The translations under genes and the position numbers were made by a program. DNA of 64,000 nucleotides from an uncultured Gemmatimonadales bacterium (GTDB taxonomy: Bacteria > Gemmatimonadota > Gemmatimonadetes > Gemmatimonadales > GWC2-71-9). The stretch spans positions 18,217-82,216 of the forward strand of contig CAVQWA010000053.1 of NCBI GenBank assembly GCA_963717315.1, in the 5' to 3' direction. Below the pieces are notes generated by a model. It was given only the letters and a program-made list of their open reading frames with translations. It was not told the origin of the DNA and searched no databases. Shown here piece by piece: positions 1 to 64,000 of the stretch (the stretch's first letter is position 1; every line of letters starts with the position of its first letter).

Positions 1-159
1 TTCCCCCGGCGCCTCGAGGTCGTTGCAGAAGATGCCCTGGAGGCAGGCGAGCGCGCCGCCGCCCTCGACCCGGAAGATGGCGGCCTCCCGGATTCCCGCG
101 ACCGAGCCTCCGAGGCGCGCGAGGTCCGCGGGGCCGAGGGCGACGAGACCCGCCGGCAT
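1..159 (-). CDS. N-terminal part of a folate-binding YgfZ/GcvT-family protein (runs off the window start)
   Basis: Hand translation of the minus strand from ATG at 159 gives MPAGLVALGPADLARLGGSVAGIREAAIFRVEGGGALACLQGIFCNDLEAPG. Third positions are almost all G/C. The V.G.....LQG....D pattern is typical of YgfZ/aminomethyltransferase N-termini. Not in the ORF track because it is truncated. Confidence 0.45.
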   Translation of the reverse strand, partial: MPAGLVALGPADLARLGGSVAGIREAAIFRVEGGGALACLQGIFCNDLEAPGE

Positions 160-181
160 CAGGTGCCCACCCGGGCCGCCC

Positions 182-1375
182 TCACGTCGCCTCCGCCACC
201 ACGAAGGTGCGCCCGGCGTCGAACTCGTCGCGAAGCCGGGAGAGCGGTGGGGCGCCGCCCTCGCGATAGGCGCCGGCGTGGCCAATCGCCTGGCGGAGTT
301 CCCACGGGCCGCGCTCGAGGGTGAGGGGAAGTTCGCGCGTGACTGCGCGGGCCCGCACCGCGCGCAGTCGTTCCGCCGACGCGTTGCCCGCCCAGCGAAG
401 CCCGCCGGCGAGCGTCGCGGCACTCACGAAGCCCTCGTTCAGCTGGTCCGCCACGAGGTCGAGCGTCTCGTCGAGTCCTTCCGGCAGGACGCCGAGCCGG
501 AGCGTGACCGGCTCACCGAGCGGCGCCCGGGCCACCAGGGCCCAGAACGCGCCGCAGCGCTCCGCCGGCAGTTCTTCCCAGTCGAGCTCGGTGGCGCCGC
601 GGAGCAGGAGAGCCTGGTCGTGGACGGTGACCACCTCCCCGACGAGCCGTACCGCGAGGCTCCAGTCGGGACCCGCCGCCCAGGCGGGCGACAGGAGCTC
701 GGCGGCCGCGGCGCCGACCCGGTGGTCGGCCAGTGCCCTCGTCGCCTCGGTGAGCCGGTCTCGTCCCTGCCGGGTCACGAAGGTCCGGTCCGCACGGGGG
801 ACGGGACGGAGCCGGAGCTCGACCCAGGCAACGAGACCGGCCGCGCCGAAGCTGCCGCAGGCCAGCCGGGGGAGCTCCCGCGGGCCCTCGCCTCCGGCCG
901 GCGCGGCGACGAGGCGGCCGTCGCCGCCGATCAGGGCCACGCCGGCCACCAGGTCCCGCACGCCCCCGGCGTCCCGGAGCGGGCCGGCGGTGGCGGTCAC
1001 CACCAGGGATCCCACGGTCCGCTCCGGCCGGCCCGGCGGGTCCAGCGGGAGCCAGAGACCGTGGTCGCCGGCCGCCCGGCGCAGCTCCTCGAGCGACACG
1101 CCCGATTCGACCCGCGCGATGCCCTGCTCGCCGTCCAGCGCGAGGACCCGGTCGAGCCCGCGGGTGGCGAGGGCGAGGTCGGCCGGCGCGTCGGGCGGCA
1201 TCCAGGTCGCCCGGCCCTCCAGCCGGACCCGCCACCCCTCGGCGTGGGCCAACGCCAGCACCTGCGACGCGCGCTCGACGCCGTCCGGCACCGCGCGGGG
1301 GACCCCGGCGGCGTCGGTGCCGACGGCGTGGCTGCCAAGCAGGTCCTGCAGGCGGTGGAAGACGGACGTGGACAC
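182..1375 (-). CDS. FAD-binding oxidoreductase, GlcE-like (glycolate oxidase FAD subunit family)
   Basis: 397-aa track ORF with GTG start. N-terminal PCMH-type FAD-binding domain features and protein-like composition. The opposite-strand 762-aa ORF is low-complexity Arg/Pro/Gly. Confidence 0.75.
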   Translation of the reverse strand: MSTSVFHRLQDLLGSHAVGTDAAGVPRAVPDGVERASQVLALAHAEGWRVRLEGRATWMPPDAPADLALATRGLDRVLALDGEQGIARVESGVSLEELRRAAGDHGLWLPLDPPGRPERTVGSLVVTATAGPLRDAGGVRDLVAGVALIGGDGRLVAAPAGGEGPRELPRLACGSFGAAGLVAWVELRLRPVPRADRTFVTRQGRDRLTEATRALADHRVGAAAAELLSPAWAAGPDWSLAVRLVGEVVTVHDQALLLRGATELDWEELPAERCGAFWALVARAPLGEPVTLRLGVLPEGLDETLDLVADQLNEGFVSAATLAGGLRWAGNASAERLRAVRARAVTRELPLTLERGPWELRQAIGHAGAYREGGAPPLSRLRDEFDAGRTFVVAEAT

Positions 1376-1390
1376 GGGGGAAAGCTATAC

Positions 1391-1507
1391 GAGGTCGAAG
1401 GTCGAAGGGCAAAGGTGGAGGCCCCTGCAGGGGAGACGACAAACCCTCCCCGGCGCTTCACCGGAGAGGGCGGTTCCTGCGACCCCGGACCTTCGACCTT
1501 CGGCCCG
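1391..1507. repeat. Nested hairpin element: outer arms of tandem GGTCGAA heptamers enclosing two inner hairpins, one GGGGAG/CTCCCC-type and one CCCCTGCAGGGG palindrome
   Basis: Outer arms are GGTCGAAGGTCGAAGG (1394-1409) and CCTTCGACCTTCGG (1490-1503), with at least 12 complementary bp. Inside, on the minus strand, CCCTCTCCGG-tgaagcg-CCGGGGAGGG forms a 10-bp stem, followed by the CCCCTGCAGGGG palindrome. It fills the gap between the sigma-factor stop (1508) and the glcE-like start (1375). Confidence 0.6.
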
Positions 1508-2395
1508 CTACGCCGCCCCCCAGAATCCCTTGAGTCCCTGGAGGTCGGGCGATTCGCGCAGCTTCTGGAACGCGCGCTCGCGAATCTGCCGGATCCGCTC
1601 CCGGGTGACGCCGAGCAGCGCGCCGATCCGCTCGAGCGTCAGCGCCTCGGAGCCCTCCTCGAGGCCGTAGTAGAGGTAGAGGATCCTGCGTTCCCGCGGG
1701 GTCAGGTAGCGGGTGAAGATCCGGTCGATGAACTCGCGGGTGAGCCGGGAGTCGGTGTGCTCCTCGATCTCGCTTCCCTCGGCGCCCGGGACCCGCTCGC
1801 CGTAGGTGCTCGACGCCTTGTCGTGGCGCTCGACCGGGGCGTCGAGCGACAACTCGCCGGCCGTCATCCGCCGTGCCGCGCGGACGTTCTCCACCGAGTC
1901 GCCCAGCGCGGTGGCGATCTCCCGGTCGGTCGGATCCCGGCCCAGCTCCTGATTCAGGTAGCTCATGCACCGGGACATCTTGATCAGGTGGGAGTTCTGG
2001 TTGAGCGGGATGCGCACGCTCCGGGTCTGCTCGGCCAGCGCCTTGAGCACCGCCTGTCGCACCCACCAGACCGCGTACGAGATGAACTTGACGCCGTGAT
2101 CGGGATCGAACTTCCGGACCGCCTTGAGGAGCCCCTCGTTCCCGATGGCCACGAGCTCGGAGAGATCGAGCCCGTGGCCCTGATAGCGCTTCACGTAGGA
2201 GATCACGAACCGGAGGTTGGCGGTCACCAGCCGCTCGGCGGCGCGCTCGTCCCCCGCCAGCGCGAGGCGCGCCAGGCGGCGCTCCTCCGCCGGATCGGTG
2301 ATCATCGGTAGCTTCTGGATGTCGCGGAGGTACTGGTCGAAGGATCCACTCGGGAGGGTGCGGAACAGGGTCCGCGCCACCTTGGGCTTCGCCAT
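1508..2395 (-). CDS. RNA polymerase sigma factor, sigma-70 family (RpoD/SigA-like, regions 1.2-4)
   Basis: 295 aa. Motifs seen: FDQYLRDIQKLPMIT (region 1.2), LRFVISYVKRYQG..L.L.ELV.IGNEGLLKAV.KFD (region 2), ISYAVWWVRQAV, and TLERIGALLGVTRERIRQIRERAF.KLR (region 4.2 HTH). Confidence 0.9.
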   Translation of the reverse strand: MAKPKVARTLFRTLPSGSFDQYLRDIQKLPMITDPAEERRLARLALAGDERAAERLVTANLRFVISYVKRYQGHGLDLSELVAIGNEGLLKAVRKFDPDHGVKFISYAVWWVRQAVLKALAEQTRSVRIPLNQNSHLIKMSRCMSYLNQELGRDPTDREIATALGDSVENVRAARRMTAGELSLDAPVERHDKASSTYGERVPGAEGSEIEEHTDSRLTREFIDRIFTRYLTPRERRILYLYYGLEEGSEALTLERIGALLGVTRERIRQIRERAFQKLRESPDLQGLKGFWGAA

Positions 2396-2474
2396 GGCGT
2401 ACCTCGACTCGGGGTGACTCGATCGCGTGCTGTCGGAGCGGGAAGGACCGGCCAGAACGACCGGGGCCGTGGCG

Positions 2475-2504
2475 AATATAGGAAGCGGCTGGCCTGCGGG
2501 TCAA
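2475..2504 (-). promoter_or_regulatory. Sigma-70-type promoter for the sigma-factor gene: TTGACC-N18-TATATT
   Basis: On the minus strand, TTGACC is the reverse complement of 2499-2504 and TATATT is the reverse complement of 2475-2480. With a 17-nt spacer the -10 reads CTATAT. It lies about 80 nt upstream of the start at 2395, in an unusually AT-rich 265-bp intergenic region. Confidence 0.5.
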
Positions 2505-2660
2505 GCAAAAATCATTATCCACATCACAAATCATTGCCAACTTTCGCGTTCCCGACTTTGTCAACTCCCGGCTCGGGGCCGGATGGGGACAGGCTGGGGA
2601 TTGATGCTGTAAACGTCTGAGGCGTATGATCTTGTGTCAGTCCAGCCAATCCGGCACCCG

Positions 2661-3743
2661 TCACACCGATTCCGCGAGGGCGGCGCGCATCGCCTCCGGC
2701 GGGACCGCCGCGGTCCAGTCGCCCTCGTGCCTGGCGGCCCGGCCGAGGTCCGCGACCGGCGCGATCCGGACTGCGCCGCCGCGGTTCTTCTTGTCGAGCG
2801 CCATCGCCTCCGCAATGCGACCGGGACGCCACCCGGGATCGAGCCGGACGGGGAGGCCGAGGACGGTGAGCAGCGCGCGGATGCGGGCGGCGACCCCCGG
2901 TTGGCACCACCCGAGCGCCTCCGCGATCCGGGCCTCGACGAGCAGCCCGAGCCCCACCGCCTCGCCGTGCGGAAGCGCGTACCCGCTCACCTGCTCGAGC
3001 GCGTGCGCCACCGTATGCCCCGCGTTCAGCACGGCACGGCGCCCCGACTCGTGCTCGTCGGCGCTCACCACCTCGGCCTTGATCTCCACGCTGCGCCGCA
3101 CGAGGTGCGCGAGCGTGGCGGGACGGCGCTCGAGGATCCGCGGCGCCTCGCGTTCCATCCACGCGAAGTACTCCGCGTCGGCGATCACCCCGTGCTTCAC
3201 CGCCTCGGCCAGCCCCATCCGATACTCGCGTTCGGGCAGGTCGGCCAGCACCCGCGGGTCGGCGACCACCGCCTCGGGCGGATGGAAGGCACCGACGAGA
3301 TTCTTCCCCCGCGGCGTGTCCACCCCGACCTTTCCGCCCACCGATGCATCGAGCATCGCGAGGAGCGTCGTCGGCACCTGGACGAAGGGGATTCCCCGCA
3401 GGTAGGTGGCGGCCACGAAGCCGGCCAGGTCGCCCACCACGCCGCCGCCCACCGCGACGATGGCGGAGTCGCGCCCGAAGCCGGCGTCGAGCAGCGCATC
3501 GGTGAGGATGGCCCAGCGTTCGCGGGTCTTGGTGGCCTCGCCGGGTGGCAGGACGAACCGGCGCTCGCCGAGGTCGGGACACCCCCAGGCGGTGAGGCGC
3601 GGGGCGACGTGCTCGTCGGTCACCAGGGCGATGCGGCGGCCCGGCAGCCGCTCCGCCACGACCCCGGCCACGCGGCTGAGCGCGCCGGGCTCGATCAGGA
3701 CCGGATAGGTCCCGCGCGCGTGCCGGACGGTGACCGTGGGCAA
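2661..3743 (-). CDS. aroB: 3-dehydroquinate synthase
   Basis: C-terminal 360 aa of the 604-aa track ORF. Motifs: GGGVVGDLAGFVAATYLRGIPFVQVPTTLLA.LDASVGGK and HG.AV..G. The TTG start at 3743 lies 5 nt after the upstream gene's stop and gives a normal AroB N-terminus (VTVRHARGTYPVLIEPG). Confidence 0.88.
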   Translation of the reverse strand: MPTVTVRHARGTYPVLIEPGALSRVAGVVAERLPGRRIALVTDEHVAPRLTAWGCPDLGERRFVLPPGEATKTRERWAILTDALLDAGFGRDSAIVAVGGGVVGDLAGFVAATYLRGIPFVQVPTTLLAMLDASVGGKVGVDTPRGKNLVGAFHPPEAVVADPRVLADLPEREYRMGLAEAVKHGVIADAEYFAWMEREAPRILERRPATLAHLVRRSVEIKAEVVSADEHESGRRAVLNAGHTVAHALEQVSGYALPHGEAVGLGLLVEARIAEALGWCQPGVAARIRALLTVLGLPVRLDPGWRPGRIAEAMALDKKNRGGAVRIAPVADLGRAARHEGDWTAAVPPEAMRAALAESV

Positions 3744-3748
3744 CCGCG

Positions 3749-4294
3749 CTACCAGGTGACGTCGCCGCAACCGGCCCGGTGATTGGCCAGCCGGGCCAGG
3801 GCGAAGAGGAGGTCGGAGAGGCGGTTCAGGTAGACCAGGAAGAGTCCCGGCACCTCGGCCTCGTGTGCGAGGCGAACCACGCTTCGTTCGGCCCGGCGGC
3901 AGACGGTGCGGGCGAGGTGCAGGGCCGCCGCCTTGGGGCAACCGGCGGGGAGCACGAAGGCCCGGAGCGGCGGGAGCGCCGCGTCGGCCGCGTCGATGGC
4001 CCGCTCGAACTCGGCCACCCGCCCGGCGGAGAGCTCCGCCCTGGCGAGCGCCTTCCGGACCCGCTCCGGGTCCGGCGTGGCCAGGTGGCCGCCGATCGCG
4101 AAGAGGTCGCGCTGCACCGCCTCGAGCAGCGTGTCGGCCAGGTCCGCGGGAGGCGTCGCCCGGACCACGCCGAGGGCGGAGTTGAGCTCGTCCACGTCGC
4201 CGTAGGCCGCGACGCGCGGGTGGTCCTTCGGCACGCGGCCGCCCCCGAAGAGCCCGGTGTCCCCGGCGTCGCCGGTGCGGGTGTAGATCTTCAT
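3749..4294 (-). CDS. ATP:cob(I)alamin adenosyltransferase, PduO type
   Basis: Starts at the internal ATG at 4294: MKIYTRTGDAGDTGLFGG.RV.KD..RV.AYG.VDELNS, the canonical PduO-type N-terminus. The upstream 39 codons of the track ORF are Gly/Pro/Arg junk. Confidence 0.85.
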   Translation of the reverse strand: MKIYTRTGDAGDTGLFGGGRVPKDHPRVAAYGDVDELNSALGVVRATPPADLADTLLEAVQRDLFAIGGHLATPDPERVRKALARAELSAGRVAEFERAIDAADAALPPLRAFVLPAGCPKAAALHLARTVCRRAERSVVRLAHEAEVPGLFLVYLNRLSDLLFALARLANHRAGCGDVTW

Positions 4295-4425
4295 CGCGGG
4301 GAAGATGGCCGGACCGGGCGGGCCGCCGCCAGAGCGGCCGCGGAAGCCCGGGCACGTGGATGTATATTTGCGCCCGGCCGGGGCCGCAGGGCCGGGCCGG
4401 CCCGACTTCACCGACGGAGCTTGGC

Positions 4426-5448
4426 GTGGGCGAGGCGGAACTCAAGGACGTCACCATCATCGGCGCGGGGCCCACCGGCCTCTTCGGCGCCTTCTATGCC
4501 GGCATGCGCGGCGCCTCCTGCCGGGTCATCGACTCGCTGCCCTCGCTCGGCGGGCAGTTGATGGCGCTCTATCCCGAGAAGCACATCTACGACGTGGCGG
4601 GGTACCCCCGGGTGCTCGCCAAGGACCTGGTGGACGCGATGGGCCTCCAGGCCCTCCAGTTCGGCGCCGACGTCCGGCTGCACGAGACGGTCACCGGGCT
4701 CCGCCGCGTGGACGGGGCGGACGGCTTCCATTTCGAGATCGGCACCGACCGGGGCAGCTACCCCACCCGCACGCTGCTCATCGCGGCGGGCATCGGCGCC
4801 TTCGAGCCGCGCAAGCTCGAGGTGGAGGGCCTGGAGGCGTTCGAGGGCCGGGGCGTGGACTACACCGTCACCGACCCGCGGGCATTCGAGGGGAAGCGGG
4901 TCCTGATCGTCGGCGGGGGCGACTCCGCCTTCGACTGGACGGTGCACCTGCAGGGGGTGGCGCGATCGGTGATGCTCATCCACCGGCGCGACGGCTTCCG
5001 CGCCCACGCCGCCACGATCCGCCAGGTGGAGGCGCTCCGGGACGCGGACCGGTGCGATTTCCGCACCTTCTGGGAGATCCGCCGCGTGGAGGGGGGCGAC
5101 CGCCTCGAGCGGGTGACCATCTTCGACAATCGCAACGGCGAGGAGGAGACCTTCGCGGTGGACGCGATCATCCCGCTCCTCGGCTTCCATTCCGATCTCG
5201 GCGCCATCCGCGAGTGGGGGCTCGACACCGAGAAGGCGGACATCCGGGTGGACCAGACGATGGCCACGAACGTCCCGGGCATCTGGGCCGCGGGCGACAT
5301 CACCACCTATCCCGGGAAACTCAAGCTCATCGCCACCGGGGTGGCGGAGGCCTGCATCGCGGTGAACAACGCGGTCCACTTCATCAATCCCAAGCTCAAG
5401 GTGAACCCGGGCCACTCGACCAACCTCAAGGTCTTCCAGCACCCGTAG
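4426..5448 (+). CDS. Ferredoxin-NADP+ reductase, thioredoxin-reductase-like (YumC type)
   Basis: Motifs: VTIIGAGPTGLF.AFY.GMR, SLP.LGGQL..LYPEK.IYDV.G.P, GGGDSA.DW, GD. I prefer GTG at 4426, which has GGAG 6 nt upstream and follows a TATATT box at 4363-4368. The track ATG at 4360 is the alternative start. Confidence 0.85.
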   Translation: MGEAELKDVTIIGAGPTGLFGAFYAGMRGASCRVIDSLPSLGGQLMALYPEKHIYDVAGYPRVLAKDLVDAMGLQALQFGADVRLHETVTGLRRVDGADGFHFEIGTDRGSYPTRTLLIAAGIGAFEPRKLEVEGLEAFEGRGVDYTVTDPRAFEGKRVLIVGGGDSAFDWTVHLQGVARSVMLIHRRDGFRAHAATIRQVEALRDADRCDFRTFWEIRRVEGGDRLERVTIFDNRNGEEETFAVDAIIPLLGFHSDLGAIREWGLDTEKADIRVDQTMATNVPGIWAAGDITTYPGKLKLIATGVAEACIAVNNAVHFINPKLKVNPGHSTNLKVFQHP

Positions 5449-5603
5449 GACCGGTGCCGGCCGGGGCTCCCGGGCGCGGGGGGAGGGCGAAGGCGAGGAC
5501 CCGGCTGGCCGTGAAGAGCAGTCCGACGAGATGGGCCTTCCAGGTGACGCCGGAGGGCAGGCTGGCCGCCGTCAGCGCCGCGGCCACCTCGAAGAGGCTG
5601 TGC
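5426..5603 (-). pseudogene. Possible relic of the C-terminal part of a DUF2029/GT87-like membrane glycosyltransferase
   Basis: The minus-strand frame encodes HSLFEVAAALTAASLPSGVTWKAHLVGLLFTASRVLAFAL with coding-like third positions. TWKAHLVGLLF is near-identical to TWKAHLVSLLF in the intact DUF2029 gene at 44396-45655. No usable start codon lies between it and the dacB stop at 5716. Confidence 0.3.
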
Positions 5604-5715
5604 GGCCGCCCGCGGCCCGGCCGGCGGCCAGGCGTGGTCCGCGCCGGGGCCGACCGCCCCGGGCGCCCATCCCTCGGCGATCCGCCACGCGGCGACCCCG
5701 GCCGCGGCGCCCACG

Positions 5716-7227
5716 CTACCTCGCCAGCTCCACCACCACCGAGTCGATCTGCTGGATCATGGCGCGGCCGCCCAGGACGTGGTGGTTCGCCTGCACCGAG
5801 AACACCCGCCACGAGCCGTCGGCGCGCTCCACGTAGCCCGACAGCGTGTTCACCCGGGAGATGCTCCCGGTCTTGGCGCGGACCCGGCCCTCGAGCGGCG
5901 TGCCGGTGAACCGGAACCGGAGCGAGCCCCGCTGCCCGGACCGGGGCAGCCCCGCCGCGAAGGTGTCCCAGTGCGGGTGCCGGCGGATGTAGCCGAGCAG
6001 CCGGGTGAATGCGAGCGGCGAGACCAGATTGATGGACGAGAGCCCCGAACCGTCGCTGAGCGCGAACTGGGTCGAGTCCACCCCGACCGAGTCGATCAGG
6101 AAGCGCCGCTCCACGTCGAGCCCCGCCTCCCACGAGCCCACCCCGCGGAACTGGCGGCCGAGCTGCTTGAGCAGCACCTCGGCGAAGAGGTTCTGGCTGG
6201 TATTGAGGATCGGGAAGATCCAGTCGCGGAGCGGGCGCGAGCGGACCTCGGCGAGCGGCGCCCCGAGGCGCGCCGGCGCGTAGCGGGTCGAGTCGGTGGT
6301 GGACCAGGCGGCCCCGAGGACGCGGATGCCGGCGTCCGCCAGGGCCGCGCGGAACGCACGGGCGGCGAAGAGGTTCGGATCGGCCACGGCGACGTACTGG
6401 GTCTCCTCGCGGGCGCCGGCCGGCACGCGGCCCACCGCGAGGTACTCCCGCTCCCAGGGGCCGCGGAGGATGTCGAAGGTCGGGCGGCTCCCGGCCTCGC
6501 CGGTCGTCGCCCGGTTCTCCAGGACGACGCCGCCGAGGTCGGGCGTGAGCGAGACCGAGGGCGGGGTGCCCGGCGCGGGACCGGGCGCGACGCGCACGTT
6601 CAGGCTATTATCATTGAAAGTCAAACCGGACACCGGGGCGGCGTACCACCAGGCGAGGTCGTAGGCCTCCCAGGTCGGGTGCACCGTGACCGGCTCGAAC
6701 CAGCTGCCGTCGCCGACCACCTCGCCGGCGACCTCCCGGATCCCGGCGCCCGCCAGCTGGGCGGCGAGCGCGCGGAGCCGCACCGCGGGGTCGGCCTCGC
6801 AGGCGCCGGCCTCCAGGGTGTCCACCGCGTAGCAGCGCCGGGAGAACGCCGGGTCGCCCTGCCCGTACAGGACCAGATCGCCCCGCACCACCCCGTCCTC
6901 CACCGGGCCGGCCGCGTACACCGCGGTGGTGACGCTGAAGTCCGGCGGCAGGAGTGCGGCGGCAGTGGCCGTCACCACCAGCTTCGTGTTGCTGGCGGGC
7001 ACGAAGAGTCGCTCCGCATTGCGCCCGAAGAGCAGGCGCCCCTCCTCGTCCGCCACCGCCACGCCCCAGAGGTGGCGGTCGAACGGCGCCCGATCGAGCC
7101 GCGCCTCGAGGGGACTGGCAAGGGCTTGTGCGGCCGCCCGCGCCGGCGTTGCCAGGGGGACCACGGCGGCGAGCAGTCCCGCGGCGGCGGACAAGGCCCT
7201 GCGGGACAAGGCGTTGAGATTCGGCAT
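5716..7227 (-). CDS. dacB: D-alanyl-D-alanine carboxypeptidase/endopeptidase, PBP4 (peptidase S13)
   Basis: 503 aa with a signal peptide, the active-site PASNTKL (SxxK) motif, and a C-terminal KTGS.....LSGY motif. Confidence 0.88.
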   Translation of the reverse strand: MPNLNALSRRALSAAAGLLAAVVPLATPARAAAQALASPLEARLDRAPFDRHLWGVAVADEEGRLLFGRNAERLFVPASNTKLVVTATAAALLPPDFSVTTAVYAAGPVEDGVVRGDLVLYGQGDPAFSRRCYAVDTLEAGACEADPAVRLRALAAQLAGAGIREVAGEVVGDGSWFEPVTVHPTWEAYDLAWWYAAPVSGLTFNDNSLNVRVAPGPAPGTPPSVSLTPDLGGVVLENRATTGEAGSRPTFDILRGPWEREYLAVGRVPAGAREETQYVAVADPNLFAARAFRAALADAGIRVLGAAWSTTDSTRYAPARLGAPLAEVRSRPLRDWIFPILNTSQNLFAEVLLKQLGRQFRGVGSWEAGLDVERRFLIDSVGVDSTQFALSDGSGLSSINLVSPLAFTRLLGYIRRHPHWDTFAAGLPRSGQRGSLRFRFTGTPLEGRVRAKTGSISRVNTLSGYVERADGSWRVFSVQANHHVLGGRAMIQQIDSVVVELAR

Positions 7228-7294
7228 CAGGCGGGATCCGGGAGGCCGGCCGCGGGTTCCGGCCGCTGCCCCGTCGAAGGGGGTGACACAAACA

Positions 7295-7323
7295 TTGACA
7301 GTTGCCCGTAAATTCGTGAAACT
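7295..7323 (+). promoter_or_regulatory. Weak candidate promoter for the Omp85/TamB operon (TTGACA-N17-GAAACT)
   Basis: Perfect -35 TTGACA at 7295-7300 in an AT-richer patch 38 nt before the ATG at 7338. The -10 is poor. Confidence 0.25.
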
Positions 7324-7337
7324 ACCCTACTTAGCCG

Positions 7338-9473
7338 ATGCCGTCAATCAACGACGCGGGTCCGATCGCGACCCTCCGCCGGGCGCTCTGCGCCTGCCTG
7401 ATCGCACTTCCCCTGACGGGAGGCGCGGCCTTGGCGCAGCCGGCACCTGGGCTGGTGGTCCGGAAGCTCTCCTTCGAGGGCAATCGGGCCCTGGGCGAGG
7501 AGGTGCTCGCGGCCAGCATCGCGACGACGCGATCGAGCTGGTTCGCCACCAACCCGCTGGTGCGCTGGGCCGACCTCGGCGAGAAGCGCTACCTGGACGA
7601 GCAGCAGTTCCGGCGGGACGTGCTCCGCCTGGTGCTGCTCTATCGCCGGAGCGGGTTCCTGGAGGCGACGGTGGACACGGTGGTGCGGCGCACGGCCGAG
7701 GACGCCTACATCACCTTCCGGATCGAGGAGGGACCGCCAATCCGGCTCACCGGCATCACCATCAACGGCCTCGAGGCGGTCGCGGCGCGGGAGCGGGTGG
7801 TGCGCGACCTCCCGCTTCGCGTCGGCGACCCGTTCGACCGCCTCCTGCTCGGTGCCACGGCGGACACCCTGATCCGGCGCCTCAACGACCGCGGCTACCC
7901 GGCGGCCCAGGTCTTCAGCGGGTTCGACGTGGACCGGGATGCGCGCACCGCGGCCGTGACCCTCGAGGCGGTGCCGGGTGACTCGGCGGTGGTGGGCCGG
8001 ATCGAGGTGACCGGGGTGCGTCGGGTGGACACCGCGCTGGTGCGCGACCTCCTCGCCACCCGCCCGGGCCGGCCCTTCTCCCGGAAGGACCTCCTCGCCA
8101 GCCAGGTGAGCCTCTACACCAGCGAGCTGTTCCGCTTCGCCTCGGTGGACATCGACTCGGCCTGGTCGCCGGGGCCGGGGCCGGTGCCGATCCGGGTGCA
8201 GGTGGCGGAGGGCCGGTTCCACCAGGTCCGCGCCTTCGGCGGCTACGGCACCGACGACTGCCTCCGCGCCGGCGCGGGCTACACCGAGCGGAACCTGCTG
8301 GGCGAGGGGCGGATCCTCGACCTCAACCTCCGCTTCTCCAAGCTCGGCGTGGGGGATCCCACGCGCCTGGACCGGCTGGCCACCACCATCTGCGGCCCGA
8401 TCCAGGACGACTCGATCGGTTCCGGCAAGCTCAACTTCAGCGTGACCCTCGGGCTCCGCCGGCCGGCGTTCCTCTCCTACCGGAACGTCGGCACCGCCAC
8501 GCTCTTCGCGGAGCGGCGGTCGGAGGTCCGGGTGTACCGGCGCGAGGAACTCGGCTTCGGCCTCGGCCTCTCCCGGCAGGTGTGGAACCGGTTCCCGTTC
8601 AGCGTGCAGTACCGGCTCGGCTACGGCCGCACCGAGGCGCTGCCGGCCACCTACTGCGCCAACTTCAATGCCTGCACGCCGGGTGACATCACCCAGTTCC
8701 AGCAGCGCCGCCTGCTCGGCGTCCTGAGCTTCAACACGGCCCTCAACCGCACCAACAACGCCCTCGACCCGAGCCGCGGCACGCTGGCGTCCTTCGAGAC
8801 GGCCCACAGCAGCAGCGTCACCGGCTCGTCCGACCTGCAGCACTTCACCCGCGGCGTGGCGGACGTCTCGTGGTACCGGCCGCTGGGGCGCTCCACGGTG
8901 CTCGCCCTCCGCGCCCGGGGCGGCTACGTGTACGCCCCGCGCGCGGCCTTCGACAGTGGGGCGGTCACCTACGTTCCCCCGGAGCAGCGCTTCTACGCCG
9001 GCGGCCCCAACGACGTGCGGGGGTTCGAGCGCAACGCCCTCGGCCCCGTGGTGTACGTGGTCCGGGACGAGGACCTCACCCCGGATCCCGCCGACATCGA
9101 CCCCGACAAGCTCCGCTTCGCCGCGACCGGCGGCAACACGCTGTTCGTGGCGAACGCGGAACTCCGCTTCCCCGCGCCGGTGTTCCGGGGCCGGCTGCGG
9201 CTCGCCGCCTTCGTGGATGCGGGCGGGGTCTGGCAGCTCGGCGTGGACGACGCCCCGCAGAGCGAAATCCGCGTGACGCCGGGCGTCGGCATCCGGCTCA
9301 CCACGCCCCTCGGCCCGGCGCGGGTGGACGTCGGCTACAACCCCTACCGGCGCCAGACCGGCGCGCTCTACCGGGAGACGACCGACGGCGAGCTGATCCT
9401 GGTGACGTCCGACTTCTCCGCGCCGAAGCGCCAGAACTACACCATCCATTTCGCCGTCGGTCACGCCTTCTGA
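7338..9473 (+). CDS. Omp85-family outer-membrane protein (TamA/BamA-like: POTRA repeats plus surface-antigen D15 barrel)
   Basis: 711 aa with a signal peptide, POTRA-like repeats (V.KL.FEGN.AL....L) and a C-terminal barrel ending in an aromatic residue (HAF). Its stop overlaps the TamB-like start (TGATG). Confidence 0.85.
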   Translation: MPSINDAGPIATLRRALCACLIALPLTGGAALAQPAPGLVVRKLSFEGNRALGEEVLAASIATTRSSWFATNPLVRWADLGEKRYLDEQQFRRDVLRLVLLYRRSGFLEATVDTVVRRTAEDAYITFRIEEGPPIRLTGITINGLEAVAARERVVRDLPLRVGDPFDRLLLGATADTLIRRLNDRGYPAAQVFSGFDVDRDARTAAVTLEAVPGDSAVVGRIEVTGVRRVDTALVRDLLATRPGRPFSRKDLLASQVSLYTSELFRFASVDIDSAWSPGPGPVPIRVQVAEGRFHQVRAFGGYGTDDCLRAGAGYTERNLLGEGRILDLNLRFSKLGVGDPTRLDRLATTICGPIQDDSIGSGKLNFSVTLGLRRPAFLSYRNVGTATLFAERRSEVRVYRREELGFGLGLSRQVWNRFPFSVQYRLGYGRTEALPATYCANFNACTPGDITQFQQRRLLGVLSFNTALNRTNNALDPSRGTLASFETAHSSSVTGSSDLQHFTRGVADVSWYRPLGRSTVLALRARGGYVYAPRAAFDSGAVTYVPPEQRFYAGGPNDVRGFERNALGPVVYVVRDEDLTPDPADIDPDKLRFAATGGNTLFVANAELRFPAPVFRGRLRLAAFVDAGGVWQLGVDDAPQSEIRVTPGVGIRLTTPLGPARVDVGYNPYRRQTGALYRETTDGELILVTSDFSAPKRQNYTIHFAVGHAF

Positions 9474-12400
9474 TGCGACGCCACGCGCTCCGTCTCGGCC
9501 TGACCGCCGTCCTGGCGCTGCTGGGCGGCGCGCTCGGCCTCGTCACCGCGCTCGCGGCCTCGCCCACCGGCCGCGCGCTGCTCGCGCGCGCCGCATCGGA
9601 GGCACTCACCAGCCTGCTGCACGGCCAGGTGCGGATCGGCGCCGTCGGCGGGTCGTTCTTCGGCGGTATCACCCTCCGCGACCTGGAGATCCGGGATGAC
9701 GCGGGGCAGCCCTTCGCTCGCCTCCCGCGGGTCCTCGTGAAGTACCGGCTGGCCAGCATCCTCGCCGGGCGAATGGTGCTCGACCGGCTGGTGCTGGTGG
9801 AACCGGAGCTCGTGATCGTGAAGCGCCGCTCGGGGCGGACCAACCTGGAGGAGATCCTCCGGCTGGGCGAGGGCCCCGGCGGGGGGACGCCCCCGTTGGT
9901 CGAGTTCCGCCGGCTGCTGATCGTCTCGGGCACCGTGGAGATCCGCGTCCCCTGGAACCCGCCGCCGGAGGCCCGCACGCCGGACGCGGTGGCCGAAGCG
10001 CTGCGCGGGGAGCGGAGCCGCGAGGGACGGGAGATCGTCGTCGGGCCGGAGGGACTGGAGCGGGTGATCCGGCTCGAGCGCCTGACCGGCAACTTCCCGC
10101 GCCTCACCGTGAGCACTCCCGACCGGCGACCCCTCTCGGCGGAGGTGGACTCCCTCGCGATGGAGGTCAGCGACCCCGCGGTGAGCGTGCGGGACCTCGC
10201 GGGCCGCCTCGAGGTCCGGGGCGACACCCTGGCCTTCGACGTCGCACGCGCCGTGCTGCCGGGCACGGAGCTCTCCGGCGCGGGCCTGGTGCACTGGGAG
10301 GCGGGGCCACTCCGGTTCGATTTCCGGCTGGCCGCGCCGCGCGCCGACCTCGAGGACATCCGGTGGATCACGCCGGCGCTCCCGGCCATGACCGGGCGCG
10401 CCCAGGTGGCCGCCGCCTCCCCGGCGCCGGGGCGCAACGTGTTCACGCTCGACGACCTCGCGCTCGTCGCGGAGGACGGGAGCGAGGTCACGGGCCGGCT
10501 CACGGTCGTGGTGGATGACGGCAGCGACGACCTCGGCCTCGACGACCTGGCGCTCGAGTTCCGCGGCGTGGACCTGGTCCACTTCGAGGGCTTCCTCGAC
10601 ACCATCCCGCTCGATGGCCGCCTCACCGGCCCGGTGCGGACCGACGGGCGGATGAGCGACCTCGCGGTCCGGGTGGACTGGGCCTTCGCCGACGCGCGAC
10701 TGCCGGGCCGGCCGGTCAGCCGCCTCGCGGGCGCGGGCCGGCTCCGGTTGGGCGGCGCGGAGGGCCTCACCTTCCGCGGCTTCAACCTGACGTCGTCCGA
10801 TCTCTGGCTCCGGACCGTCCGCGAGGTCGCGCCGCCGGTGGTGCTCGAGGGACGGCTCGCGGCGTCGGGCCGCCTTGACGGCCCGTGGCGCGCGGCGACC
10901 TTCGTGGGGACCGCGGTGCACCGCGACGGCGACCGCCCGGCCAGTCGCGTGGAGGGAACCGCCTTCCTCGACATCCGGGGCGCCGAGAGCTTCCTCCGCG
11001 TCGACCTCGCGGCCGCGCCGCTCGATTTCGAGGGGATCCGCGCGGGCTTCCCGGCCCTGCCCACCCGGGGCGCGGTGGCGGGGCGGGTGGCGCTGGAGGG
11101 CACCACCGCCCGGATGCGGATCGTCGCGGCGCTCGACGGCGAGATCGGCCACGTGGAGTCCGACGGCTGGTTCGCCATCGACTATCCCGGGCGGTGGGGA
11201 GGGGATTCCGGCATCGTCCGCTTCCGGGGCCTCGACCTCGCGGCCCTCACCGCCCGGGGGCCCGCCACCCGGCTGGCCGGCACCCTCGTGCTCGAGGGGC
11301 TCGCGGGCACGGGCCGCGTCCCGGAGGGCCGGCTCACCCTCGCACTCGACGCCGGTTCGGTGTCCCGGTTCCGCTTCGACAGCCTGCACGGCGTCGTCTC
11401 GGTGCGGGACACGACGCTCCTCGTGGATCACGTGATGCTGGCCTGGCCCCAGGGCCAGCTGCTGGCCGACGGTGCCCTGGGGTGGCGCCGGGAGCGAACC
11501 GGCACGCTCCGGCTGGGCGTCGACGCCGCCACGCTCCGTCCCTTCGACGAGCTCGCCCACGCGCTGGCCGGCATCGCGGTGGACTCGCTCTCGCTCGAGA
11601 ACCCGCTCCGCGGGACGCTGACCGGGACGGCCACGCTCGAGGGCAGCCTCGACTCCCTGGCGGCCTCGGCCGACCTGGCGCTGCAGGATGCCGGATGGCG
11701 CGACGCGGCCTTCCCCGCGGCCGAGCTCTCGGTGGACTGGCAGTCCGGCCCGCCCGGCGCGCTCCGGCTCGACGCATCGGCCGTCGACCTGCGCTGGGGC
11801 GACCGCCGATTCACCGACCTCCGCCTGACGCTCGACGGCCGCCCCGACTCACTGGACTGGTCCGCCGGGGCCGGCCTGGGCGAAGGCTCGTCGGTGGTGG
11901 CGGGGGGCGCGTGGCAAGGGCGGGGGCTCGCGCACTTCACCCTGGAGGCCGATTCCCTGGCGCTCCTGGCCGGCGGCCATCCCTGGGCGCTCCAGCGGCC
12001 GGTGACGCTCGTGCGGGCTGATTCCTCCGTGACGCTCACCCCGGTGGACTTCGCGGCGGTGGACGGCGCGGGCGTGATCCGCACCGAGGGCAATCCCCCG
12101 TTCGGGACCCCGGGAGAGCTCCGCCTCGAGCTGGTCGGCGTTCCCCTCGTGGACGCGTTCCGCCTGATGCAGCGCGACACCAGCATCACCGGCGTGCTCG
12201 ATGCCGAGCTGCTCGTCGGCGGCACGCGGCTCCGCCCGACCTTCGGCGGCGCCGCCTCGCTCGCGGACCTCACCCTGCGCGACTTCCGCGCCCCGTTCGT
12301 GCAGGGAGTGATCAATTACGAGGACCGCATCCTCGACGCGAACCTGCTGCTGTGGAAGACCGGCTCGCGGGTGCTCACCCTGCGCGCGGCGCTGCCGCTC

Positions 12401-13888
12401 GACCTGGCATTCGCGGCGGTGCCGCAGCGCCGCCTCCCGGGCCCGCTCGACGTGGCGGCCCGCGCCGACAGCGTGGACCTCGGCATCGTCGAGGCCTTCA
12501 CGCCCTCGCTGCGCCAGGTCCGGGGCCTGCTGAACGCCGACATCGCGGTGGAGGGGGTGTGGGGCGCGCCGCGGCTTCGCGGGGCCGTGGCGCTGGACGA
12601 CGGCGCGGCGAGCGTCCCCGGCCTCGGCGTGCGCTTCACCGGGATCGCGGGACGGGCGTCGTTCCGCAGCGACTCGATGCTGCTGGACTCGCTGGTCGTC
12701 CGGGGTGGGGAGGGGCAGCTGGCGGTGGACGGCGCGGTGCGCTTCGCCGACCTCACCCGGCCACTGCTCGACCTGCGGCTCCGGCACCGGGACTTCCTCG
12801 CCCTCGACGTGCGGAACTATCTCACCCTCGAGGCCAGCGGCGAGCTGTCGCTCACCGGCCCGGTGTTCGGCGCCACGCTCGCCGGCCAGCTGCGGGCCGA
12901 GCGGGGGCAGCTCTACTTCGCCGACCTGGTGATGAAGGACATCGTGAACCTCGAGGACCCGGCCAACGCGGACCTCATCGACACGACCCTCATCCGCACC
13001 CAGGGTCTCGGCGCGGCGTTCCAGAACCGGTTCCTCGACTCGCTGCGCATCACCGACCTGCGCCTCACGATCGGCGACGACTTCTGGCTCCGCTCGAACG
13101 AGGCGAACATCCAGGTGGACGGCCTGGTGCGGGTGAACAAGGTCCGGCAGGACTACCGCTTCGACGGCACGTTCAACGCCCGCCGCGGCACCTACGCCCT
13201 CAACCTCGGGTTCGTGACCCGCGACTTCACGGTGAAGCGGGGGACGGTCCGCTACTTCGGCACCCCCGACCTCAACGCCGAGCTCGACCTCGAGGCGGAA
13301 CACGTGGTGCGGCCGATCGACGATCCCGACGACATCCTCGTGACCGCGCGGATCCGTGGGACGCTGCTCGCCCCGGACCTGTCCCTGACCAGCGACGTCC
13401 GTCCGCCGCTCACCGAGACCGACATCGTCTCGTACCTCATGTTCGGCCGGCCCTCGAGCAACCTCGCCTCGGGCGGGGCCCCGGGGACGAGCGAGCGGCT
13501 CGCGCTCGACGCCGGCCTCTCCGTGCTCTCGAGCGAGATCGAGCGCACCCTGATCTCCGACCTCGGGTTCCCGGTGGACTTCATCCAGATCCGTCCGGCC
13601 GTGGGCGCCAGCGGGTCCGGTGCGGCCTCCGGGGTGACCGAGCTCCGGGCCGGCTGGCAGGTCGGCCGCCAGTGGTTCCTCACCTTCGACGCCGGCTTCT
13701 GCGGGCTCAGCCAGTTCAGCTACAACAGCGTCGGCGCGAGCGTGGAGTACCGCTTCCTGCGGCACTGGCGTGCGCAGCTGAGCGTGGAGCCGCTGCTGGC
13801 CTGCGTCGGGGGGCGGCAGGTCGATCCGCTCTCGACCACCGGCCGCTACCAGGTGGGCCTCGACCTCTTCTGGGAGAAGGAGTACTAG
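9473..13888 (+). CDS. tamB: Translocation and assembly module protein TamB-like (N-terminal anchor, long beta-rich body, DUF490 C-terminus)
   Basis: Uses the in-frame ATG at 9473 of the 1672-aa track ORF, giving 1471 aa. N-terminal TM segment MRRHALRLGLTAVLALLGGALGLV. C-terminal DUF490-like motif RGTY.L.LG...R.F.V.RGTV.Y.G.P.LNA.LDL.A. Confidence 0.85.
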   Translation: MRRHALRLGLTAVLALLGGALGLVTALAASPTGRALLARAASEALTSLLHGQVRIGAVGGSFFGGITLRDLEIRDDAGQPFARLPRVLVKYRLASILAGRMVLDRLVLVEPELVIVKRRSGRTNLEEILRLGEGPGGGTPPLVEFRRLLIVSGTVEIRVPWNPPPEARTPDAVAEALRGERSREGREIVVGPEGLERVIRLERLTGNFPRLTVSTPDRRPLSAEVDSLAMEVSDPAVSVRDLAGRLEVRGDTLAFDVARAVLPGTELSGAGLVHWEAGPLRFDFRLAAPRADLEDIRWITPALPAMTGRAQVAAASPAPGRNVFTLDDLALVAEDGSEVTGRLTVVVDDGSDDLGLDDLALEFRGVDLVHFEGFLDTIPLDGRLTGPVRTDGRMSDLAVRVDWAFADARLPGRPVSRLAGAGRLRLGGAEGLTFRGFNLTSSDLWLRTVREVAPPVVLEGRLAASGRLDGPWRAATFVGTAVHRDGDRPASRVEGTAFLDIRGAESFLRVDLAAAPLDFEGIRAGFPALPTRGAVAGRVALEGTTARMRIVAALDGEIGHVESDGWFAIDYPGRWGGDSGIVRFRGLDLAALTARGPATRLAGTLVLEGLAGTGRVPEGRLTLALDAGSVSRFRFDSLHGVVSVRDTTLLVDHVMLAWPQGQLLADGALGWRRERTGTLRLGVDAATLRPFDELAHALAGIAVDSLSLENPLRGTLTGTATLEGSLDSLAASADLALQDAGWRDAAFPAAELSVDWQSGPPGALRLDASAVDLRWGDRRFTDLRLTLDGRPDSLDWSAGAGLGEGSSVVAGGAWQGRGLAHFTLEADSLALLAGGHPWALQRPVTLVRADSSVTLTPVDFAAVDGAGVIRTEGNPPFGTPGELRLELVGVPLVDAFRLMQRDTSITGVLDAELLVGGTRLRPTFGGAASLADLTLRDFRAPFVQGVINYEDRILDANLLLWKTGSRVLTLRAALPLDLAFAAVPQRRLPGPLDVAARADSVDLGIVEAFTPSLRQVRGLLNADIAVEGVWGAPRLRGAVALDDGAASVPGLGVRFTGIAGRASFRSDSMLLDSLVVRGGEGQLAVDGAVRFADLTRPLLDLRLRHRDFLALDVRNYLTLEASGELSLTGPVFGATLAGQLRAERGQLYFADLVMKDIVNLEDPANADLIDTTLIRTQGLGAAFQNRFLDSLRITDLRLTIGDDFWLRSNEANIQVDGLVRVNKVRQDYRFDGTFNARRGTYALNLGFVTRDFTVKRGTVRYFGTPDLNAELDLEAEHVVRPIDDPDDILVTARIRGTLLAPDLSLTSDVRPPLTETDIVSYLMFGRPSSNLASGGAPGTSERLALDAGLSVLSSEIERTLISDLGFPVDFIQIRPAVGASGSGAASGVTELRAGWQVGRQWFLTFDAGFCGLSQFSYNSVGASVEYRFLRHWRAQLSVEPLLACVGGRQVDPLSTTGRYQVGLDLFWEKEY

Positions 13889-13890
13889 GC

Positions 13891-14790
13891 GTGCGACTCC
13901 TCCTCATCACCAACCCGGCCGCGGCCCGGACCCAGCCCCACGTGGTGAAGGGCATCCTGGACGCCCTGCGCGCCGGGGGATGGCAGGCCGAGGTGGCCGC
14001 CACCGGCGGGCCGGGCGACGCGCGGCGGCTGGCGGCGGAGGGCGTGGCCGACGGCATGGAGGTGGTGGCGGTGTTCGGCGGGGACGGCACCACGATGCAG
14101 GCCGCGAGCGCGCTGGTCGGCACCGACGTGGCGCTGGGCGTGATCCCCGGTGGCACGGGCAACCTGCTCGCCGGGAACCTCCGCATTCCCGCCACGCCGG
14201 TGCGCGCCGCGCAGGCGCTGGTGCGGGGCCGGCGGAAGCGGCTCGACCTCGGCCGCGTGGAGCGCGACGACGGCACCCACTACTTCGCCGTGGCCGGCGG
14301 CGCCGGGTATGACGCCCGGGTGATGGTCGAGACCTCCGCCGAGCACAAGCGCCGCTGGGGAATGGTGGCATACGCCGCCACGACGCTCCGGCTGCTGCAC
14401 GAGCTCCGCAGCACCAGGTACCACATCACGGTGGACGGCACGGAGCTGGAGGCCAACGCCGCCCTCGTCCTGGTGGCGAACTGTGCGGAGGTGATCCCGC
14501 CCTTCGTGCGGTTCGGCCGCACCGTGCGCCCCGACGACGGGATCCTCGACGTGATCGTGCTCCGTGCCGACACGCTGGGCCAGAGCGTGCGCGCCATCTG
14601 GGACCTGCTCCGCGAGGCGGAGGGCGGGGCGGAGCGCGCCTTCGTGGGGTTCGCGCGCGGGGCGGAGATCACGGTCGAGGCGATTCCCGTCCAGCCGGTC
14701 GAGTTCGACGGCGACGGGGCGGGACGCACGCCCTTCACGGCCGTCGTCGTCCCCGGGGCGGTCGAGGTCCTCGTGCCGGTGGGCTCGTGA
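13891..14790 (+). CDS. Diacylglycerol kinase-family lipid kinase (YegS/BmrU-like)
   Basis: GTG at 13891, 3 nt after the tamB stop. Motifs: V.VFGGDGT and GVIP.GTGN.LA.NL.IP. Confidence 0.85.
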   Translation: MRLLLITNPAAARTQPHVVKGILDALRAGGWQAEVAATGGPGDARRLAAEGVADGMEVVAVFGGDGTTMQAASALVGTDVALGVIPGGTGNLLAGNLRIPATPVRAAQALVRGRRKRLDLGRVERDDGTHYFAVAGGAGYDARVMVETSAEHKRRWGMVAYAATTLRLLHELRSTRYHITVDGTELEANAALVLVANCAEVIPPFVRFGRTVRPDDGILDVIVLRADTLGQSVRAIWDLLREAEGGAERAFVGFARGAEITVEAIPVQPVEFDGDGAGRTPFTAVVVPGAVEVLVPVGS

Positions 14791-17546
14791 ACGCGCCCCC
14801 CGCCCTCGTGCGACCGACGCCGGTCGAAGCCGCCGCGCTGCTGGCCGACCTGGCCCGCGGGCTCGCGGCCGCCGGGACGCTCGAGGATGCGGTGGAGCTC
14901 GGGCTCGACGCGGTGCGACGGCTCCTGCCCGGGGACGGCGCCGCGGTGGCCGAGCGGCTCGACGAGCCCCCGGGCAGCCTGGTGGTGCTTGGCGCCGCCG
15001 GCCCGGAGGCCCGGGTCCAGCCGGCGGGGATGGTGCTCGGCCCGTCCTCGCTCGCCGCGGCCGTGCTGCGGGGCGGCCTGCGCGTGAGCCCCAATCTCGA
15101 CGCCGAGTCGGAGGCGGCCGTCAACCCGCTCCGCACCCGCCTCGCGCGGGCGGGGGTGATGCTGCCGATGCGGCTCGGCGGCGGCACCGGAGGGGTGCTC
15201 ACGGTCTCCGCCGCGGACGTCCCCTGGCGCGCGCCGGACCCGGCGGACCTCCAGCTGCTCGCCGCCGCCGCCGACCAGCTCGGCGGGGCGATCGTGGCCC
15301 TGCGCACCCGCGGCCAGCTGCTCAAGCGGCTCGACCAGATCGACGCGCTCGGCCGGATCGCCCACGCGCTCACCGGGGTGGAGGACGCGCACCGGACGAT
15401 GGAGTTCGTGGCGGAGCAGGGGCGGGAAGTCTTCCTGGCCCAGCGCGCCGGCGTCTTCCTGTTCGACTGGGCGTCGGGGCGGGCCGACTGCGTGGTGGCC
15501 CTCGGCCTCCCCACCGAGTTCGTCGACGCGATGTGCGGGCGGCTGCTGCAGACCCCGGTGGCGCGGACGCTGGCGCGCCGGTTGCCGGTGTTCCACGCCG
15601 ATGCCCCGCGCGAGGCGGAGCCGGCGCTCCGCGAGGCGGTGCGCGCCGCCGGGTTCCGCTCGGCGGCCCTGCTCCCGCTGGTCTTCGGCGGGGAGACGAT
15701 CGGCGTGCTCGCCTTCTACCACGACCACCCCCAGCCCTGGCCGCACGACGAGCAGCGGCTGGCAACCGCCTTCGCCGACCAGGCGGCGCTGGCGATCGGC
15801 AAGAGCCGCCTGGTGGAGCAGATTGCGCGGGGCAAGCGCGAGTGGCAGTCGGCGTTCGACGCCACGGCGGGCGGCCTCGCGATCACCGACGCGGAGGGCA
15901 GGGTCGTGCGGGGCAACCGGGCGCTGGCGCGGATGGCCGGCCTGCCGGTGACGTCGCTCCCCGGCCGCGAACTCCGCGCCATCCTGCCCGCCTGGCCCGA
16001 GGCCGGCCCCGACCCGATGCGCGACGCCCTCGCCGGTGGCCGCGCGGTGACCGGGCTGCTCGAGGTGGGCGACCGCCTCCACGTCGTCACCGCCACGCCC
16101 CTCCCCGATCGCGGCCTGGTGGTCGCGCTCGAGGACGTGACCGAGGTCGTGCGCCTCGAGGACCGGTTCCGGCGGGTGGTGCAGAATGCCTACGACGCCA
16201 TCGTGATCGCCGATGCGGACGGGCGGGTGGGCTTCGCCAACCCCGCCGCGGCGGAACTGTTCGACGCCCCCGTGGAGTCGCTCCTCCGCCGCCCCCTCGA
16301 CGAGCTGGTCCCCGACCCGGTGGGCACGCCGCCCGGACTCCCGGCCGCCAGCGCGGCGCGGCGCTTCGAGTCGGTGGTGCGGCAGGCGGACGGCGGGGTG
16401 CGCTTCGTGGCGGTGTCGAGCGCCCCGCTGGGTGAGGTCGGCCAGGCCGCCGGGCGGGTGGCGGTGCTGCGCGACGTGACCGCCGAGCGGATGGCGGCGG
16501 AGGAGCGGCGGCGCTCCGAGGCGCGCTACCGCACCCTGTTCGCCTCGGCTCCGCTCGCGATCTTCACCCTGTCACCCGAGGGCCGCTTCCTCTCGGTGAA
16601 CCGGGCCGCGCTCGCGCTGGTCGGACTGGCCCAGCCACGGCCCGGGCTCCGGCTCCAGGAGTTCCTCACCCCGCGGGAGGCCCAGCGGGTCGAGGCGGAC
16701 CTCGCGCGCACGCTCGCGGGCGAAGCGCGCGAGGTCCCCATCCGGTTCCGCCGGCTCGATGGCGCCTCCCGGGAGGCGGCGCTCGTGACCGTGGCGGTGG
16801 ACGAGCCGGCCGCCGGGCGGGCGGTGCTCGCGATCGCGCGCGACATCACCGACGAGCGGGCGATGCGGGACCGGCTCATCCACACCGAGAAGATGGCGGC
16901 GCTCGGTCATCTCGTGTCGGGCGTCGCGCACGAGCTCAACAATCCCCTCGCGGGCATCGCGGCCCTCGCCCAGGCCTTGATGCTCGAGGAACCGCTCGAC
17001 CCGGGCACGCGCCGGGTCCTCGAGGCCATCCGCGAGGAGGCGGGGCGCGCGGGGCGGACCGTCACCGACCTGCTCACCTTCGGCCGCCAGCGACCGCTGC
17101 AGCGGGCGCCGACCGACCTGAACGCGCTGGTGCGGGACATCCTCCTGATCCGGCCGCCGTGGGGCGGCGCCTTCCGGCTCGACCTCGAGCCCGGGCTGCC
17201 CCTGGTCGACGCCGACGCCGACCAGTTGCGGCAGGTCATCCTCAACCTCCTCGGCAACGCCGAGTACGCGATGCGGGGGCGGGCCGGCTCCGTCCGCGTG
17301 ACCACGTGGGCCTCCGACACCGCGGTGGGCCTGGCGGTGGAGGACGACGGGCCCGGGATCTCCCCCGAGGCGATGGCACGCGTCTTCGAGCCCTTCTTCA
17401 CCACGAAGGGAGGCGACGGCTCCGGCCTCGGGCTCTCCATGTCCCACGGCATCGTGCGGGCGCACGGCGGCGACATCGGCGCCGTGAACCGTCCCGAGGG
17501 CGGCGTGCGCGTCTGGTTCGAGCTCCCGCGAGCGGGGGCGCAATGA
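14787..17546 (+). CDS. Sensor histidine kinase with GAF and PAS domains, HisKA and HATPase_c
   Basis: 919 aa. H-box GVAHELNNPLAGI, N/G boxes LLGNAEYAM and DDGPGI........FEPFFTTK..G.GLGLS. GTGA overlap with the upstream gene. Confidence 0.9.
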   Translation: MNAPPALVRPTPVEAAALLADLARGLAAAGTLEDAVELGLDAVRRLLPGDGAAVAERLDEPPGSLVVLGAAGPEARVQPAGMVLGPSSLAAAVLRGGLRVSPNLDAESEAAVNPLRTRLARAGVMLPMRLGGGTGGVLTVSAADVPWRAPDPADLQLLAAAADQLGGAIVALRTRGQLLKRLDQIDALGRIAHALTGVEDAHRTMEFVAEQGREVFLAQRAGVFLFDWASGRADCVVALGLPTEFVDAMCGRLLQTPVARTLARRLPVFHADAPREAEPALREAVRAAGFRSAALLPLVFGGETIGVLAFYHDHPQPWPHDEQRLATAFADQAALAIGKSRLVEQIARGKREWQSAFDATAGGLAITDAEGRVVRGNRALARMAGLPVTSLPGRELRAILPAWPEAGPDPMRDALAGGRAVTGLLEVGDRLHVVTATPLPDRGLVVALEDVTEVVRLEDRFRRVVQNAYDAIVIADADGRVGFANPAAAELFDAPVESLLRRPLDELVPDPVGTPPGLPAASAARRFESVVRQADGGVRFVAVSSAPLGEVGQAAGRVAVLRDVTAERMAAEERRRSEARYRTLFASAPLAIFTLSPEGRFLSVNRAALALVGLAQPRPGLRLQEFLTPREAQRVEADLARTLAGEAREVPIRFRRLDGASREAALVTVAVDEPAAGRAVLAIARDITDERAMRDRLIHTEKMAALGHLVSGVAHELNNPLAGIAALAQALMLEEPLDPGTRRVLEAIREEAGRAGRTVTDLLTFGRQRPLQRAPTDLNALVRDILLIRPPWGGAFRLDLEPGLPLVDADADQLRQVILNLLGNAEYAMRGRAGSVRVTTWASDTAVGLAVEDDGPGISPEAMARVFEPFFTTKGGDGSGLGLSMSHGIVRAHGGDIGAVNRPEGGVRVWFELPRAGAQ

Positions 17547-17562
17547 CGTCCTTCCTGAGGCG

Positions 17563-18912
<1,350 letters not shown>

Positions 18913-18925
18913 ACCGGAGGCCCCG

Positions 18926-19123
18926 ATGGCCGAACTGCACGAACACGACGCAATGACCTGCCGCAGCTGCGGCCGGGAGGAGCGCGCGACCGAGGGCTAT
19001 CCCTGCGCGAACTGCGGGACGTTCCTCTGCCTGGTCTGCACCTTCCGGGGCGTGACCCGGTGCGCGCAGTGCCGCGGCGAGGCGGTCGGCGACGCCCCCG
19101 TGCCGGAGGGACGGCCCCGGTGA
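18926..19123 (+). CDS. Small cysteine-rich protein with four CxxC pairs (predicted double zinc ribbon)
   Basis: 65-aa track ORF. GGAGG lies 5 nt before the ATG. CxxC pairs at residues 12/15, 27/30, 35/38 and 46/49. Its stop overlaps the next gene's GTG start (GTGA). Confidence 0.6.
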   Translation: MAELHEHDAMTCRSCGREERATEGYPCANCGTFLCLVCTFRGVTRCAQCRGEAVGDAPVPEGRPR

Positions 19124-19821
19124 CCGCGCGTCGCCTGGTGCTGTTCGACATCGACGGCACGCTGCTCCACTCGGGCGGCGCCGGCCGCCGCGCGATCCGC
19201 GCGGCGCTCCGGGACTGGCTGCCGGACGACGCGGTGTTCGGGCGGGTCCGGTTCGACGGCAAGACCGATCCGCAGATCGTGGCGGAGCTCCTCGCCGCGG
19301 CGGGGGATCCGGAGCCGGCGGAGCCCGGGCGCATCGCCGCGGTCTGCGTCCGCTACGTGGAGGCGCTCGAGGCCGAGCTGGCCGGGGGCACCGTCCGCGC
19401 GACGGTCCATCCCGGGGTCGTGGAACTCCTCGCGCGGCTCGAGGCCGACGCCGGCGTGGTGCTCGGCCTCCTCACCGGGAACATCGCGGAGGGGGCGGCC
19501 CTCAAGCTCCGCGCCGCGGGCCTCGACCCGGATCGGTTCCGCCTCGGCGCCTACGGCTCCGATTCCGCCCATCGCCCGGACCTGCCGGCGGTGGCCACCC
19601 GGCGCGCCGAGCCGCACTTCGGGCGGGAGCCCCGCGGGGCGGAGGTCGTGATCGTCGGCGATACCCCCGCCGACGTGACCTGCGGCCGCGGCATCGGTGC
19701 CCGCGCGATCGGGGTCGGCACCGGCTCCTACGCCGCCGCCGAGCTGGTCGACGCGGGGGCGCACGCCGCCTTCGCCACGCTCGAGGAGGTGGACGCGGTG
19801 CTCGACTCGATCCTGCGATGA
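19120..19821 (+). CDS. HAD-superfamily hydrolase (phosphoglycolate phosphatase-like)
   Basis: In-frame GTG at 19120. Motif I LVLFDIDGTL, motif II LTGN, motif IV VGDTP.D. Confidence 0.8.
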   Translation: MTARRLVLFDIDGTLLHSGGAGRRAIRAALRDWLPDDAVFGRVRFDGKTDPQIVAELLAAAGDPEPAEPGRIAAVCVRYVEALEAELAGGTVRATVHPGVVELLARLEADAGVVLGLLTGNIAEGAALKLRAAGLDPDRFRLGAYGSDSAHRPDLPAVATRRAEPHFGREPRGAEVVIVGDTPADVTCGRGIGARAIGVGTGSYAAAELVDAGAHAAFATLEEVDAVLDSILR

Positions 19822-20468
19822 ACCTCACCAGCGACATCCCCGAGCTGGGGCCCGCCCTCGGCCGGCTGACCGGATCCGGCTCGGGCGGCCTGGCCGAGGC
19901 GCGCCTCGGGCTGGTGACCAGCCTCTTCGAGGCGGCGGCGGCGGCGCGGGCCGGCGACGCCGCCGCCCTGGCACCGGCGGCGTGGCGGGCGCGGTGGGAG
20001 GCGGGTGTCGGCGCCGCGGCACGGGTGGTGGCCGCCGAGGCCGACGCCGGCCTGGCCCGCGCGGCCGCCGAGGCGCGAATGCCGGCGCGGCTCCGCAGCT
20101 CCGTCGCGCTGACCGGGACGGAGCGCCGCAGCATCGCCGCGCGACTCGGCTCGGAGGGCGCCCAGCTCCTTCGCGCGTTCGAAGCACTCGGCGCACCGGG
20201 CGAGCCGGAGTGGGAGGAGCGACTCCTCGGCGTCACCCGCACGCTCGAGGCGGCGTGGCTCGCGCTCGAGGCGGCGGCCGCGGAAGAGCAGGCGCGCTGG
20301 GCCGCCGAGGCGGAGCGGGTGCGGCGCTGGCGCCGGCCCCGCTGGCCGGTTGTGCTCCTGATCACCGGGATCGTGCTCGCGGCGCTGTGGGCCGGGCTCG
20401 CTCTCGGGGGCTGGGCGCCGCCGGGCCCGCTGGCGCCCCTCCGCGACTGGCTCCTGGCGCTGCCGTGA
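19818..20468 (+). CDS. Hypothetical Ala-rich protein with a C-terminal transmembrane segment
   Basis: 216 aa. ATGA overlap upstream and GTGA overlap downstream. TM segment WPVVLLITGIVLAALWAGLALGGW. No family recognised. Confidence 0.55.
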   Translation: MNLTSDIPELGPALGRLTGSGSGGLAEARLGLVTSLFEAAAAARAGDAAALAPAAWRARWEAGVGAAARVVAAEADAGLARAAAEARMPARLRSSVALTGTERRSIAARLGSEGAQLLRAFEALGAPGEPEWEERLLGVTRTLEAAWLALEAAAAEEQARWAAEAERVRRWRRPRWPVVLLITGIVLAALWAGLALGGWAPPGPLAPLRDWLLALP

Positions 20469-20887
20469 GCCTGGTGGCGCTCGGGCTCGACCTGGTGGAC
20501 CTGGAGCGCGCCGCCAGGCTGCTCCGCCGTCACGGCGACCGGGCCCTCTCCCGGCTGTTGAGCCCCTCCGAGCGCTCGGACCTGGCGGGCCGAACCGACC
20601 CGATCCCGGGATTCGCGGCACGACTCGCCGCGAAGGAGGCAGGATGGAAGGCGCTCCAGGTGATCCCCGGGGCGCAGGGACTCGGCTGGCAGGACCTGGA
20701 GGTGGTGCGGGGCCCCGACGGACGGCCGACGCTGCGCGCGCACGGCCGCGCCCGCGTCCTGCTGCAGTCCCGGCAGCTCGTGCTGCACCTCTCGCTGACC
20801 CATAGCCCGACGGCGGCGGCGGCCGTGGTGGCCCTTTCCACCGACTGGGATCGGCCGGCCCTTTCAAATCCGACCGAGGCTCCATAG
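20465..20887 (+). CDS. acpS: Holo-[acyl-carrier-protein] synthase (4'-phosphopantetheinyl transferase)
   Basis: In-frame GTG at 20465, 140 aa. Motifs: GLD.V...R, AARLAAKEA..KAL, LSL.H. Confidence 0.75.
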   Translation: MSLVALGLDLVDLERAARLLRRHGDRALSRLLSPSERSDLAGRTDPIPGFAARLAAKEAGWKALQVIPGAQGLGWQDLEVVRGPDGRPTLRAHGRARVLLQSRQLVLHLSLTHSPTAAAAVVALSTDWDRPALSNPTEAP

Positions 20888-20910
20888 TTTCATCCAGGCA
20901 GTCAAACTGG

Positions 20911-20931
<21 letters not shown>
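20888..20931. promoter_or_regulatory. Perfect 10-bp inverted repeat plus Fur-box-like sequence overlapping the iron-permease start codon
   Basis: TTTCATCCAG (20888-20897), then gcagtcaaa, then CTGGATGAAA (20907-20916). The ATG at 20911 lies in the 3' arm. GAAAATGATTCTCACCATC (20913-20931) matches 14/19 of GATAATGATAATCATTATC by hand count. Local GC is about 40% in a roughly 70% GC genome. Confidence 0.45.
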
Positions 20932-23076
<2,145 letters not shown>

Positions 23077-23107
23077 GCCCTCCGGCACTCCGCACCGCCG
23101 GAAAAGT

Positions 23108-23144
23108 GAACGACCCTCCGAGCCCGAGGCCCGGAGGGTCGTTC
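23108..23144 (-). terminator. Strong hairpin terminator oriented for minus-strand transcripts
   Basis: GAACGACCCTCCG (23108-23120) pairs with CGGAGGGTCGTTC (23132-23144) in a 13-bp stem. Only on the minus strand is it followed by a T-run (ACTTTTCC). On the plus strand it is followed by GCGTGAGG. Confidence 0.6.
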
Positions 23145-23420
23145 GCGTGAGGTGGCAGATCGCCCCCTGATACCGCCGGCGACGTGCGGATTGCCCGTCC
23201 CGGACGTCCGACCTGCCACTTTCCTCTACAACGGCTCATCCCGACGCCGTTCCTGTCAAGCTCTGAAGCACGTTACATGCCATTAATGAAGGCACGAAAA
23301 CCCAGCAAATTCAAGGGCTTACCATCTACCTTCAATCGGCCGGATGTCGAAAACCTGTACGCTAAGCACACCATCCACCCTAACCCATTGTGGCGTATTG
23401 CTTTGCACGACTGTCAAGGA
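23145..23420 (-). ncRNA. Candidate small RNA or long structured 3' UTR downstream of lgt (class unknown)
   Basis: About 290 nt lie between the lgt stop (23430) and the minus-strand terminator. The 23222-23440 part is conspicuously AT-richer than its surroundings. It contains two CTTGACAG boxes and a 7-bp stem GTGGCAG/CTGCCAC around a GC-rich core. No convincing ORF with host-like codon bias is present. Confidence 0.3.
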
Positions 23421-23429
23421 ATCAGGCTC

Positions 23430-24260
23430 TCACCCGATTCCTGACGGCTTCAGATACGGCCCGGGATCCGGGGTCTTTCGGTGGGCGGTGGCCGCGAGCA
23501 GGGCAGCTCCGACGAGGACGAGTGCCACGCTTGTCGTTTGGGCCAGGGTAAACGCTCCGAAGAAGCGGTCGTCCTTGGCCCGCAGGAATTCGATCCCGAA
23601 GCGCTCCAGCCCGGCCAGCACGAGGTAGAGGCCGAAGAGCCAACCGGTGCCCTCGCGTCCACGCCGCAGGCGCCAGAGGACGCCAAAGGCGAAGAGCATC
23701 AGCGCGGTCTCGTAGAGCTGGGTCGGGTGCACGGCGAGCACGGTGCCGGGGTCCATTCCCTCGGGGACCGTGATCCCGAAGAGGTCGCGCAGATTGCCGG
23801 CGGTGCTGGGAGGGTAGCCCTGCGGGAACCGCACCGCCCACGGCAGGTCGGTCGGGTGGCCGTAGTCGTCGTTCACCAGGAAGCATCCGATGCGGCCCAG
23901 CGCGTAGGCCGCGGCGAGTGCGGGCGCCGCCAGGTGCGCCGTCCAGGAGAAGGGCACCTTCCGCCAGCGGCCGGTGAGCATCACCGCGGCCGCGCCGCCG
24001 AGGAATCCGCCGTACCAGACCAGGCCGCCGCGCTCGAAGAGCCCGTCGCCGGTGAGCGCCACGTACCAGAGCTTCGCCCCCACCACGCCGCCGATCACGG
24101 CGGCCACCACGATGTCCTGCGAGTAGTTCTCGTTGAGGCCGAGGCGGCGGAGCTCCCGTCCGATGAGCCACCCGCCCACGAGGAAGCCCACCATCATCAT
24201 GATCCCGTAGCCGGTGATCTCCAGCGGCCCGAGTCGGATGATCAGGGGATAGAACGTCAC
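23430..24260 (-). CDS. lgt: Prolipoprotein diacylglyceryl transferase
   Basis: C-terminal 276 aa of the 617-aa track ORF, from GTG at 24260 (GTGA overlap with tsaD). Motifs: GYG.MM..GF, GAKL.Y, YGG..GG, GR.GCF.N...YG, HPTQLYE. Confidence 0.88.
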   Translation of the reverse strand: MTFYPLIIRLGPLEITGYGIMMMVGFLVGGWLIGRELRRLGLNENYSQDIVVAAVIGGVVGAKLWYVALTGDGLFERGGLVWYGGFLGGAAAVMLTGRWRKVPFSWTAHLAAPALAAAYALGRIGCFLVNDDYGHPTDLPWAVRFPQGYPPSTAGNLRDLFGITVPEGMDPGTVLAVHPTQLYETALMLFAFGVLWRLRRGREGTGWLFGLYLVLAGLERFGIEFLRAKDDRFFGAFTLAQTTSVALVLVGAALLAATAHRKTPDPGPYLKPSGIG

Positions 24261-25312
24261 GTCGCTCTCCCGGAGAGCGCCGGGACCAGGCCCGGCAGGG
24301 GAAGGTCGTCGCGCGGCTCGAGGTCCGTCCCGCTCCTCTCGCCGCGCGCCAGCCGCCAGGCGCCGGCGGCCGCGATCATCGCCGCATTGTCCGCGTTGAG
24401 CCGCGGGCTCGCCACGCTGACCCGCGCGCGCCCCGCCAGCCGTGCCCGCATCCGCTCCGCCAGCGCCTGGCTGCACGCCACCCCGCCGCCGAGCACCACC
24501 GTCTCCCGGCCGAACGCCGCGACGGCCTGCGCCGCCTTCTCGACCAGCACCTCGAGCACCGCGTCCTGGAAGCCGCGGGCCAGGTCGGCGCGGTCGCGGT
24601 CGAGGTCTTCGCTCGCGCGCACCGCGCGGAGCACCGCGGTCTTGAGCCCGCTGAAGGAGAAGGCGAAGCGGTCGGGGCCGTCCTGCGCCGCCTCGCGCAG
24701 CATCGGGCGGGGAAAGCGGAAGCGCGCCGGGTCGCCCTGCCGGGCGAGGCGCTCGATCGCCGCCCCGCCGGGATAGCCCAGCCCGAGGAGCACGGCCACC
24801 TTGTCGAAGGCTTCGCCGGCGGCATCGTCCCGGGTGGCGCCGAGCAGCTCGTACTCGCCCCAGTCCCGCACGTCGAGGAGCAGCGTGTGCCCCCCGCTCA
24901 CGAGCAGCGCGGTGAAGGGCGGCGCGAGCGCGGGGTCCTCGAGCCGGGGCGCGAAGAGGTGTCCCTCGAGGTGGTGCACGCCGAGCAGCGGGAGGCCCGC
25001 GCTCCAGGCCAGGGTCTTCGCGTAGGTGACGCCCACGAGCAGGGCGCCCACCAGCCCGGGCCCGGCGGTGACCGCGATGCCGTCCAGCTGCCGGAGCGTC
25101 AGGCCCGCCCCCGCCAGCGCATCGTCCACCACGCGGCCGATCGTCACCAGGTGCGCCCGGCTGGCGAGTTCCGGCACCACGCCGCCGAAGATCCGGTGCA
25201 CATCCTGGCTGAGGATCGCCAGGCTGGCGACGTGGGGCCGCTCGCGATCGACCGTGACCACCGCGGCGGAGGTCTCGTCGCACGAGGTCTCGATGCCGAG
25301 GATCGCGTTCAC
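24257..25312 (-). CDS. tsaD: tRNA N6-adenosine threonylcarbamoyltransferase
   Basis: 351 aa. Motifs: ILGIETSCDETSAAVV, GGVVPE.ASR.H, GPGL.GALLVG, HH.EGH, SGGHT. Confidence 0.92.
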   Translation of the reverse strand: MNAILGIETSCDETSAAVVTVDRERPHVASLAILSQDVHRIFGGVVPELASRAHLVTIGRVVDDALAGAGLTLRQLDGIAVTAGPGLVGALLVGVTYAKTLAWSAGLPLLGVHHLEGHLFAPRLEDPALAPPFTALLVSGGHTLLLDVRDWGEYELLGATRDDAAGEAFDKVAVLLGLGYPGGAAIERLARQGDPARFRFPRPMLREAAQDGPDRFAFSFSGLKTAVLRAVRASEDLDRDRADLARGFQDAVLEVLVEKAAQAVAAFGRETVVLGGGVACSQALAERMRARLAGRARVSVASPRLNADNAAMIAAAGAWRLARGERSGTDLEPRDDLPLPGLVPALSGRAT

Positions 25313-25719
25313 GGCGCCTCGGCGGCGGGAAGGGGGGCGAACCCGTCGGTCAGGTGGACGGTGACCTGCCGGGGCTGGAGATCCTGCACCGAGACCTTCA
25401 CCCCGGACGGAAGCTCGACGTCGGCCGTGCCCAGGACCATCGTGACGGAGTCGGCGGTGACGGTGTCGGGGAGGAGCCGGGTGAGGATCACGCGCGATGC
25501 GCCAAGCTTCAGCAGCTCGCGCCGGGGGCCCACGACGGCCACGGTGACGGGCGCGAGCGGCTGGGCGAGGACGCGGCCCGCGGGCGGCCGCACCTGGAGC
25601 TCCGCCGCCACCAGCCGGCTGGCCGGTTCCTCGCCGGCGGCGAGCAGCCAGAGCACGATGGCGAGGAAGAGCGAGGTGAGCTTGAGTGGCCAGTTGCGCA
25701 GCAGGGCCGCGAGGCGCAC
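25309..25719 (-). CDS. YbbR-like domain protein (short form)
   Basis: 136 aa. N-terminus RNWPLKLTSLFLAIVLWLL is typical of the YbbR/CdaR family. GTGA overlap with tsaD. Confidence 0.55.
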   Translation of the reverse strand: MRLAALLRNWPLKLTSLFLAIVLWLLAAGEEPASRLVAAELQVRPPAGRVLAQPLAPVTVAVVGPRRELLKLGASRVILTRLLPDTVTADSVTMVLGTADVELPSGVKVSVQDLQPRQVTVHLTDGFAPLPAAEAP

Positions 25720-25720
25720 G

Positions 25721-26260
25721 TCAGGCCCCGCCGTCGGCGAGGAGCCGCAGGATGAGGTCGCGATTGATGGAGGAGTTCCAGTCGTGGGCGCCGATCACGC
25801 GCCGCACGATCTGGCCCTGGCGGTCGAGCAGGAAGCTCTCGGGCACCCCGGTGGTCTGGTAGGTGCGCTGGATGGCGCCGGAACGGTCGTGCAGGATGTC
25901 GAAGGTGAGCCCGAGCTCCTCGACGAACGCGCGCACCGCGGTGGAGTCGGATTGGTCGATGCTCACCGCCACGACCCGGAAGCCCTGCCCCCGGAGCGAG
26001 TCGTACGCGGCCTGCAGGGCCGGCATCTCCTCCCGGCAGGGGGCGCACCACGTGGCCCAGATGTTGACGAGGACGACGTCGCCCCGATAGCGCTCGCGCA
26101 GCGACACGCTGTCGCCGGTGGCCAGGTCCACCGCGACGTAATCGGGGGCGGCGTTGCCGACCTCGACCCCCGTGATCGCCCGGCCAGCGCGGGCGAGAGC
26201 GAATCCGCCGAGCCCGAGCCCGGCGACGAGGAGTCCGACCGCCATCCACTGCTTGGACAT
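25721..26260 (-). CDS. TlpA/ResA-family thiol:disulfide oxidoreductase (membrane-anchored thioredoxin fold)
   Basis: Internal ATG at 26260 (MSKQWMAVGLLVAGLGLG anchor). Motifs: VLVNIWATWCAPCREEMP and G.P..FL.D. Confidence 0.85.
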   Translation of the reverse strand: MSKQWMAVGLLVAGLGLGGFALARAGRAITGVEVGNAAPDYVAVDLATGDSVSLRERYRGDVVLVNIWATWCAPCREEMPALQAAYDSLRGQGFRVVAVSIDQSDSTAVRAFVEELGLTFDILHDRSGAIQRTYQTTGVPESFLLDRQGQIVRRVIGAHDWNSSINRDLILRLLADGGA

Positions 26261-26270
26261 CGTTTCGTCC

Positions 26271-26936
26271 TCAGGCGCGCGCTGCGCACTCGCGGCGGAG
26301 CGCCTCCACCGCGCGGGCGGGGTCGGCCGCACCGAAAACCGCCGTGCCCGCCACGAAGGTGTCCGCGCCCGCCTCCCAGGCCGGGCGGATGGTGGCGACG
26401 GTGATTCCGCCGTCCACCTCGAGCGCCGCCCGCGACCCTGCCCGATCGAGCAGGACGCGCGCGCGGCGCAGCTTGTCCGTGGCCGCCGGCAGGTATCCCT
26501 GGCCGCCGAACCCCGGGTTGACCGACATCACCAGCACCAGGTCCACGTCCGCCACCGTCTCCTCCAGCACCGCGAGCGGGCTGGCAGGATTGAACGCGAG
26601 GCCGGCAAGCATCCCCCGTTCCCGTGCCGTGGCGAGGTGTCGCTGGACGTGCACCGTCGCCTCGGGATGGAAGGTGAAGACGGCCGCCCCGAGCTCGGCG
26701 TACTCCGAAATATAGCGTTCCGGATGCTCGACCATCAGGTGAACGTCGAGCGGCAGCGCGGTGAGCTTGCGGAGCGCCCGGATGATCGGGGCGCCGAAGG
26801 TGAGGTTGGGGACGAAGTGGCCGTCCATCACGTCCACGTGGATCCACTCCGCGCCTCCCGCCTCCACCTGGGCCACCTGCTCGGCCAGGCGGCCCAGGTC
26901 GGCGCTGAGCACGCTGGGGGCGATGCGCACGGTCAC
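26271..26936 (-). CDS. rpe: Ribulose-phosphate 3-epimerase
   Basis: 221 aa. Motifs: IAPS.LSAD...L, H.DVMDGHFVPN.TFG, D.HLMV, MSVNPGFGGQ, DGG. Confidence 0.92.
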   Translation of the reverse strand: MTVRIAPSVLSADLGRLAEQVAQVEAGGAEWIHVDVMDGHFVPNLTFGAPIIRALRKLTALPLDVHLMVEHPERYISEYAELGAAVFTFHPEATVHVQRHLATARERGMLAGLAFNPASPLAVLEETVADVDLVLVMSVNPGFGGQGYLPAATDKLRRARVLLDRAGSRAALEVDGGITVATIRPAWEAGADTFVAGTAVFGAADPARAVEALRRECAARA

Positions 26937-27688
26937 GGCAGTCCTCCCTCGCCGACGTTCAGGTCCACGGGGGCATCCGCCGGCACCCGTGCGCCGGCCC
27001 CCGGCCGCTGCCCGGTGACGATGGCGTCGGGAGCGGACGGGGGAGTGACCCTCCCCACCCGCAGCCCGGCCGCCTCGATCCTGGAGCGCGCCGCCTCGAG
27101 CGTGAGCCCCTTGACCGAGGGAACCATCCGGTCGGCGGGACCGCGGCTCACCACCAGCGTCACCGCCCCGCCCGGAAGGCTCACCGTGCCGGCCGGTGGC
27201 CGCGTGGCCACCGCGGCGCCGCGGAGGGTGCCCGCCGCGGTGCTGTCCACGCCGGCCACCCGGAAGCCCGCCGCCTCGATGACCGTCCGCGCCAGCGCGG
27301 CGTCCAGCTCGCGCACCTCCGGGATGGCGGCCGGTTCGGGCCCCGAACTCCGCGTGAGCCGGACGACGCCGCCCGCCTGCAGCCGGATGCCAGCCGCCGG
27401 CTCCTGCCAGGCGACGAAGCCCGCCGGCGTGAACGGGCTCGGCGCCACGCCCTCGATCCTCGGGCGGAATCCCGCGCCCTCGATCCGGGCGCGCGCGCCG
27501 GCCTCGTCCATCCCGATCACCGCCGGCACCGGCTCGTCGCCGCGGACCACATCGCGCGGCACCAGCCAGATGGCCGCGACGCCCAACCCCAGCAGCGCCG
27601 CGACCGCGATCACGAGGGTGGCCCGGATGGCCGGCCCGCCGGGTCCCTCGAGCCGGAAGAGCGGCTGGTCGAAGCGGCGGAACTTCAG
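26933..27688 (-). CDS. Membrane-anchored protein with three PASTA domains and no kinase domain
   Basis: The C-terminal about 250 aa of the 349-aa track ORF hold one TM segment (ATLVIAVAALLGLGVAAIWLV) followed by three PASTA-like repeats. The start is uncertain. The only coupling-type start is CTG at 27688, which forms CTGA with the rsmB stop. The track ATG at 27982 would overlap rsmB by about 300 nt. Confidence 0.6.
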   Translation of the reverse strand: MKFRRFDQPLFRLEGPGGPAIRATLVIAVAALLGLGVAAIWLVPRDVVRGDEPVPAVIGMDEAGARARIEGAGFRPRIEGVAPSPFTPAGFVAWQEPAAGIRLQAGGVVRLTRSSGPEPAAIPEVRELDAALARTVIEAAGFRVAGVDSTAAGTLRGAAVATRPPAGTVSLPGGAVTLVVSRGPADRMVPSVKGLTLEAARSRIEAAGLRVGRVTPPSAPDAIVTGQRPGAGARVPADAPVDLNVGEGGLP

Positions 27689-28977
27689 GTGACCCTCCGG
27701 AGGCGGGCGGCGTAGGCCCCGTCGATACCGTCGCGCTGCGGGAGGAGGAGCAGGTCCCCCGCCGGGGTCAGGTGCACCGGATCCGTGCCGGGGCACGGCT
27801 CGCGGCGGAACTCCGCATGCTCCGCGAGGAAGTGCTCCACCTGCAACTCGTTCTCCTCGGGCTCGAGCGAGCAGGTGGCATAGACCAGCACCCCACCGGG
27901 CCGCACCACGCCGGCGCAGCCCTCGAGCAGGCGCCGCTGCAGCGCGGTGAGGGAATCGAGCATCGCGGCCTCGATGCGCCACCGTGCGTCCGGCCGGCGT
28001 GCCAGGGTACCGGTGCCGAGGCAGGGCGCGTCGAGGAGCACCAGGTCGGCGCCGCGAAGCGGCGGACGCTCGGCGTCGGCGAGCACCGGATGTTCCCGGC
28101 CGCTCCCGGCGCGGACCAGGTTTTCGGCCAGGCGCTGGATCCGGCGCCAGCTCCGGTCACCCGCCAGGACCCGGCCGGCCACGCGGCCGAGCGCGATGGT
28201 CTTGCCGCCCGGGGCGGCGCAGGCGTCATAGACCAGCGAGCCCGGGGTCGGCGCCGCGAAGCGCGCCACCAGCGCCTGGGAGGGGTCCTGCACCACGAAC
28301 GCGCCCTCGGCGTAACCGGGGAGGGATTCCGGGCGCGCGCGGCCGAGGACGATCCCGGCGCCGTGGGCCGCGGGCGCCGGCGTGAGCCCGGCGTCGCGGA
28401 GCCGGCGCTCCAGCGCCTCGAGCGGCTCCCGCGCCGGCTGGAGAACGAGCTCCGGACGGCGGTCGTTCCAGGCGAGGAGTGCGGCGGTTCCGGCGACGCC
28501 GAACCGGGCGCTCCAGCGATCGACCAGCCAGGCGGGGTGGGAGGCACCCGGTTCCCCGGCGGGGATGCCGTCGCCCGCCACCCGGCGCAGCACCGCGTTC
28601 ACGAACCCCGCCGCCCTCCGGCCGCCGAGCTCCCGGGCGAGCGCCACGCTGGTGGAGACCGCAGCGTGCGCCGGCACCCGCTCGAGGCCTCCGAGCTGGT
28701 AGGCGCCGAGGCGCAGGACATCCTGCAGGTCCTCCGGCACCGCGGCCCACCCGCGGGTCGTCCGCGGCGCCAGCCTCGCGTCCAGCGTGCCGCGGGCACG
28801 GAGCGTTCCGGCGGCGAGCTCGTGGGCCAACCGGCGGTCCGCGCCGCGGAGCCCGGCCAGCGCGTGGTCGAGCGCCGGCTCGAAGCGATGGCCGGCGCGC
28901 ACCTGCCGGAGAACGGCCAGCGCGGCGCGGCGCGAGGCGAGGCCGGGCGCGCCCGGGTCGGCGGCCACCCCGGTCAC
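27685..28977 (-). CDS. rsmB: 16S rRNA (cytosine967-C5)-methyltransferase
   Basis: 430 aa. NusB-like N-terminal domain. Motifs: FVVQD.SQ, DACAAPGGKT, LLDAPC.GTG..RR.PD, YATCS...EEN. Confidence 0.88.
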   Translation of the reverse strand: MTGVAADPGAPGLASRRAALAVLRQVRAGHRFEPALDHALAGLRGADRRLAHELAAGTLRARGTLDARLAPRTTRGWAAVPEDLQDVLRLGAYQLGGLERVPAHAAVSTSVALARELGGRRAAGFVNAVLRRVAGDGIPAGEPGASHPAWLVDRWSARFGVAGTAALLAWNDRRPELVLQPAREPLEALERRLRDAGLTPAPAAHGAGIVLGRARPESLPGYAEGAFVVQDPSQALVARFAAPTPGSLVYDACAAPGGKTIALGRVAGRVLAGDRSWRRIQRLAENLVRAGSGREHPVLADAERPPLRGADLVLLDAPCLGTGTLARRPDARWRIEAAMLDSLTALQRRLLEGCAGVVRPGGVLVYATCSLEPEENELQVEHFLAEHAEFRREPCPGTDPVHLTPAGDLLLLPQRDGIDGAYAARLRRVT

Positions 28978-28999
28978 CGGGTCGACGCGGAGCGGCGTC

Positions 29000-29797
29000 T
29001 CATCCCATCATGCCGCTCGTGGGCGACGACGGCACCGCCACTTCGCGGCGCGGCATCCGGCCCGCCTGCCAGGCGATGCGGCCCGCCTCCACCGCGAGGC
29101 GCATCGCCTTCGCCATCGCCACCGGGTCCTGGGCCTCGGCGAGGGCGGTGTTCATCAGGATCCCGTCCACGCCTTGCTCCATCGTGACGCAGGCGTCGGA
29201 CGCGATGCCGACCCCGGCGTCCACGATGACCGGTACCGACAGGCGGCGCTTGATGGTGCGGATCGCGTACGGGTTGAGCAGCCCGAGGCCGCTGCCGATG
29301 GGCGAGGCGAGCGGCATCACCGCCACCGCACCCGCCTCCTCCAGCCGGAGCGCGGTGACCAGGTCGTCGTTGGTGTAGGCCATCACCTTGAAGCCCTCGG
29401 CGGCGAGGGTACGCGTGGCCACGAGCAGGCCGTCCACGTCGGGAAGGAGGGTCTCCCGATCGCCGATCACCTCGAGCTTCACGAATTCGTTGAAGCCGGC
29501 CTCGCGCGCGAGTCGGGCGTAGCGCATCGCCTCGTCGGCGGTGTAGCAGCCGGCGGTGTTCGCCAGCAGGAAGTGCCGATCCGGGTCGAGGTGGTGGAGG
29601 ATGCCCTCGGCGTTGGCGCGGTTCAGGTCCACCCGCCGCACCGCGACGGTGACCACGTCCGCGCCGCTCGCCTCGATCGCGGCGATCATCTCGGTGTTGG
29701 AGCGGTACTTCCCCGTGCCGACCAGCAGCCGGGAACGGAGGGTCCGGCCGCCGATCTCGAGCGGAGCGTCGTGGAGTGTCGCGGTTGCCGTGCTCAT
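29000..29797 (-). CDS. thiG: Thiazole synthase
   Basis: Internal ATG at 29797, 265 aa. Motifs: L.IGG....SRL..GTGKY, TVA.RRV, LLANTAGC, KLEVI.D, MPL.SPIGSG.G, DAG.G..SDA...ME.G.D..L.NTA.A. Confidence 0.92.
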   Translation of the reverse strand: MSTATATLHDAPLEIGGRTLRSRLLVGTGKYRSNTEMIAAIEASGADVVTVAVRRVDLNRANAEGILHHLDPDRHFLLANTAGCYTADEAMRYARLAREAGFNEFVKLEVIGDRETLLPDVDGLLVATRTLAAEGFKVMAYTNDDLVTALRLEEAGAVAVMPLASPIGSGLGLLNPYAIRTIKRRLSVPVIVDAGVGIASDACVTMEQGVDGILMNTALAEAQDPVAMAKAMRLAVEAGRIAWQAGRMPRREVAVPSSPTSGMMG

Positions 29798-29849
29798 TGG
29801 CGCCTCGGGCAGGGTGGCGGATGCCGAGGGGGTGCCCCGTCTTCGGTGC

Positions 29850-30059
29850 CTATCCCCCACCGACGAAATGTACCAACTCCACCTCATCCCCGTCCCCCAC
29901 CGGCGTCGCGCCGAGGTCCGCCCGGCGGACGACGCGCCGATTGAGCTCCGCCACCACCATCCGCGGGTCGAGGCCGAGGTGCGCGATGAGGTCCGAGAGG
30001 GTGGCCGGGGAGGGCACGCGGCGGAGTTCGCCGTTGACCGTGACGCCGATCTCGTTCAC
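29850..30059 (-). CDS. thiS: Sulfur-carrier protein ThiS
   Basis: 69 aa ending in GG. VNGE....P..TL.DL pattern. GTGA overlap with thiE. Confidence 0.85.
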   Translation of the reverse strand: MNEIGVTVNGELRRVPSPATLSDLIAHLGLDPRMVVAELNRRVVRRADLGATPVGDGDEVELVHFVGGG

Positions 30060-30676
30060 GCGTCGCTCCAGCAGGCCAGGAACTCGAGGGCGCGGGCGTG
30101 GGGATCGGGCGCGTCCCAGAGGGCCGAGATGGCGGCCACGCCCCAGGCGCCGGCCCCCCGCAGCGATGGGGTGAGCCCGGGGGTGATGCCGCCGATGGCG
30201 ATCACCGGCCGGCCGAGCCGGGCGAGCCGCTCGATCAGGCCCGGCCCGGCCGTGGGGCCGCCGGGATGCGAGGTGCTCTCGAAGATGGTGCCGGCGAGGA
30301 GGAAGTCGGCGCCTTCCCCGGCCGCGGCGCGGCCCTCCTCCTCGGAATGCACCGACCGCCCGATCCAGCCCTGCGGCAGGGCCCGGCGCGCGTCGCCCGG
30401 CGCCAGGTCGCCGGCCGCCAGTTGCACGCCGTCGGCGCCGAGGGCCGCGGCGATGTCGGGCCGGCCGTTCACGAACACCGCCGCCTCCGGCGGGCGCGCG
30501 AGCGCGACGAAGCGCCGGGTGAGGCGGGCGAGCGCGTCGCCGCCGAGCGCGCGATCCCGGGCGTGGAGGGCCACCGCGGGACCGGCCGCGGCAATCGCGG
30601 CCGCGCGGACCCCGAGGCCCGGGAGGATCGCCACCCGGGCGTCGGTGATCGCGTGGAGGCGGGGCAGGGGTCTCAT
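30056..30676 (-). CDS. thiE: Thiamine-phosphate synthase
   Basis: Internal ATG at 30676 (ATGA overlap with the fmt stop). Motifs: LHAITD, ADGV.L, IGRS.H, GADF...G.IF.T.SH, IGGI. Confidence 0.82.
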   Translation of the reverse strand: MRPLPRLHAITDARVAILPGLGVRAAAIAAAGPAVALHARDRALGGDALARLTRRFVALARPPEAAVFVNGRPDIAAALGADGVQLAAGDLAPGDARRALPQGWIGRSVHSEEEGRAAAGEGADFLLAGTIFESTSHPGGPTAGPGLIERLARLGRPVIAIGGITPGLTPSLRGAGAWGVAAISALWDAPDPHARALEFLACWSDA

Positions 30677-31596
30677 CCGAACCGGGTCCCCGCGGCCACG
30701 CCGCGTCCGCGGGTCCATTCGGTCACGGGCATGCGACGCTTCCCGGCGGGCTGCACTTCGCCCACCTCGAGGGCGCCCGCGGCGGTTGCGATCCGGAGCT
30801 TCCCGTCCGCGGCAAGCACGGTTCCCGGCTCGCCCGCCCCCTCCACCGCGGAGCCGTGGAAGAGCTTCACCGGCTCCCCGTCACGCAGCGCCCAGGCTCC
30901 GGGCGCGGGGTCGTACGCCCGGGTGGCGCGGGCGAGCAGGTCGGCGGCACGCATCCAGTCGAGCCGTGCGGCCTCCCGGGAGACCTTCGGCGCGAAGGTG
31001 GCGGCGTCGTCGTCCTGCGGCTCGGGTCGCGCGGAATCGTCCTCCAGCAGGCCCACCGCCTCGAGCAGGGTGTCGGCGCCGAGCTGGGCCAGGCGCTCGG
31101 CCAGCTCGCCCGCCGTCTCGTGCGCCCCGATCGGCGTCGCGGCGCGCAGCAGGACGGGCCCGGAGTCGAGCCCGGCCTCCATCTCCATGACGCTGACCCC
31201 GGTGACCGGGTCGCCGGCGAGAATCGCCGCCTGGATCGGGGCCGCCCCACGCCAGCGCGGGAGCAGGGAGGCGTGCACGTTGATCATCCCGCCGGGCGGG
31301 ACCTCGAGGACCGCGGGACGGAGGATGTGGCCGTAGGCGACGACCACGCCAAGGTCGGCCTGGGCACGGCGCAGGGTCTCGACGAAGAGGTCGCCCGCGG
31401 GACGCTCGGGCTGGAGCACGGGAATCCCGTGCGCGAGCGCGATCTCCTTGACTGCCGGCGGGACGAGGAGCGAGCGGGAGCGGCCCTGCGGACGGTCGGG
31501 CTGGGTGACCACGGCGACCACGTCGTGCCCCGCGTCGAGCAGCGCCCGGAGGGAGGGGACCGCGAACCCGGGAGTGCCGAAGAACGCCACCCGCAT
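30673..31596 (-). CDS. fmt: Methionyl-tRNA formyltransferase
   Basis: Internal ATG at 31596, 307 aa. Motifs: MRVAFFGTP.FAVP.L, VVTQPDRP.GR, INVH.SLLPRWRGAAPIQ.AIL.GD..TGV..M.M...LD.G. Confidence 0.92.
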   Translation of the reverse strand: MRVAFFGTPGFAVPSLRALLDAGHDVVAVVTQPDRPQGRSRSLLVPPAVKEIALAHGIPVLQPERPAGDLFVETLRRAQADLGVVVAYGHILRPAVLEVPPGGMINVHASLLPRWRGAAPIQAAILAGDPVTGVSVMEMEAGLDSGPVLLRAATPIGAHETAGELAERLAQLGADTLLEAVGLLEDDSARPEPQDDDAATFAPKVSREAARLDWMRAADLLARATRAYDPAPGAWALRDGEPVKLFHGSAVEGAGEPGTVLAADGKLRIATAAGALEVGEVQPAGKRRMPVTEWTRGRGVAAGTRFG

Positions 31597-32131
31597 CAGG
31601 CGGACCGCGGGGTCTTCGGCTCCGGCTGCTTGAGGAAGCTCGCGTCGTCCTTGTGGGCCTTGCGGTACTTCGCCAGCAGGAGGGAGCGCTTGAGGGCGCT
31701 CAGCCGGTCGAGGAAGAGGAGGCCGTCGAGGTGGTCGATCTCGTGCTGGATGGCGCGCGCCTTGAGGCCGCCGGCCTCCAGGCGGTAGGGCTGGCCCTCC
31801 CGGTCGAGCGCCGCGATCACCACGCGGTCGGGCCGGGTGACGTCCCCGAAGTGGTCGGGAATGCTGAGGCATCCCTCCTCCGCCGTCGCGCGGCCGGAGG
31901 CCTCGACGATCACGGGGTTCACCATCGCGAAGCGCTCCCCCTCGGCGTCCACCACGGCCACCCGCAGCGCCTCGCCCACCTGGTTGGCCGCCAGCCCCAC
32001 GCCCTCGGCGGCATCCATCGTCTCGAAGAGGTCGTCGATGAACCGGCGCACCCCTTCGTCCACGACGGACACCTCGGCGCTCCGCTGGCGGAGCACCGGC
32101 GAGCCGAGGAGGTGGATGGGGCGGATGGCCA

Positions 32132-32132
<1 letters not shown>
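31596..32132 (-). CDS. def: Peptide deformylase
   Basis: 178 aa. Motifs: G.GLAA.Q.G, EGCLS.P, and QHE.DHL.G. Confidence 0.92.
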
Positions 32133-34707
<2,575 letters not shown>

Positions 34708-34718
<11 letters not shown>

Positions 34719-35736
34719 AGAGCGTGTCCTGCGAGGCGGGCGGCGTGAAGCCGAAGCGCCGGTAGGCGTGCGCGGTGGCGCAGCGGCCCCGCGGGGTGCG
34801 TTCGAGGAAGCCCTGCTGCAGGAGGTAGGGCTCGTAGACCTCCTCGAGCGTGCCGGCGTCTTCCCCGACCGCGGCAGCCACCGTGTTGAGGCCCACCGGC
34901 CCGCCGCCGAACTTCTCGATGATCGTCGTGAGGATCCGGGCGTCCATGTCGTCGAGCCCGAACTCGTCCACGTTGAGCCGGGCCAGCGCCTCCCGTGCCA
35001 CGGCGACGGTGATCCGGCCGTCGGCCTTCACCTGGGCGTAGTCCCGCACCCGGCGGAGCAGCCGGTTCGCCACCCGCGGCGTGCCCCGGCTCCGGCGCGC
35101 GATCTCGAGCGCCCCCTCGGCCTCGAGCGGCGCCTGCAGGAGCGCCGCCGAGCGGGTCACGATCCGCAGGAGGTCCTCCGGCGGATAGAAGCCGAGCCGC
35201 TCGACCAGGCCGAAGCGCGCGCGCATCGGTGGCGTCAGCAGCCCGAAGCGCGTCGTGGCGCCGACCAGCGTGAAGCGCTCCAGCGCCATCGGCACCGTCT
35301 GCGCATTCGGCCCGTCGGCCAGCCGCACGTCCACCCGGAAGTCCTCCATCGCAGGGTAGAGGTATTCCTCGAGGGCGGGGCGGAGGCGGTGGATCTCGTC
35401 GATGAAGAGGACATCGCCGGGGCCGAGGCCGGTGAGCATGCCCACCAGGTCCCCGGGGCGCTCGAGCACCGGACCGGAGGTGGACCGGAACTGGGTCCCC
35501 ATCTCGCGCGCGAGAAGCTGTGCGAGCGTGGTCTTCCCGAGGCCCGGCGGTCCGAAGAAGAGGACGTGGTCGAGCGCCTCGCCCCGCTGCCGCGCCGCGT
35601 CGATGGCGATCTGGAGCGAGGTGCGCACCTGCTCCTGGCCCACGAACTCCTCGAGGCGCGACGGCCGGAGGGTCGCCTCGGGCGCGGACTCGTCCGGCAG
35701 CGCGTCAGGGGTGGTGATCTCGACCCGCGACGTCAC
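34708..35736 (-). CDS. ruvB: Holliday junction branch-migration ATPase RuvB
   Basis: 342 aa with GTG start preceded by AGGAG. Motifs: [25 protein letters not shown], and a winged-helix C-terminus. Confidence 0.94.
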
Positions 35737-35746
35737 TCGGCACTCC

Positions 35747-35923
35747 TCATGAGGCCAGCCGTGCCTCCCACCTCACCGGGCGGCTGGCGGGCGCGATGAT
35801 GTGGGCGGTGTGGCAGGAGACGCAGGAGTCGGTGACCTGCGTGGCGTTGAGCGGGACGAGGCGGCGGTTGGTGACGCCGCAGCGGGTGCAGTTCCACTCG
35901 GCGGTCCGGGCCACGACGGTCAT
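35747..35923 (-). CDS. 58-aa zinc-ribbon protein (CxxC-x18-CxxC) between ruvA and ruvB
   Basis: Not in the ORF track because it is under 60 aa. Hand translation: [60 protein letters not shown] at nearly all third positions. The ATG overlaps the ruvA stop (TGATG). The ORF ends 10 nt before the ruvB GTG and contains the ruvB RBS. Confidence 0.6.
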
Positions 35924-36525
35924 CAGCGTCCTCCCCTGGGGGCCAGCTTCTGGAGTGCGCGGCGCACCAGCGCCGCGGTGTCGGCGGGCGCGCCGTCGGC
36001 GAGGGCCCGGCGCACCGCGTCGTCCGCCTCGGGGGGCCCGTACCCGAGGGAGACCAGCGCCTGGGCGGCGGCCTCGGCGCCCGTCGGCGGCGCCGGAGCG
36101 GCCGTCGCCGTGACCGGCAGGTCGGCGAAGCGGTCGCGCAGTTCGAGCACCAGCCGCTCCGCCTTCTTCCGGCCCACGCCGCTGACCGTGCTGAGCGCCG
36201 CGAGGTCCTTCTCCCGGATGCTCCGGACCGTACGCTCGGGCCCGAGGGTGGAGAGCGTCGCGAGCGCGAGCTTCGGCCCGAACCCCGCCGCCTCGAGGAG
36301 CCGGCGGAAGACGGCGCGCTCCCCGGGCCGGTCGAAGCCGAAGAGGGTCCAGCCGTCCTCCCGCACCACCAGCTCCGTGTGCAGCGCCACCCGTCCGCCC
36401 GGCGCCGGCAGCCGAGCCGCGACGCCGAGCGGCACGTGGACGGCGTACGCCACGCCGCCGTCGGTCTGCACCAGCGCCTCCTCGCCATCGAGGGCGGCGA
36501 GCGTCCCCGTGAGGCCTGCGATCAT
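35923..36525 (-). CDS. ruvA: Holliday junction DNA-binding protein RuvA
   Basis: Internal ATG at 36525, 200 aa. Sequence: MIAGLTG.L.......L.V...GV.Y.V.V....A.L, L.T.LVVRED...LFGF, HhH motif VSGVG.K.AER. ATGA overlap with ruvC. Confidence 0.9.
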   Translation of the reverse strand: MIAGLTGTLAALDGEEALVQTDGGVAYAVHVPLGVAARLPAPGGRVALHTELVVREDGWTLFGFDRPGERAVFRRLLEAAGFGPKLALATLSTLGPERTVRSIREKDLAALSTVSGVGRKKAERLVLELRDRFADLPVTATAAPAPPTGAEAAAQALVSLGYGPPEADDAVRRALADGAPADTAALVRRALQKLAPRGGR

Positions 36526-37028
36526 CGGGCCGTCCGACGCGGCGCCCGGGCCGGCTGGCCGGCGAGCATCAGGTGGGTGAGGGCGAGCGCCACGCCGTCG
36601 GCGGCATCGGCGGGTGAAGGGGCGCGGTCGAGCCGCAGGAGCTTCGCCACCATCCATCCGACCTGGGCCTTCTGCGCCGCGCCCCGGCCGACGACCGTCT
36701 TCTTCACCAGCCCGGGCGCGTACTCCGCCACCGCGACGCCGGCCTCCTCGGCCGCCAGCAGGACCACGCCCCTCGCGTGCCCAAGCACGACCGTGGTCCG
36801 GACGTTCCGGCTGTAGAAGACGCCCTCGACTGCCACCGCGTCGGGCCGGTGCCGCGCGAGGACCTCCCCGAGCCCGGCGTGGATCGCGCGAAGCCGTCCC
36901 GGGAGGGCGCCCTCGCCGGCGCGGATGACGCCGCACTCCAGCAGCCGGGCCCCGGCGCGACCCGGGATTCCCTCGACCACCCCGAAGCCGGTGACCGTGG
37001 ACCCCGGATCCACGCCGAGCACCTTCAC
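36522..37028 (-). CDS. ruvC: Crossover junction endodeoxyribonuclease RuvC
   Basis: 168 aa with GTG start. Motifs: LG.DPGS..TG.GV.E, VAVE..F...N......LG.ARG, KK...G.G.A.K.QV, and DAADALA.A..H-like. Confidence 0.9.
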   Translation of the reverse strand: MKVLGVDPGSTVTGFGVVEGIPGRAGARLLECGVIRAGEGALPGRLRAIHAGLGEVLARHRPDAVAVEGVFYSRNVRTTVVLGHARGVVLLAAEEAGVAVAEYAPGLVKKTVVGRGAAQKAQVGWMVAKLLRLDRAPSPADAADGVALALTHLMLAGQPARAPRRTAR

Positions 37029-37038
37029 GCCGCCGCCG

Positions 37039-37785
37039 TCAGGCGGACGCCTCGATCATGGAGGCGTCGATGTCGAAGTTCGAGAAGACCCTGGAGACGT
37101 CGTCCAGGTCCTCGAGGACCTCCAGGAGGCGGAGCAGCTGCTCGGCGTCCTTCCCCTCGAGCCGGACGGTGTTCTTCGGCACCATCGCCAGGCCGGCCTC
37201 GAGGAAGGTGTAGCCCCGGGCGCGCATCGCGTCCTGCACCGCAGGGAAGTCGTTCGGCGCGGTGGTGATCACGTACTCGTCGCCCTCCCGGGCGAAGTCC
37301 TCGGCCCCGGCCTCGAGCGCGTCCTCGAGCGCGCGATCCTCGGGCCAGCGGGACGCGTCGAGGGAGAGCTGCCCCTTCCGGTCGAACATCCAGGCGACGG
37401 AGTTCGACGTGCCGAGGTTGCCCCCGTTGCGGCTGAAGGCGTGGCGCACTTCGGCCACGGTCCGGTTGGCGTTGTCGGTGGTGGCCTCGACGAAGATCGC
37501 CGCGCCGCCCGGCCCGTAGCCCTCGTACGCCACCTCCTCGTACGTGGTGCCCTCGAGCTCGCCGGTGCCCTTCTTGATGGCGCGGTCGATGTTGTCGTTG
37601 GGCATGTTCACCGCGCGAGCCGCGTCCACGGCGGTGCGCAGGCGCGGGTTGCCCGCCGGGTCGCCACCGCCGGCCTTCGCGGCCACGGTGATCTCGCGGA
37701 TCACCTTGGTCCAGGCGGAGGCGCGCTTGGCGTCCGTGGCCGCCTTCTTGTGCTTGATCTGCTTCCACTTGCTGTGGCCGGCCAT
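37039..37785 (-). CDS. yebC: YebC/PmpR-family DNA-binding transcriptional regulator
   Basis: 248 aa. Sequence: MAGHSKW..IKHKKA..DAKR...FTK-like, GGDP..NPRLR.A...A...NMP.D.I.RAI.KG. Confidence 0.92.
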   Translation of the reverse strand: MAGHSKWKQIKHKKAATDAKRASAWTKVIREITVAAKAGGGDPAGNPRLRTAVDAARAVNMPNDNIDRAIKKGTGELEGTTYEEVAYEGYGPGGAAIFVEATTDNANRTVAEVRHAFSRNGGNLGTSNSVAWMFDRKGQLSLDASRWPEDRALEDALEAGAEDFAREGDEYVITTAPNDFPAVQDAMRARGYTFLEAGLAMVPKNTVRLEGKDAEQLLRLLEVLEDLDDVSRVFSNFDIDASMIEASA

Positions 37786-37853
37786 CGTCCCGCTCCCGTG
37801 CGTACCGAACGCGCAAATGTACCGGCGGCGCGGCCCCGGCGGCAGTCCGGCGC

Positions 37854-37882
37854 TTGACCCTCCCGCCCACCGCCGCTAGTCT
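37854..37882 (+). promoter_or_regulatory. Promoter TTGACC-N17-TAGTCT giving a leaderless or near-leaderless lipoprotein mRNA
   Basis: TTGACC at 37854-37859, an exact 17-nt spacer, then TAGTCT at 37877-37882. The ATG at 37892 is only 9 nt past the -10 box and has no Shine-Dalgarno. Confidence 0.45.
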
Positions 37883-37891
37883 CCGCCCCCT

Positions 37892-38359
37892 ATGCTGCCA
37901 CGCCGCCTGCACTCCCTTGTCGTCCTCGCCATTCTCCTGCCCGCCGCCGCCTGTGGACAGGAAGAGAGGCGGCCGGTTCCGCCGTCGGTCAGCGAGGCGT
38001 TCGCCGAGGTGCCCCTTCCCCCCGACGCGTCGTACGTGGGCCGGTCCGGAGGCGAGGGCGCGCTGACGATCTCGCTCCGCTCCGGGCAACCCTACGAGGT
38101 CGTCCTCGATTATTACCGGAAGCTGCTCGGGGTGGCGCCCTGGCACATCCGGAGCGACGCGCGGGACGGGGAGTCGGGCCGCGTGATCTACGCGGAGCTC
38201 GGCGGGCGGCCGATCTGGGTGCGGCTCCGGCCGGAAGGGACGGCGTGGACGCTGGTGGACCTGACCGGGGCGGTGGCAAGCAAGGTGACCGACTCGCTCG
38301 AGGCCCGTCCGGACTCCGCTCGGCCGGCTGACACGACCGCCGCCAACAGCGCCTCCTGA
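37892..38359 (+). CDS. Hypothetical lipoprotein
   Basis: 155 aa. Signal peptide with a lipobox-like LPAAAC. No family recognised. Confidence 0.65.
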   Translation: MLPRRLHSLVVLAILLPAAACGQEERRPVPPSVSEAFAEVPLPPDASYVGRSGGEGALTISLRSGQPYEVVLDYYRKLLGVAPWHIRSDARDGESGRVIYAELGGRPIWVRLRPEGTAWTLVDLTGAVASKVTDSLEARPDSARPADTTAANSAS

Positions 38360-38393
38360 CGCCTGCCGGACCCCGGATCGCCGCGGGTTGCCC

Positions 38394-38771
38394 TCAGGGG
38401 CGGCCCGCGGCGAGTGTCTTCGCCCGGGCCGAGGCTTCGGCCACCGCCTGCGCGGCTTCGGTACCGGCCCCTTCCCGGGCGGGGGCCACGAGTTGGGCCA
38501 GTGCGGCGGCGACAGCCGATGCCCGCGGTTCTCGCAGCTCCTCGAGGGCGCCTGCGAGGGCCCGCCGCAGGGGGGTCGGCAGCGTAAGGCTCGAGAGCCG
38601 CTGCTCGAGCGCGGCCACCCGCCTCCGATGCGCCCGGTCCCCCACCGGCGGCTCGAGCAGGACCCCCTCCGCCACCCGGCAGACGAGCCAGAGCGCGAAG
38701 AGCCCCTCCCGCCGCGGACCGCGGACGGCCTGCGCCAGCAGCTCGAGGAGGCGGTTCTCGGTTGGCGTCAT
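38394..38771 (-). CDS. Hypothetical helical protein
   Basis: Internal ATG at 38771, 125 aa (MTPTENRLLELLAQAV...). Third positions are G/C-rich. The overlapping plus-strand ORF looks less protein-like. Confidence 0.5.
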   Translation of the reverse strand: MTPTENRLLELLAQAVRGPRREGLFALWLVCRVAEGVLLEPPVGDRAHRRRVAALEQRLSSLTLPTPLRRALAGALEELREPRASAVAAALAQLVAPAREGAGTEAAQAVAEASARAKTLAAGRP

Positions 38772-38853
38772 CGCCGGGGCTTCAGTGCCGGCGTCGATCC
38801 GGGGGGGCGTGGGGAACTCCGGGCGAGAGGGACGGCGCAAGCTTAGCCACCGG

Positions 38854-38901
38854 GGCGGGGAGAGGGGAGAGGGGAGAGGGCCCCTCTCCCCTCTCCCCGC
38901 C
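38854..38901. repeat. GGGGAGA/TCTCCCC heptamer hairpin element, copy b
   Basis: Perfect 21-bp stem: GGCGGGGAGAGGGGAGAGGGG (38854-38874), loop AGAGGG, then CCCCTCTCCCCTCTCCCCGCC (38881-38901). It abuts the GT9 stop codon (38901-38903). Confidence 0.9.
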
Positions 38902-39923
38902 TACCCCCCCATCCCCTCCAACCCCGCCCCCACTTCGGCCGGACTGATGTCGCGCAGGCAGCGGTGGTGGCCCAGGGGGCATACCGGTCCGCCGTGAGAG
39001 GAGCAGGGGCGACAGGGCAGGTCGCGTTCCAGCACGGTGGCGCGGGCCCGGTAGGGAAAGAACCCGAATTGGCGCACCGTCGGCCCGAACAGCGCCACGA
39101 TGGGGGTGCCGACGGCGGTGGCCATGTGCATCACGCCGGTGTCGCCCGCGGCGGCGGCGGCGGCCGCGGACAGCAGGCCGCCGGTCCCCTGCAGGGTCGC
39201 CTCGCCGGCAGCACACGCGGCGCGGGCGCCCCCGCTCTCCGCGATCGATGTCGCGAGCGCCCGGTCCTCCGGCCCGCCGACCACCACGACGTCGCTGCCG
39301 CGCGCGGTGAGGGACCCCACGAGCGCCTGCCACGACTCCGCCGGCCAGCGCTTGGTGGCGTGGGCCGCTCCCGGCGCGAGGGCGACGAGCCGTCGCTCGC
39401 GTCCCAGGTTCCGCGCCCCGAGCCAGGCGCGGGCCCAGGCGACCGCGTCGGGGTGCAAGCCGAACTCGGGGGGACCGCCGTCCGGCTGCACGTCCAGCCC
39501 CGCCGCCGCCTGGAAATACCGCTCCGCCACCGGGAGTGCACCGGAGGGGTAGCGGTTGAGCTTGTGGCGGACCAGGAGCCAGCGCGCCGCGCGATGGTGG
39601 GAGAACGTGCCCCACCGGCCCCGCACCAGGCGCCGAAGCGCCCGGGTGCGCAGGCTCCCGTGCAGGTCGAGGAGGTGGGTGAAGCGCCCCGCGCGGATCC
39701 GCGCGGCGAGCGACCGGAGCGGCTCGCCCGGGCCGAGGCCGTGCACCTCGTCAAGGTGCGGGTTGTCGGTGAGGAGGGGGAGGAACGCCGCGCGGGTGAA
39801 GGCCGCGAGGTGGGCCTCCGGGTGCCGCCTCCGGAGCGCGCGCACCAGCGGCGTCGTCAGCAGGATGTCGCCGATGGCGCTGAAGCGGAGCAGGAGGATG
39901 CGGGGCGGGGCGGGGGCCGGCAC
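38901..39923 (-). CDS. Glycosyltransferase family 9 (ADP-heptose:LPS heptosyltransferase-like)
   Basis: 340 aa with GTG start. Motifs: ILLLRFSAIGD.LLTTP..RALR...P, K.WP...W..L, D.G.MH.A.A.G.P.VALFGPT. Confidence 0.85.
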   Translation of the reverse strand: MPAPAPPRILLLRFSAIGDILLTTPLVRALRRRHPEAHLAAFTRAAFLPLLTDNPHLDEVHGLGPGEPLRSLAARIRAGRFTHLLDLHGSLRTRALRRLVRGRWGTFSHHRAARWLLVRHKLNRYPSGALPVAERYFQAAAGLDVQPDGGPPEFGLHPDAVAWARAWLGARNLGRERRLVALAPGAAHATKRWPAESWQALVGSLTARGSDVVVVGGPEDRALATSIAESGGARAACAAGEATLQGTGGLLSAAAAAAAGDTGVMHMATAVGTPIVALFGPTVRQFGFFPYRARATVLERDLPCRPCSSHGGPVCPLGHHRCLRDISPAEVGAGLEGMGG

Positions 39924-39949
39924 GGTGGGAAGCTAGCCCGGGCCGGGGT

Positions 39950-40006
39950 GGAAGGGAGAGGGGAGGGGGAGCGGGGCCGTCTCCCCTCTCCCCTCTCCCC
40001 TCTCCC
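39950..40006. repeat. GGGGAGA/TCTCCCC heptamer hairpin element, copy c (in a divergent promoter region)
   Basis: G-arm 39950-39976, then ccgt, then C-arm (CTCCCCT)x3-like at 39981-40006. GGGAGAGGGGAG (39954-39965) can pair with CTCCCCTCTCCC in three 7-nt registers. The element ends 14 nt before the ATG at 40021. Confidence 0.85.
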
Positions 40007-40020
40007 GTTAGTTTTCCCCC

Positions 40021-41583
40021 ATGCCCCGCCCCAAGAGCATCCTCTGGGTGGACGACGAGATCGAGAGCCTCACCTCCCACATCCTCTTCCTCGAGGAGCA
40101 GGGGTTCTCGGTCGAGCGCGCCACCAACGGCGACGACGCCCTCGCGCTGCTCCAGCGCCAGCCGTATGGCGTCGTCCTGCTCGACGAGCACATGCCGGGG
40201 AGGCGGGGGCTGGAGATCTACCGCGCCATCCGGGAGGCCGACCAGTCGCTCCCGGTGGTGATGGTCACCAAGAGCGAGGAGCAGGGCACGCTGCGGGACG
40301 CGATCGGGGTCGAGGTCTCCGACTACCTGATCAAGCCGGTGAATCCGCGCCAGATCCTCTCGGTCGTCACCCGGCTGCTCGAGGGCGACCGGATCCGCCA
40401 GCAGCGGCTCTCGCGCGACTTCGCGACCCGGTTCCGCGACCTCGAGGCGCGCCGCGGCGCGGATCTCGGGTGGCGGGAGTGGGTCGAGCTGGTCTCCGAG
40501 CTGGCCGAGTGGGAGGTGCGGCTGGGCCAGGCCGACGAGCCCGGCCTGCAGGACGCCCTCGCCTCGCTGCAGTCCTCGCTCCGCCAGGACTTCGCCCGGT
40601 ACCTCGCCGCGGCCTATCCGCGCTGGCTCGCCGGCGGCGGCGACCGGCCGCCGCTCTCGGTGGACATCGGGGCGGAGTTCCTCCGCCCGGTGCTCGAGGC
40701 GGGCGGGCGCGCGCTGCTCGTGGTGGTGGACTGCCTCCGGCTCGACCAGTGGGCCGCACTCCGGCCGCTGGTCGGCGGGCAGTTCGACATCGAGACGGCG
40801 CACTACTTCTCCATCCTGCCGACCGCCACGCCGTACGCGCGGAACGCGATCTTCTCCGGCTGGTTCCCGGCCGAGCTGGCGCAGCGTCGGCCCGACGTGT
40901 GGCGCGCGCCGGAGGAGTCGGGGCTCAACGCCTTCGAGGCGGAGCTCCTCACCCAGCAGCTGCGCGAGCTCACCGGGCGCGACGTGCCGGTCTTCTATGA
41001 GAAGGTGTTCACCGCCGCCGATGGCGAGTCGCTCCTCCGGCGCCTGCCGGGACACCTCGCCCGGGACGGGGTGACCGCCCTGGTCTTCAACTTCGTGGAC
41101 CAGCTCACCCACGGCCGCACCGAGAACTCCACGCTCTACGAGGTGGCGCGCGACGCGCGGGCGCTCCGGAACCTCACGCGGACCTGGTACGAGCGGTCGC
41201 CGCTCCGCGAGGCGCTGCGCGAGGCGGAGCGCCGGCGGGTGCCGGTGCTGCTGACCACCGACCACGGGTCGATCCACTGCCACACCCCGGCCACGCTGTA
41301 CGCCCGGCGGGACGCGACGTCGCACCTGCGGTACAAGTTCGGCGAGGACCTGCGCCCGGAGGACCCCGACGCGGCGATCATGGTGGACGACCTCGCCGCG
41401 TGGGGGCTCCCGCCCCGGACGCCGCACAGCCGGCTCGCGCTGGCCACCGGCGACCGCTTCTTCGTCTACCCGACGAAGCTCCGCGAGTACCAGGCGCGCT
41501 ACCGCGGCGCGTTCCTCCACGGGGGCGTGTCCCCCGAGGAGGTGATCCTCCCGATCGCCCTCCTCACCCCGCGGGGGAGCTGA
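40021..41583 (+). CDS. PorX-like response regulator: CheY-type receiver fused to a PglZ (alkaline-phosphatase superfamily) domain
   Basis: 520 aa. Receiver ILWVDDE...LLDEHMPG......MVTKS, a coiled linker, then PglZ-like VVVDCLR.DQW, TPY.RNAIFSG and TTDHG. Confidence 0.8.
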   Translation: MPRPKSILWVDDEIESLTSHILFLEEQGFSVERATNGDDALALLQRQPYGVVLLDEHMPGRRGLEIYRAIREADQSLPVVMVTKSEEQGTLRDAIGVEVSDYLIKPVNPRQILSVVTRLLEGDRIRQQRLSRDFATRFRDLEARRGADLGWREWVELVSELAEWEVRLGQADEPGLQDALASLQSSLRQDFARYLAAAYPRWLAGGGDRPPLSVDIGAEFLRPVLEAGGRALLVVVDCLRLDQWAALRPLVGGQFDIETAHYFSILPTATPYARNAIFSGWFPAELAQRRPDVWRAPEESGLNAFEAELLTQQLRELTGRDVPVFYEKVFTAADGESLLRRLPGHLARDGVTALVFNFVDQLTHGRTENSTLYEVARDARALRNLTRTWYERSPLREALREAERRRVPVLLTTDHGSIHCHTPATLYARRDATSHLRYKFGEDLRPEDPDAAIMVDDLAAWGLPPRTPHSRLALATGDRFFVYPTKLREYQARYRGAFLHGGVSPEEVILPIALLTPRGS

Positions 41584-41586
41584 GGG

Positions 41587-43410
41587 GTGGACGTCCTCCG
41601 CCGCCTGCTGCCGTACCTCCGGCCCTTCCGCGGCCAGTTCCTGCTCGGCGTCCTCACCACCTTCCTCGCGTCGGCCCTCGACGGGGTGATGGTGGTGGTG
41701 CTGGTGCCGCTGCTCAAGCACCTCTTCGGCACTGCCGGCCCGCTCGGCGGCGGCTCGACCCGGCTCGAGGAGCTGCTCGACCGCGTGATGCAGCCGGTCC
41801 TCGCGGGCACGACGCCGGACCAGGCGGTCGGCCGGATCGTCCTGATCCTGGTGGCCGGGCTCCTGTTCAAGAACCTCATGAGCTACGCCACCTCGCAGAT
41901 CCGGGTCGGGATCCAGGAGGGGCTGGTCCGGGGACTCCGGGTGGAGCTGTTCGACCACCTGCTGGTGATGCCGCTCGGCTTCTTCCAGCGCACCCGGGGG
42001 GGGCAGCTCGTCTCCACCATCATCACCGAGGTGGACCAGACGAAGGGCGTGGTCACCGCCTCGCTCACGACCTTCTTCGAGAACCTGGTCCTCGTCGCGG
42101 CGACGCTGGTCATCCTCGGCCTCACGTCGTGGCGCCTCACGCTGGTCTTCCTGGCCGCGGCCCCGGTGCTGGTGCTCGGCATCCAGGTGCTGCTCCGGCG
42201 GCTCCGGCGGCACTCCCGCGCGCGGGCAAGGGAGCGCGGGTCCATCACGGCGCAACTGGCGGAGCGGATCGGCGCCATCAAGCTGATCCGCGCCTACGGC
42301 ACCGAGGCGCGGGAGTCGGAGTCGTTCGCGCACCAGGCCGACGTCTACCGCAAGCGCGTCCTGCGGACGCAGCGCTACTCCTCGCTCACCAGCCCGGTGA
42401 GCGAGGTCTTCGGCGGCATCATGCTGGTGCTGGTGATCTGGGCGGCGACGAAGCCGGGGCTCGTGGGCGGGGAGCCACTCTCCGCGGAGGCGATCATCGT
42501 CTTCCTCGTGGCCGCGCTCCGGCTGATGCGGCCGCTCAAGGCGATCACCCAGTTTCCCGCGGCGCTCGCCCTCGCCCTCGGGAGCGCGGAGCAGGTCTTC
42601 GCGCTGCTGGACGCGGCGCCGGGCGAGACGGCCCAGCCGGGGGAAGGCGAGGCCCGGTTCACCGCGGAGGTCGCCTACGACGCGGTCGGGTTCAGTTACG
42701 ACGGCGAGGCGGCGGTGCTCCGGGACGTGAGCTTCACCCTTCCGCGCGGCCAGGTGTTCGCCCTGGTCGGCCCCTCCGGGGCGGGGAAGACGACGCTGGC
42801 CGACCTGCTGCCCCGCTTCTACGACCCCACCGAGGGCCGGATCACGATGGACGGCGTGCCGCTCACCCGGCTCACCCGGCGCTCGCTCCGCGCGCTGATG
42901 GGGGTCGTGAGCCAGGACACCGTGCTGCTCAACGACACGGTGCAGGAGAACATCGCCTACGGCACCCCGGGGGCGACGCGCGCGCAGGTGGTGGCGGCGG
43001 CCCGGGCGGCGAATGCCGAGGAGTTCATCCTCGCCCTGCCGCAGGGCTACGACACGATGCTGGGCGAACGGGGCACGCGGCTCTCCGGCGGGCAGCGGCA
43101 GCGGATCGCCATCGCGCGCGCGCTCCTCCGCGACCCGCCGATCCTCATCCTCGACGAGGCCACGAGCGCGCTCGACACCGAGTCGGAACGGCTGGTGCAG
43201 CAGGCCATCGACCGCCTGATGGCCGACCGCACGGTGCTGGTCATCGCGCACCGCCTGGCCACCGTGCGGAACGCCGACCAGATCCTCGTCCTCGAGGACG
43301 GGCGCCTCGTGGACCGCGGCACGCACGAGGCGCTGTACGCCGGCGGGGGGACCTACCGCCGGCTCTACGACCTCCAGTTCCACGCCACGGAAGGCGAGGC
43401 GGTCGGATGA
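41587..43410 (+). CDS. ABC transporter, fused permease/ATPase (MsbA-like lipid exporter family)
   Basis: 607 aa with GTG start. Six-TM ABC_membrane domain, Walker A GPSGAGKTT, signature LSGGQRQR, Walker B ILILDEATSALD. Confidence 0.9.
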   Translation: MDVLRRLLPYLRPFRGQFLLGVLTTFLASALDGVMVVVLVPLLKHLFGTAGPLGGGSTRLEELLDRVMQPVLAGTTPDQAVGRIVLILVAGLLFKNLMSYATSQIRVGIQEGLVRGLRVELFDHLLVMPLGFFQRTRGGQLVSTIITEVDQTKGVVTASLTTFFENLVLVAATLVILGLTSWRLTLVFLAAAPVLVLGIQVLLRRLRRHSRARARERGSITAQLAERIGAIKLIRAYGTEARESESFAHQADVYRKRVLRTQRYSSLTSPVSEVFGGIMLVLVIWAATKPGLVGGEPLSAEAIIVFLVAALRLMRPLKAITQFPAALALALGSAEQVFALLDAAPGETAQPGEGEARFTAEVAYDAVGFSYDGEAAVLRDVSFTLPRGQVFALVGPSGAGKTTLADLLPRFYDPTEGRITMDGVPLTRLTRRSLRALMGVVSQDTVLLNDTVQENIAYGTPGATRAQVVAAARAANAEEFILALPQGYDTMLGERGTRLSGGQRQRIAIARALLRDPPILILDEATSALDTESERLVQQAIDRLMADRTVLVIAHRLATVRNADQILVLEDGRLVDRGTHEALYAGGGTYRRLYDLQFHATEGEAVG

Positions 43411-44399
43411 CGGCGCCCGCCGCGTCGCGCACCGTGCTGCTGGTCGCGCCCGCCGACGCGGGCCTGCACGCCCACGCCGCCCTCCGCCGCCGCGCCCTCG
43501 AGCGGCTCGGCTGGGCCGTCCATCACGTGAACTCCGGCCGGGAGGGCGGGTTCCTCTCGCGGTTCACCGGCGGGAGCGACCTCCGCACCCGCCTCGCCCG
43601 TGCACTCGACGCGGCCCGGCCCGACCTCGTCCTCGTCGCCGGGGAGCAGGCGCTCGGCGGGGACACGATCGCGGCGCTCCGGCCCCGCAGCGCCGCGCGC
43701 TGGGTGGCCTGGTTCCCTCACGGGCTCGAGTCGGCGGAATCGCTCTGGGAGGAGGCGCAGGCCTACGACCGGGTCTTCGCCAGCGGGTCCGACGTCGCCG
43801 GGCTGCTCGCCGAGCGGCGCCGCGACACGCCGGAGTGGCTGGCGCCGGCCTGCGATCCCTCGGTTCACCGGCCCCTCCGGGCCGGCGGGGAATTCCGCGC
43901 CAATGTCGTCTTCGCCGGGCGGGCCACCGCCCGCCGGGAGGCGCTCCTGGCGCAGCTGGTCGAGTTCGGCCTCGCGGTCTGGGGGCCGGGCTGGCGGGGC
44001 ACCTCGCTTCGCGATTACTGCCGGGGGGAACGGATGGTGATGGATGACTTCCTCCGAGCCTACGGCGGGGCGTCGGTGGCGGTGAACATCCACCACACCG
44101 CGGACGGGGCACTCGCGGGCCGGGACACCGGCTGCAACCGGCGGGTCTTCGAGCTCGCCGCGATCGGCGCCGCCCAGGTGGTGGACGACCGCGCCGACCT
44201 GCACGGCGCCTTCACCGAGGGGGAGGAGCTGCGAGTCTTCCGCTCGGCGCACGAGCTCCGCGCGCAAGTCGAGGCGCTGCTCCACGACCTTCCGGGCGCC
44301 GAGGCGATGGGCGAGGCTGCCCGCCGCCGGGCCATCGCCGAGCACACCTACATGCACCGCCTGCGGCAGCTGGTGCGGGCCGTGGGTTTTGCGTCGTGA
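43407..44399 (+). CDS. CgeB-family (DUF3880-like) glycosyltransferase, paralog 1
   Basis: In-frame ATG at 43407 (ATGA overlap with the ABC gene), 330 aa. Motifs: F.G....R......L....L.VWGPGW, N.R.FE.AA.GA, H.YM.R. Similar along its length to the gene at 47044-48078. Confidence 0.7.
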   Translation: MTAPAASRTVLLVAPADAGLHAHAALRRRALERLGWAVHHVNSGREGGFLSRFTGGSDLRTRLARALDAARPDLVLVAGEQALGGDTIAALRPRSAARWVAWFPHGLESAESLWEEAQAYDRVFASGSDVAGLLAERRRDTPEWLAPACDPSVHRPLRAGGEFRANVVFAGRATARREALLAQLVEFGLAVWGPGWRGTSLRDYCRGERMVMDDFLRAYGGASVAVNIHHTADGALAGRDTGCNRRVFELAAIGAAQVVDDRADLHGAFTEGEELRVFRSAHELRAQVEALLHDLPGAEAMGEAARRRAIAEHTYMHRLRQLVRAVGFAS

Positions 44400-45655
44400 C
44401 CCCGGCCGCGCGGCGGTGGGCGTGGGCCGCCACCGCGGTGGCCGGGGCCGTGGCGCTCTCCCTCTGGCAGCTCGGCCAGCGGACCGGCACCGACTTCCAC
44501 GTCTTCTGGCAGGCGGGGCGCGACTTCCTCGACGGCCGGCCGCTCTACCAGCGGGCGCCTGGCGCCCGGAGCTTCATCTACCCGCCCTTCGCGGCGATGG
44601 TCTTCCAGGTGCTGGCCGTCGCCCCGTTGCGGGTGGCCGCGGTGGGGTTCCACGCCCTGAGCCTGCTCCTGGTCGGTGTCGTGGGGCTCCAGTCGGTCCG
44701 GATCGCCGAGCGGAGCCTCCCCGGGCTCGGCCGATGGCGCTGGCCGCTCGCGCTGGCGTTCCTGGGTGGCTTCCACCTGGTGCTCAACAACCTCAAGCTG
44801 AACCAGGTGAACCTGCTCGTCCTGGCGCTCTGCCTGGGCGGGTTGCTCGCGGAGCTCCGGGGCCGGAGCCGGATGGCGGCGCTGCTCCTCGTGGTGCCCA
44901 CCCTGATCAAGCTCACCCCGGGGATCTTCCTGCTCTGGCTCCTGCTGCGGGGCCGGCGGCGGAGCCTCGCGGCGGCGGCGGTCCTGACCCCGCTGCTCCT
45001 CGCCGCGCCGCTGGTACAGCGTGGGCCGGCCCGCGGGGTGGCGGATTACCGGGAATACGTCGAGAGCTTCCTCGGGGGGTTCGCCCGCGGCCGCGTCGTC
45101 CGCGACGTCACGAACCAGGGGCTCGCGGCCGCGGTCCACCGCGCCACGATGGCGCCGGAGGGCCCGGATCAGCGGAACTGGGTGCTGGTGCCGCTCGGGG
45201 AGCGCGCCGCGGCGGCGGCAACCCGCGCCGCGCCCGTGGCCGTGCTGCTCGCGCTGATCGCGGCACTCGCCCTCCTCGCCCGCACGCGGCGCCCGGTGGG
45301 CGCCCACGAGCTCGCGGCGGTCTTCCTCGCGATGCACCTCGTCTCGCCGATCACGTGGAAGGCGCACCTGGTGAGCCTCCTCTTCGTGTTCTTCGTCCTG
45401 CTCGCGACTCCCCTGGCTGGCCTCCCGCGGGGCGGGCGCTGGCTGGTGCGCGGCCTCGGCGCCGCGTGCGTGGCCACCGGCTTCGCCGGGCGCGACCTCG
45501 TCGGCCGCGAGATGCACCTCCGGCTCGGCGGCTACAGCCTCTTCGCGTGGCTCATGCTCGCCCTCTTCGGCGTGATGCTCTGGCTCACGTTCCGCCAGCC
45601 GGCCGGGGCGCCGCAGGACTCGCCGGGCGGGAACGGGCCGGCACCGGCGGGCTGA
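44396..45655 (+). CDS. DUF2029/GT87-like polytopic membrane glycosyltransferase (GT-C fold)
   Basis: 419 aa with GTG start (GTGA overlap). Motifs: DF.VFW.AG......PLY, YPP.AA, many TM segments, and SPITWKAHLV. Confidence 0.8.
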   Translation: MTPAARRWAWAATAVAGAVALSLWQLGQRTGTDFHVFWQAGRDFLDGRPLYQRAPGARSFIYPPFAAMVFQVLAVAPLRVAAVGFHALSLLLVGVVGLQSVRIAERSLPGLGRWRWPLALAFLGGFHLVLNNLKLNQVNLLVLALCLGGLLAELRGRSRMAALLLVVPTLIKLTPGIFLLWLLLRGRRRSLAAAAVLTPLLLAAPLVQRGPARGVADYREYVESFLGGFARGRVVRDVTNQGLAAAVHRATMAPEGPDQRNWVLVPLGERAAAAATRAAPVAVLLALIAALALLARTRRPVGAHELAAVFLAMHLVSPITWKAHLVSLLFVFFVLLATPLAGLPRGGRWLVRGLGAACVATGFAGRDLVGREMHLRLGGYSLFAWLMLALFGVMLWLTFRQPAGAPQDSPGGNGPAPAG

Positions 45656-45724
45656 CGCGCCTGCTTGCGGGCCGTCGGCGGGCCCGGCGACATTCCGCGC
45701 GGCCCGGACCCAGGAGGACGGCGG

Positions 45725-46585
45725 GTGGTCAAGATCTCGGGGTTCACCATCGCGCGCAACGCGGTGAAGCTCTGCTTCCCGCTCGAGGCGAGCATCCGCT
45801 CGCTGCTCGAGGTCTGCGACGAGGTGGTCGTGAACGTCGGACAGTCGGAGGACGAGACCCTCGACGTGGTCCGCGGCATCGGGAGCCCGAAGGTCCGGAT
45901 CCTGGAGAGCACCTGGGACCTCGCCAAGCGGAACTACGTGCTCGGCGAGGAGACCCTCAAGGCGATGCGCGCGTGCGCCCATCCGTGGGGGATCTACATC
46001 CAGGCCGACGAGGTGCTCCACGAGGACGGGGCTCGCTCGCTCGCGGCCGCGATCCAGGCCGCCGACGGCGACTCCCGGGTCGAGGGCCTCCTGGTGCACT
46101 ACCGGCACTTCTACGGCGACTTCGACACCCTCGCCACGCATCGCCGCTGGTACCGCCGCGAGGTGCGCGCCGTGCGGCTCGATCCCGCGCTCGACATCCG
46201 GCCCTACCAGGGCGCGCAGGGCTTCCGGGTCGGCCCCGAGCACCGGAAGATCCGCGCCCGGCTCACCGACGCGGAGATGTTCCACTACGGGTGGTCGCGG
46301 CCCCGCATCGCGCTGGAACGGAAGCGCGAGGTGGGGAGGGCGATGTATCCGTGGCGGCCGGCGGGCGAGGAGCAGCCGCTGGTCCCGTGGATCCCGGGCC
46401 TCCGTCCCTTCACCGGCACGCACCCCGCCGCGGCGAGGGACTACCTCGCGCGCTGGCGTGGCGAAACGGCGGCGGTGGGCCCGCGGCGCTTCAAGCCGGC
46501 CTTCCTCCGGTTCTGGGCGTCGGGGGTGATCGAGCGCCTGACCGGCGCGCGCGTGTTCGAGTTCCGGAACTACGAGGAGGTGTGA
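45725..46585 (+). CDS. Glycosyltransferase family 2-like protein
   Basis: GTG at 45725 sits 7 nt after AGGAGG. The track start at 45665 is the alternative. N-terminus VVKISGFTIARNAVKLCFPLEASIRSLL..CDEVVVNVG.SED.T is typical of this GT2 subgroup. Confidence 0.75.
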   Translation: MVKISGFTIARNAVKLCFPLEASIRSLLEVCDEVVVNVGQSEDETLDVVRGIGSPKVRILESTWDLAKRNYVLGEETLKAMRACAHPWGIYIQADEVLHEDGARSLAAAIQAADGDSRVEGLLVHYRHFYGDFDTLATHRRWYRREVRAVRLDPALDIRPYQGAQGFRVGPEHRKIRARLTDAEMFHYGWSRPRIALERKREVGRAMYPWRPAGEEQPLVPWIPGLRPFTGTHPAAARDYLARWRGETAAVGPRRFKPAFLRFWASGVIERLTGARVFEFRNYEEV

Positions 46586-46588
46586 CTC

Positions 46589-46626
46589 GGGGAGGGGAGA
46601 GAGGGAGAGGGAGAGGGGAGAGGGGA
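46589..46626. repeat. Heptamer element copy d, purine (G/A-only) arm
   Basis: A 38-nt uninterrupted purine tract, GGGGAGGGGAGAGAGGGAGAGGGAGAGGGGAGAGGGGA. It starts 3 nt after the GT2 stop and ends 4 nt before the four-helix-bundle gene's stop. Confidence 0.8.
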
Positions 46627-46630
46627 ATGC

Positions 46631-46987
46631 TCAGTCGACGCGCAACTTCCTCAGGAGTCCGAGCAGCAGGCCTCGGCACCGGGCGTTCCGCTGGATGAGT
46701 GGCGCGACCTCGGCCTGCGGCACAATCGACGACATTGCCAGCAACTCGAGCACCTCCCCCGCTTCGACCGCGGAACCGTAGGCGATGCGTAGATGGCGCA
46801 GGAAGGTCCTGCGCCCTCCGGCTGCGTACCCCTCCGCGATGTTGAGCTGCACCGAGAGCGCAGCTCGCTGCAACTGGTGGTAGTAGGCGGATCCCGCTGG
46901 ATGCCAGTGGTCCCTCGAGAGCGCGAACGTCCCTCGGACGACGGCGTGCGCTTCCTGCCAGGCGACGAGGGTGCGGTGCGACTTCAC
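46631..46987 (-). CDS. Four-helix-bundle protein (23S rRNA intervening-sequence protein family, TIGR02436/PF05635-like)
   Basis: 118 aa with GTG start. Family pattern L.AWQ.AH......F, L..Q.QRAA.SV..NIAEG......R.F...L.IA.GS..E. GC content is visibly lower than in neighbouring genes. Confidence 0.8.
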   Translation of the reverse strand: MKSHRTLVAWQEAHAVVRGTFALSRDHWHPAGSAYYHQLQRAALSVQLNIAEGYAAGGRRTFLRHLRIAYGSAVEAGEVLELLAMSSIVPQAEVAPLIQRNARCRGLLLGLLRKLRVD

Positions 46988-47043
46988 GCTCCGACACTGC
47001 GCTGCGGCGTCACCCGGGTGGCATCATCCCCACGCGCACAGGG

Positions 47044-48078
47044 TCAGGGAATCGCAGGGTGTTCCCCCTCCCCTCTCCCCCCTCCCCTCTCCCCGATCTC
47101 GTAGCCCCTCCCCTCCACCAGCAGCCTGACGCGGTCCGCATAGGTATGCTGCGCGAGCGCGTGCCGTCTCCCCGCCGCCGCGATCGCCGCCCGCCGTCCC
47201 GGCTCCGCCAGCGCCCACCGCGTGATGGCCACCGCCTCCTCCACGCTCCCGTACCAGCGGCAGTGCTCGCCGTCCCGCGCGAAGACCTCGATGTCCGGTA
47301 CCCGCTGGCCGAGGTAGAACCCGCCGCAGCCGAGGATCTTCCACATCCGGTTCGACGCCGAGGCGCGGTCGAGGTCCTGGGCCGGCACCGCGTTCGCGCC
47401 CAGGTTCACCGCGGCGCCGGCCACGACCTTCGCGAAGCCGCGGCCGCGCACCTCGCCTCCCGCCACCGGGAGGTCGCGGGGAGCGCCGCGCCACCCCGGA
47501 CCGCGGATCTGCAGCCGGCAGGCGGCGGCGATGGCGCGAAGCAGGGGCCAGCGGTGCGGGAAGGGTCCCGAGCCGACGAACGATGCGTCGCAGCGGTAGG
47601 CGGCGGGGACGCGCGGGGCGGGGCGGTCCTGGTCGGGGTCGAGCCCCTGCGGCAGGAAGCGGACGACCGGCACCTCGCGCTCGTAGTCCGGTACCTGCGC
47701 GAGGTAGGTCACGTACAGCGTGCCGGCCAGCCGGGCCAGCGCCGTCACTTCCGCGCGAGGCGCCGGGTCGAAATACCAGACTGCGGCGTCGCGCCCGTGG
47801 AAGAGCGCGCGGAGCCGCTCCGCCCCGAGCAGGTGGGCGTGCCGGGTGCAGAGCACGAAGTCGGGCTCGAAGCCCCGCGCGCGGCGGTCGGCCACCGCGA
47901 GGCCGAGCGCGCCGAGCCGTCGCGCCATCCCGGCCACGTCCACCACAAGTGCGGCGTGGCCCAGTCGCCGGGCGCCGCGGGCGATGGCATCCTCGGTCTT
48001 GTGCCGCCCACCCGCGCCGAGGACGAGGATCCGGCGGGGAGGGAGGGGCGCGGTCGGTTCGGGCGGCGTGGCGGGCAT
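47044..48078 (-). CDS. CgeB-family (DUF3880-like) glycosyltransferase, paralog 2, with a repeat-encoded C-terminal tail
   Basis: Internal ATG at 48078 of the 741-aa track ORF, 344 aa. Motifs: RILVLGAGG, SFVGSG, IRGPGW, N.R.....GCGGF, HTYADR. The last 17 aa (GERGGGRGEGEHPAIP) derive from the repeat arm and the sequence flanking it. Confidence 0.7.
   Translation of the reverse strand: MPATPPEPTAPLPPRRILVLGAGGRHKTEDAIARGARRLGHAALVVDVAGMARRLGALGLAVADRRARGFEPDFVLCTRHAHLLGAERLRALFHGRDAAVWYFDPAPRAEVTALARLAGTLYVTYLAQVPDYEREVPVVRFLPQGLDPDQDRPAPRVPAAYRCDASFVGSGPFPHRWPLLRAIAAACRLQIRGPGWRGAPRDLPVAGGEVRGRGFAKVVAGAAVNLGANAVPAQDLDRASASNRMWKILGCGGFYLGQRVPDIEVFARDGEHCRWYGSVEEAVAITRWALAEPGRRAAIAAAGRRHALAQHTYADRVRLLVEGRGYEIGERGGGRGEGEHPAIP
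47062..47094. repeat. Heptamer element copy d, pyrimidine (C/T-only) arm, inside the 3' end of a glycosyltransferase gene
   Basis: A 33-nt pyrimidine tract, TTCCCCCTCCCCTCTCCCCCCTCCCCTCTCCCC. It is complementary in composition and heptamer phase to the arm at 46589-46626, about 435 bp away. Confidence 0.75.
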
Positions 48079-48102
48079 CGATCGGAGTAGTTTACACCCG
48101 CG

Positions 48103-49281
48103 ATGGCCTCGCCTCACCTGCTCCTCGGCTACGACTTCCCCCCCATCGGCGGCGGCATCAGCCGGTGGATGGGTGAGATCGCGCGGCACTATCCCGGCGG
48201 CGCCCTCGTCGTGTCCACCGGGGCCGCGCCCGGCGCCGCGGAGGCGGACGCGACGCTCCCGGTGCCGGTGGACCGGGTGGAAGTGCCGAGCGGCCGGCTC
48301 CGGACCCTCCCCGGGCTGTGGCGCTGGAGCCGGCGCGCGGTCGAGCTGGCCGACCGGCACGGCATCCGCTTCACCTGGTGCGGCAACCTCCGGCCCGCGG
48401 CGTATCCCGCCCGCTGGCTCCGGGCGCGACGCGGCATCCCCTACGGCGTGATGGTCTACGGCGGAGACCTCCTCACCCTCCGGGAGCAGGTCGCGCGCAG
48501 CCCGCGCAAGCGGAAGGTGGCGCGGGCCCTCCTCGGCGATGCCGACGTGGTCGTGGCCATCAGCCGGTGGAGCGCCGAGCGGGTCAAGGAGCTGGCCGCC
48601 GCGCTCGAACTGCCGGGCGGCGGGCCGGTGGTGGAGGTGGTGCATCCGGGCACCGACCCGGCGCGCTTCCACCCCGGCGTGGACGCCTCGCCGGCGCGTG
48701 CCGCCGACGGCCTCGACGGCGGGCCGTGGCTCCTGACCGTCGCGCGGCTGGTGCCGCACAAGGGCGTCGACGTGGCGCTCGAGGCCCTGGCGCGGCTGGC
48801 GCCGTCGCATCCCGGCCTGCGCTACGCCGTGGCGGGGGCGGGGCCGGACCGGGAGCGGCTCGGGGCGCGCGCCGCCGAGCTCGGCGTCGCCGACCGGGTG
48901 CGGTTCCTCGGCGCGGTGCCGGACGAGCTCCTCCCGGCGCTCTACGCCGCGGCGGACCTCTACGTCGGGCTCTCGCGGGAGGAGGGACGGGAGGTGGAGG
49001 GGTTCGGCATCAGCTTCGTCGAGGCGTCGGCCTCCGGCCTTCCCGTCGTGGCGGGGCGGGCGGGCGGCGTGCCCGACGCCGTCCGCGACGGCGAGACCGG
49101 GATCCTGGTGGATCCGCGAGACCCCGGCGCCGCCGCGGCGGCCATCCAGCGCATCCTCGAGGAGCCCGCGCTCGCGCGACGCCTGGGGGAGACGGGGCGC
49201 CGGGCGGCGGAGACGATGTACAACTGGGACCGGGTCGCGCGTGCGCTCCGGGCGCTGGGCGAGGCGCACGCGGCGGGATGA
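48103..49281 (+). CDS. Glycosyltransferase family 4 (GT-B)
   Basis: 392 aa. Motifs: FPP..GGI, RL...KG.D, E.FG....EA.A.G.PVV....GG.P..V..G.TG.LV. Confidence 0.85.
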   Translation: MASPHLLLGYDFPPIGGGISRWMGEIARHYPGGALVVSTGAAPGAAEADATLPVPVDRVEVPSGRLRTLPGLWRWSRRAVELADRHGIRFTWCGNLRPAAYPARWLRARRGIPYGVMVYGGDLLTLREQVARSPRKRKVARALLGDADVVVAISRWSAERVKELAAALELPGGGPVVEVVHPGTDPARFHPGVDASPARAADGLDGGPWLLTVARLVPHKGVDVALEALARLAPSHPGLRYAVAGAGPDRERLGARAAELGVADRVRFLGAVPDELLPALYAAADLYVGLSREEGREVEGFGISFVEASASGLPVVAGRAGGVPDAVRDGETGILVDPRDPGAAAAAIQRILEEPALARRLGETGRRAAETMYNWDRVARALRALGEAHAAG

Positions 49282-49288
49282 GCCCGCG

Positions 49289-50347
49289 CTATGCCGGCGT
49301 GGCGGGCCGGGCCTTGATGGCCCAGGTGGGGCAGTTCCGCACGTAGCTCCCGTCGAACGGCGACCAGACCTGCTCCGGCGCCACCACCACCGCCTTGTCC
49401 TCGCCGTCCATCCGGAAGATGTCGGGCGCGCGCGCCACGCAGGCGCGGCAGCCGATGCAGTGCTCCCGGTCCACGCTCAGCACCACCCGCCGGCGCGGGT
49501 AGAGACCGATCGCCCCGCGCTCGAAGACGTCCTCGAGGTGGTCCAGCGCCTCGAGCGTGGCGCGGTACCCTTCCTCCAGCATTGCCGCGGTGTCGCCGAA
49601 GCCGAACATCGAGAGGTGCGCCAGCCGCGGCGCCACCAGCAGCACCGGTGGCCGGCGATAGGTGAGGGCCTGGAGCTCGAGCCGCGTGCCCATCACGATC
49701 TCGAAACCGCGGGCGTAGGTGGCGGCGAAGCCCTGGCGCTCGACCCCCTCCCGGAGCGCCCCGCCGCCGCCGAGGTCCACCGCGATCACCGGCCCGGGCA
49801 CCAGGACCCCGGCGGCGCGGATCGGCAGGCTCTCGATGACCGCCCCGTCCATGAACCAGCGGCCCCGGATCTCGCGCGGCGGGAAGATGCCCGGCAGGGC
49901 ACAGGAGGCGAAGACCGCCTCCGCCACCGGCACGTCGTCGAGGCCGGGGAGGCCCCAGAGCACCTGCATGCCGGAGTTGAGGTCCGAGGTGTTGACCACG
50001 AGCCGGTGGCCCAGCTCGCGGAAGGTCCGGGCCCCGACGAGGCTCCGGATGAGCGTGTCCAGCGGCTCCTTCCGGTAGACCGCCGGCGAGAGCATCCGGC
50101 GGAACGCCATGTCGGTGTGGGCGATCTGGAAGACGTGCTTCCGCTCCACCAGGAGCGCCCGCTCCCAGAGGGCGTCCACCGACTCGCCGGCGGCGTAGGC
50201 CGCGGCGACCAGGGAGCCGATGCTCGTCCCGACGATCGCGCCCGGCGCCAGGCCGCGCTCCTCCAGTGCCCGCAGCACGCCCACGTGCGCGAGGCCCTTG
50301 AGGCCGCCGCCGCCGAGGACGAGGGAGAAGGATCTGGAATCGGACAC
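49289..50347 (-). CDS. Patatin-like phospholipase fused to a C-terminal single-cluster ferredoxin domain
   Basis: GTG at 50347, 352 aa. Patatin motifs GGGGLKGLAHVGVL, GTSIGS and DGA. The C-terminus CIGCRACV....P......(x)..CP is a ferredoxin-type cluster motif. Confidence 0.8.
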   Translation of the reverse strand: MSDSRSFSLVLGGGGLKGLAHVGVLRALEERGLAPGAIVGTSIGSLVAAAYAAGESVDALWERALLVERKHVFQIAHTDMAFRRMLSPAVYRKEPLDTLIRSLVGARTFRELGHRLVVNTSDLNSGMQVLWGLPGLDDVPVAEAVFASCALPGIFPPREIRGRWFMDGAVIESLPIRAAGVLVPGPVIAVDLGGGGALREGVERQGFAATYARGFEIVMGTRLELQALTYRRPPVLLVAPRLAHLSMFGFGDTAAMLEEGYRATLEALDHLEDVFERGAIGLYPRRRVVLSVDREHCIGCRACVARAPDIFRMDGEDKAVVVAPEQVWSPFDGSYVRNCPTWAIKARPATPA

Positions 50348-50422
50348 GGGTTGCCCTGTCGGACGCGGTCCCCCTAACGTAAGGCGCCACCCCCCATCCC
50401 GCCGCAAGGCCAGGCCCCGCGC

Positions 50423-51610
50423 GTGAACGTTCCCTCGCCGACCTCCGCTGCTCCCGTCGTACCCGGCTACGACGTGGACGCGCTGCGCCGGGAGGAGTTC
50501 CCCTGGGCGGCGGAGACGGCCTACCTGAACCACGCCAGCACCGGTCCCATCCCCGCCTCGGCCCGGCGCCTGCTCGCCGACTACCAGCGCCGGCGCGCCG
50601 AGCCGCACCGGCTTGCCCCCGACGACCTCTTCCCGGTCCTCGCGGCGGCCCGCGCCGCGGCCGCCCGGCTGATCAACGCCGACCCGGCGGAGATCGCGCT
50701 CGCGCCGAACACGAGTTACGGGCTCAACCTGGCGGCGCTGGCCCTTCCGCTCGACCCGGGGAGCGTGATCCTGGCGAGCGACCGGGAGTTTCCCGCGCTG
50801 GTCCATCCGTTCCGCCATCGCGCCCGCCACGGGGACGTCCGGTTCGAGCTGCTGCCGGTCACCCCGGAGGGCTGGCCCGACGAGCCGGCGCTCCTCGCCC
50901 GGCTCGACGACCCGGCAGTGCGGTGCGTGGCGGTCTCGCTCACCCAGTTCGCCAACGGCTACACCGTGGACCTGGCGCGGCTCTCGCACGAGACCCGCCG
51001 GCGCGGCGTCTGGCTGGTGGTGGACGCGATCCAGGCCTGCGGGCAGGTGCCGGTGGACGTGCGCGCGACGCCGGTGGACCTCCTCGCCTGCGGCGCGCAG
51101 AAGTGGCTCCTCTCCCCGTGGGGCACCGGGTTTCTCTGGGTGCGCCCGGACCTGGTGCCCCGGCTCGAGCCGCCCTGGGCGGGGTGGATGGCGTTCGAGG
51201 GGACCGACGACTTCACCCGGCTCTGCGCCTACGACCCCCGGTTCCGCCGGGACGCGCGCCGGTTCGAGATGGTGACGCTCCCGTTCCACGACTTCGTCGG
51301 GATGGCCGCCGCGGTCGACCTCCTCGCCGGCCTGGGGACGGCGGCGGTGGCGGCGCACCTTCGCGACGTCGTCCGTCCGGTGGTCGAGTGGGCCGGGCGG
51401 CGGGGCGTGCCCATCACCTCCCCGCTCGGCCCCCGGGCTTCCGGCATCCTCTGCGTGGCGCCCCCGGCACCCGAGCGCACCTTCGCCGCGCTGGCGGCAG
51501 CGGGCATCGCGGCGAGCCTGCGGGAGGGCTCGATCCGCCTCTCCCCGCACGCGTACAACACGGTGGACGAGCTCGCGCGCGTGGCCGAGGTGCTCGAGCG
51601 CGCCCGCTGA
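50423..51610 (+). CDS. Class V aminotransferase / cysteine desulfurase-like PLP enzyme
   Basis: 395 aa with GTG start. Motifs: YLNHAS.GP, and DA.Q..G..P.DV....D.L....QKWL..P.G.G with the PLP lysine. Confidence 0.75.
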   Translation: MNVPSPTSAAPVVPGYDVDALRREEFPWAAETAYLNHASTGPIPASARRLLADYQRRRAEPHRLAPDDLFPVLAAARAAAARLINADPAEIALAPNTSYGLNLAALALPLDPGSVILASDREFPALVHPFRHRARHGDVRFELLPVTPEGWPDEPALLARLDDPAVRCVAVSLTQFANGYTVDLARLSHETRRRGVWLVVDAIQACGQVPVDVRATPVDLLACGAQKWLLSPWGTGFLWVRPDLVPRLEPPWAGWMAFEGTDDFTRLCAYDPRFRRDARRFEMVTLPFHDFVGMAAAVDLLAGLGTAAVAAHLRDVVRPVVEWAGRRGVPITSPLGPRASGILCVAPPAPERTFAALAAAGIAASLREGSIRLSPHAYNTVDELARVAEVLERAR

Positions 51611-51611
51611 G

Positions 51612-52856
51612 ATGCGGATCGCCTTCCTCGTCGTCCGCTTTCCCGTCGCGGCGGAGACGCCGTTCCTCAACCAGGTCACCGGGCTGATCGACCGCGGGCA
51701 CGACGTGCGGATCTTCGCGGACGAACGCCCCGGCGGCTCCCTCGAGCATCCCGACGTGGCGCGCTACGGCCTGGAGGCGCTCACCTCCTGGCCGGCGCGG
51801 CTCCCGAAGGGTGTCTTCGCACGAGCCGTCGCCGCGCGCCGAGCGCTCGCCGGCCGTCCGGCGCCGGAACGCCGGCTCCTCGTCCGCTCCCTCGACCCCC
51901 GCCTCGGGCGCCCCGCCCGCACCCTCAACCTCTTCGCCCAGACGCTCCGTTACCTCCCGGGCGAGCGCTTCGACGTGATCCAGGGCTGCTTCGGACCGGA
52001 CGGCATCCGGGCCGAGAAGCTCCGCCGGATCGGCGTGCTCCGCGGCCCGATCGTCACCGCCGTCCGCGGCTACGACCTGAGCAAGTACCTGCGGCGGCGG
52101 GGACCGGGCGCCTACGCCGCCCTCTTCCGCGCCGGGGAGCGCTTCCTCCCGGTCTGCGAGGCGCTGGCCGCGCGACTCCGGTCGGTGGGGTGCCCAGCGG
52201 AGCGGATCACGGTCCACCACACCGGCATCCAGCTCCGCGACCATCCCTTCCGCCCGCGCGTCCTGCCGCGGGACCGGCCGCTCCGCCTCGTCACCGTCGG
52301 CCGCCTGGTGGAGAAGAAGGGCGTGGCCTTCGGGCTCGAGGTGGTGGCGTCGCTTGCGAGCGAGGGGCGCCCCGTCGAGTATCACGTCATCGGCGATGGG
52401 CCGCTCCGGCCGGCGCTCGAGGCGCAGGCCCGGGCCTGCCCGCCGGGCTCGGTGCAGTTCCACGGGGCGCTGCTCCCGGCGGGCGTCCGCGCCGCGCTCG
52501 AGGGGATGGACGCGATGCTCGCGCCCCACGTCACCGCGGCCGACGGTGACGAGGAGGGCATCCCCAACGCGCTCAAGGAGGCGATGGCGCTCGGCCTCCC
52601 CGTCGTCACCACCCGGCACAGCGGGATCCCCGAGCTGGTCGCCGACGGCGAGAGCGGCTGGCTCGCGGCCGAGCGGGACGTGGCGGGGCTCGTGCGCGGC
52701 GTGCTCGCGCTGCTGGACCACCCCGAGCGCTGGGCGCCGGTCACGGCCGCGGCGCGGGCGGCGGTGGAGCGCGGCTTCGACATCGACCGGCTCAACGACC
52801 GGCTGGTCACGATCTACGACGCCCTGGCGCCCCGGCACCCCACGGAGACCCGATGA
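51612..52856 (+). CDS. Glycosyltransferase family 4 (WcaL-like GT-B)
   Basis: 414 aa. Motifs: GRLVEKKG and EG.PN.L.EAMA.GLPVV.T.HSGIPELV.DG.SG.L..E.D. Confidence 0.85.
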   Translation: MRIAFLVVRFPVAAETPFLNQVTGLIDRGHDVRIFADERPGGSLEHPDVARYGLEALTSWPARLPKGVFARAVAARRALAGRPAPERRLLVRSLDPRLGRPARTLNLFAQTLRYLPGERFDVIQGCFGPDGIRAEKLRRIGVLRGPIVTAVRGYDLSKYLRRRGPGAYAALFRAGERFLPVCEALAARLRSVGCPAERITVHHTGIQLRDHPFRPRVLPRDRPLRLVTVGRLVEKKGVAFGLEVVASLASEGRPVEYHVIGDGPLRPALEAQARACPPGSVQFHGALLPAGVRAALEGMDAMLAPHVTAADGDEEGIPNALKEAMALGLPVVTTRHSGIPELVADGESGWLAAERDVAGLVRGVLALLDHPERWAPVTAAARAAVERGFDIDRLNDRLVTIYDALAPRHPTETR

Positions 52857-54397
52857 CGACTTTCGAGGAGCACCTCGCCCAGGGCTACGGCTTCGAGGGG
52901 CCTGCGCTCGCCCTCGGTGCCGCGCTGCACGAGGGCCGGACGTTCCACCCGCCCCACGTGCGGATCCCGCTCGCGATGCTCAACCGGCACGGGCTCGTGG
53001 CGGGGGCCACCGGCACCGGAAAGACCAGGAGCCTCCAGGTCCTCGCCGAGCAGTGCTCGGCGCAGGGGATTCCCGTCTTCGCCGCCGACGTGAAGGGCGA
53101 CCTCGCCGGCATCGCCCGCCCCGGCACCGCGAACCCGAAGGTGGAGGAACGCGCCGCGAGCGTGGGCCTCCCCTGGGCACCCGCCGGCTCGCCGGTGGAG
53201 TTCGTGAGCCTCACCGGGAAGCTCGGCGCCCAGCTCCGCGCGACGGTGAGCTCCTTCGGGCCGCTGATGCTCGCCAAGGTGCTCGACCTCAACGACACCC
53301 AGACCGGCGTGCTCACCCTGGTCTTCCGCTACTGCGACGACCACGGGCTCCCGCTCCTCGACTTCGCCGACCTGCGCACGGTGCTCCAGTTCCTCGGCTC
53401 GGAGGAGGGGAAGGCCGAGCTCGAGGGCGTCGGTGGCGCGTCGAAGCAGACCCTCGGCGTGCTCCTCCGGAAGATGGTGGAGCTGGAGGCGCAGGGCGCG
53501 GAGCGGTTCTTCGGGGAGCCGGAGTTCGACGTGCGGGACCTGCTGCACGTCACCCAGGACGGGAAGGGGATGGTGACCTGCCTCGAGCTGGCCGACGTCC
53601 AGGACCGGCCCCGGCTCTACTCCACCTTCCTGATGTGGCTGCTGGCCGAGCTCTACCAGGCGCTGCCGGAGGCGGGAGACCTCGAGAAGCCGAAGCTGGT
53701 CTTCTTCTTCGACGAGGCGCACCTGCTCTTCAGGGACGCGCCCAAGCCCTTCCTCGAGCAGGTCGAGCAGGTGGTGCGGCTGGTGCGCTCGAAGGGGGTG
53801 GGGGTGTTCTTCGTCACCCAGACCCCGAAGGACGTCCCGGCGAGCGTGCTGGCGCAGCTGGGGAACCGGGTGCAGCACGCGCTCCGGGCCCACACCCCCG
53901 ACGACGACGCGGCCATCCGCGCCACGGTGCGCACCTTCCCGAAGACCACGTTCTACGACCTGGACGAGACCCTCACCTCGCTCGGCATCGGCGAGGCGCT
54001 GGTGACCGCCCTCGGCCCGAAGGGCGTGCCCACGCCGGTCGTGGCCACGCGGATCACCGCGCCGGCGAGCCGGATGGCGCCGCTCACCCCCGACGAGTTC
54101 CAGGCGGAGGTCGCCGCCTCCGACCTGATGGCGGAGTACGGCACGCCGGTGGACCGCGAGAGCGCCCACGAGATGCTGGCCCGGCGGATGGAGCGGGCCG
54201 CCGAGGCGCGGACCGCGGCGGCCGAGGAGGCGAAGGCCGCGAAGGCCCCGCGGGGGCGGGCCGCGAAGTCGGTGGCGGCAATCACCGTCGGCGCCCTCGC
54301 CGGCGCCCTCGGCCGCACCGTGGGGCGGGAGGTGATCCGGGGGATGTTCGGGCTGCTGGGGGCGAAGCCACCCAGGACGACGCGGCGGAGGAGGTAG
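52853..54397 (+). CDS. DUF853-family (YjgR/HerA-like) P-loop ATPase
   Basis: 514 aa with ATGA overlap upstream. Walker A GATGTGKT, Walker B VFFFDEAH, and a basic C-terminal tail. Confidence 0.82.
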   Translation: MTTFEEHLAQGYGFEGPALALGAALHEGRTFHPPHVRIPLAMLNRHGLVAGATGTGKTRSLQVLAEQCSAQGIPVFAADVKGDLAGIARPGTANPKVEERAASVGLPWAPAGSPVEFVSLTGKLGAQLRATVSSFGPLMLAKVLDLNDTQTGVLTLVFRYCDDHGLPLLDFADLRTVLQFLGSEEGKAELEGVGGASKQTLGVLLRKMVELEAQGAERFFGEPEFDVRDLLHVTQDGKGMVTCLELADVQDRPRLYSTFLMWLLAELYQALPEAGDLEKPKLVFFFDEAHLLFRDAPKPFLEQVEQVVRLVRSKGVGVFFVTQTPKDVPASVLAQLGNRVQHALRAHTPDDDAAIRATVRTFPKTTFYDLDETLTSLGIGEALVTALGPKGVPTPVVATRITAPASRMAPLTPDEFQAEVAASDLMAEYGTPVDRESAHEMLARRMERAAEARTAAAEEAKAAKAPRGRAAKSVAAITVGALAGALGRTVGREVIRGMFGLLGAKPPRTTRRRR

Positions 54398-54458
54398 GGC
54401 GGGGAGAGGGGAGAGGGGAGAGGGGAGAGGGGAGAGGGCCGCCTCCCCTCTCCCCTCC
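54398..54458. repeat. GGGGAGA/TCTCCCC heptamer hairpin element, copy e
   Basis: G-arm GGC(GGGGAGA)x5GGG at 54398-54438, loop CCGC, short C-arm CTCCCCTCTCCCCTCC at 54443-54458. The perfect core is 13 bp. It fills the convergent gap between the DUF853 stop (54397) and the tyrS stop (54461). Confidence 0.9.
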
Positions 54459-54460
54459 TA

Positions 54461-55735
54461 CTACTCGCCACCCCGCACGTCGAGCAGGGCGTAGTTCTTC
54501 CGCCCCTTCTGCAGCACGACCCACCGCCCATGCAGCAGGTCCGCGGCGGTGAGCCGGCGGTCGGGGCCGTCGAGCTTGGCGCCGTTGAGGGCGAAGCCGC
54601 GCTGCTCCAGGCCGCGTCGGGCGTCCGCCTTGGACGACGCGAGGCCCGCGGCGAGGAGGGCCTCCGCGACCGGGAGTCCCGCACCGAGGGCTTCCGGGTC
54701 GAGCGGTGCGGTCGGTACCTCGCCCGCGATCACCTCCAGCACGTCCGCCGGGGCGGCGGACAGGTCCTCCGCGGCGAAGAGCAGCCGGCTCGCCTCGATC
54801 ACCCGCCGCACCACGTCGGTCCCGTGCACCCGCCCGGTCACGTCCTCCGCCAGCAGCCGCTGCGCCCTCCGGGCCGCGGGGTCGCTCACCGTGTCGTCCA
54901 TCGCCTCGGTGATGCGGGAGAGCGGCAGGAAGGTGAACGTCCGGAGCAGGCGGTCAACGTCGCGGTCGTCCGCGTTGAGCCAGAACTGGAAGAAGCGGTA
55001 GGGGCTCGTCCTTGCGGGATCGAGCCACACGTTGCCCGCCCCGCTCTTCCCGAACTTCGCACCGGCCGAGGTCGTCAGCAGTGGCAGGACCAGGCCGTGC
55101 GCCGTGGCGCCGTCCCGCTTGCCGATGAAGTCGATCCCGGCGGTGATGTTCCCCCACTGGTCGCTTCCGCCCACCTGCAGCTCGCACCCCTCGGTCCGGT
55201 GGAGGTGGGCGAAGTCGTACGCCTGGAGCAGCGCATAGCTGAACTCGGTGTAGGAGATCCCCGTCTCCAGCCGGCTCCGGATGGACTCCTTCTGGAGGAG
55301 CGAGCCGATCGAGAAGTGCTTCCCGGCATCGCGGAGGAAGTCGAGCAGGCCGAGTCCTCCGAGCCAGTCGGCGTTGTTCACCATCCGGGCGCCGCGGGGG
55401 CCGGAGAAGTCCAGGAAGCGCTCCAGCTGGATCCGGATCGCGGCGGCATTGGCCGCCACCGTCTCCGGTGCCAGGAGGGGCCGCTCGGCCCGCTTGCCGC
55501 TCGGGTCGCCGATCAGGCCGGTGGCACCGCCGACCAGCGCCACGGGGCGGCCGCCGGTCCGCTGGAGCCAGGCGAGGGCCATCACCGGGACGAGGTTGCC
55601 GACGTGGAGCGAGTCCGCCGTCGGGTCGAACCCGGCGTAGCCGGTCACGGGGCCGCGTGCGAGGCGCTCCGCCAGCCCGGGGGTGGCGTCGTGCACCAGG
55701 CCGCGCTCGGCGAGGACGTCGAGAAGGGTGGTCAT
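54461..55735 (-). CDS. tyrS: Tyrosine--tRNA ligase
   Basis: Internal ATG at 55735, 424 aa. HIGH-type [19 protein letters not shown]-type KFGKS, and a C-terminal S4-like domain. Confidence 0.92.
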
Positions 55736-55808
55736 CGCGGCGAATCGTACTCCCGGTGCGGGGCCGGCGGGAGTGGCCCCGGGCCGGGGGCCGCCGCTAA
55801 TTTCGGTG

Positions 55809-57956
55809 ATGAACCCGATCCTCGGCCGGCTGCGGCGGTGGTGGGGCGCCGCGTCGGCTCGGCAGCTCGTGCTGGTCGCCTTCGCCGCGGTGCTGGTCTT
55901 CGGCCTGGCGCTGCTGGGCGGCGCGTGGGCCTTCGCCTGCGCCGGGTCCCGTTGCCCCTCCACGGCGGGGCTCGCCGAGCACGACCCCGACCAGACTTCC
56001 AAGGTCTACGCCGCCGACGGCCGGCTCATCACCGAGCTCGGGCTCGAGCGCCGCACCGTCGTGCCGCTGGCCGAGATGTCGCCTGCCGTGATCGCCGCGT
56101 TCCTCGCCACCGAGGACAAGCGGTTCTACCAGCACGGCGGGGTGGACTGGATCCGCGTCCTCGGTGCGGTGAAGGCCAACCTCCTCGCGATGGGCGTGGA
56201 GGAGGGGTTCTCGACCATCACGATGCAGCTGGCCGGGAACCTCTGGCCCGAGGACATCAACCGGCGCGAGCGCTCCATCGGCCGGAAGCTGCGCGAGGCC
56301 AAGGTGGCGCGCGCCATCGAGCGGCGCTACGGCAAGGACAAGATCCTCGAGCTCTACCTCAACCAGATCGACCTCGGCAACCGCGCGTTCGGCGTGGAGG
56401 CCGCCTCCCAGCGCTACTTCGGCAAGTCGGTCCGCGACCTCAACGTCGCCGAGGCGGCGGTGCTCGCCGCGCTGCCGAAGGCGCCGTCGTACTACAACCC
56501 CCGCCGCTATCCCCAGCGCGCGCTGCGCCGCCGCAACCTGGTGATCGGGCTCCTCGCCGGCGCTGGCTACCTGCGCCAGGCCGACGCCGAGCGCTGGAAG
56601 GCCTGGCCGCTCCAGCTCTCCTCGCGGTCGGACTACAGCGGCGTGGCCCAGTACTTCGTCGAGTACGTGCGGCAGCAGCTCGAGGCGCGGTTCGGCGCCG
56701 ACCTCTACCGCTCGGGGTACCGGATCTACACCACCATCGACCTCGACATGCAGCAGGCGGCGGAGCGGGCCCTCGAGGCGCAGCTCCAGGCCATCGAGGG
56801 CGGCAAGGAGTACGGCCGCTTCCCCCATCCGAGCTACCGGCAGTACCTCGACAGCCTCGACGAGGAATCCCCCCGCACCGACGAGACCGGGCGGAGCCCC
56901 TACCTGCAGGGGCTCGCCATCGTCCTCGACCCCCGCTCCGGCGCCATTCGCGCGATGGTCGGGGGCCGCGACTTCGACGACAGCAAGTTCAACCGTGCGG
57001 TGCAGGCGCGGCGCCAGGCCGGCTCCACCTTCAAGCCGATCGTGTACTCCGCGGCGCTCCGCGCCGGCGTGCCGCTCAGCCACATCCTCGTGGACGAGCC
57101 GATCAGCATCGAGGCCATCCCGGGGGAGCCGCCCTGGGAGCCGAAGAACTACGACCTGTCGTCCGAGGGCCCGATGTCGATGCGGCAGGCCCTCTACCGC
57201 TCGCAGAACATCCCCGCCATCAAGCTCGGGATGGAGATCGGGGAGCAGGCGGTCATCGCCGAGGCGATCCGGTACGGGCTCACCGCCACGCGCATCCCCC
57301 CGGTACCCTCCATCCACATCGGGGCGGTGGACGTGAGCCCGCTGGAGATGGTGGCAGCCTACACCGCGTTCGCCACCAGCGGGGTGCGTGCCGTGCCCAC
57401 CGCGGTCGCCCGGGTCGAGGACCGTGCCGGGCGGATCCTCTGGGAGCCCCAGCCGCGCTCGGTGATGGTGATGGACGCGGACCAGGCGTGGCTCATCCGC
57501 GACGTGCTGCGGGACGTGGTCCGCCGCGGCACCGCCACGCGTGCGGTGGCCGGCCTCGCCGTGCCCGCCGGCGGCAAGACCGGCACCACGAACGACTACA
57601 AGGACGTCTGGTTCATCGGGTTCACCCCGGACCTGGTGGCCGGATTCTGGGCCGGCTTCGACGAGCCGCAGCGCATCATGAACAACGCCCAGGGCGGCCG
57701 GCTCGCCGCGCCCGCCTGGTCGCGGTTGATGAAGGAGATCTACGAGCGCCGGCCGGCGCCGGCGGAGTGGACGCGGCCGGCGGGACTCGAGTTCGAGGAG
57801 ATCGACGGCTCCACCGGGTACCGGGCCGGGCCGTTCTGTCCCGCGGACGTCCGGCAGGTGGAGTGGTTCCTGCCGAACACCGCGCCGGTCGAGGTCTGTC
57901 CGGTGCACTCGCCGTTCCTCGGCTCCGGCGGCGCCGCCCTTCCCCCGGTGAACTGA
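55809..57956 (+). CDS. Penicillin-binding protein 1A (bifunctional glycosyltransferase/transpeptidase)
   Basis: In-frame ATG at 55809, 715 aa. TM anchor. GT51 motifs [22 protein letters not shown]. Transpeptidase motifs STFKP, SxN-like SQN, KTGTT. Confidence 0.92.
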
Positions 57957-57960
57957 GGCG

Positions 57961-59208
57961 ATGCTCCGCTTCCGCGCCGACTGGCTGGTGCCCGTGACCG
58001 CCCCGCCCATCCCGGACGGGGCGGTCCTCGTTGCGGCCGGTGGGCGGGTGGCCGCCGCCGGCCCCGACGCGATGGTGCCCCGGCCGCCCGGCGTCCCCGA
58101 GCTCCGGCTCGACGGCGCGGCGCTGCTGCCCGGCCTGGTGAATGCGCACACCCACCTGGAGCTGACCGGACTGGCGGGGCGGGCGGAGGAAGCGGACTTC
58201 GTCGCCTGGATCGGGACCATCCGCCGGCTCAAGGCCGAGCGCGGACCGGAGGAATGCCTGGCGGCGGCGCGGGATGGGATCCGGCAGGGGTGGGCGAGTG
58301 GCGTCACGACCGTCGCGGACACCGGCGACAGCGGGGCCGGCCTTCGGGCGCTTGCCGAGCTGGGTGGGAGCGGCGTGGCCTACCAGGAGGTCTTCGGCCC
58401 CGACCCCGCACAGGCGGGGGAGAGCCTCGCGGGACTCGGTGCGGCGGTGGCGGCGCTCCGGCTGGTCCAGACCGGCCGGGCCAGGCTCGGGGTCTCGCCC
58501 CATGCGCCCTACAGCGTGTCGGGCGCGCTGTACGCGGCGGTGGCGCGGCTGGCCGCGGAGGAGGACCTCCCGCTCGCCGTGCACGTCGCCGAGTCGGCGG
58601 CGGAGTCGGCGCTGCTCGCGGACGGGAGCGGCGGGTTCGCGTCGGCGTGGGAACGGCGGGGGATCACTCCGCCGGCGGCCGGCGTGACGCCGGTGGCGTG
58701 GCTGGAGCGGCACGGCGTGCTCGGACCCCGGACCCTCTGCATCCACGCGGTGCGGGTCGACGAGGCGGACATCGGGCGGCTTCGGGCAGCCGGCGCCGGC
58801 GTGGCGCACTGCCCGCTGAGCAACCTCCGCCACGGCCACGGGAGCGCGCCGCTCGCGGCACTGCTCGGCGCCGGCCTCCGGGTGGGGGTGGGCACCGACT
58901 CGGAGGCCAGCGTGGGGCCGGTCGACCTCCTGGCGGAGGCGCGCGCTGCGCGCAGGATCGCCGGCCTTGACGCACGGTCCGCGCTCGCCCTGGCCACCAC
59001 CGGCGCCGCGGCGGCGATCGGGCTGGCCGGGGAGGTGGGGGAGCTCTCGCCCGGCGCCTGGGCCGACGTCGTCGCCGTTGCGCTGCCGTCGGGCGTCGGT
59101 GCGGGTGGCGTCGAGGAAGCGGTGCTCGGCTCGGGCGCGGCGCGGGTGCTCGGCACCTGGGTCGGGGGGCGCCCCGTCTTCCGCCCGGAGGGGGTCGCGA
59201 CGCCGTAG
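57961..59208 (+). CDS. Amidohydrolase-family metallohydrolase (chlorohydrolase/nucleoside deaminase-like)
   Basis: 415 aa. Motifs: PGLVNAHTHLE, HV.ES, H......D, GTDS. Confidence 0.8.
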   Translation: MLRFRADWLVPVTAPPIPDGAVLVAAGGRVAAAGPDAMVPRPPGVPELRLDGAALLPGLVNAHTHLELTGLAGRAEEADFVAWIGTIRRLKAERGPEECLAAARDGIRQGWASGVTTVADTGDSGAGLRALAELGGSGVAYQEVFGPDPAQAGESLAGLGAAVAALRLVQTGRARLGVSPHAPYSVSGALYAAVARLAAEEDLPLAVHVAESAAESALLADGSGGFASAWERRGITPPAAGVTPVAWLERHGVLGPRTLCIHAVRVDEADIGRLRAAGAGVAHCPLSNLRHGHGSAPLAALLGAGLRVGVGTDSEASVGPVDLLAEARAARRIAGLDARSALALATTGAAAAIGLAGEVGELSPGAWADVVAVALPSGVGAGGVEEAVLGSGAARVLGTWVGGRPVFRPEGVATP

Positions 59209-59292
59209 CGCCACGCCGACCCGGCTTGCCGCCGCTCCGGCGCCCGCTTAGCGTACATCATCCACGTCACGAACAGGATCGGGAGCCCCACC

Positions 59293-59841
59293 GTGCGCTG
59301 CCTCGCGCTCAACGCCTCCTTCGAACCGCTGACCCTCGTCCCGGTGCGCCGCGCGCTGCGCCTCGTCATCGAGGGAAAGGCGGAGATCGTCGAGGCGGAC
59401 CGTGACCAGATGGTCCGAAGTGCGCGGCTGCTCCTGCCCAGACCGGCGATCATCCGCCTCGTCCGGTTCGTGCACGTTCCCCGCCGCTTCCGCCGCCAGG
59501 TCACCAACACCTTCCTCTTCGCCCGCGATGAGTACCGCTGCCAGTACTGCGGCCGGCACCAGTTCGAGCTGCGCCACCGCGAGTGCCTGACCCGCGACCA
59601 TCTGGTGCCGGTGAGCCGGGGAGGCGGGAACCTCTGGGGCAACGTGGTCACCGCCTGCTCCAGCTGCAACACGCGGAAGGGGAACCACCTTCCGGAGGAG
59701 TGCGGAATGCACCCGCGGGTGCCCCCGGTCGAGCCGCACTTCGTCCACCTCGCGTGGGCGGTACGCCGCCTCACCGACACCCAGGCGAAGTACATCCGGC
59801 TGTTCTACGGGCCGGCGGCAGTGCGGGCCCTCGGGGGGTGA
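59293..59841 (+). CDS. HNH endonuclease
   Basis: 182 aa with GTG start. Motif: C.YCG.......LT.DH..P.S.GG...W.N.V.AC..CN..KG. Confidence 0.85.
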   Translation: MRCLALNASFEPLTLVPVRRALRLVIEGKAEIVEADRDQMVRSARLLLPRPAIIRLVRFVHVPRRFRRQVTNTFLFARDEYRCQYCGRHQFELRHRECLTRDHLVPVSRGGGNLWGNVVTACSSCNTRKGNHLPEECGMHPRVPPVEPHFVHLAWAVRRLTDTQAKYIRLFYGPAAVRALGG

Positions 59842-59903
59842 GCGGGGAGAGGGGAGACGGGAGCCTCTCTCCCCTCTCCCGTCTCCCCTCTCCCCTCTCC
59901 CGC
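59842..59903. repeat. GGGGAGA/TCTCCCC heptamer hairpin element, copy f
   Basis: Perfect 20-bp stem: GGGGAGAGGGGAGACGGGAG (59844-59863) pairs with CTCCCGTCTCCCCTCTCCCC (59876-59895). A C interrupts one arm and the matching G interrupts the other. It spans exactly from the HNH stop (59841) to the DUF4390 stop (59903). Confidence 0.9.
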
Positions 59904-60547
59904 TACCTCACCTCGAACCTCCCGCTCCTCGCGTCCAGCCGCAGGCTCGGCAGTCCCGCGATCCGCAGCAGGACCCGCCGGGCCCCGCGGCCCAGTGCGT
60001 CGCCCACGCCGTCCTCCCCGCTCGCCGCGCTCCCCAGGTCGCCCCGGAGGAACCGCTCCAGCTCGGCGAGATCCGAGTCGGAGAGCGTCGTCACGTTGAG
60101 CAGGACCTGGTAGTAGTACGTCCCGCGCTCGCGCGGGGCGATGCGCACCAGGTAGGAGTACCCCAGCGCGGCCGAGAGCGCCTCGGTGGTGGGATAGCGC
60201 CGCGTGGTCCGCCGGCCGCCCAGCGTGGTCTCCACCGCGTACTCCTCGCGCAGCGGATCCCGCCGCACCACCACGTCCCAGTCCACCACCTGCTCGGGGT
60301 CGTCGAACCACGAGCCGCGCACCCGCCACCGCTGGAGCCGGAAGTGGAGCCGGAGCGGGAGGCCCGACTCGAGCGCCGAGGTCCACCGCTGGTCGGCCAG
60401 GAGGCCGTCCATCCGGACCAGCGGCGCGCGCGTGCCGGTCGCTCCCGTGTCCGGCGCCAGCCGCGCCTCGAGCCGCGCCTGCGCGGCGAGCGGCGAGGCG
60501 GCGCCGAGGAGGAACAGGAGAGCGGCGAGACGGACGGGCACGCGCAC
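59903..60547 (-). CDS. DUF4390-domain periplasmic protein
   Basis: 214 aa with GTG start and a signal peptide. The central pattern L.F...RWR......DD.....W.V..D.L...Y is consistent with DUF4390, recalled from memory. Confidence 0.6.
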   Translation of the reverse strand: MRVPVRLAALLFLLGAASPLAAQARLEARLAPDTGATGTRAPLVRMDGLLADQRWTSALESGLPLRLHFRLQRWRVRGSWFDDPEQVVDWDVVVRRDPLREEYAVETTLGGRRTTRRYPTTEALSAALGYSYLVRIAPRERGTYYYQVLLNVTTLSDSDLAELERFLRGDLGSAASGEDGVGDALGRGARRVLLRIAGLPSLRLDARSGRFEVR

Positions 60548-60553
60548 GTCCGC

Positions 60554-62299
60554 TCAGAACCGTCGCCCGAGCCGCAGGACGAGCCGCACCGGCTCGCCTT
60601 CCTCGATCGCCTTGGCGAGGTAGATCCCGAGGCCGCCGGTGCTGAGCCCGACGCCGACGTCGGCGTGCCAGTCTCCGAGGCTCGGCAGCCTGCCGCTCGG
60701 CACCCGACCCGGCCCGTCGCCGGCCAGCCACGCCGTACCCGCGTCGGCGAACACGACGAAGTCCGCCTCCTCGATGCCCACCACCCGCTCCACGTCGCTG
60801 CGCTCGGCGTCGGCAATCCGCCGCGTGAGCCCGAGCCGGAAGCGCTGGCGGAACTCCCCCTGCACCAGCATCAGCCGGTCGCAGAGCGCCGGGGTGGCCG
60901 GGTCGTGGTAGCCGGCCTCGCGGCTGCAGTCCAAGGCACGGAAGTCGTACCCGTCGAGCACCCCCGGGCCGCCCAGCGCCAGGCGGCGCTGCATCGGGAG
61001 TGGGTCGCCGCCCACCCACCCTTCCCCCAGGAAGCGGGCGGACAGCGTGCGGCGGCCGCCCAGCCGCCGGTACCCCCGGAGGTCGAACGACGCCCGGGCG
61101 TACCCATAACTCCCGTCGGTCGGGATCGGCGCGCGGACCGTGGCCGGGAGGTCCACCGGCGCCACGTCCTCGACCCCGGTGTACTCGAATGCCACGCGCG
61201 CGTACACCCCACGGCTCGGCTGCGAGGGGCTGGGCCGGGTGTCCACCTCGGCCCCGACCCGCACGGTGAGGTACTCCCCGTCGTCGATCAGCGGGTTCGG
61301 TCGCCACCCCTCGTCGTGGAAGAGCGAGAACGGGTCGTTCGCGAGGATGGTCCGCTCCCGCTGGAGCCGCACCCCGCCCTCCAGCCGGAATTGCGGCGCG
61401 AGCGCCCACGACGCCGTGAGCCCGCCGCCGTTCGCGTCGAAGTAATCGCGGTAGTCGCGCTGGGCGAGCAGCGCGTACCACCCCGCCTCGCTGGCCGAGA
61501 GGCCAAGGTCGGAGACCGGTTCCACCCGGCTGTATCCCTCGAGCTGGAGGCGGAGCCGGTTGGGCCGGCCCAGCCGCAGCTCGGCCCGGCCCGTCACGCC
61601 GAGGTCGCTGAGCAGGTCGGCCTTCCCCCCCGCGGTGCGCAGGATGCCGAGCACCTCGAGCCGGAAGAGCGCGCCGGACCGGAACTGCCAGTCCGCCCTC
61701 GGCCCGAAGATCACCGGCAGCCCCTCGAGCCGGTTGTAGGTGCCGGCGGTCGCGAGCCGGATCGCGCTGCGGAACCGGCCCCGTTCGAACGTCGCCTCCG
61801 CCGAGGCCAGGTCCGCGAGCGACCGCTGCGATTCCCGTTCCGCCAGGGTGCCGTTGGAGCGTCGCACCACCGGCGCCTCGGCGGCGAACTCGCGCCGCTC
61901 ACCCTCCACCCTCGCCCCGGGCGAGAGGCTCAGGCGGCCGCCCACCACGAGGACGTCCCCCAGGATCACCGCCCCGGGACCCAGGACGAGGTCCCCGTTG
62001 ACGACGGTCACCGGACCCTCCACGGTGCCGTGAATCCGGGTGGTGCCGCGGTAGGCGCCGAGCGCCGATGAGAGTCGCGCGCCTGGCGGCAGCCGGACGT
62101 CGCCTGCGAAGCGGGCCGTCGCGGAATCGTTGTACCGCTCCAGGAGCTCCCGGAACACCGAGGCCTGGAGCCCGGTGGAGAGGACGCTGTCCCCGCCGGG
62201 CGCCGAGGGGTCGAGCACGATGAGGCTGTCCTGCGCCCGAAGGGGAGCGGCCGCGGCAAGGAGCGCGGCGAGGACCAGGGCCAGTCGGCGCGGCGTCAC
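60554..62299 (-). CDS. Outer-membrane protein: bactofilin-like (polymer-forming beta-helix) N-terminal region fused to an Omp85/surface-antigen-type beta-barrel
   Basis: 581 aa with GTG start (GTGA overlap with the regulator) and a signal peptide. Bactofilin-like G.V.G.V.VVNGDLVLGPGAVILGDVLVVGGRLSL.PGA.V.G. Barrel with alternating pattern and a terminal ...RLGRRF. Confidence 0.7.
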   Translation of the reverse strand: MTPRRLALVLAALLAAAAPLRAQDSLIVLDPSAPGGDSVLSTGLQASVFRELLERYNDSATARFAGDVRLPPGARLSSALGAYRGTTRIHGTVEGPVTVVNGDLVLGPGAVILGDVLVVGGRLSLSPGARVEGERREFAAEAPVVRRSNGTLAERESQRSLADLASAEATFERGRFRSAIRLATAGTYNRLEGLPVIFGPRADWQFRSGALFRLEVLGILRTAGGKADLLSDLGVTGRAELRLGRPNRLRLQLEGYSRVEPVSDLGLSASEAGWYALLAQRDYRDYFDANGGGLTASWALAPQFRLEGGVRLQRERTILANDPFSLFHDEGWRPNPLIDDGEYLTVRVGAEVDTRPSPSQPSRGVYARVAFEYTGVEDVAPVDLPATVRAPIPTDGSYGYARASFDLRGYRRLGGRRTLSARFLGEGWVGGDPLPMQRRLALGGPGVLDGYDFRALDCSREAGYHDPATPALCDRLMLVQGEFRQRFRLGLTRRIADAERSDVERVVGIEEADFVVFADAGTAWLAGDGPGRVPSGRLPSLGDWHADVGVGLSTGGLGIYLAKAIEEGEPVRLVLRLGRRF

Positions 62300-63669
62300 G
62301 AGCGGATCCCCAGCCGGCGCATCCGGCGATAGAGGTTCGGGCGGTCGGTCCGGAGGAGGCGGGCGGCCTCGGCAACGTTGCCGGCAGTGCGCTCGAGTGC
62401 GCGGGTGATGAGGTCGCGCTCGTAGGCGTCGAGCGCCTCGGGCAGCGCGCGTTCGCCCAGGGCGGGGAAGAAGGCCACCGCCGGCTCCCCGCCGGGGGTG
62501 CCGGGGCCGCCTCCGCTCGCGGGAAGGACGGCGCGCACCGCGTCCTCGTCAATCGTCTCCCCGCCAAGGATCGTGAGCCGCTCCACCACGTTGGCCAGCT
62601 CCCGCACGTTCCCCGGCCAGCGGTACCCTGCCAGCGCCGCCAGCGCTCCGGGGGTGATGCGCGGGGGCCGGAGCGGCCGGAGTCGCGCGGCGAGGTGGGT
62701 GGCCAGCGCGGGCAGGTCCTCGATCCGATCCCGGAGGGGCGGGAGCCGGATGGGAAAGACGTTCAGCCGGTAGAAGAGGTCCTGCCGGAATTCGCCTCGG
62801 CCCGCGGCCATCTCGAGGTCGCGGTTGGTGGCGGCCACGAGCCGGACGTCCACCCGGTGGGTGGTCTCGGCGCCGACCCGCTGCACCTCCCCGCTCTCCA
62901 GCGCGCGGAGCACCTTCGCCTGCGCCTCGAGGCCGAGATCGCCCACCTCGTCGAGGAAGGCGGTGCCCCCGTCGGCCAGCTCGAAACGCCCCAGGCGGCG
63001 CTCGGTGGCGCCGGTGAAGGCGCCGCGCTCGTGGCCGAACAGCTCGCTCTCGACCAGGTCGCGCGGGATTGCGGCGCAGTTCACCGGCACGAACGGCCCC
63101 CGGGCGCGCGCGCTGGCGCGATGGATGGCGGCCGCCACCAGCTCCTTGCCGGTGCCCGATTCGCCGGTGACGAGCACCCGTGCCTCCGTCGGCGCCACCT
63201 GGGCCACCAGGGCGCGCACCGCCTGCATCCCCGCGCTCTGGCCCACGAGCTCGGCCGGCGGGGCCAGCCGTTCCCGGAAGGCGCGGTTGGCGGCGCGGGT
63301 GCGATGGAGCTCGAGGGCGGCGTGGAGCGTCACCAGCACCGACTCGGGGCTGAGCGGCTTCTCGATGAACTGGAAGGCGCCGAGCCGGGTGGCCCGCACG
63401 GCGTCGGCCAACTGGGCCTGGCCGCTCATCATGATCACCGGCGCGCTCACCCCCCGCTCGGCGAGCGTGGCCAGCGTGGCCAGCCCGTCGGGGCCCTGCG
63501 GCATCATCAGGTCGAGGAAGATCGCGTCCGGCTCCGCGCGCTCCACCTCGAGGAGCGCGGCTGCCCCGCTTGGCGCCTCGCGCACCGCGTACCCCTCGGC
63601 CCTGAGGAGCGCGCCGAGCATCCGCCGGATGTTCGGCTCGTCGTCCACCACCAGGATCGTGGATGCCAC
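62296..63669 (-). CDS. Sigma-54-dependent response regulator (NtrC/AtoC family)
   Basis: 457 aa. REC domain (ILVVDDE...FLDLMMP), Walker A GESGTGKE, GAFTGA, WPGNVREL, and a C-terminal Fis HTH. Confidence 0.92.
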   Translation of the reverse strand: MASTILVVDDEPNIRRMLGALLRAEGYAVREAPSGAAALLEVERAEPDAIFLDLMMPQGPDGLATLATLAERGVSAPVIMMSGQAQLADAVRATRLGAFQFIEKPLSPESVLVTLHAALELHRTRAANRAFRERLAPPAELVGQSAGMQAVRALVAQVAPTEARVLVTGESGTGKELVAAAIHRASARARGPFVPVNCAAIPRDLVESELFGHERGAFTGATERRLGRFELADGGTAFLDEVGDLGLEAQAKVLRALESGEVQRVGAETTHRVDVRLVAATNRDLEMAAGRGEFRQDLFYRLNVFPIRLPPLRDRIEDLPALATHLAARLRPLRPPRITPGALAALAGYRWPGNVRELANVVERLTILGGETIDEDAVRAVLPASGGGPGTPGGEPAVAFFPALGERALPEALDAYERDLITRALERTAGNVAEAARLLRTDRPNLYRRMRRLGIRS

Positions 63670-63672
63670 CGG

Positions 63673-64000
63673 TCAGGCCGCCGCGCCGCGGGGCAGGTGT
63701 ACCACGAAGGTGGCGCCGCCGCCGGCTGTCTCTTCCAGGTGGATCCGGCCGCCGTGCGCCACCACGGTCTGCCGCACCAGCGCGAGGCCCAGCCCGGTGC
63801 CATCCGATTTCGTCGTGACGTACGGGTCGAAGATCCGTTCGCGCACCGCCTGCTCCACGCCGGGCCCGTGGTCGCGGAGGCGCACCACCACCCCGCCGTC
63901 CGGCACCGGGCCGACGTCCACCTCGACCGCGCCCGTCCCATCCATCGCCTCCGCGGCATTCCGGAACAGGTTCGCGAACGCCCGCCGGAGCGGGTCGTAC
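63673..64000 (-). CDS. Sensor histidine kinase, C-terminal HATPase_c part (runs off the window end)
   Basis: The frame continues upstream of the 90-aa track ORF to the window edge. Motifs: N.F.NA.EAM, D.GPG.........F.PY.TTK..GTGLGLA. Confidence 0.8.
   Translation of the reverse strand, partial: YDPLRRAFANLFRNAAEAMDGTGAVEVDVGPVPDGGVVVRLRDHGPGVEQAVRERIFDPYVTTKSDGTGLGLALVRQTVVAHGGRIHLEETAGGGATFVVHLPRGAAA

Follow-up and report, generated by a model that had tools for sequence, protein, structure and literature searches.

A four-helix-bundle gene in the 64,000-nt stretch of Gemmatimonadales DNA analyzed here (the window) is enclosed by two complementary heptamer arrays, and the locus is probably a selfish cassette of the intervening-sequence (IVS) type located outside rRNA, with the compact hairpins dispersed nearby as its cargo-less relatives or landing sites. 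Such a cassette would measure ~0.5-0.65 kb and comprise a G-rich tandem-heptamer array, a spacer, a PF05635 gene and a complementary C-rich array.

At the window locus, the two arms (Table 1) are separated by a gap of 435 nt that holds the 118-aa gene, so the arrangement described in the first-pass annotation was confirmed both by coordinates and by pairing. On the minus strand, which is the sense strand of the gene, the 5' arm is G-rich (GGGGAGA/GGGGAGG units; a pyrimidine array on the plus strand) and the 3' arm is C-rich (a purine array on the plus strand). The best ungapped pairing between the arms spans 31 nt with 84% complementarity (46594-46624 with the 5' arm), and the predicted minimum-energy fold of the minus-strand RNA from 47110 to 46570 is closed by the arm-arm stem; by both measures, the locus has the complementary ends, forming a long stem around an ORF, that are expected of an IVS. 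The 3' arm lies 4 nt past the stop codon of the four-helix-bundle gene and 3 nt past that of the convergent GT2-like gene, and on the other side the reading frame of the CgeB-like gene runs through the 5' arm, adding the tail GERGGGRGEGEHPAIP before it stops at 47044. The reported lower G+C content of the interval also holds, although the difference is modest (0.665-0.70 between the arms vs 0.73-0.78 in the flanks).

With 2 mismatches allowed at most, the window yields 28 matches to the heptamer pattern GGGAGAGGGGAGAGG compared to 1.0 +/- 1.0 in shuffled sequences, and heptamer elements are dense (6 in 64 kb). All five compact hairpins of the window use the cassette's own unit with the G-rich arm first, which bears out the earlier observation that the long stem is built from the same repeat as the compact hairpins. 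In locus L003, the position orthologous to the hairpin beside tyrS carries an array of another unit, CTTCTCA.

Table 1. Positions of the cassette, its neighbors, the compact hairpins and an unoccupied junction in the window.
Feature	Position	Strand	Basis or remark
Compact G-first hairpin, GGGGAGA, 14-nt loop, downstream of ruvB	34517..34580	.	repeat search
Compact hairpin without loop, convergent genes either side (minus-strand one GT9 heptosyltransferase)	38857..38898	.	
Compact hairpin, divergent GT9 and PglZ response regulator genes either side	39950..40006	.	
Host gene, weak GT2-like match, convergent with cassette side	45665..46585	+	stop codon 3 nt before arm
Purine array, 3' arm on the gene's sense strand	46589..46626/7	-	sequence GGGGAGGGGAGAGAGGGAGAGGGAGAGGGGAGAGGGGAA
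118-aa four-helix-bundle gene (PF05635 / TIGR02436, "23S rRNA intervening sequence protein")	46631..46987	-	profile matches, AF2 model
Spacer, 5' arm to start codon, 74 nt	46988..47061	-	sequence inspection, comparison of related loci
Pyrimidine array, 5' arm on the gene's sense strand	47062..47094	-	sequence TTCCCCCTCCCCTCTCCCCCCTCCCCTCTCCCC
Host gene, PF13524 Glyco_trans_1_2, CgeB-like	47044..48090	-	profile match, synteny
Compact hairpin filling gap between HerA-like and tyrS stops	54401..54459	.	
Compact hairpin, convergent genes either side (HNH; weak DUF4390 match)	59838..59901	.	
Junction of two adjacent genes, downstream one NtrC-type regulator	63660..63690	-	empty

The enclosed protein is a member of PF05635 (E=6.9e-17, 62.1 bits against a cut-off of 33.8 bits) and of TIGR02436 (E=1.7e-17, 63.6 bits against a cut-off of 24 bits). 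Its AF2 model (pLDDT 94.7; helices at residues 4-26, 30-56, 59-85 and 91-117) is an up-down four-helix bundle like 2GSC and 2RLD, the best PDB matches returned by Foldseek (TM 0.81-0.84 and 0.75-0.81, respectively), which were followed by the Avd proteins of diversity-generating retroelements (DGRs). Among 15 sequences from four phyla, the window protein included, Q, S, N-AEG, S and E are invariant, and the window protein carries the NIAEG and S..E motif. An exact-protein look-up returned no record of this protein, and the PF05635 family is very large, with at least 7,983 of the 8,000 candidates that were scored in a search with the XCC0516 fragment reaching E <= 1e-5. The homology of Avd and PF05635 has been noted before (PMC10053308), and the two share a common fold (8UB7, 4DWL; TM ~0.73-0.77); nevertheless, the window protein is only ~10% identical to Avd in sequence, its neighbors are glycosyltransferases, and none of the genes that flank the cassette, either in the window or in the syntenic loci L003-L005 (by precomputed Pfam annotation for the latter), carries a reverse-transcriptase annotation; DGR membership was therefore rejected.

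The spacer upstream of the gene lacks a Shine-Dalgarno sequence, and consensus scans of the locus for sigma-70 promoters and intrinsic terminators gave no matches. A weak TAnnTT(G)-like motif, CAGTGTCGG, is found just upstream of the GTG start and is a putative internal promoter that would give the four-helix-bundle gene a leaderless mRNA. A distance of ~70-80 nt between arm and start is typical among 80 related loci, which are weakly conserved at -12..-5 and -43..-38 from the start codon. Since the Gemmatimonadales gene seems to have its own promoter-like motif within the loop, the stem is probably not part of the gene's own mRNA, which corrects the first-pass annotation, where stem and ORF had been likened to those of an IVS; a gene mRNA without the 5' arm, as this weak motif suggests, counts against the cassette model.

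To place the window locus among its relatives, loci were picked via the PF05635 gene and not via the repeats. Arms bracket the gene in 67 of 79 Gemmatimonadales loci at a score of >=15 (2 of 400 controls) and in 75 of 79 at a score of >=12 (10 of 400 controls). Among 68 diverse metagenomic homologues, arms were found in 72-87% compared to 0-1% of controls (49/68 vs 0/300 at a score of >=15), and bracketing arms are present on 25 of 40 viral contigs. Additional copies of arms plus gene occur on cyanobacterial plasmids (L086, L088, L089, L096-L100), and in the Xanthomonadales orthologues of XCC0516 the cassette lies inside accB-accC, one arm directly adjoining the accB stop and the other the accC ATG. 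The design is found in Gemmatimonadota, Cyanobacteria, Xanthomonadales, Alphaproteobacteria and a range of metagenomic and viral contigs that have no assigned taxonomy. The best arm period is 7 or 14 in 54 of 67 arms (66 of 500 random 42-mers), distances between the arms fall into two classes (0-190 nt or 421-603 nt), and the G-rich arm comes first in 84 of 90 pairs and in 39 of 45 arms of the broad set. The repeat unit varies among loci but the two arms within one locus always match; this co-variation, together with the control-tested bracketing of other four-helix-bundle genes, bears out the proposal that the arms belong with the gene.

Beyond co-varying between loci, the arms form the boundaries of the segment that is copied or replaced and that is found at some sites and missing from others. 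Comparison of the window with L003 gave nucleotide identities of 85-97% in the flanks, including the GT2-like gene up to the arm, and of 45-75% between the arms; the flanking proteins are 85% and 94% identical, whereas the four-helix-bundle proteins are 61% identical. In this comparison with a close relative, identity falls from ~90% to ~55% exactly between the arms. L033 contains two cassette copies that share 84-98% identity over precisely the segment bounded by the arm edges and a background level of 30-48% beyond it. Finally, orthologous sites were found in three states (groups A-D): occupied, compact hairpin alone, and no hairpin. For example, the NtrC-type junction of the window (position 63672) is a 2-nt gap without a hairpin, and its counterpart in L084 contains a complete arms-plus-gene cassette. 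At the level of sequence comparison, the no-hairpin sites and the arm-to-arm duplicate of L033 show that the gene moves together with its arms as a single module.

In several respects, the cassette resembles MITEs and other small elements with terminal inverted repeats: inverted repeats delimit the copied unit (the L033 duplicate, the L003 break), it is present or absent at orthologous sites, cargo-less short forms exist, and there is a multi-copy case (L033) in which identity ends at the termini. It differs in lacking a known transposase, the cassette encoding no movement enzyme, and in having tandem arrays as termini, the unit of which varies between copies. Visual inspection of L033, L084 and L015, limited by divergence and by the repetitive termini, revealed no target-site duplication. 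The window-site cassette is old and syntenic in L001-L005 and L007, indicating, as far as synteny can tell, that this copy is not recently mobile. Across related strains, both arms are kept and co-vary (GGGGAGA in the window, GGGGAGC in L003-L005), the 5' arm being retained throughout L001-L005 and the synteny of the CgeB-like gene in L003-L005. Empty compact hairpins, which the first-pass annotation had envisaged for this locus in related strains, do exist as orthologous sites at positions other than the window locus. That annotation offered two readings, a gene that landed in a hairpin or hairpins as cargo-less derivatives; they are not exclusive, and the compact-hairpin empty sites fit either. 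Conversely, whether every split heptamer hairpin encloses this gene was examined across 1.15 Mb of sequence. HMM searches run at maximum sensitivity detected no PF05635 remnants, either in compact-hairpin loops or in the remaining split pairs; small inner hairpins or copies of a different, ~180-nt repeat occupy the loops, and the remaining split pairs are separate arrays beside ordinary genes.

The insertion sites of 23S rRNA intervening sequences are helix 25 or 45, and ORF-bearing examples have been known since the early 1990s. Genuine 23S IVS with period-7 arms were recovered in our survey (L095 plus about 10 of L101-L122, including L101-106, L108, L110, L117 and L122), which substantiates the suggested tie between the window locus and ORF-bearing 23S IVS. 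PMC4990558 describes a helix 45 IVS with an S23p/PF05635 ORF in Coxiella and, by citation, in Leptospira; the Coxiella IVS starts with the tandem heptamer GACAGAT in variable copy number, and its 28-bp stem was shown to be cleaved by RNase III (PMC4990558). The window cassette has the same layout, a PF05635-family gene in the loop of a long terminal stem, and a similar size (428-444 nt in Coxiella, PMC4990558; a 435-nt loop here). Unlike the 23S IVS, the window copy lies between two glycosyltransferase-type genes, has a ~74-nt spacer with a promoter-like motif, and shares its arm unit with dispersed compact hairpins in the same window. Rfam searches of the complete window at the gathering threshold and of the locus at E <= 1 found nothing relevant and no rRNA; given this result and the protein-coding flanks, an insertion into 23S rRNA was rejected for the window copy itself.

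Under the cassette model, ORF-bearing 23S IVS would be those cassettes whose site happens to be rRNA helix 45, and the cassette would be a selfish module inserting at gene junctions. In any host transcript that crosses it, the two arms would pair, so that the insertion folds out as a closed stem; with the G-rich arm leading on both strands, the hairpin looks alike in either direction of reading. Host flanks would thereby be rejoined, with the upstream stop beside the downstream start in operons and the helix halves together in rRNA. A period of 7 or 8, which is not a multiple of 3, combined with TGA-containing units, would place a stop in every frame, and host ribosomes running into the G-rich arm would meet it whichever frame they follow. 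The compact hairpins made of the cassette's unit would be cargo-less relatives or landing sites. In both L015 and L084 an arm provides the host stop codon, in L015 the host ATG lies directly beside the other arm, and 41 of 64 G-strand units contain a stop triplet (24.6 +/- 3.0 expected). Counting against this stop logic, the window unit GGGGAGA has no stop codon and the neighboring ORF reads through the arm. Arm-arm mismatches are symmetric (103 G:T vs 90 A:C, no strand bias), which fits DNA-level pairing equally well and does not single out sense RNA, antisense RNA or DNA.

The tandem heptamers of cyanobacteria, the STRR repeats, were reportedly described by Mazel et al. in 1990. G-rich heptamers are also documented in Xanthomonas (GGGAATC) and Nostoc (GGGGA(C/T)T) (Rehm et al. 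2015, PMC4692102). Like the arrays of the window, these are intergenic tandem heptamers, many of which form G-first convergent inverted pairs 20-70 nt apart (PMC4692102), as the compact hairpins do, and both features were found in the window. In addition, repeat #15 of Table A in that paper (PMC4692102) is the 5' arm of the XCC0516 cassette. The published repeats are presented as G-quadruplex or simple-sequence elements without a link to PF05635 (PMC4692102), whereas in most Gemmatimonadales units (GGTGAAC, GGTGAGC and others) the runs of G are not long enough to form a classical G-quadruplex. Since most units, AGTGAAG among them, lack G-runs >=3, a G-quadruplex was rejected as a general explanation.

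These dispersed repeats could instead be substrates of the protein, an alternative that we consider unlikely. As RAYT genes sit between REPs, the gene would sit between two copies of its own substrate, and its product would recognize heptamer-array hairpins in trans and spread or maintain them, the compact hairpins being non-autonomous products. The geometry is that of REP-flanked RAYT genes, a protein gene between inverted short repeats that are also dispersed as compact hairpins and whose sequence changes from genome to genome, but the arms are variable-length tandem arrays and not a fixed palindrome. The arm unit is common to compact hairpins in the window, L023, L033, L042, L044, L061 and L074, although nearby compact hairpins use other units in L035, L037, L043, L059, L075 and L003 (1-55). 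Genomes with dispersed heptamer arrays do carry the gene inside arrays (Xanthomonas GGGAATC, Nostoc; PMC4692102), and the fold is related to that of Avd, part of a reverse-transcriptase ribonucleoprotein in solved DGR structures. Nevertheless, the protein has no recognized catalytic motif and is a four-helix bundle of PF05635 without a match to the HUH tyrosine transposase family, and REP/RAYT (REPIN) membership was rejected on this ground. Coupling between protein sequence and repeat unit is also weak (57% identity with the same unit, 50% with distant units; rho -0.20), and the correlation could stem from shared descent. Lastly, rRNA IVS copies retain heptamer arms.

A purely cis-acting role for the stem is more doubtful still. 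The arms would only control or stabilize the enclosed gene (through 5'-3' pairing, start-codon occlusion or RNase III control), the gene would be vertically inherited, and the compact hairpins would be unrelated terminator- or REP-like elements arising from a slippage-prone repeat. The start codon is in or beside the 5' arm in Xanthomonadales, many metagenomic copies and IVS copies, as this explanation would have it, but in Gemmatimonadales the 5' arm is ~80 nt upstream of the start codon, beyond the promoter-like motif. Synteny of the window cassette among relatives, and compact hairpins that keep their position while the unit changes, are in keeping with this explanation; presence or absence at orthologous junctions, some without any hairpin, the bounding of the L033 duplicate by the arms, and the collapse of identity exactly between the arms in the comparison with L003 are not. 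As for two independent half-copies of an abundant intergenic repeat falling by chance beside a small gene, heptamer arrays are dense in the window and single arrays flank ordinary genes elsewhere (examples are a His-rich ORF of L075 and two ORFs of L042 and L046 that resemble small membrane proteins), but the bracketing frequencies (0.5-2.5% of controls vs 85-95% of PF05635 genes), the recurrence in other phyla and the tight arm-to-arm spacing (~430-480 nt) refute this explanation and leave it a negligible probability.

Literature searches, which did not cover Ralph & McClelland 1993, found no publication that connects PF05635 genes with heptamer arrays in general. A broader form of the link, in which PF05635 proteins and tandem-heptamer hairpins make up a single ancient, cross-phylum, two-part mobile system, strikes us as improbable; in it, a pentameric Avd-like nucleic-acid binder would act in trans to create, extend or copy hairpins, perhaps together with a host polymerase or reverse transcriptase that it recruits. 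If true, the STRR, GGGAATC and GGGGAGA/GGTGAAC repeats and the rRNA IVS would share one mechanism, and four-helix-bundle genes between cas genes and inside operons would be its products too. For the IVS-type cassette that we favor, one testable system would join the puzzle of why some 23S rRNA genes carry ORF-bearing IVS with the questions of what the large PF05635 "four helix bundle protein" family does, where the abundant cyanobacterial and Xanthomonas heptamer repeats originate, and why operons such as accB-accC, and the intervals between cas genes, harbor PF05635 genes. The architecture is relevant to genome annotation as well, since translating the arms often yields spurious ORF tails or N-termini. 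More generally, it would represent a way to tolerate insertion in transcribed DNA, in which a symmetric hairpin folds the insert out and the flanks rejoin.

The split heptamer element described by the first-pass annotation was confirmed in its two arms, their separation of 435 nt, the enclosed minus-strand gene for a 118-aa four-helix-bundle protein and the lower G+C of the interval (0.67-0.70 between the arms versus 0.73-0.78 outside, in a window of 74% G+C). The best ungapped pairing of the arms spans 31 nt at 84%, and the predicted minimum free energy RNA fold of the locus is closed by the arm-arm stem. Matches of the protein to PF05635 (62 bits; cut-off 33.8) and TIGR02436 were accompanied by a single PDB sequence match, XCC0516 (entry 2GSC), and AF2 predicts a four-helix bundle (pLDDT 94.7) with 2GSC and 2RLD as closest structural neighbours, followed by Avd of diversity-generating retroelements (DGRs). 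On one side the element is flanked by a GT2-like gene, with 3 nt separating its stop codon from the arm, and on the other by a PF13524 gene with a reading frame that crosses the arm there.

Positions of heptamer arrays and associated features in the window and in numbered loci (L) with related PF05635 genes
Feature	Sequence	Position	Strand	Remark
Purine array	Window	46589-46626	+	Unit GGGGAGA
Complement of purine array	Window	47062-47094	+	
ORF between arms	Window	46631-46987	-	118 aa; PF05635, TIGR02436
PF13524 glycosyltransferase-like ORF	Window	47044-47100		16-residue Gly/Arg/Glu-rich tail gained from arm
GT87-family gene	Window	44396-45655		
Compact hairpin	Window	34517-34580		Unit GGGGAGA
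Compact hairpin	Window	38857-38898		Unit GGGGAGA
C-rich 9-mer array	Window	38895-38925		CCCCCCCAA x3.4; directly after preceding hairpin
Compact hairpin	Window	39950-40006		Unit GGGGAGA
Compact hairpin	Window	54401-54459		Unit GGGGAGA; after HerA-like gene
Small HNH endonuclease gene	Window	59293-59841		Terminates within G-rich arm of next hairpin
Compact hairpin	Window	59838-59901		Unit GGGGAGA
~180-nt loop repeat(s)	L074	14314-14676		
~180-nt loop repeat(s)	L044	3489-3681		
~180-nt loop repeat(s)	L051	1639-1749		
Non-G-rich hairpin	L023	6938-7099		
Non-G-rich hairpin	L029	3940-4063		
Non-G-rich hairpin	L038	14861-15021		
Non-G-rich hairpin	L046	8357-8550		
Non-G-rich hairpin	L063	5307-5465		
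Direct-orientation arrays	L090	1330-2030		
Gene with 3' arm	L085	1400-1900		
Octamer arms	L087	2770-3600		

The best protein matches of the window gene were Gemmatimonadales sequences, and the flanks of close relatives, which the first-pass annotation had allowed might be unrelated, were not. Both arms were kept in L001 (94% amino acid identity) and L002 (90%) and, together with the gene neighbourhood, in L003-L005 (61%), where the unit of the arms is GGGGAGC / GCTCCCC, indicating a joint change of the two arms. The window and L003 share 85% and 94% identity in the flanking proteins but only 61% in the four-helix-bundle protein; at the nucleotide level, identity stays at 85-97% as far as each arm and is 45-75% between the arms. 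The cassette interior is an evolutionary module of its own, with the arms as its limits. The window and L005 also differ in glycosyltransferase-cluster content, since a GT87-family gene between the PF13524 and GT2-like genes is absent from the syntenic L005 stretch.

Other four-helix-bundle genes proved to be bracketed in the same way. A profile scan using one genome per species yielded 79 loci, nearly all from Gemmatimonadales. Scoring the best ungapped complementarity of the upstream 250 nt to the stop-codon region (-30 to +150 nt), with no period assumed, found arms at 67 of them at a score of at least 15 and at 75 at a score of at least 12, compared with 2/400 and 10/400 for random 350-nt pseudo-genes in the same loci (maximum score, 19). 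The arms are tandem arrays, with a best period of 7 or 14 in 54/67 versus 66/500 random 42-mers. Units vary by locus (GGTGAAC, GGTGAGC, GGTGAGA, GGAGTGA, GGGAGAC, GGGGAAC, AGTGAAG and others), but despite this diversity the arms within each locus match. Across 1.15 Mb, the arm-to-arm distance was bimodal (0-190 nt or 421-603 nt) and the G-rich arm came first in 84 of 90 pairs; the few C-first pairs arose because hairpins of a second, non-G-rich kind, present alongside the G-rich ones in Gemmatimonadales (units CGAGTAC, GCTATTG and GCTAACA/AGCTATC), were counted among them. Pairing in the 5' arm stops a median of 81 nt short of the start codon, and the 3' arm begins a median of 13 nt past the stop codon. 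No Shine-Dalgarno signal was found in the spacer between 5' arm and start codon of the Gemmatimonadales loci; its weakly conserved motifs, TAnnTT(G) at -12..-5 and AATTGG at -43..-38, may constitute an internal promoter for leaderless mRNA. In L003 and P0004/P0009 the four-helix-bundle ORF was called as 135-149 aa because it extends into the arm; ORF calls are artificially lengthened by the arms.

The heptamer pattern occurs 28 times in the window versus 1 expected. The G-rich arm is first in all six window elements (the split element and five compact hairpins), so that the hairpin reads alike on either strand. In L003 the hairpin following the HerA-like gene has as its counterpart an array built on another unit, CTTCTCA; the site is conserved and the repeat unit replaced. 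Compact-hairpin loops hold small inner hairpins or ~180-nt repeat copies, and no gene remnants were found in them. The ~180-nt repeat, one or two copies of which lie in some loops, is unrelated and strongly self-complementary (…GAGCGAAGCGAGGGATCTAG…), suggesting that the loops are landing sites of another small element.

When the flanking sequences of every Gemmatimonadales cassette were compared with all loci, three states emerged at orthologous junctions: occupied, compact hairpin and no hairpin. At one junction, L027, L041, L043, L046 and L047 are occupied, L036 and L064 have a compact hairpin with the GGTGAAC-type unit of the occupied copies, L061 has a compact GTGAAAA hairpin and L025 only the G-rich arm; at another, L009, L012, L021 and L031 are occupied and L082 has a compact hairpin of a different unit. 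Elsewhere, L015, L016 and L035 are occupied where the genes of L012 and L031 overlap at ATGA with no hairpin, and L084 is occupied where the window (~63672) has a 2-nt gap between genes and no hairpin. The empty compact hairpin to be looked for in relatives was seen at other orthologous junctions and not at the window site, where L001-L005 retain the arms. In the operon cases L015 and L084 the G-rich arm provides the host stop codon, and in L015 the downstream ATG adjoins the other arm, a geometry as in accB-accC. Two L033 cassettes in one genome are 84-98% identical from outer arm edge to outer arm edge and 30-48% identical outside the arms. We take the three states and this duplication to indicate that the cassette can be inserted as a unit. 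No target-site duplication was seen by eye at L033, L084 or L015, where divergence and repetitive termini limit the view.

The arms are complementary, co-vary and mark the limits of the module. We propose that they would pair in any host transcript crossing the element, in either direction, folding out the insert and rejoining the host flanks, as do IVS stems in rRNA, which are cut there by RNase III. With the G-rich arm first, the C-rich arm would never stand alone in a read-through transcript, and Rho loading would be avoided; where transcription begins at the internal promoter, the C-rich arm would be left unpaired and could serve as a Rho site after the ORF. Ribosomes running into the G-rich arm would meet stop codons in all frames, since a period of 7 or 8 is not a multiple of 3 and stop-bearing units therefore give stops in every frame. 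A stop triplet occurs in 41 of 64 G-strand units versus 24.6 +/- 3.0 expected; the window unit, GGGGAGA, lacks one. Mismatches between arms showed no strand bias by class, so that pairing at the RNA and DNA level both fit. Recombination-driven exchange between same-unit arrays would be a simple possibility for cassette copying. A REP/RAYT-like or RT-linked role of the protein, a minority reading, is consistent with its Avd-like fold and with the co-occurrence of the gene with dispersed heptamer hairpins, but protein similarity tracks the arm unit weakly, which counts against strict sequence-specific recognition. DGR membership was rejected, as the genes flanking the cassette in the window and in the syntenic loci include no annotated RT, and a RAYT system because the enclosed protein is PF05635 with no HUH family match.

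Paired arms around a PF05635 gene recur in other phyla. XCC0516 orthologues lie within the accB-accC operon of Xanthomonas, Rhodanobacter and Stenotrophomonas, where the 5' array (GGGAATC/GGGATTC) begins 5-6 nt past the accB stop and includes the four-helix-bundle start codon, and the complementary array finishes exactly at the accC ATG. Rehm et al. 2015 recorded the XCC0516 5' array as repeat #15 with inverted partner 'no', and 70-75 compact convergent pairs genome-wide with no link to the XCC0516 gene (PMC4692102). Cyanobacterial plasmid copies (Stanieria, Picosynechococcus, two in Nostoc punctiforme, Anabaena sp. 90, Geminocystis, Calothrix and Trichormus) all have heptamer arms, and several lie between cas genes, in agreement with an earlier report of the family in cas loci (PMC3936711). 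Cassettes among type III-B and I-D cas genes include L088 (cas10-cmr3) and L090 and L096 (cas6-cas4), and the 'CRISPR-associated' label of the family may reflect mere insertion at gene junctions. L090 (Pseudanabaena) departs from the simple hairpin plan, with ~17 AAAAGCT upstream and ~10 AAAAGCC downstream of the gene in direct orientation and an inverted TTTTAGC array further upstream. In L085 (Nostoc PCC 7120 pCC7120gamma) the gene retains its 3' arm (CTTCTGC/CCTCTGC), and at the expected place of the 5' arm, 78 nt upstream, lies the end of an ISL3 transposase gene; the ATG is preceded, here and in Stanieria, by a second short repeat with the sequence TACTTCAAACTT. An octamer variant, L087 (Gemmatirosa kalamazoonensis plasmid 1), has GGCAGGAG x4 upstream, itself folded back onto a partial complement, and CTCCTGCC x4 past the stop codon.

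The likeness to ORF-bearing 23S IVSs drawn by the first-pass annotation extends to arm design. A plasmid copy from Azospirillum lies in 23S rRNA as a true IVS with arms CAGAGGA/CGGAGGA, and a metagenome scan seeded with its protein gave 80 diverse loci (G+C 0.32-0.69), about ten of which, judged by their flanks, are true 23S IVSs sharing heptamer arms. Among the 68 scored, 49 reached at least 15 and 59 at least 12 (controls, 0/300 and 4/300), with a period mostly of 7 and of 8 in about ten loci; 25 of 40 viral contigs scored at least 15. The Coxiella IVS (428-444 nt) has a 28-bp terminal stem, RNase III cleavage and, at its 5' end, tandem GACAGAT heptamers of variable copy number (PMC4990558). 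The nearest known systems are ORF-bearing 23S IVSs, together with the families of heptamer repeats described in Xanthomonas and cyanobacteria. From the IVSs the window element differs in not lying in rRNA, the defining IVS feature, but it shares the remaining testable ones. Both systems were known, and what seems to be new is the general link of PF05635 genes with heptamer arms, for which we found no precedent in a literature search that covered subscription papers thinly, making an earlier description possible. The recurrence in Xanthomonadales, cyanobacteria, IVSs, metagenomes and viral contigs makes the heptamer stem with PF05635 a single cross-phylum class, of which the rRNA IVS is a special case.
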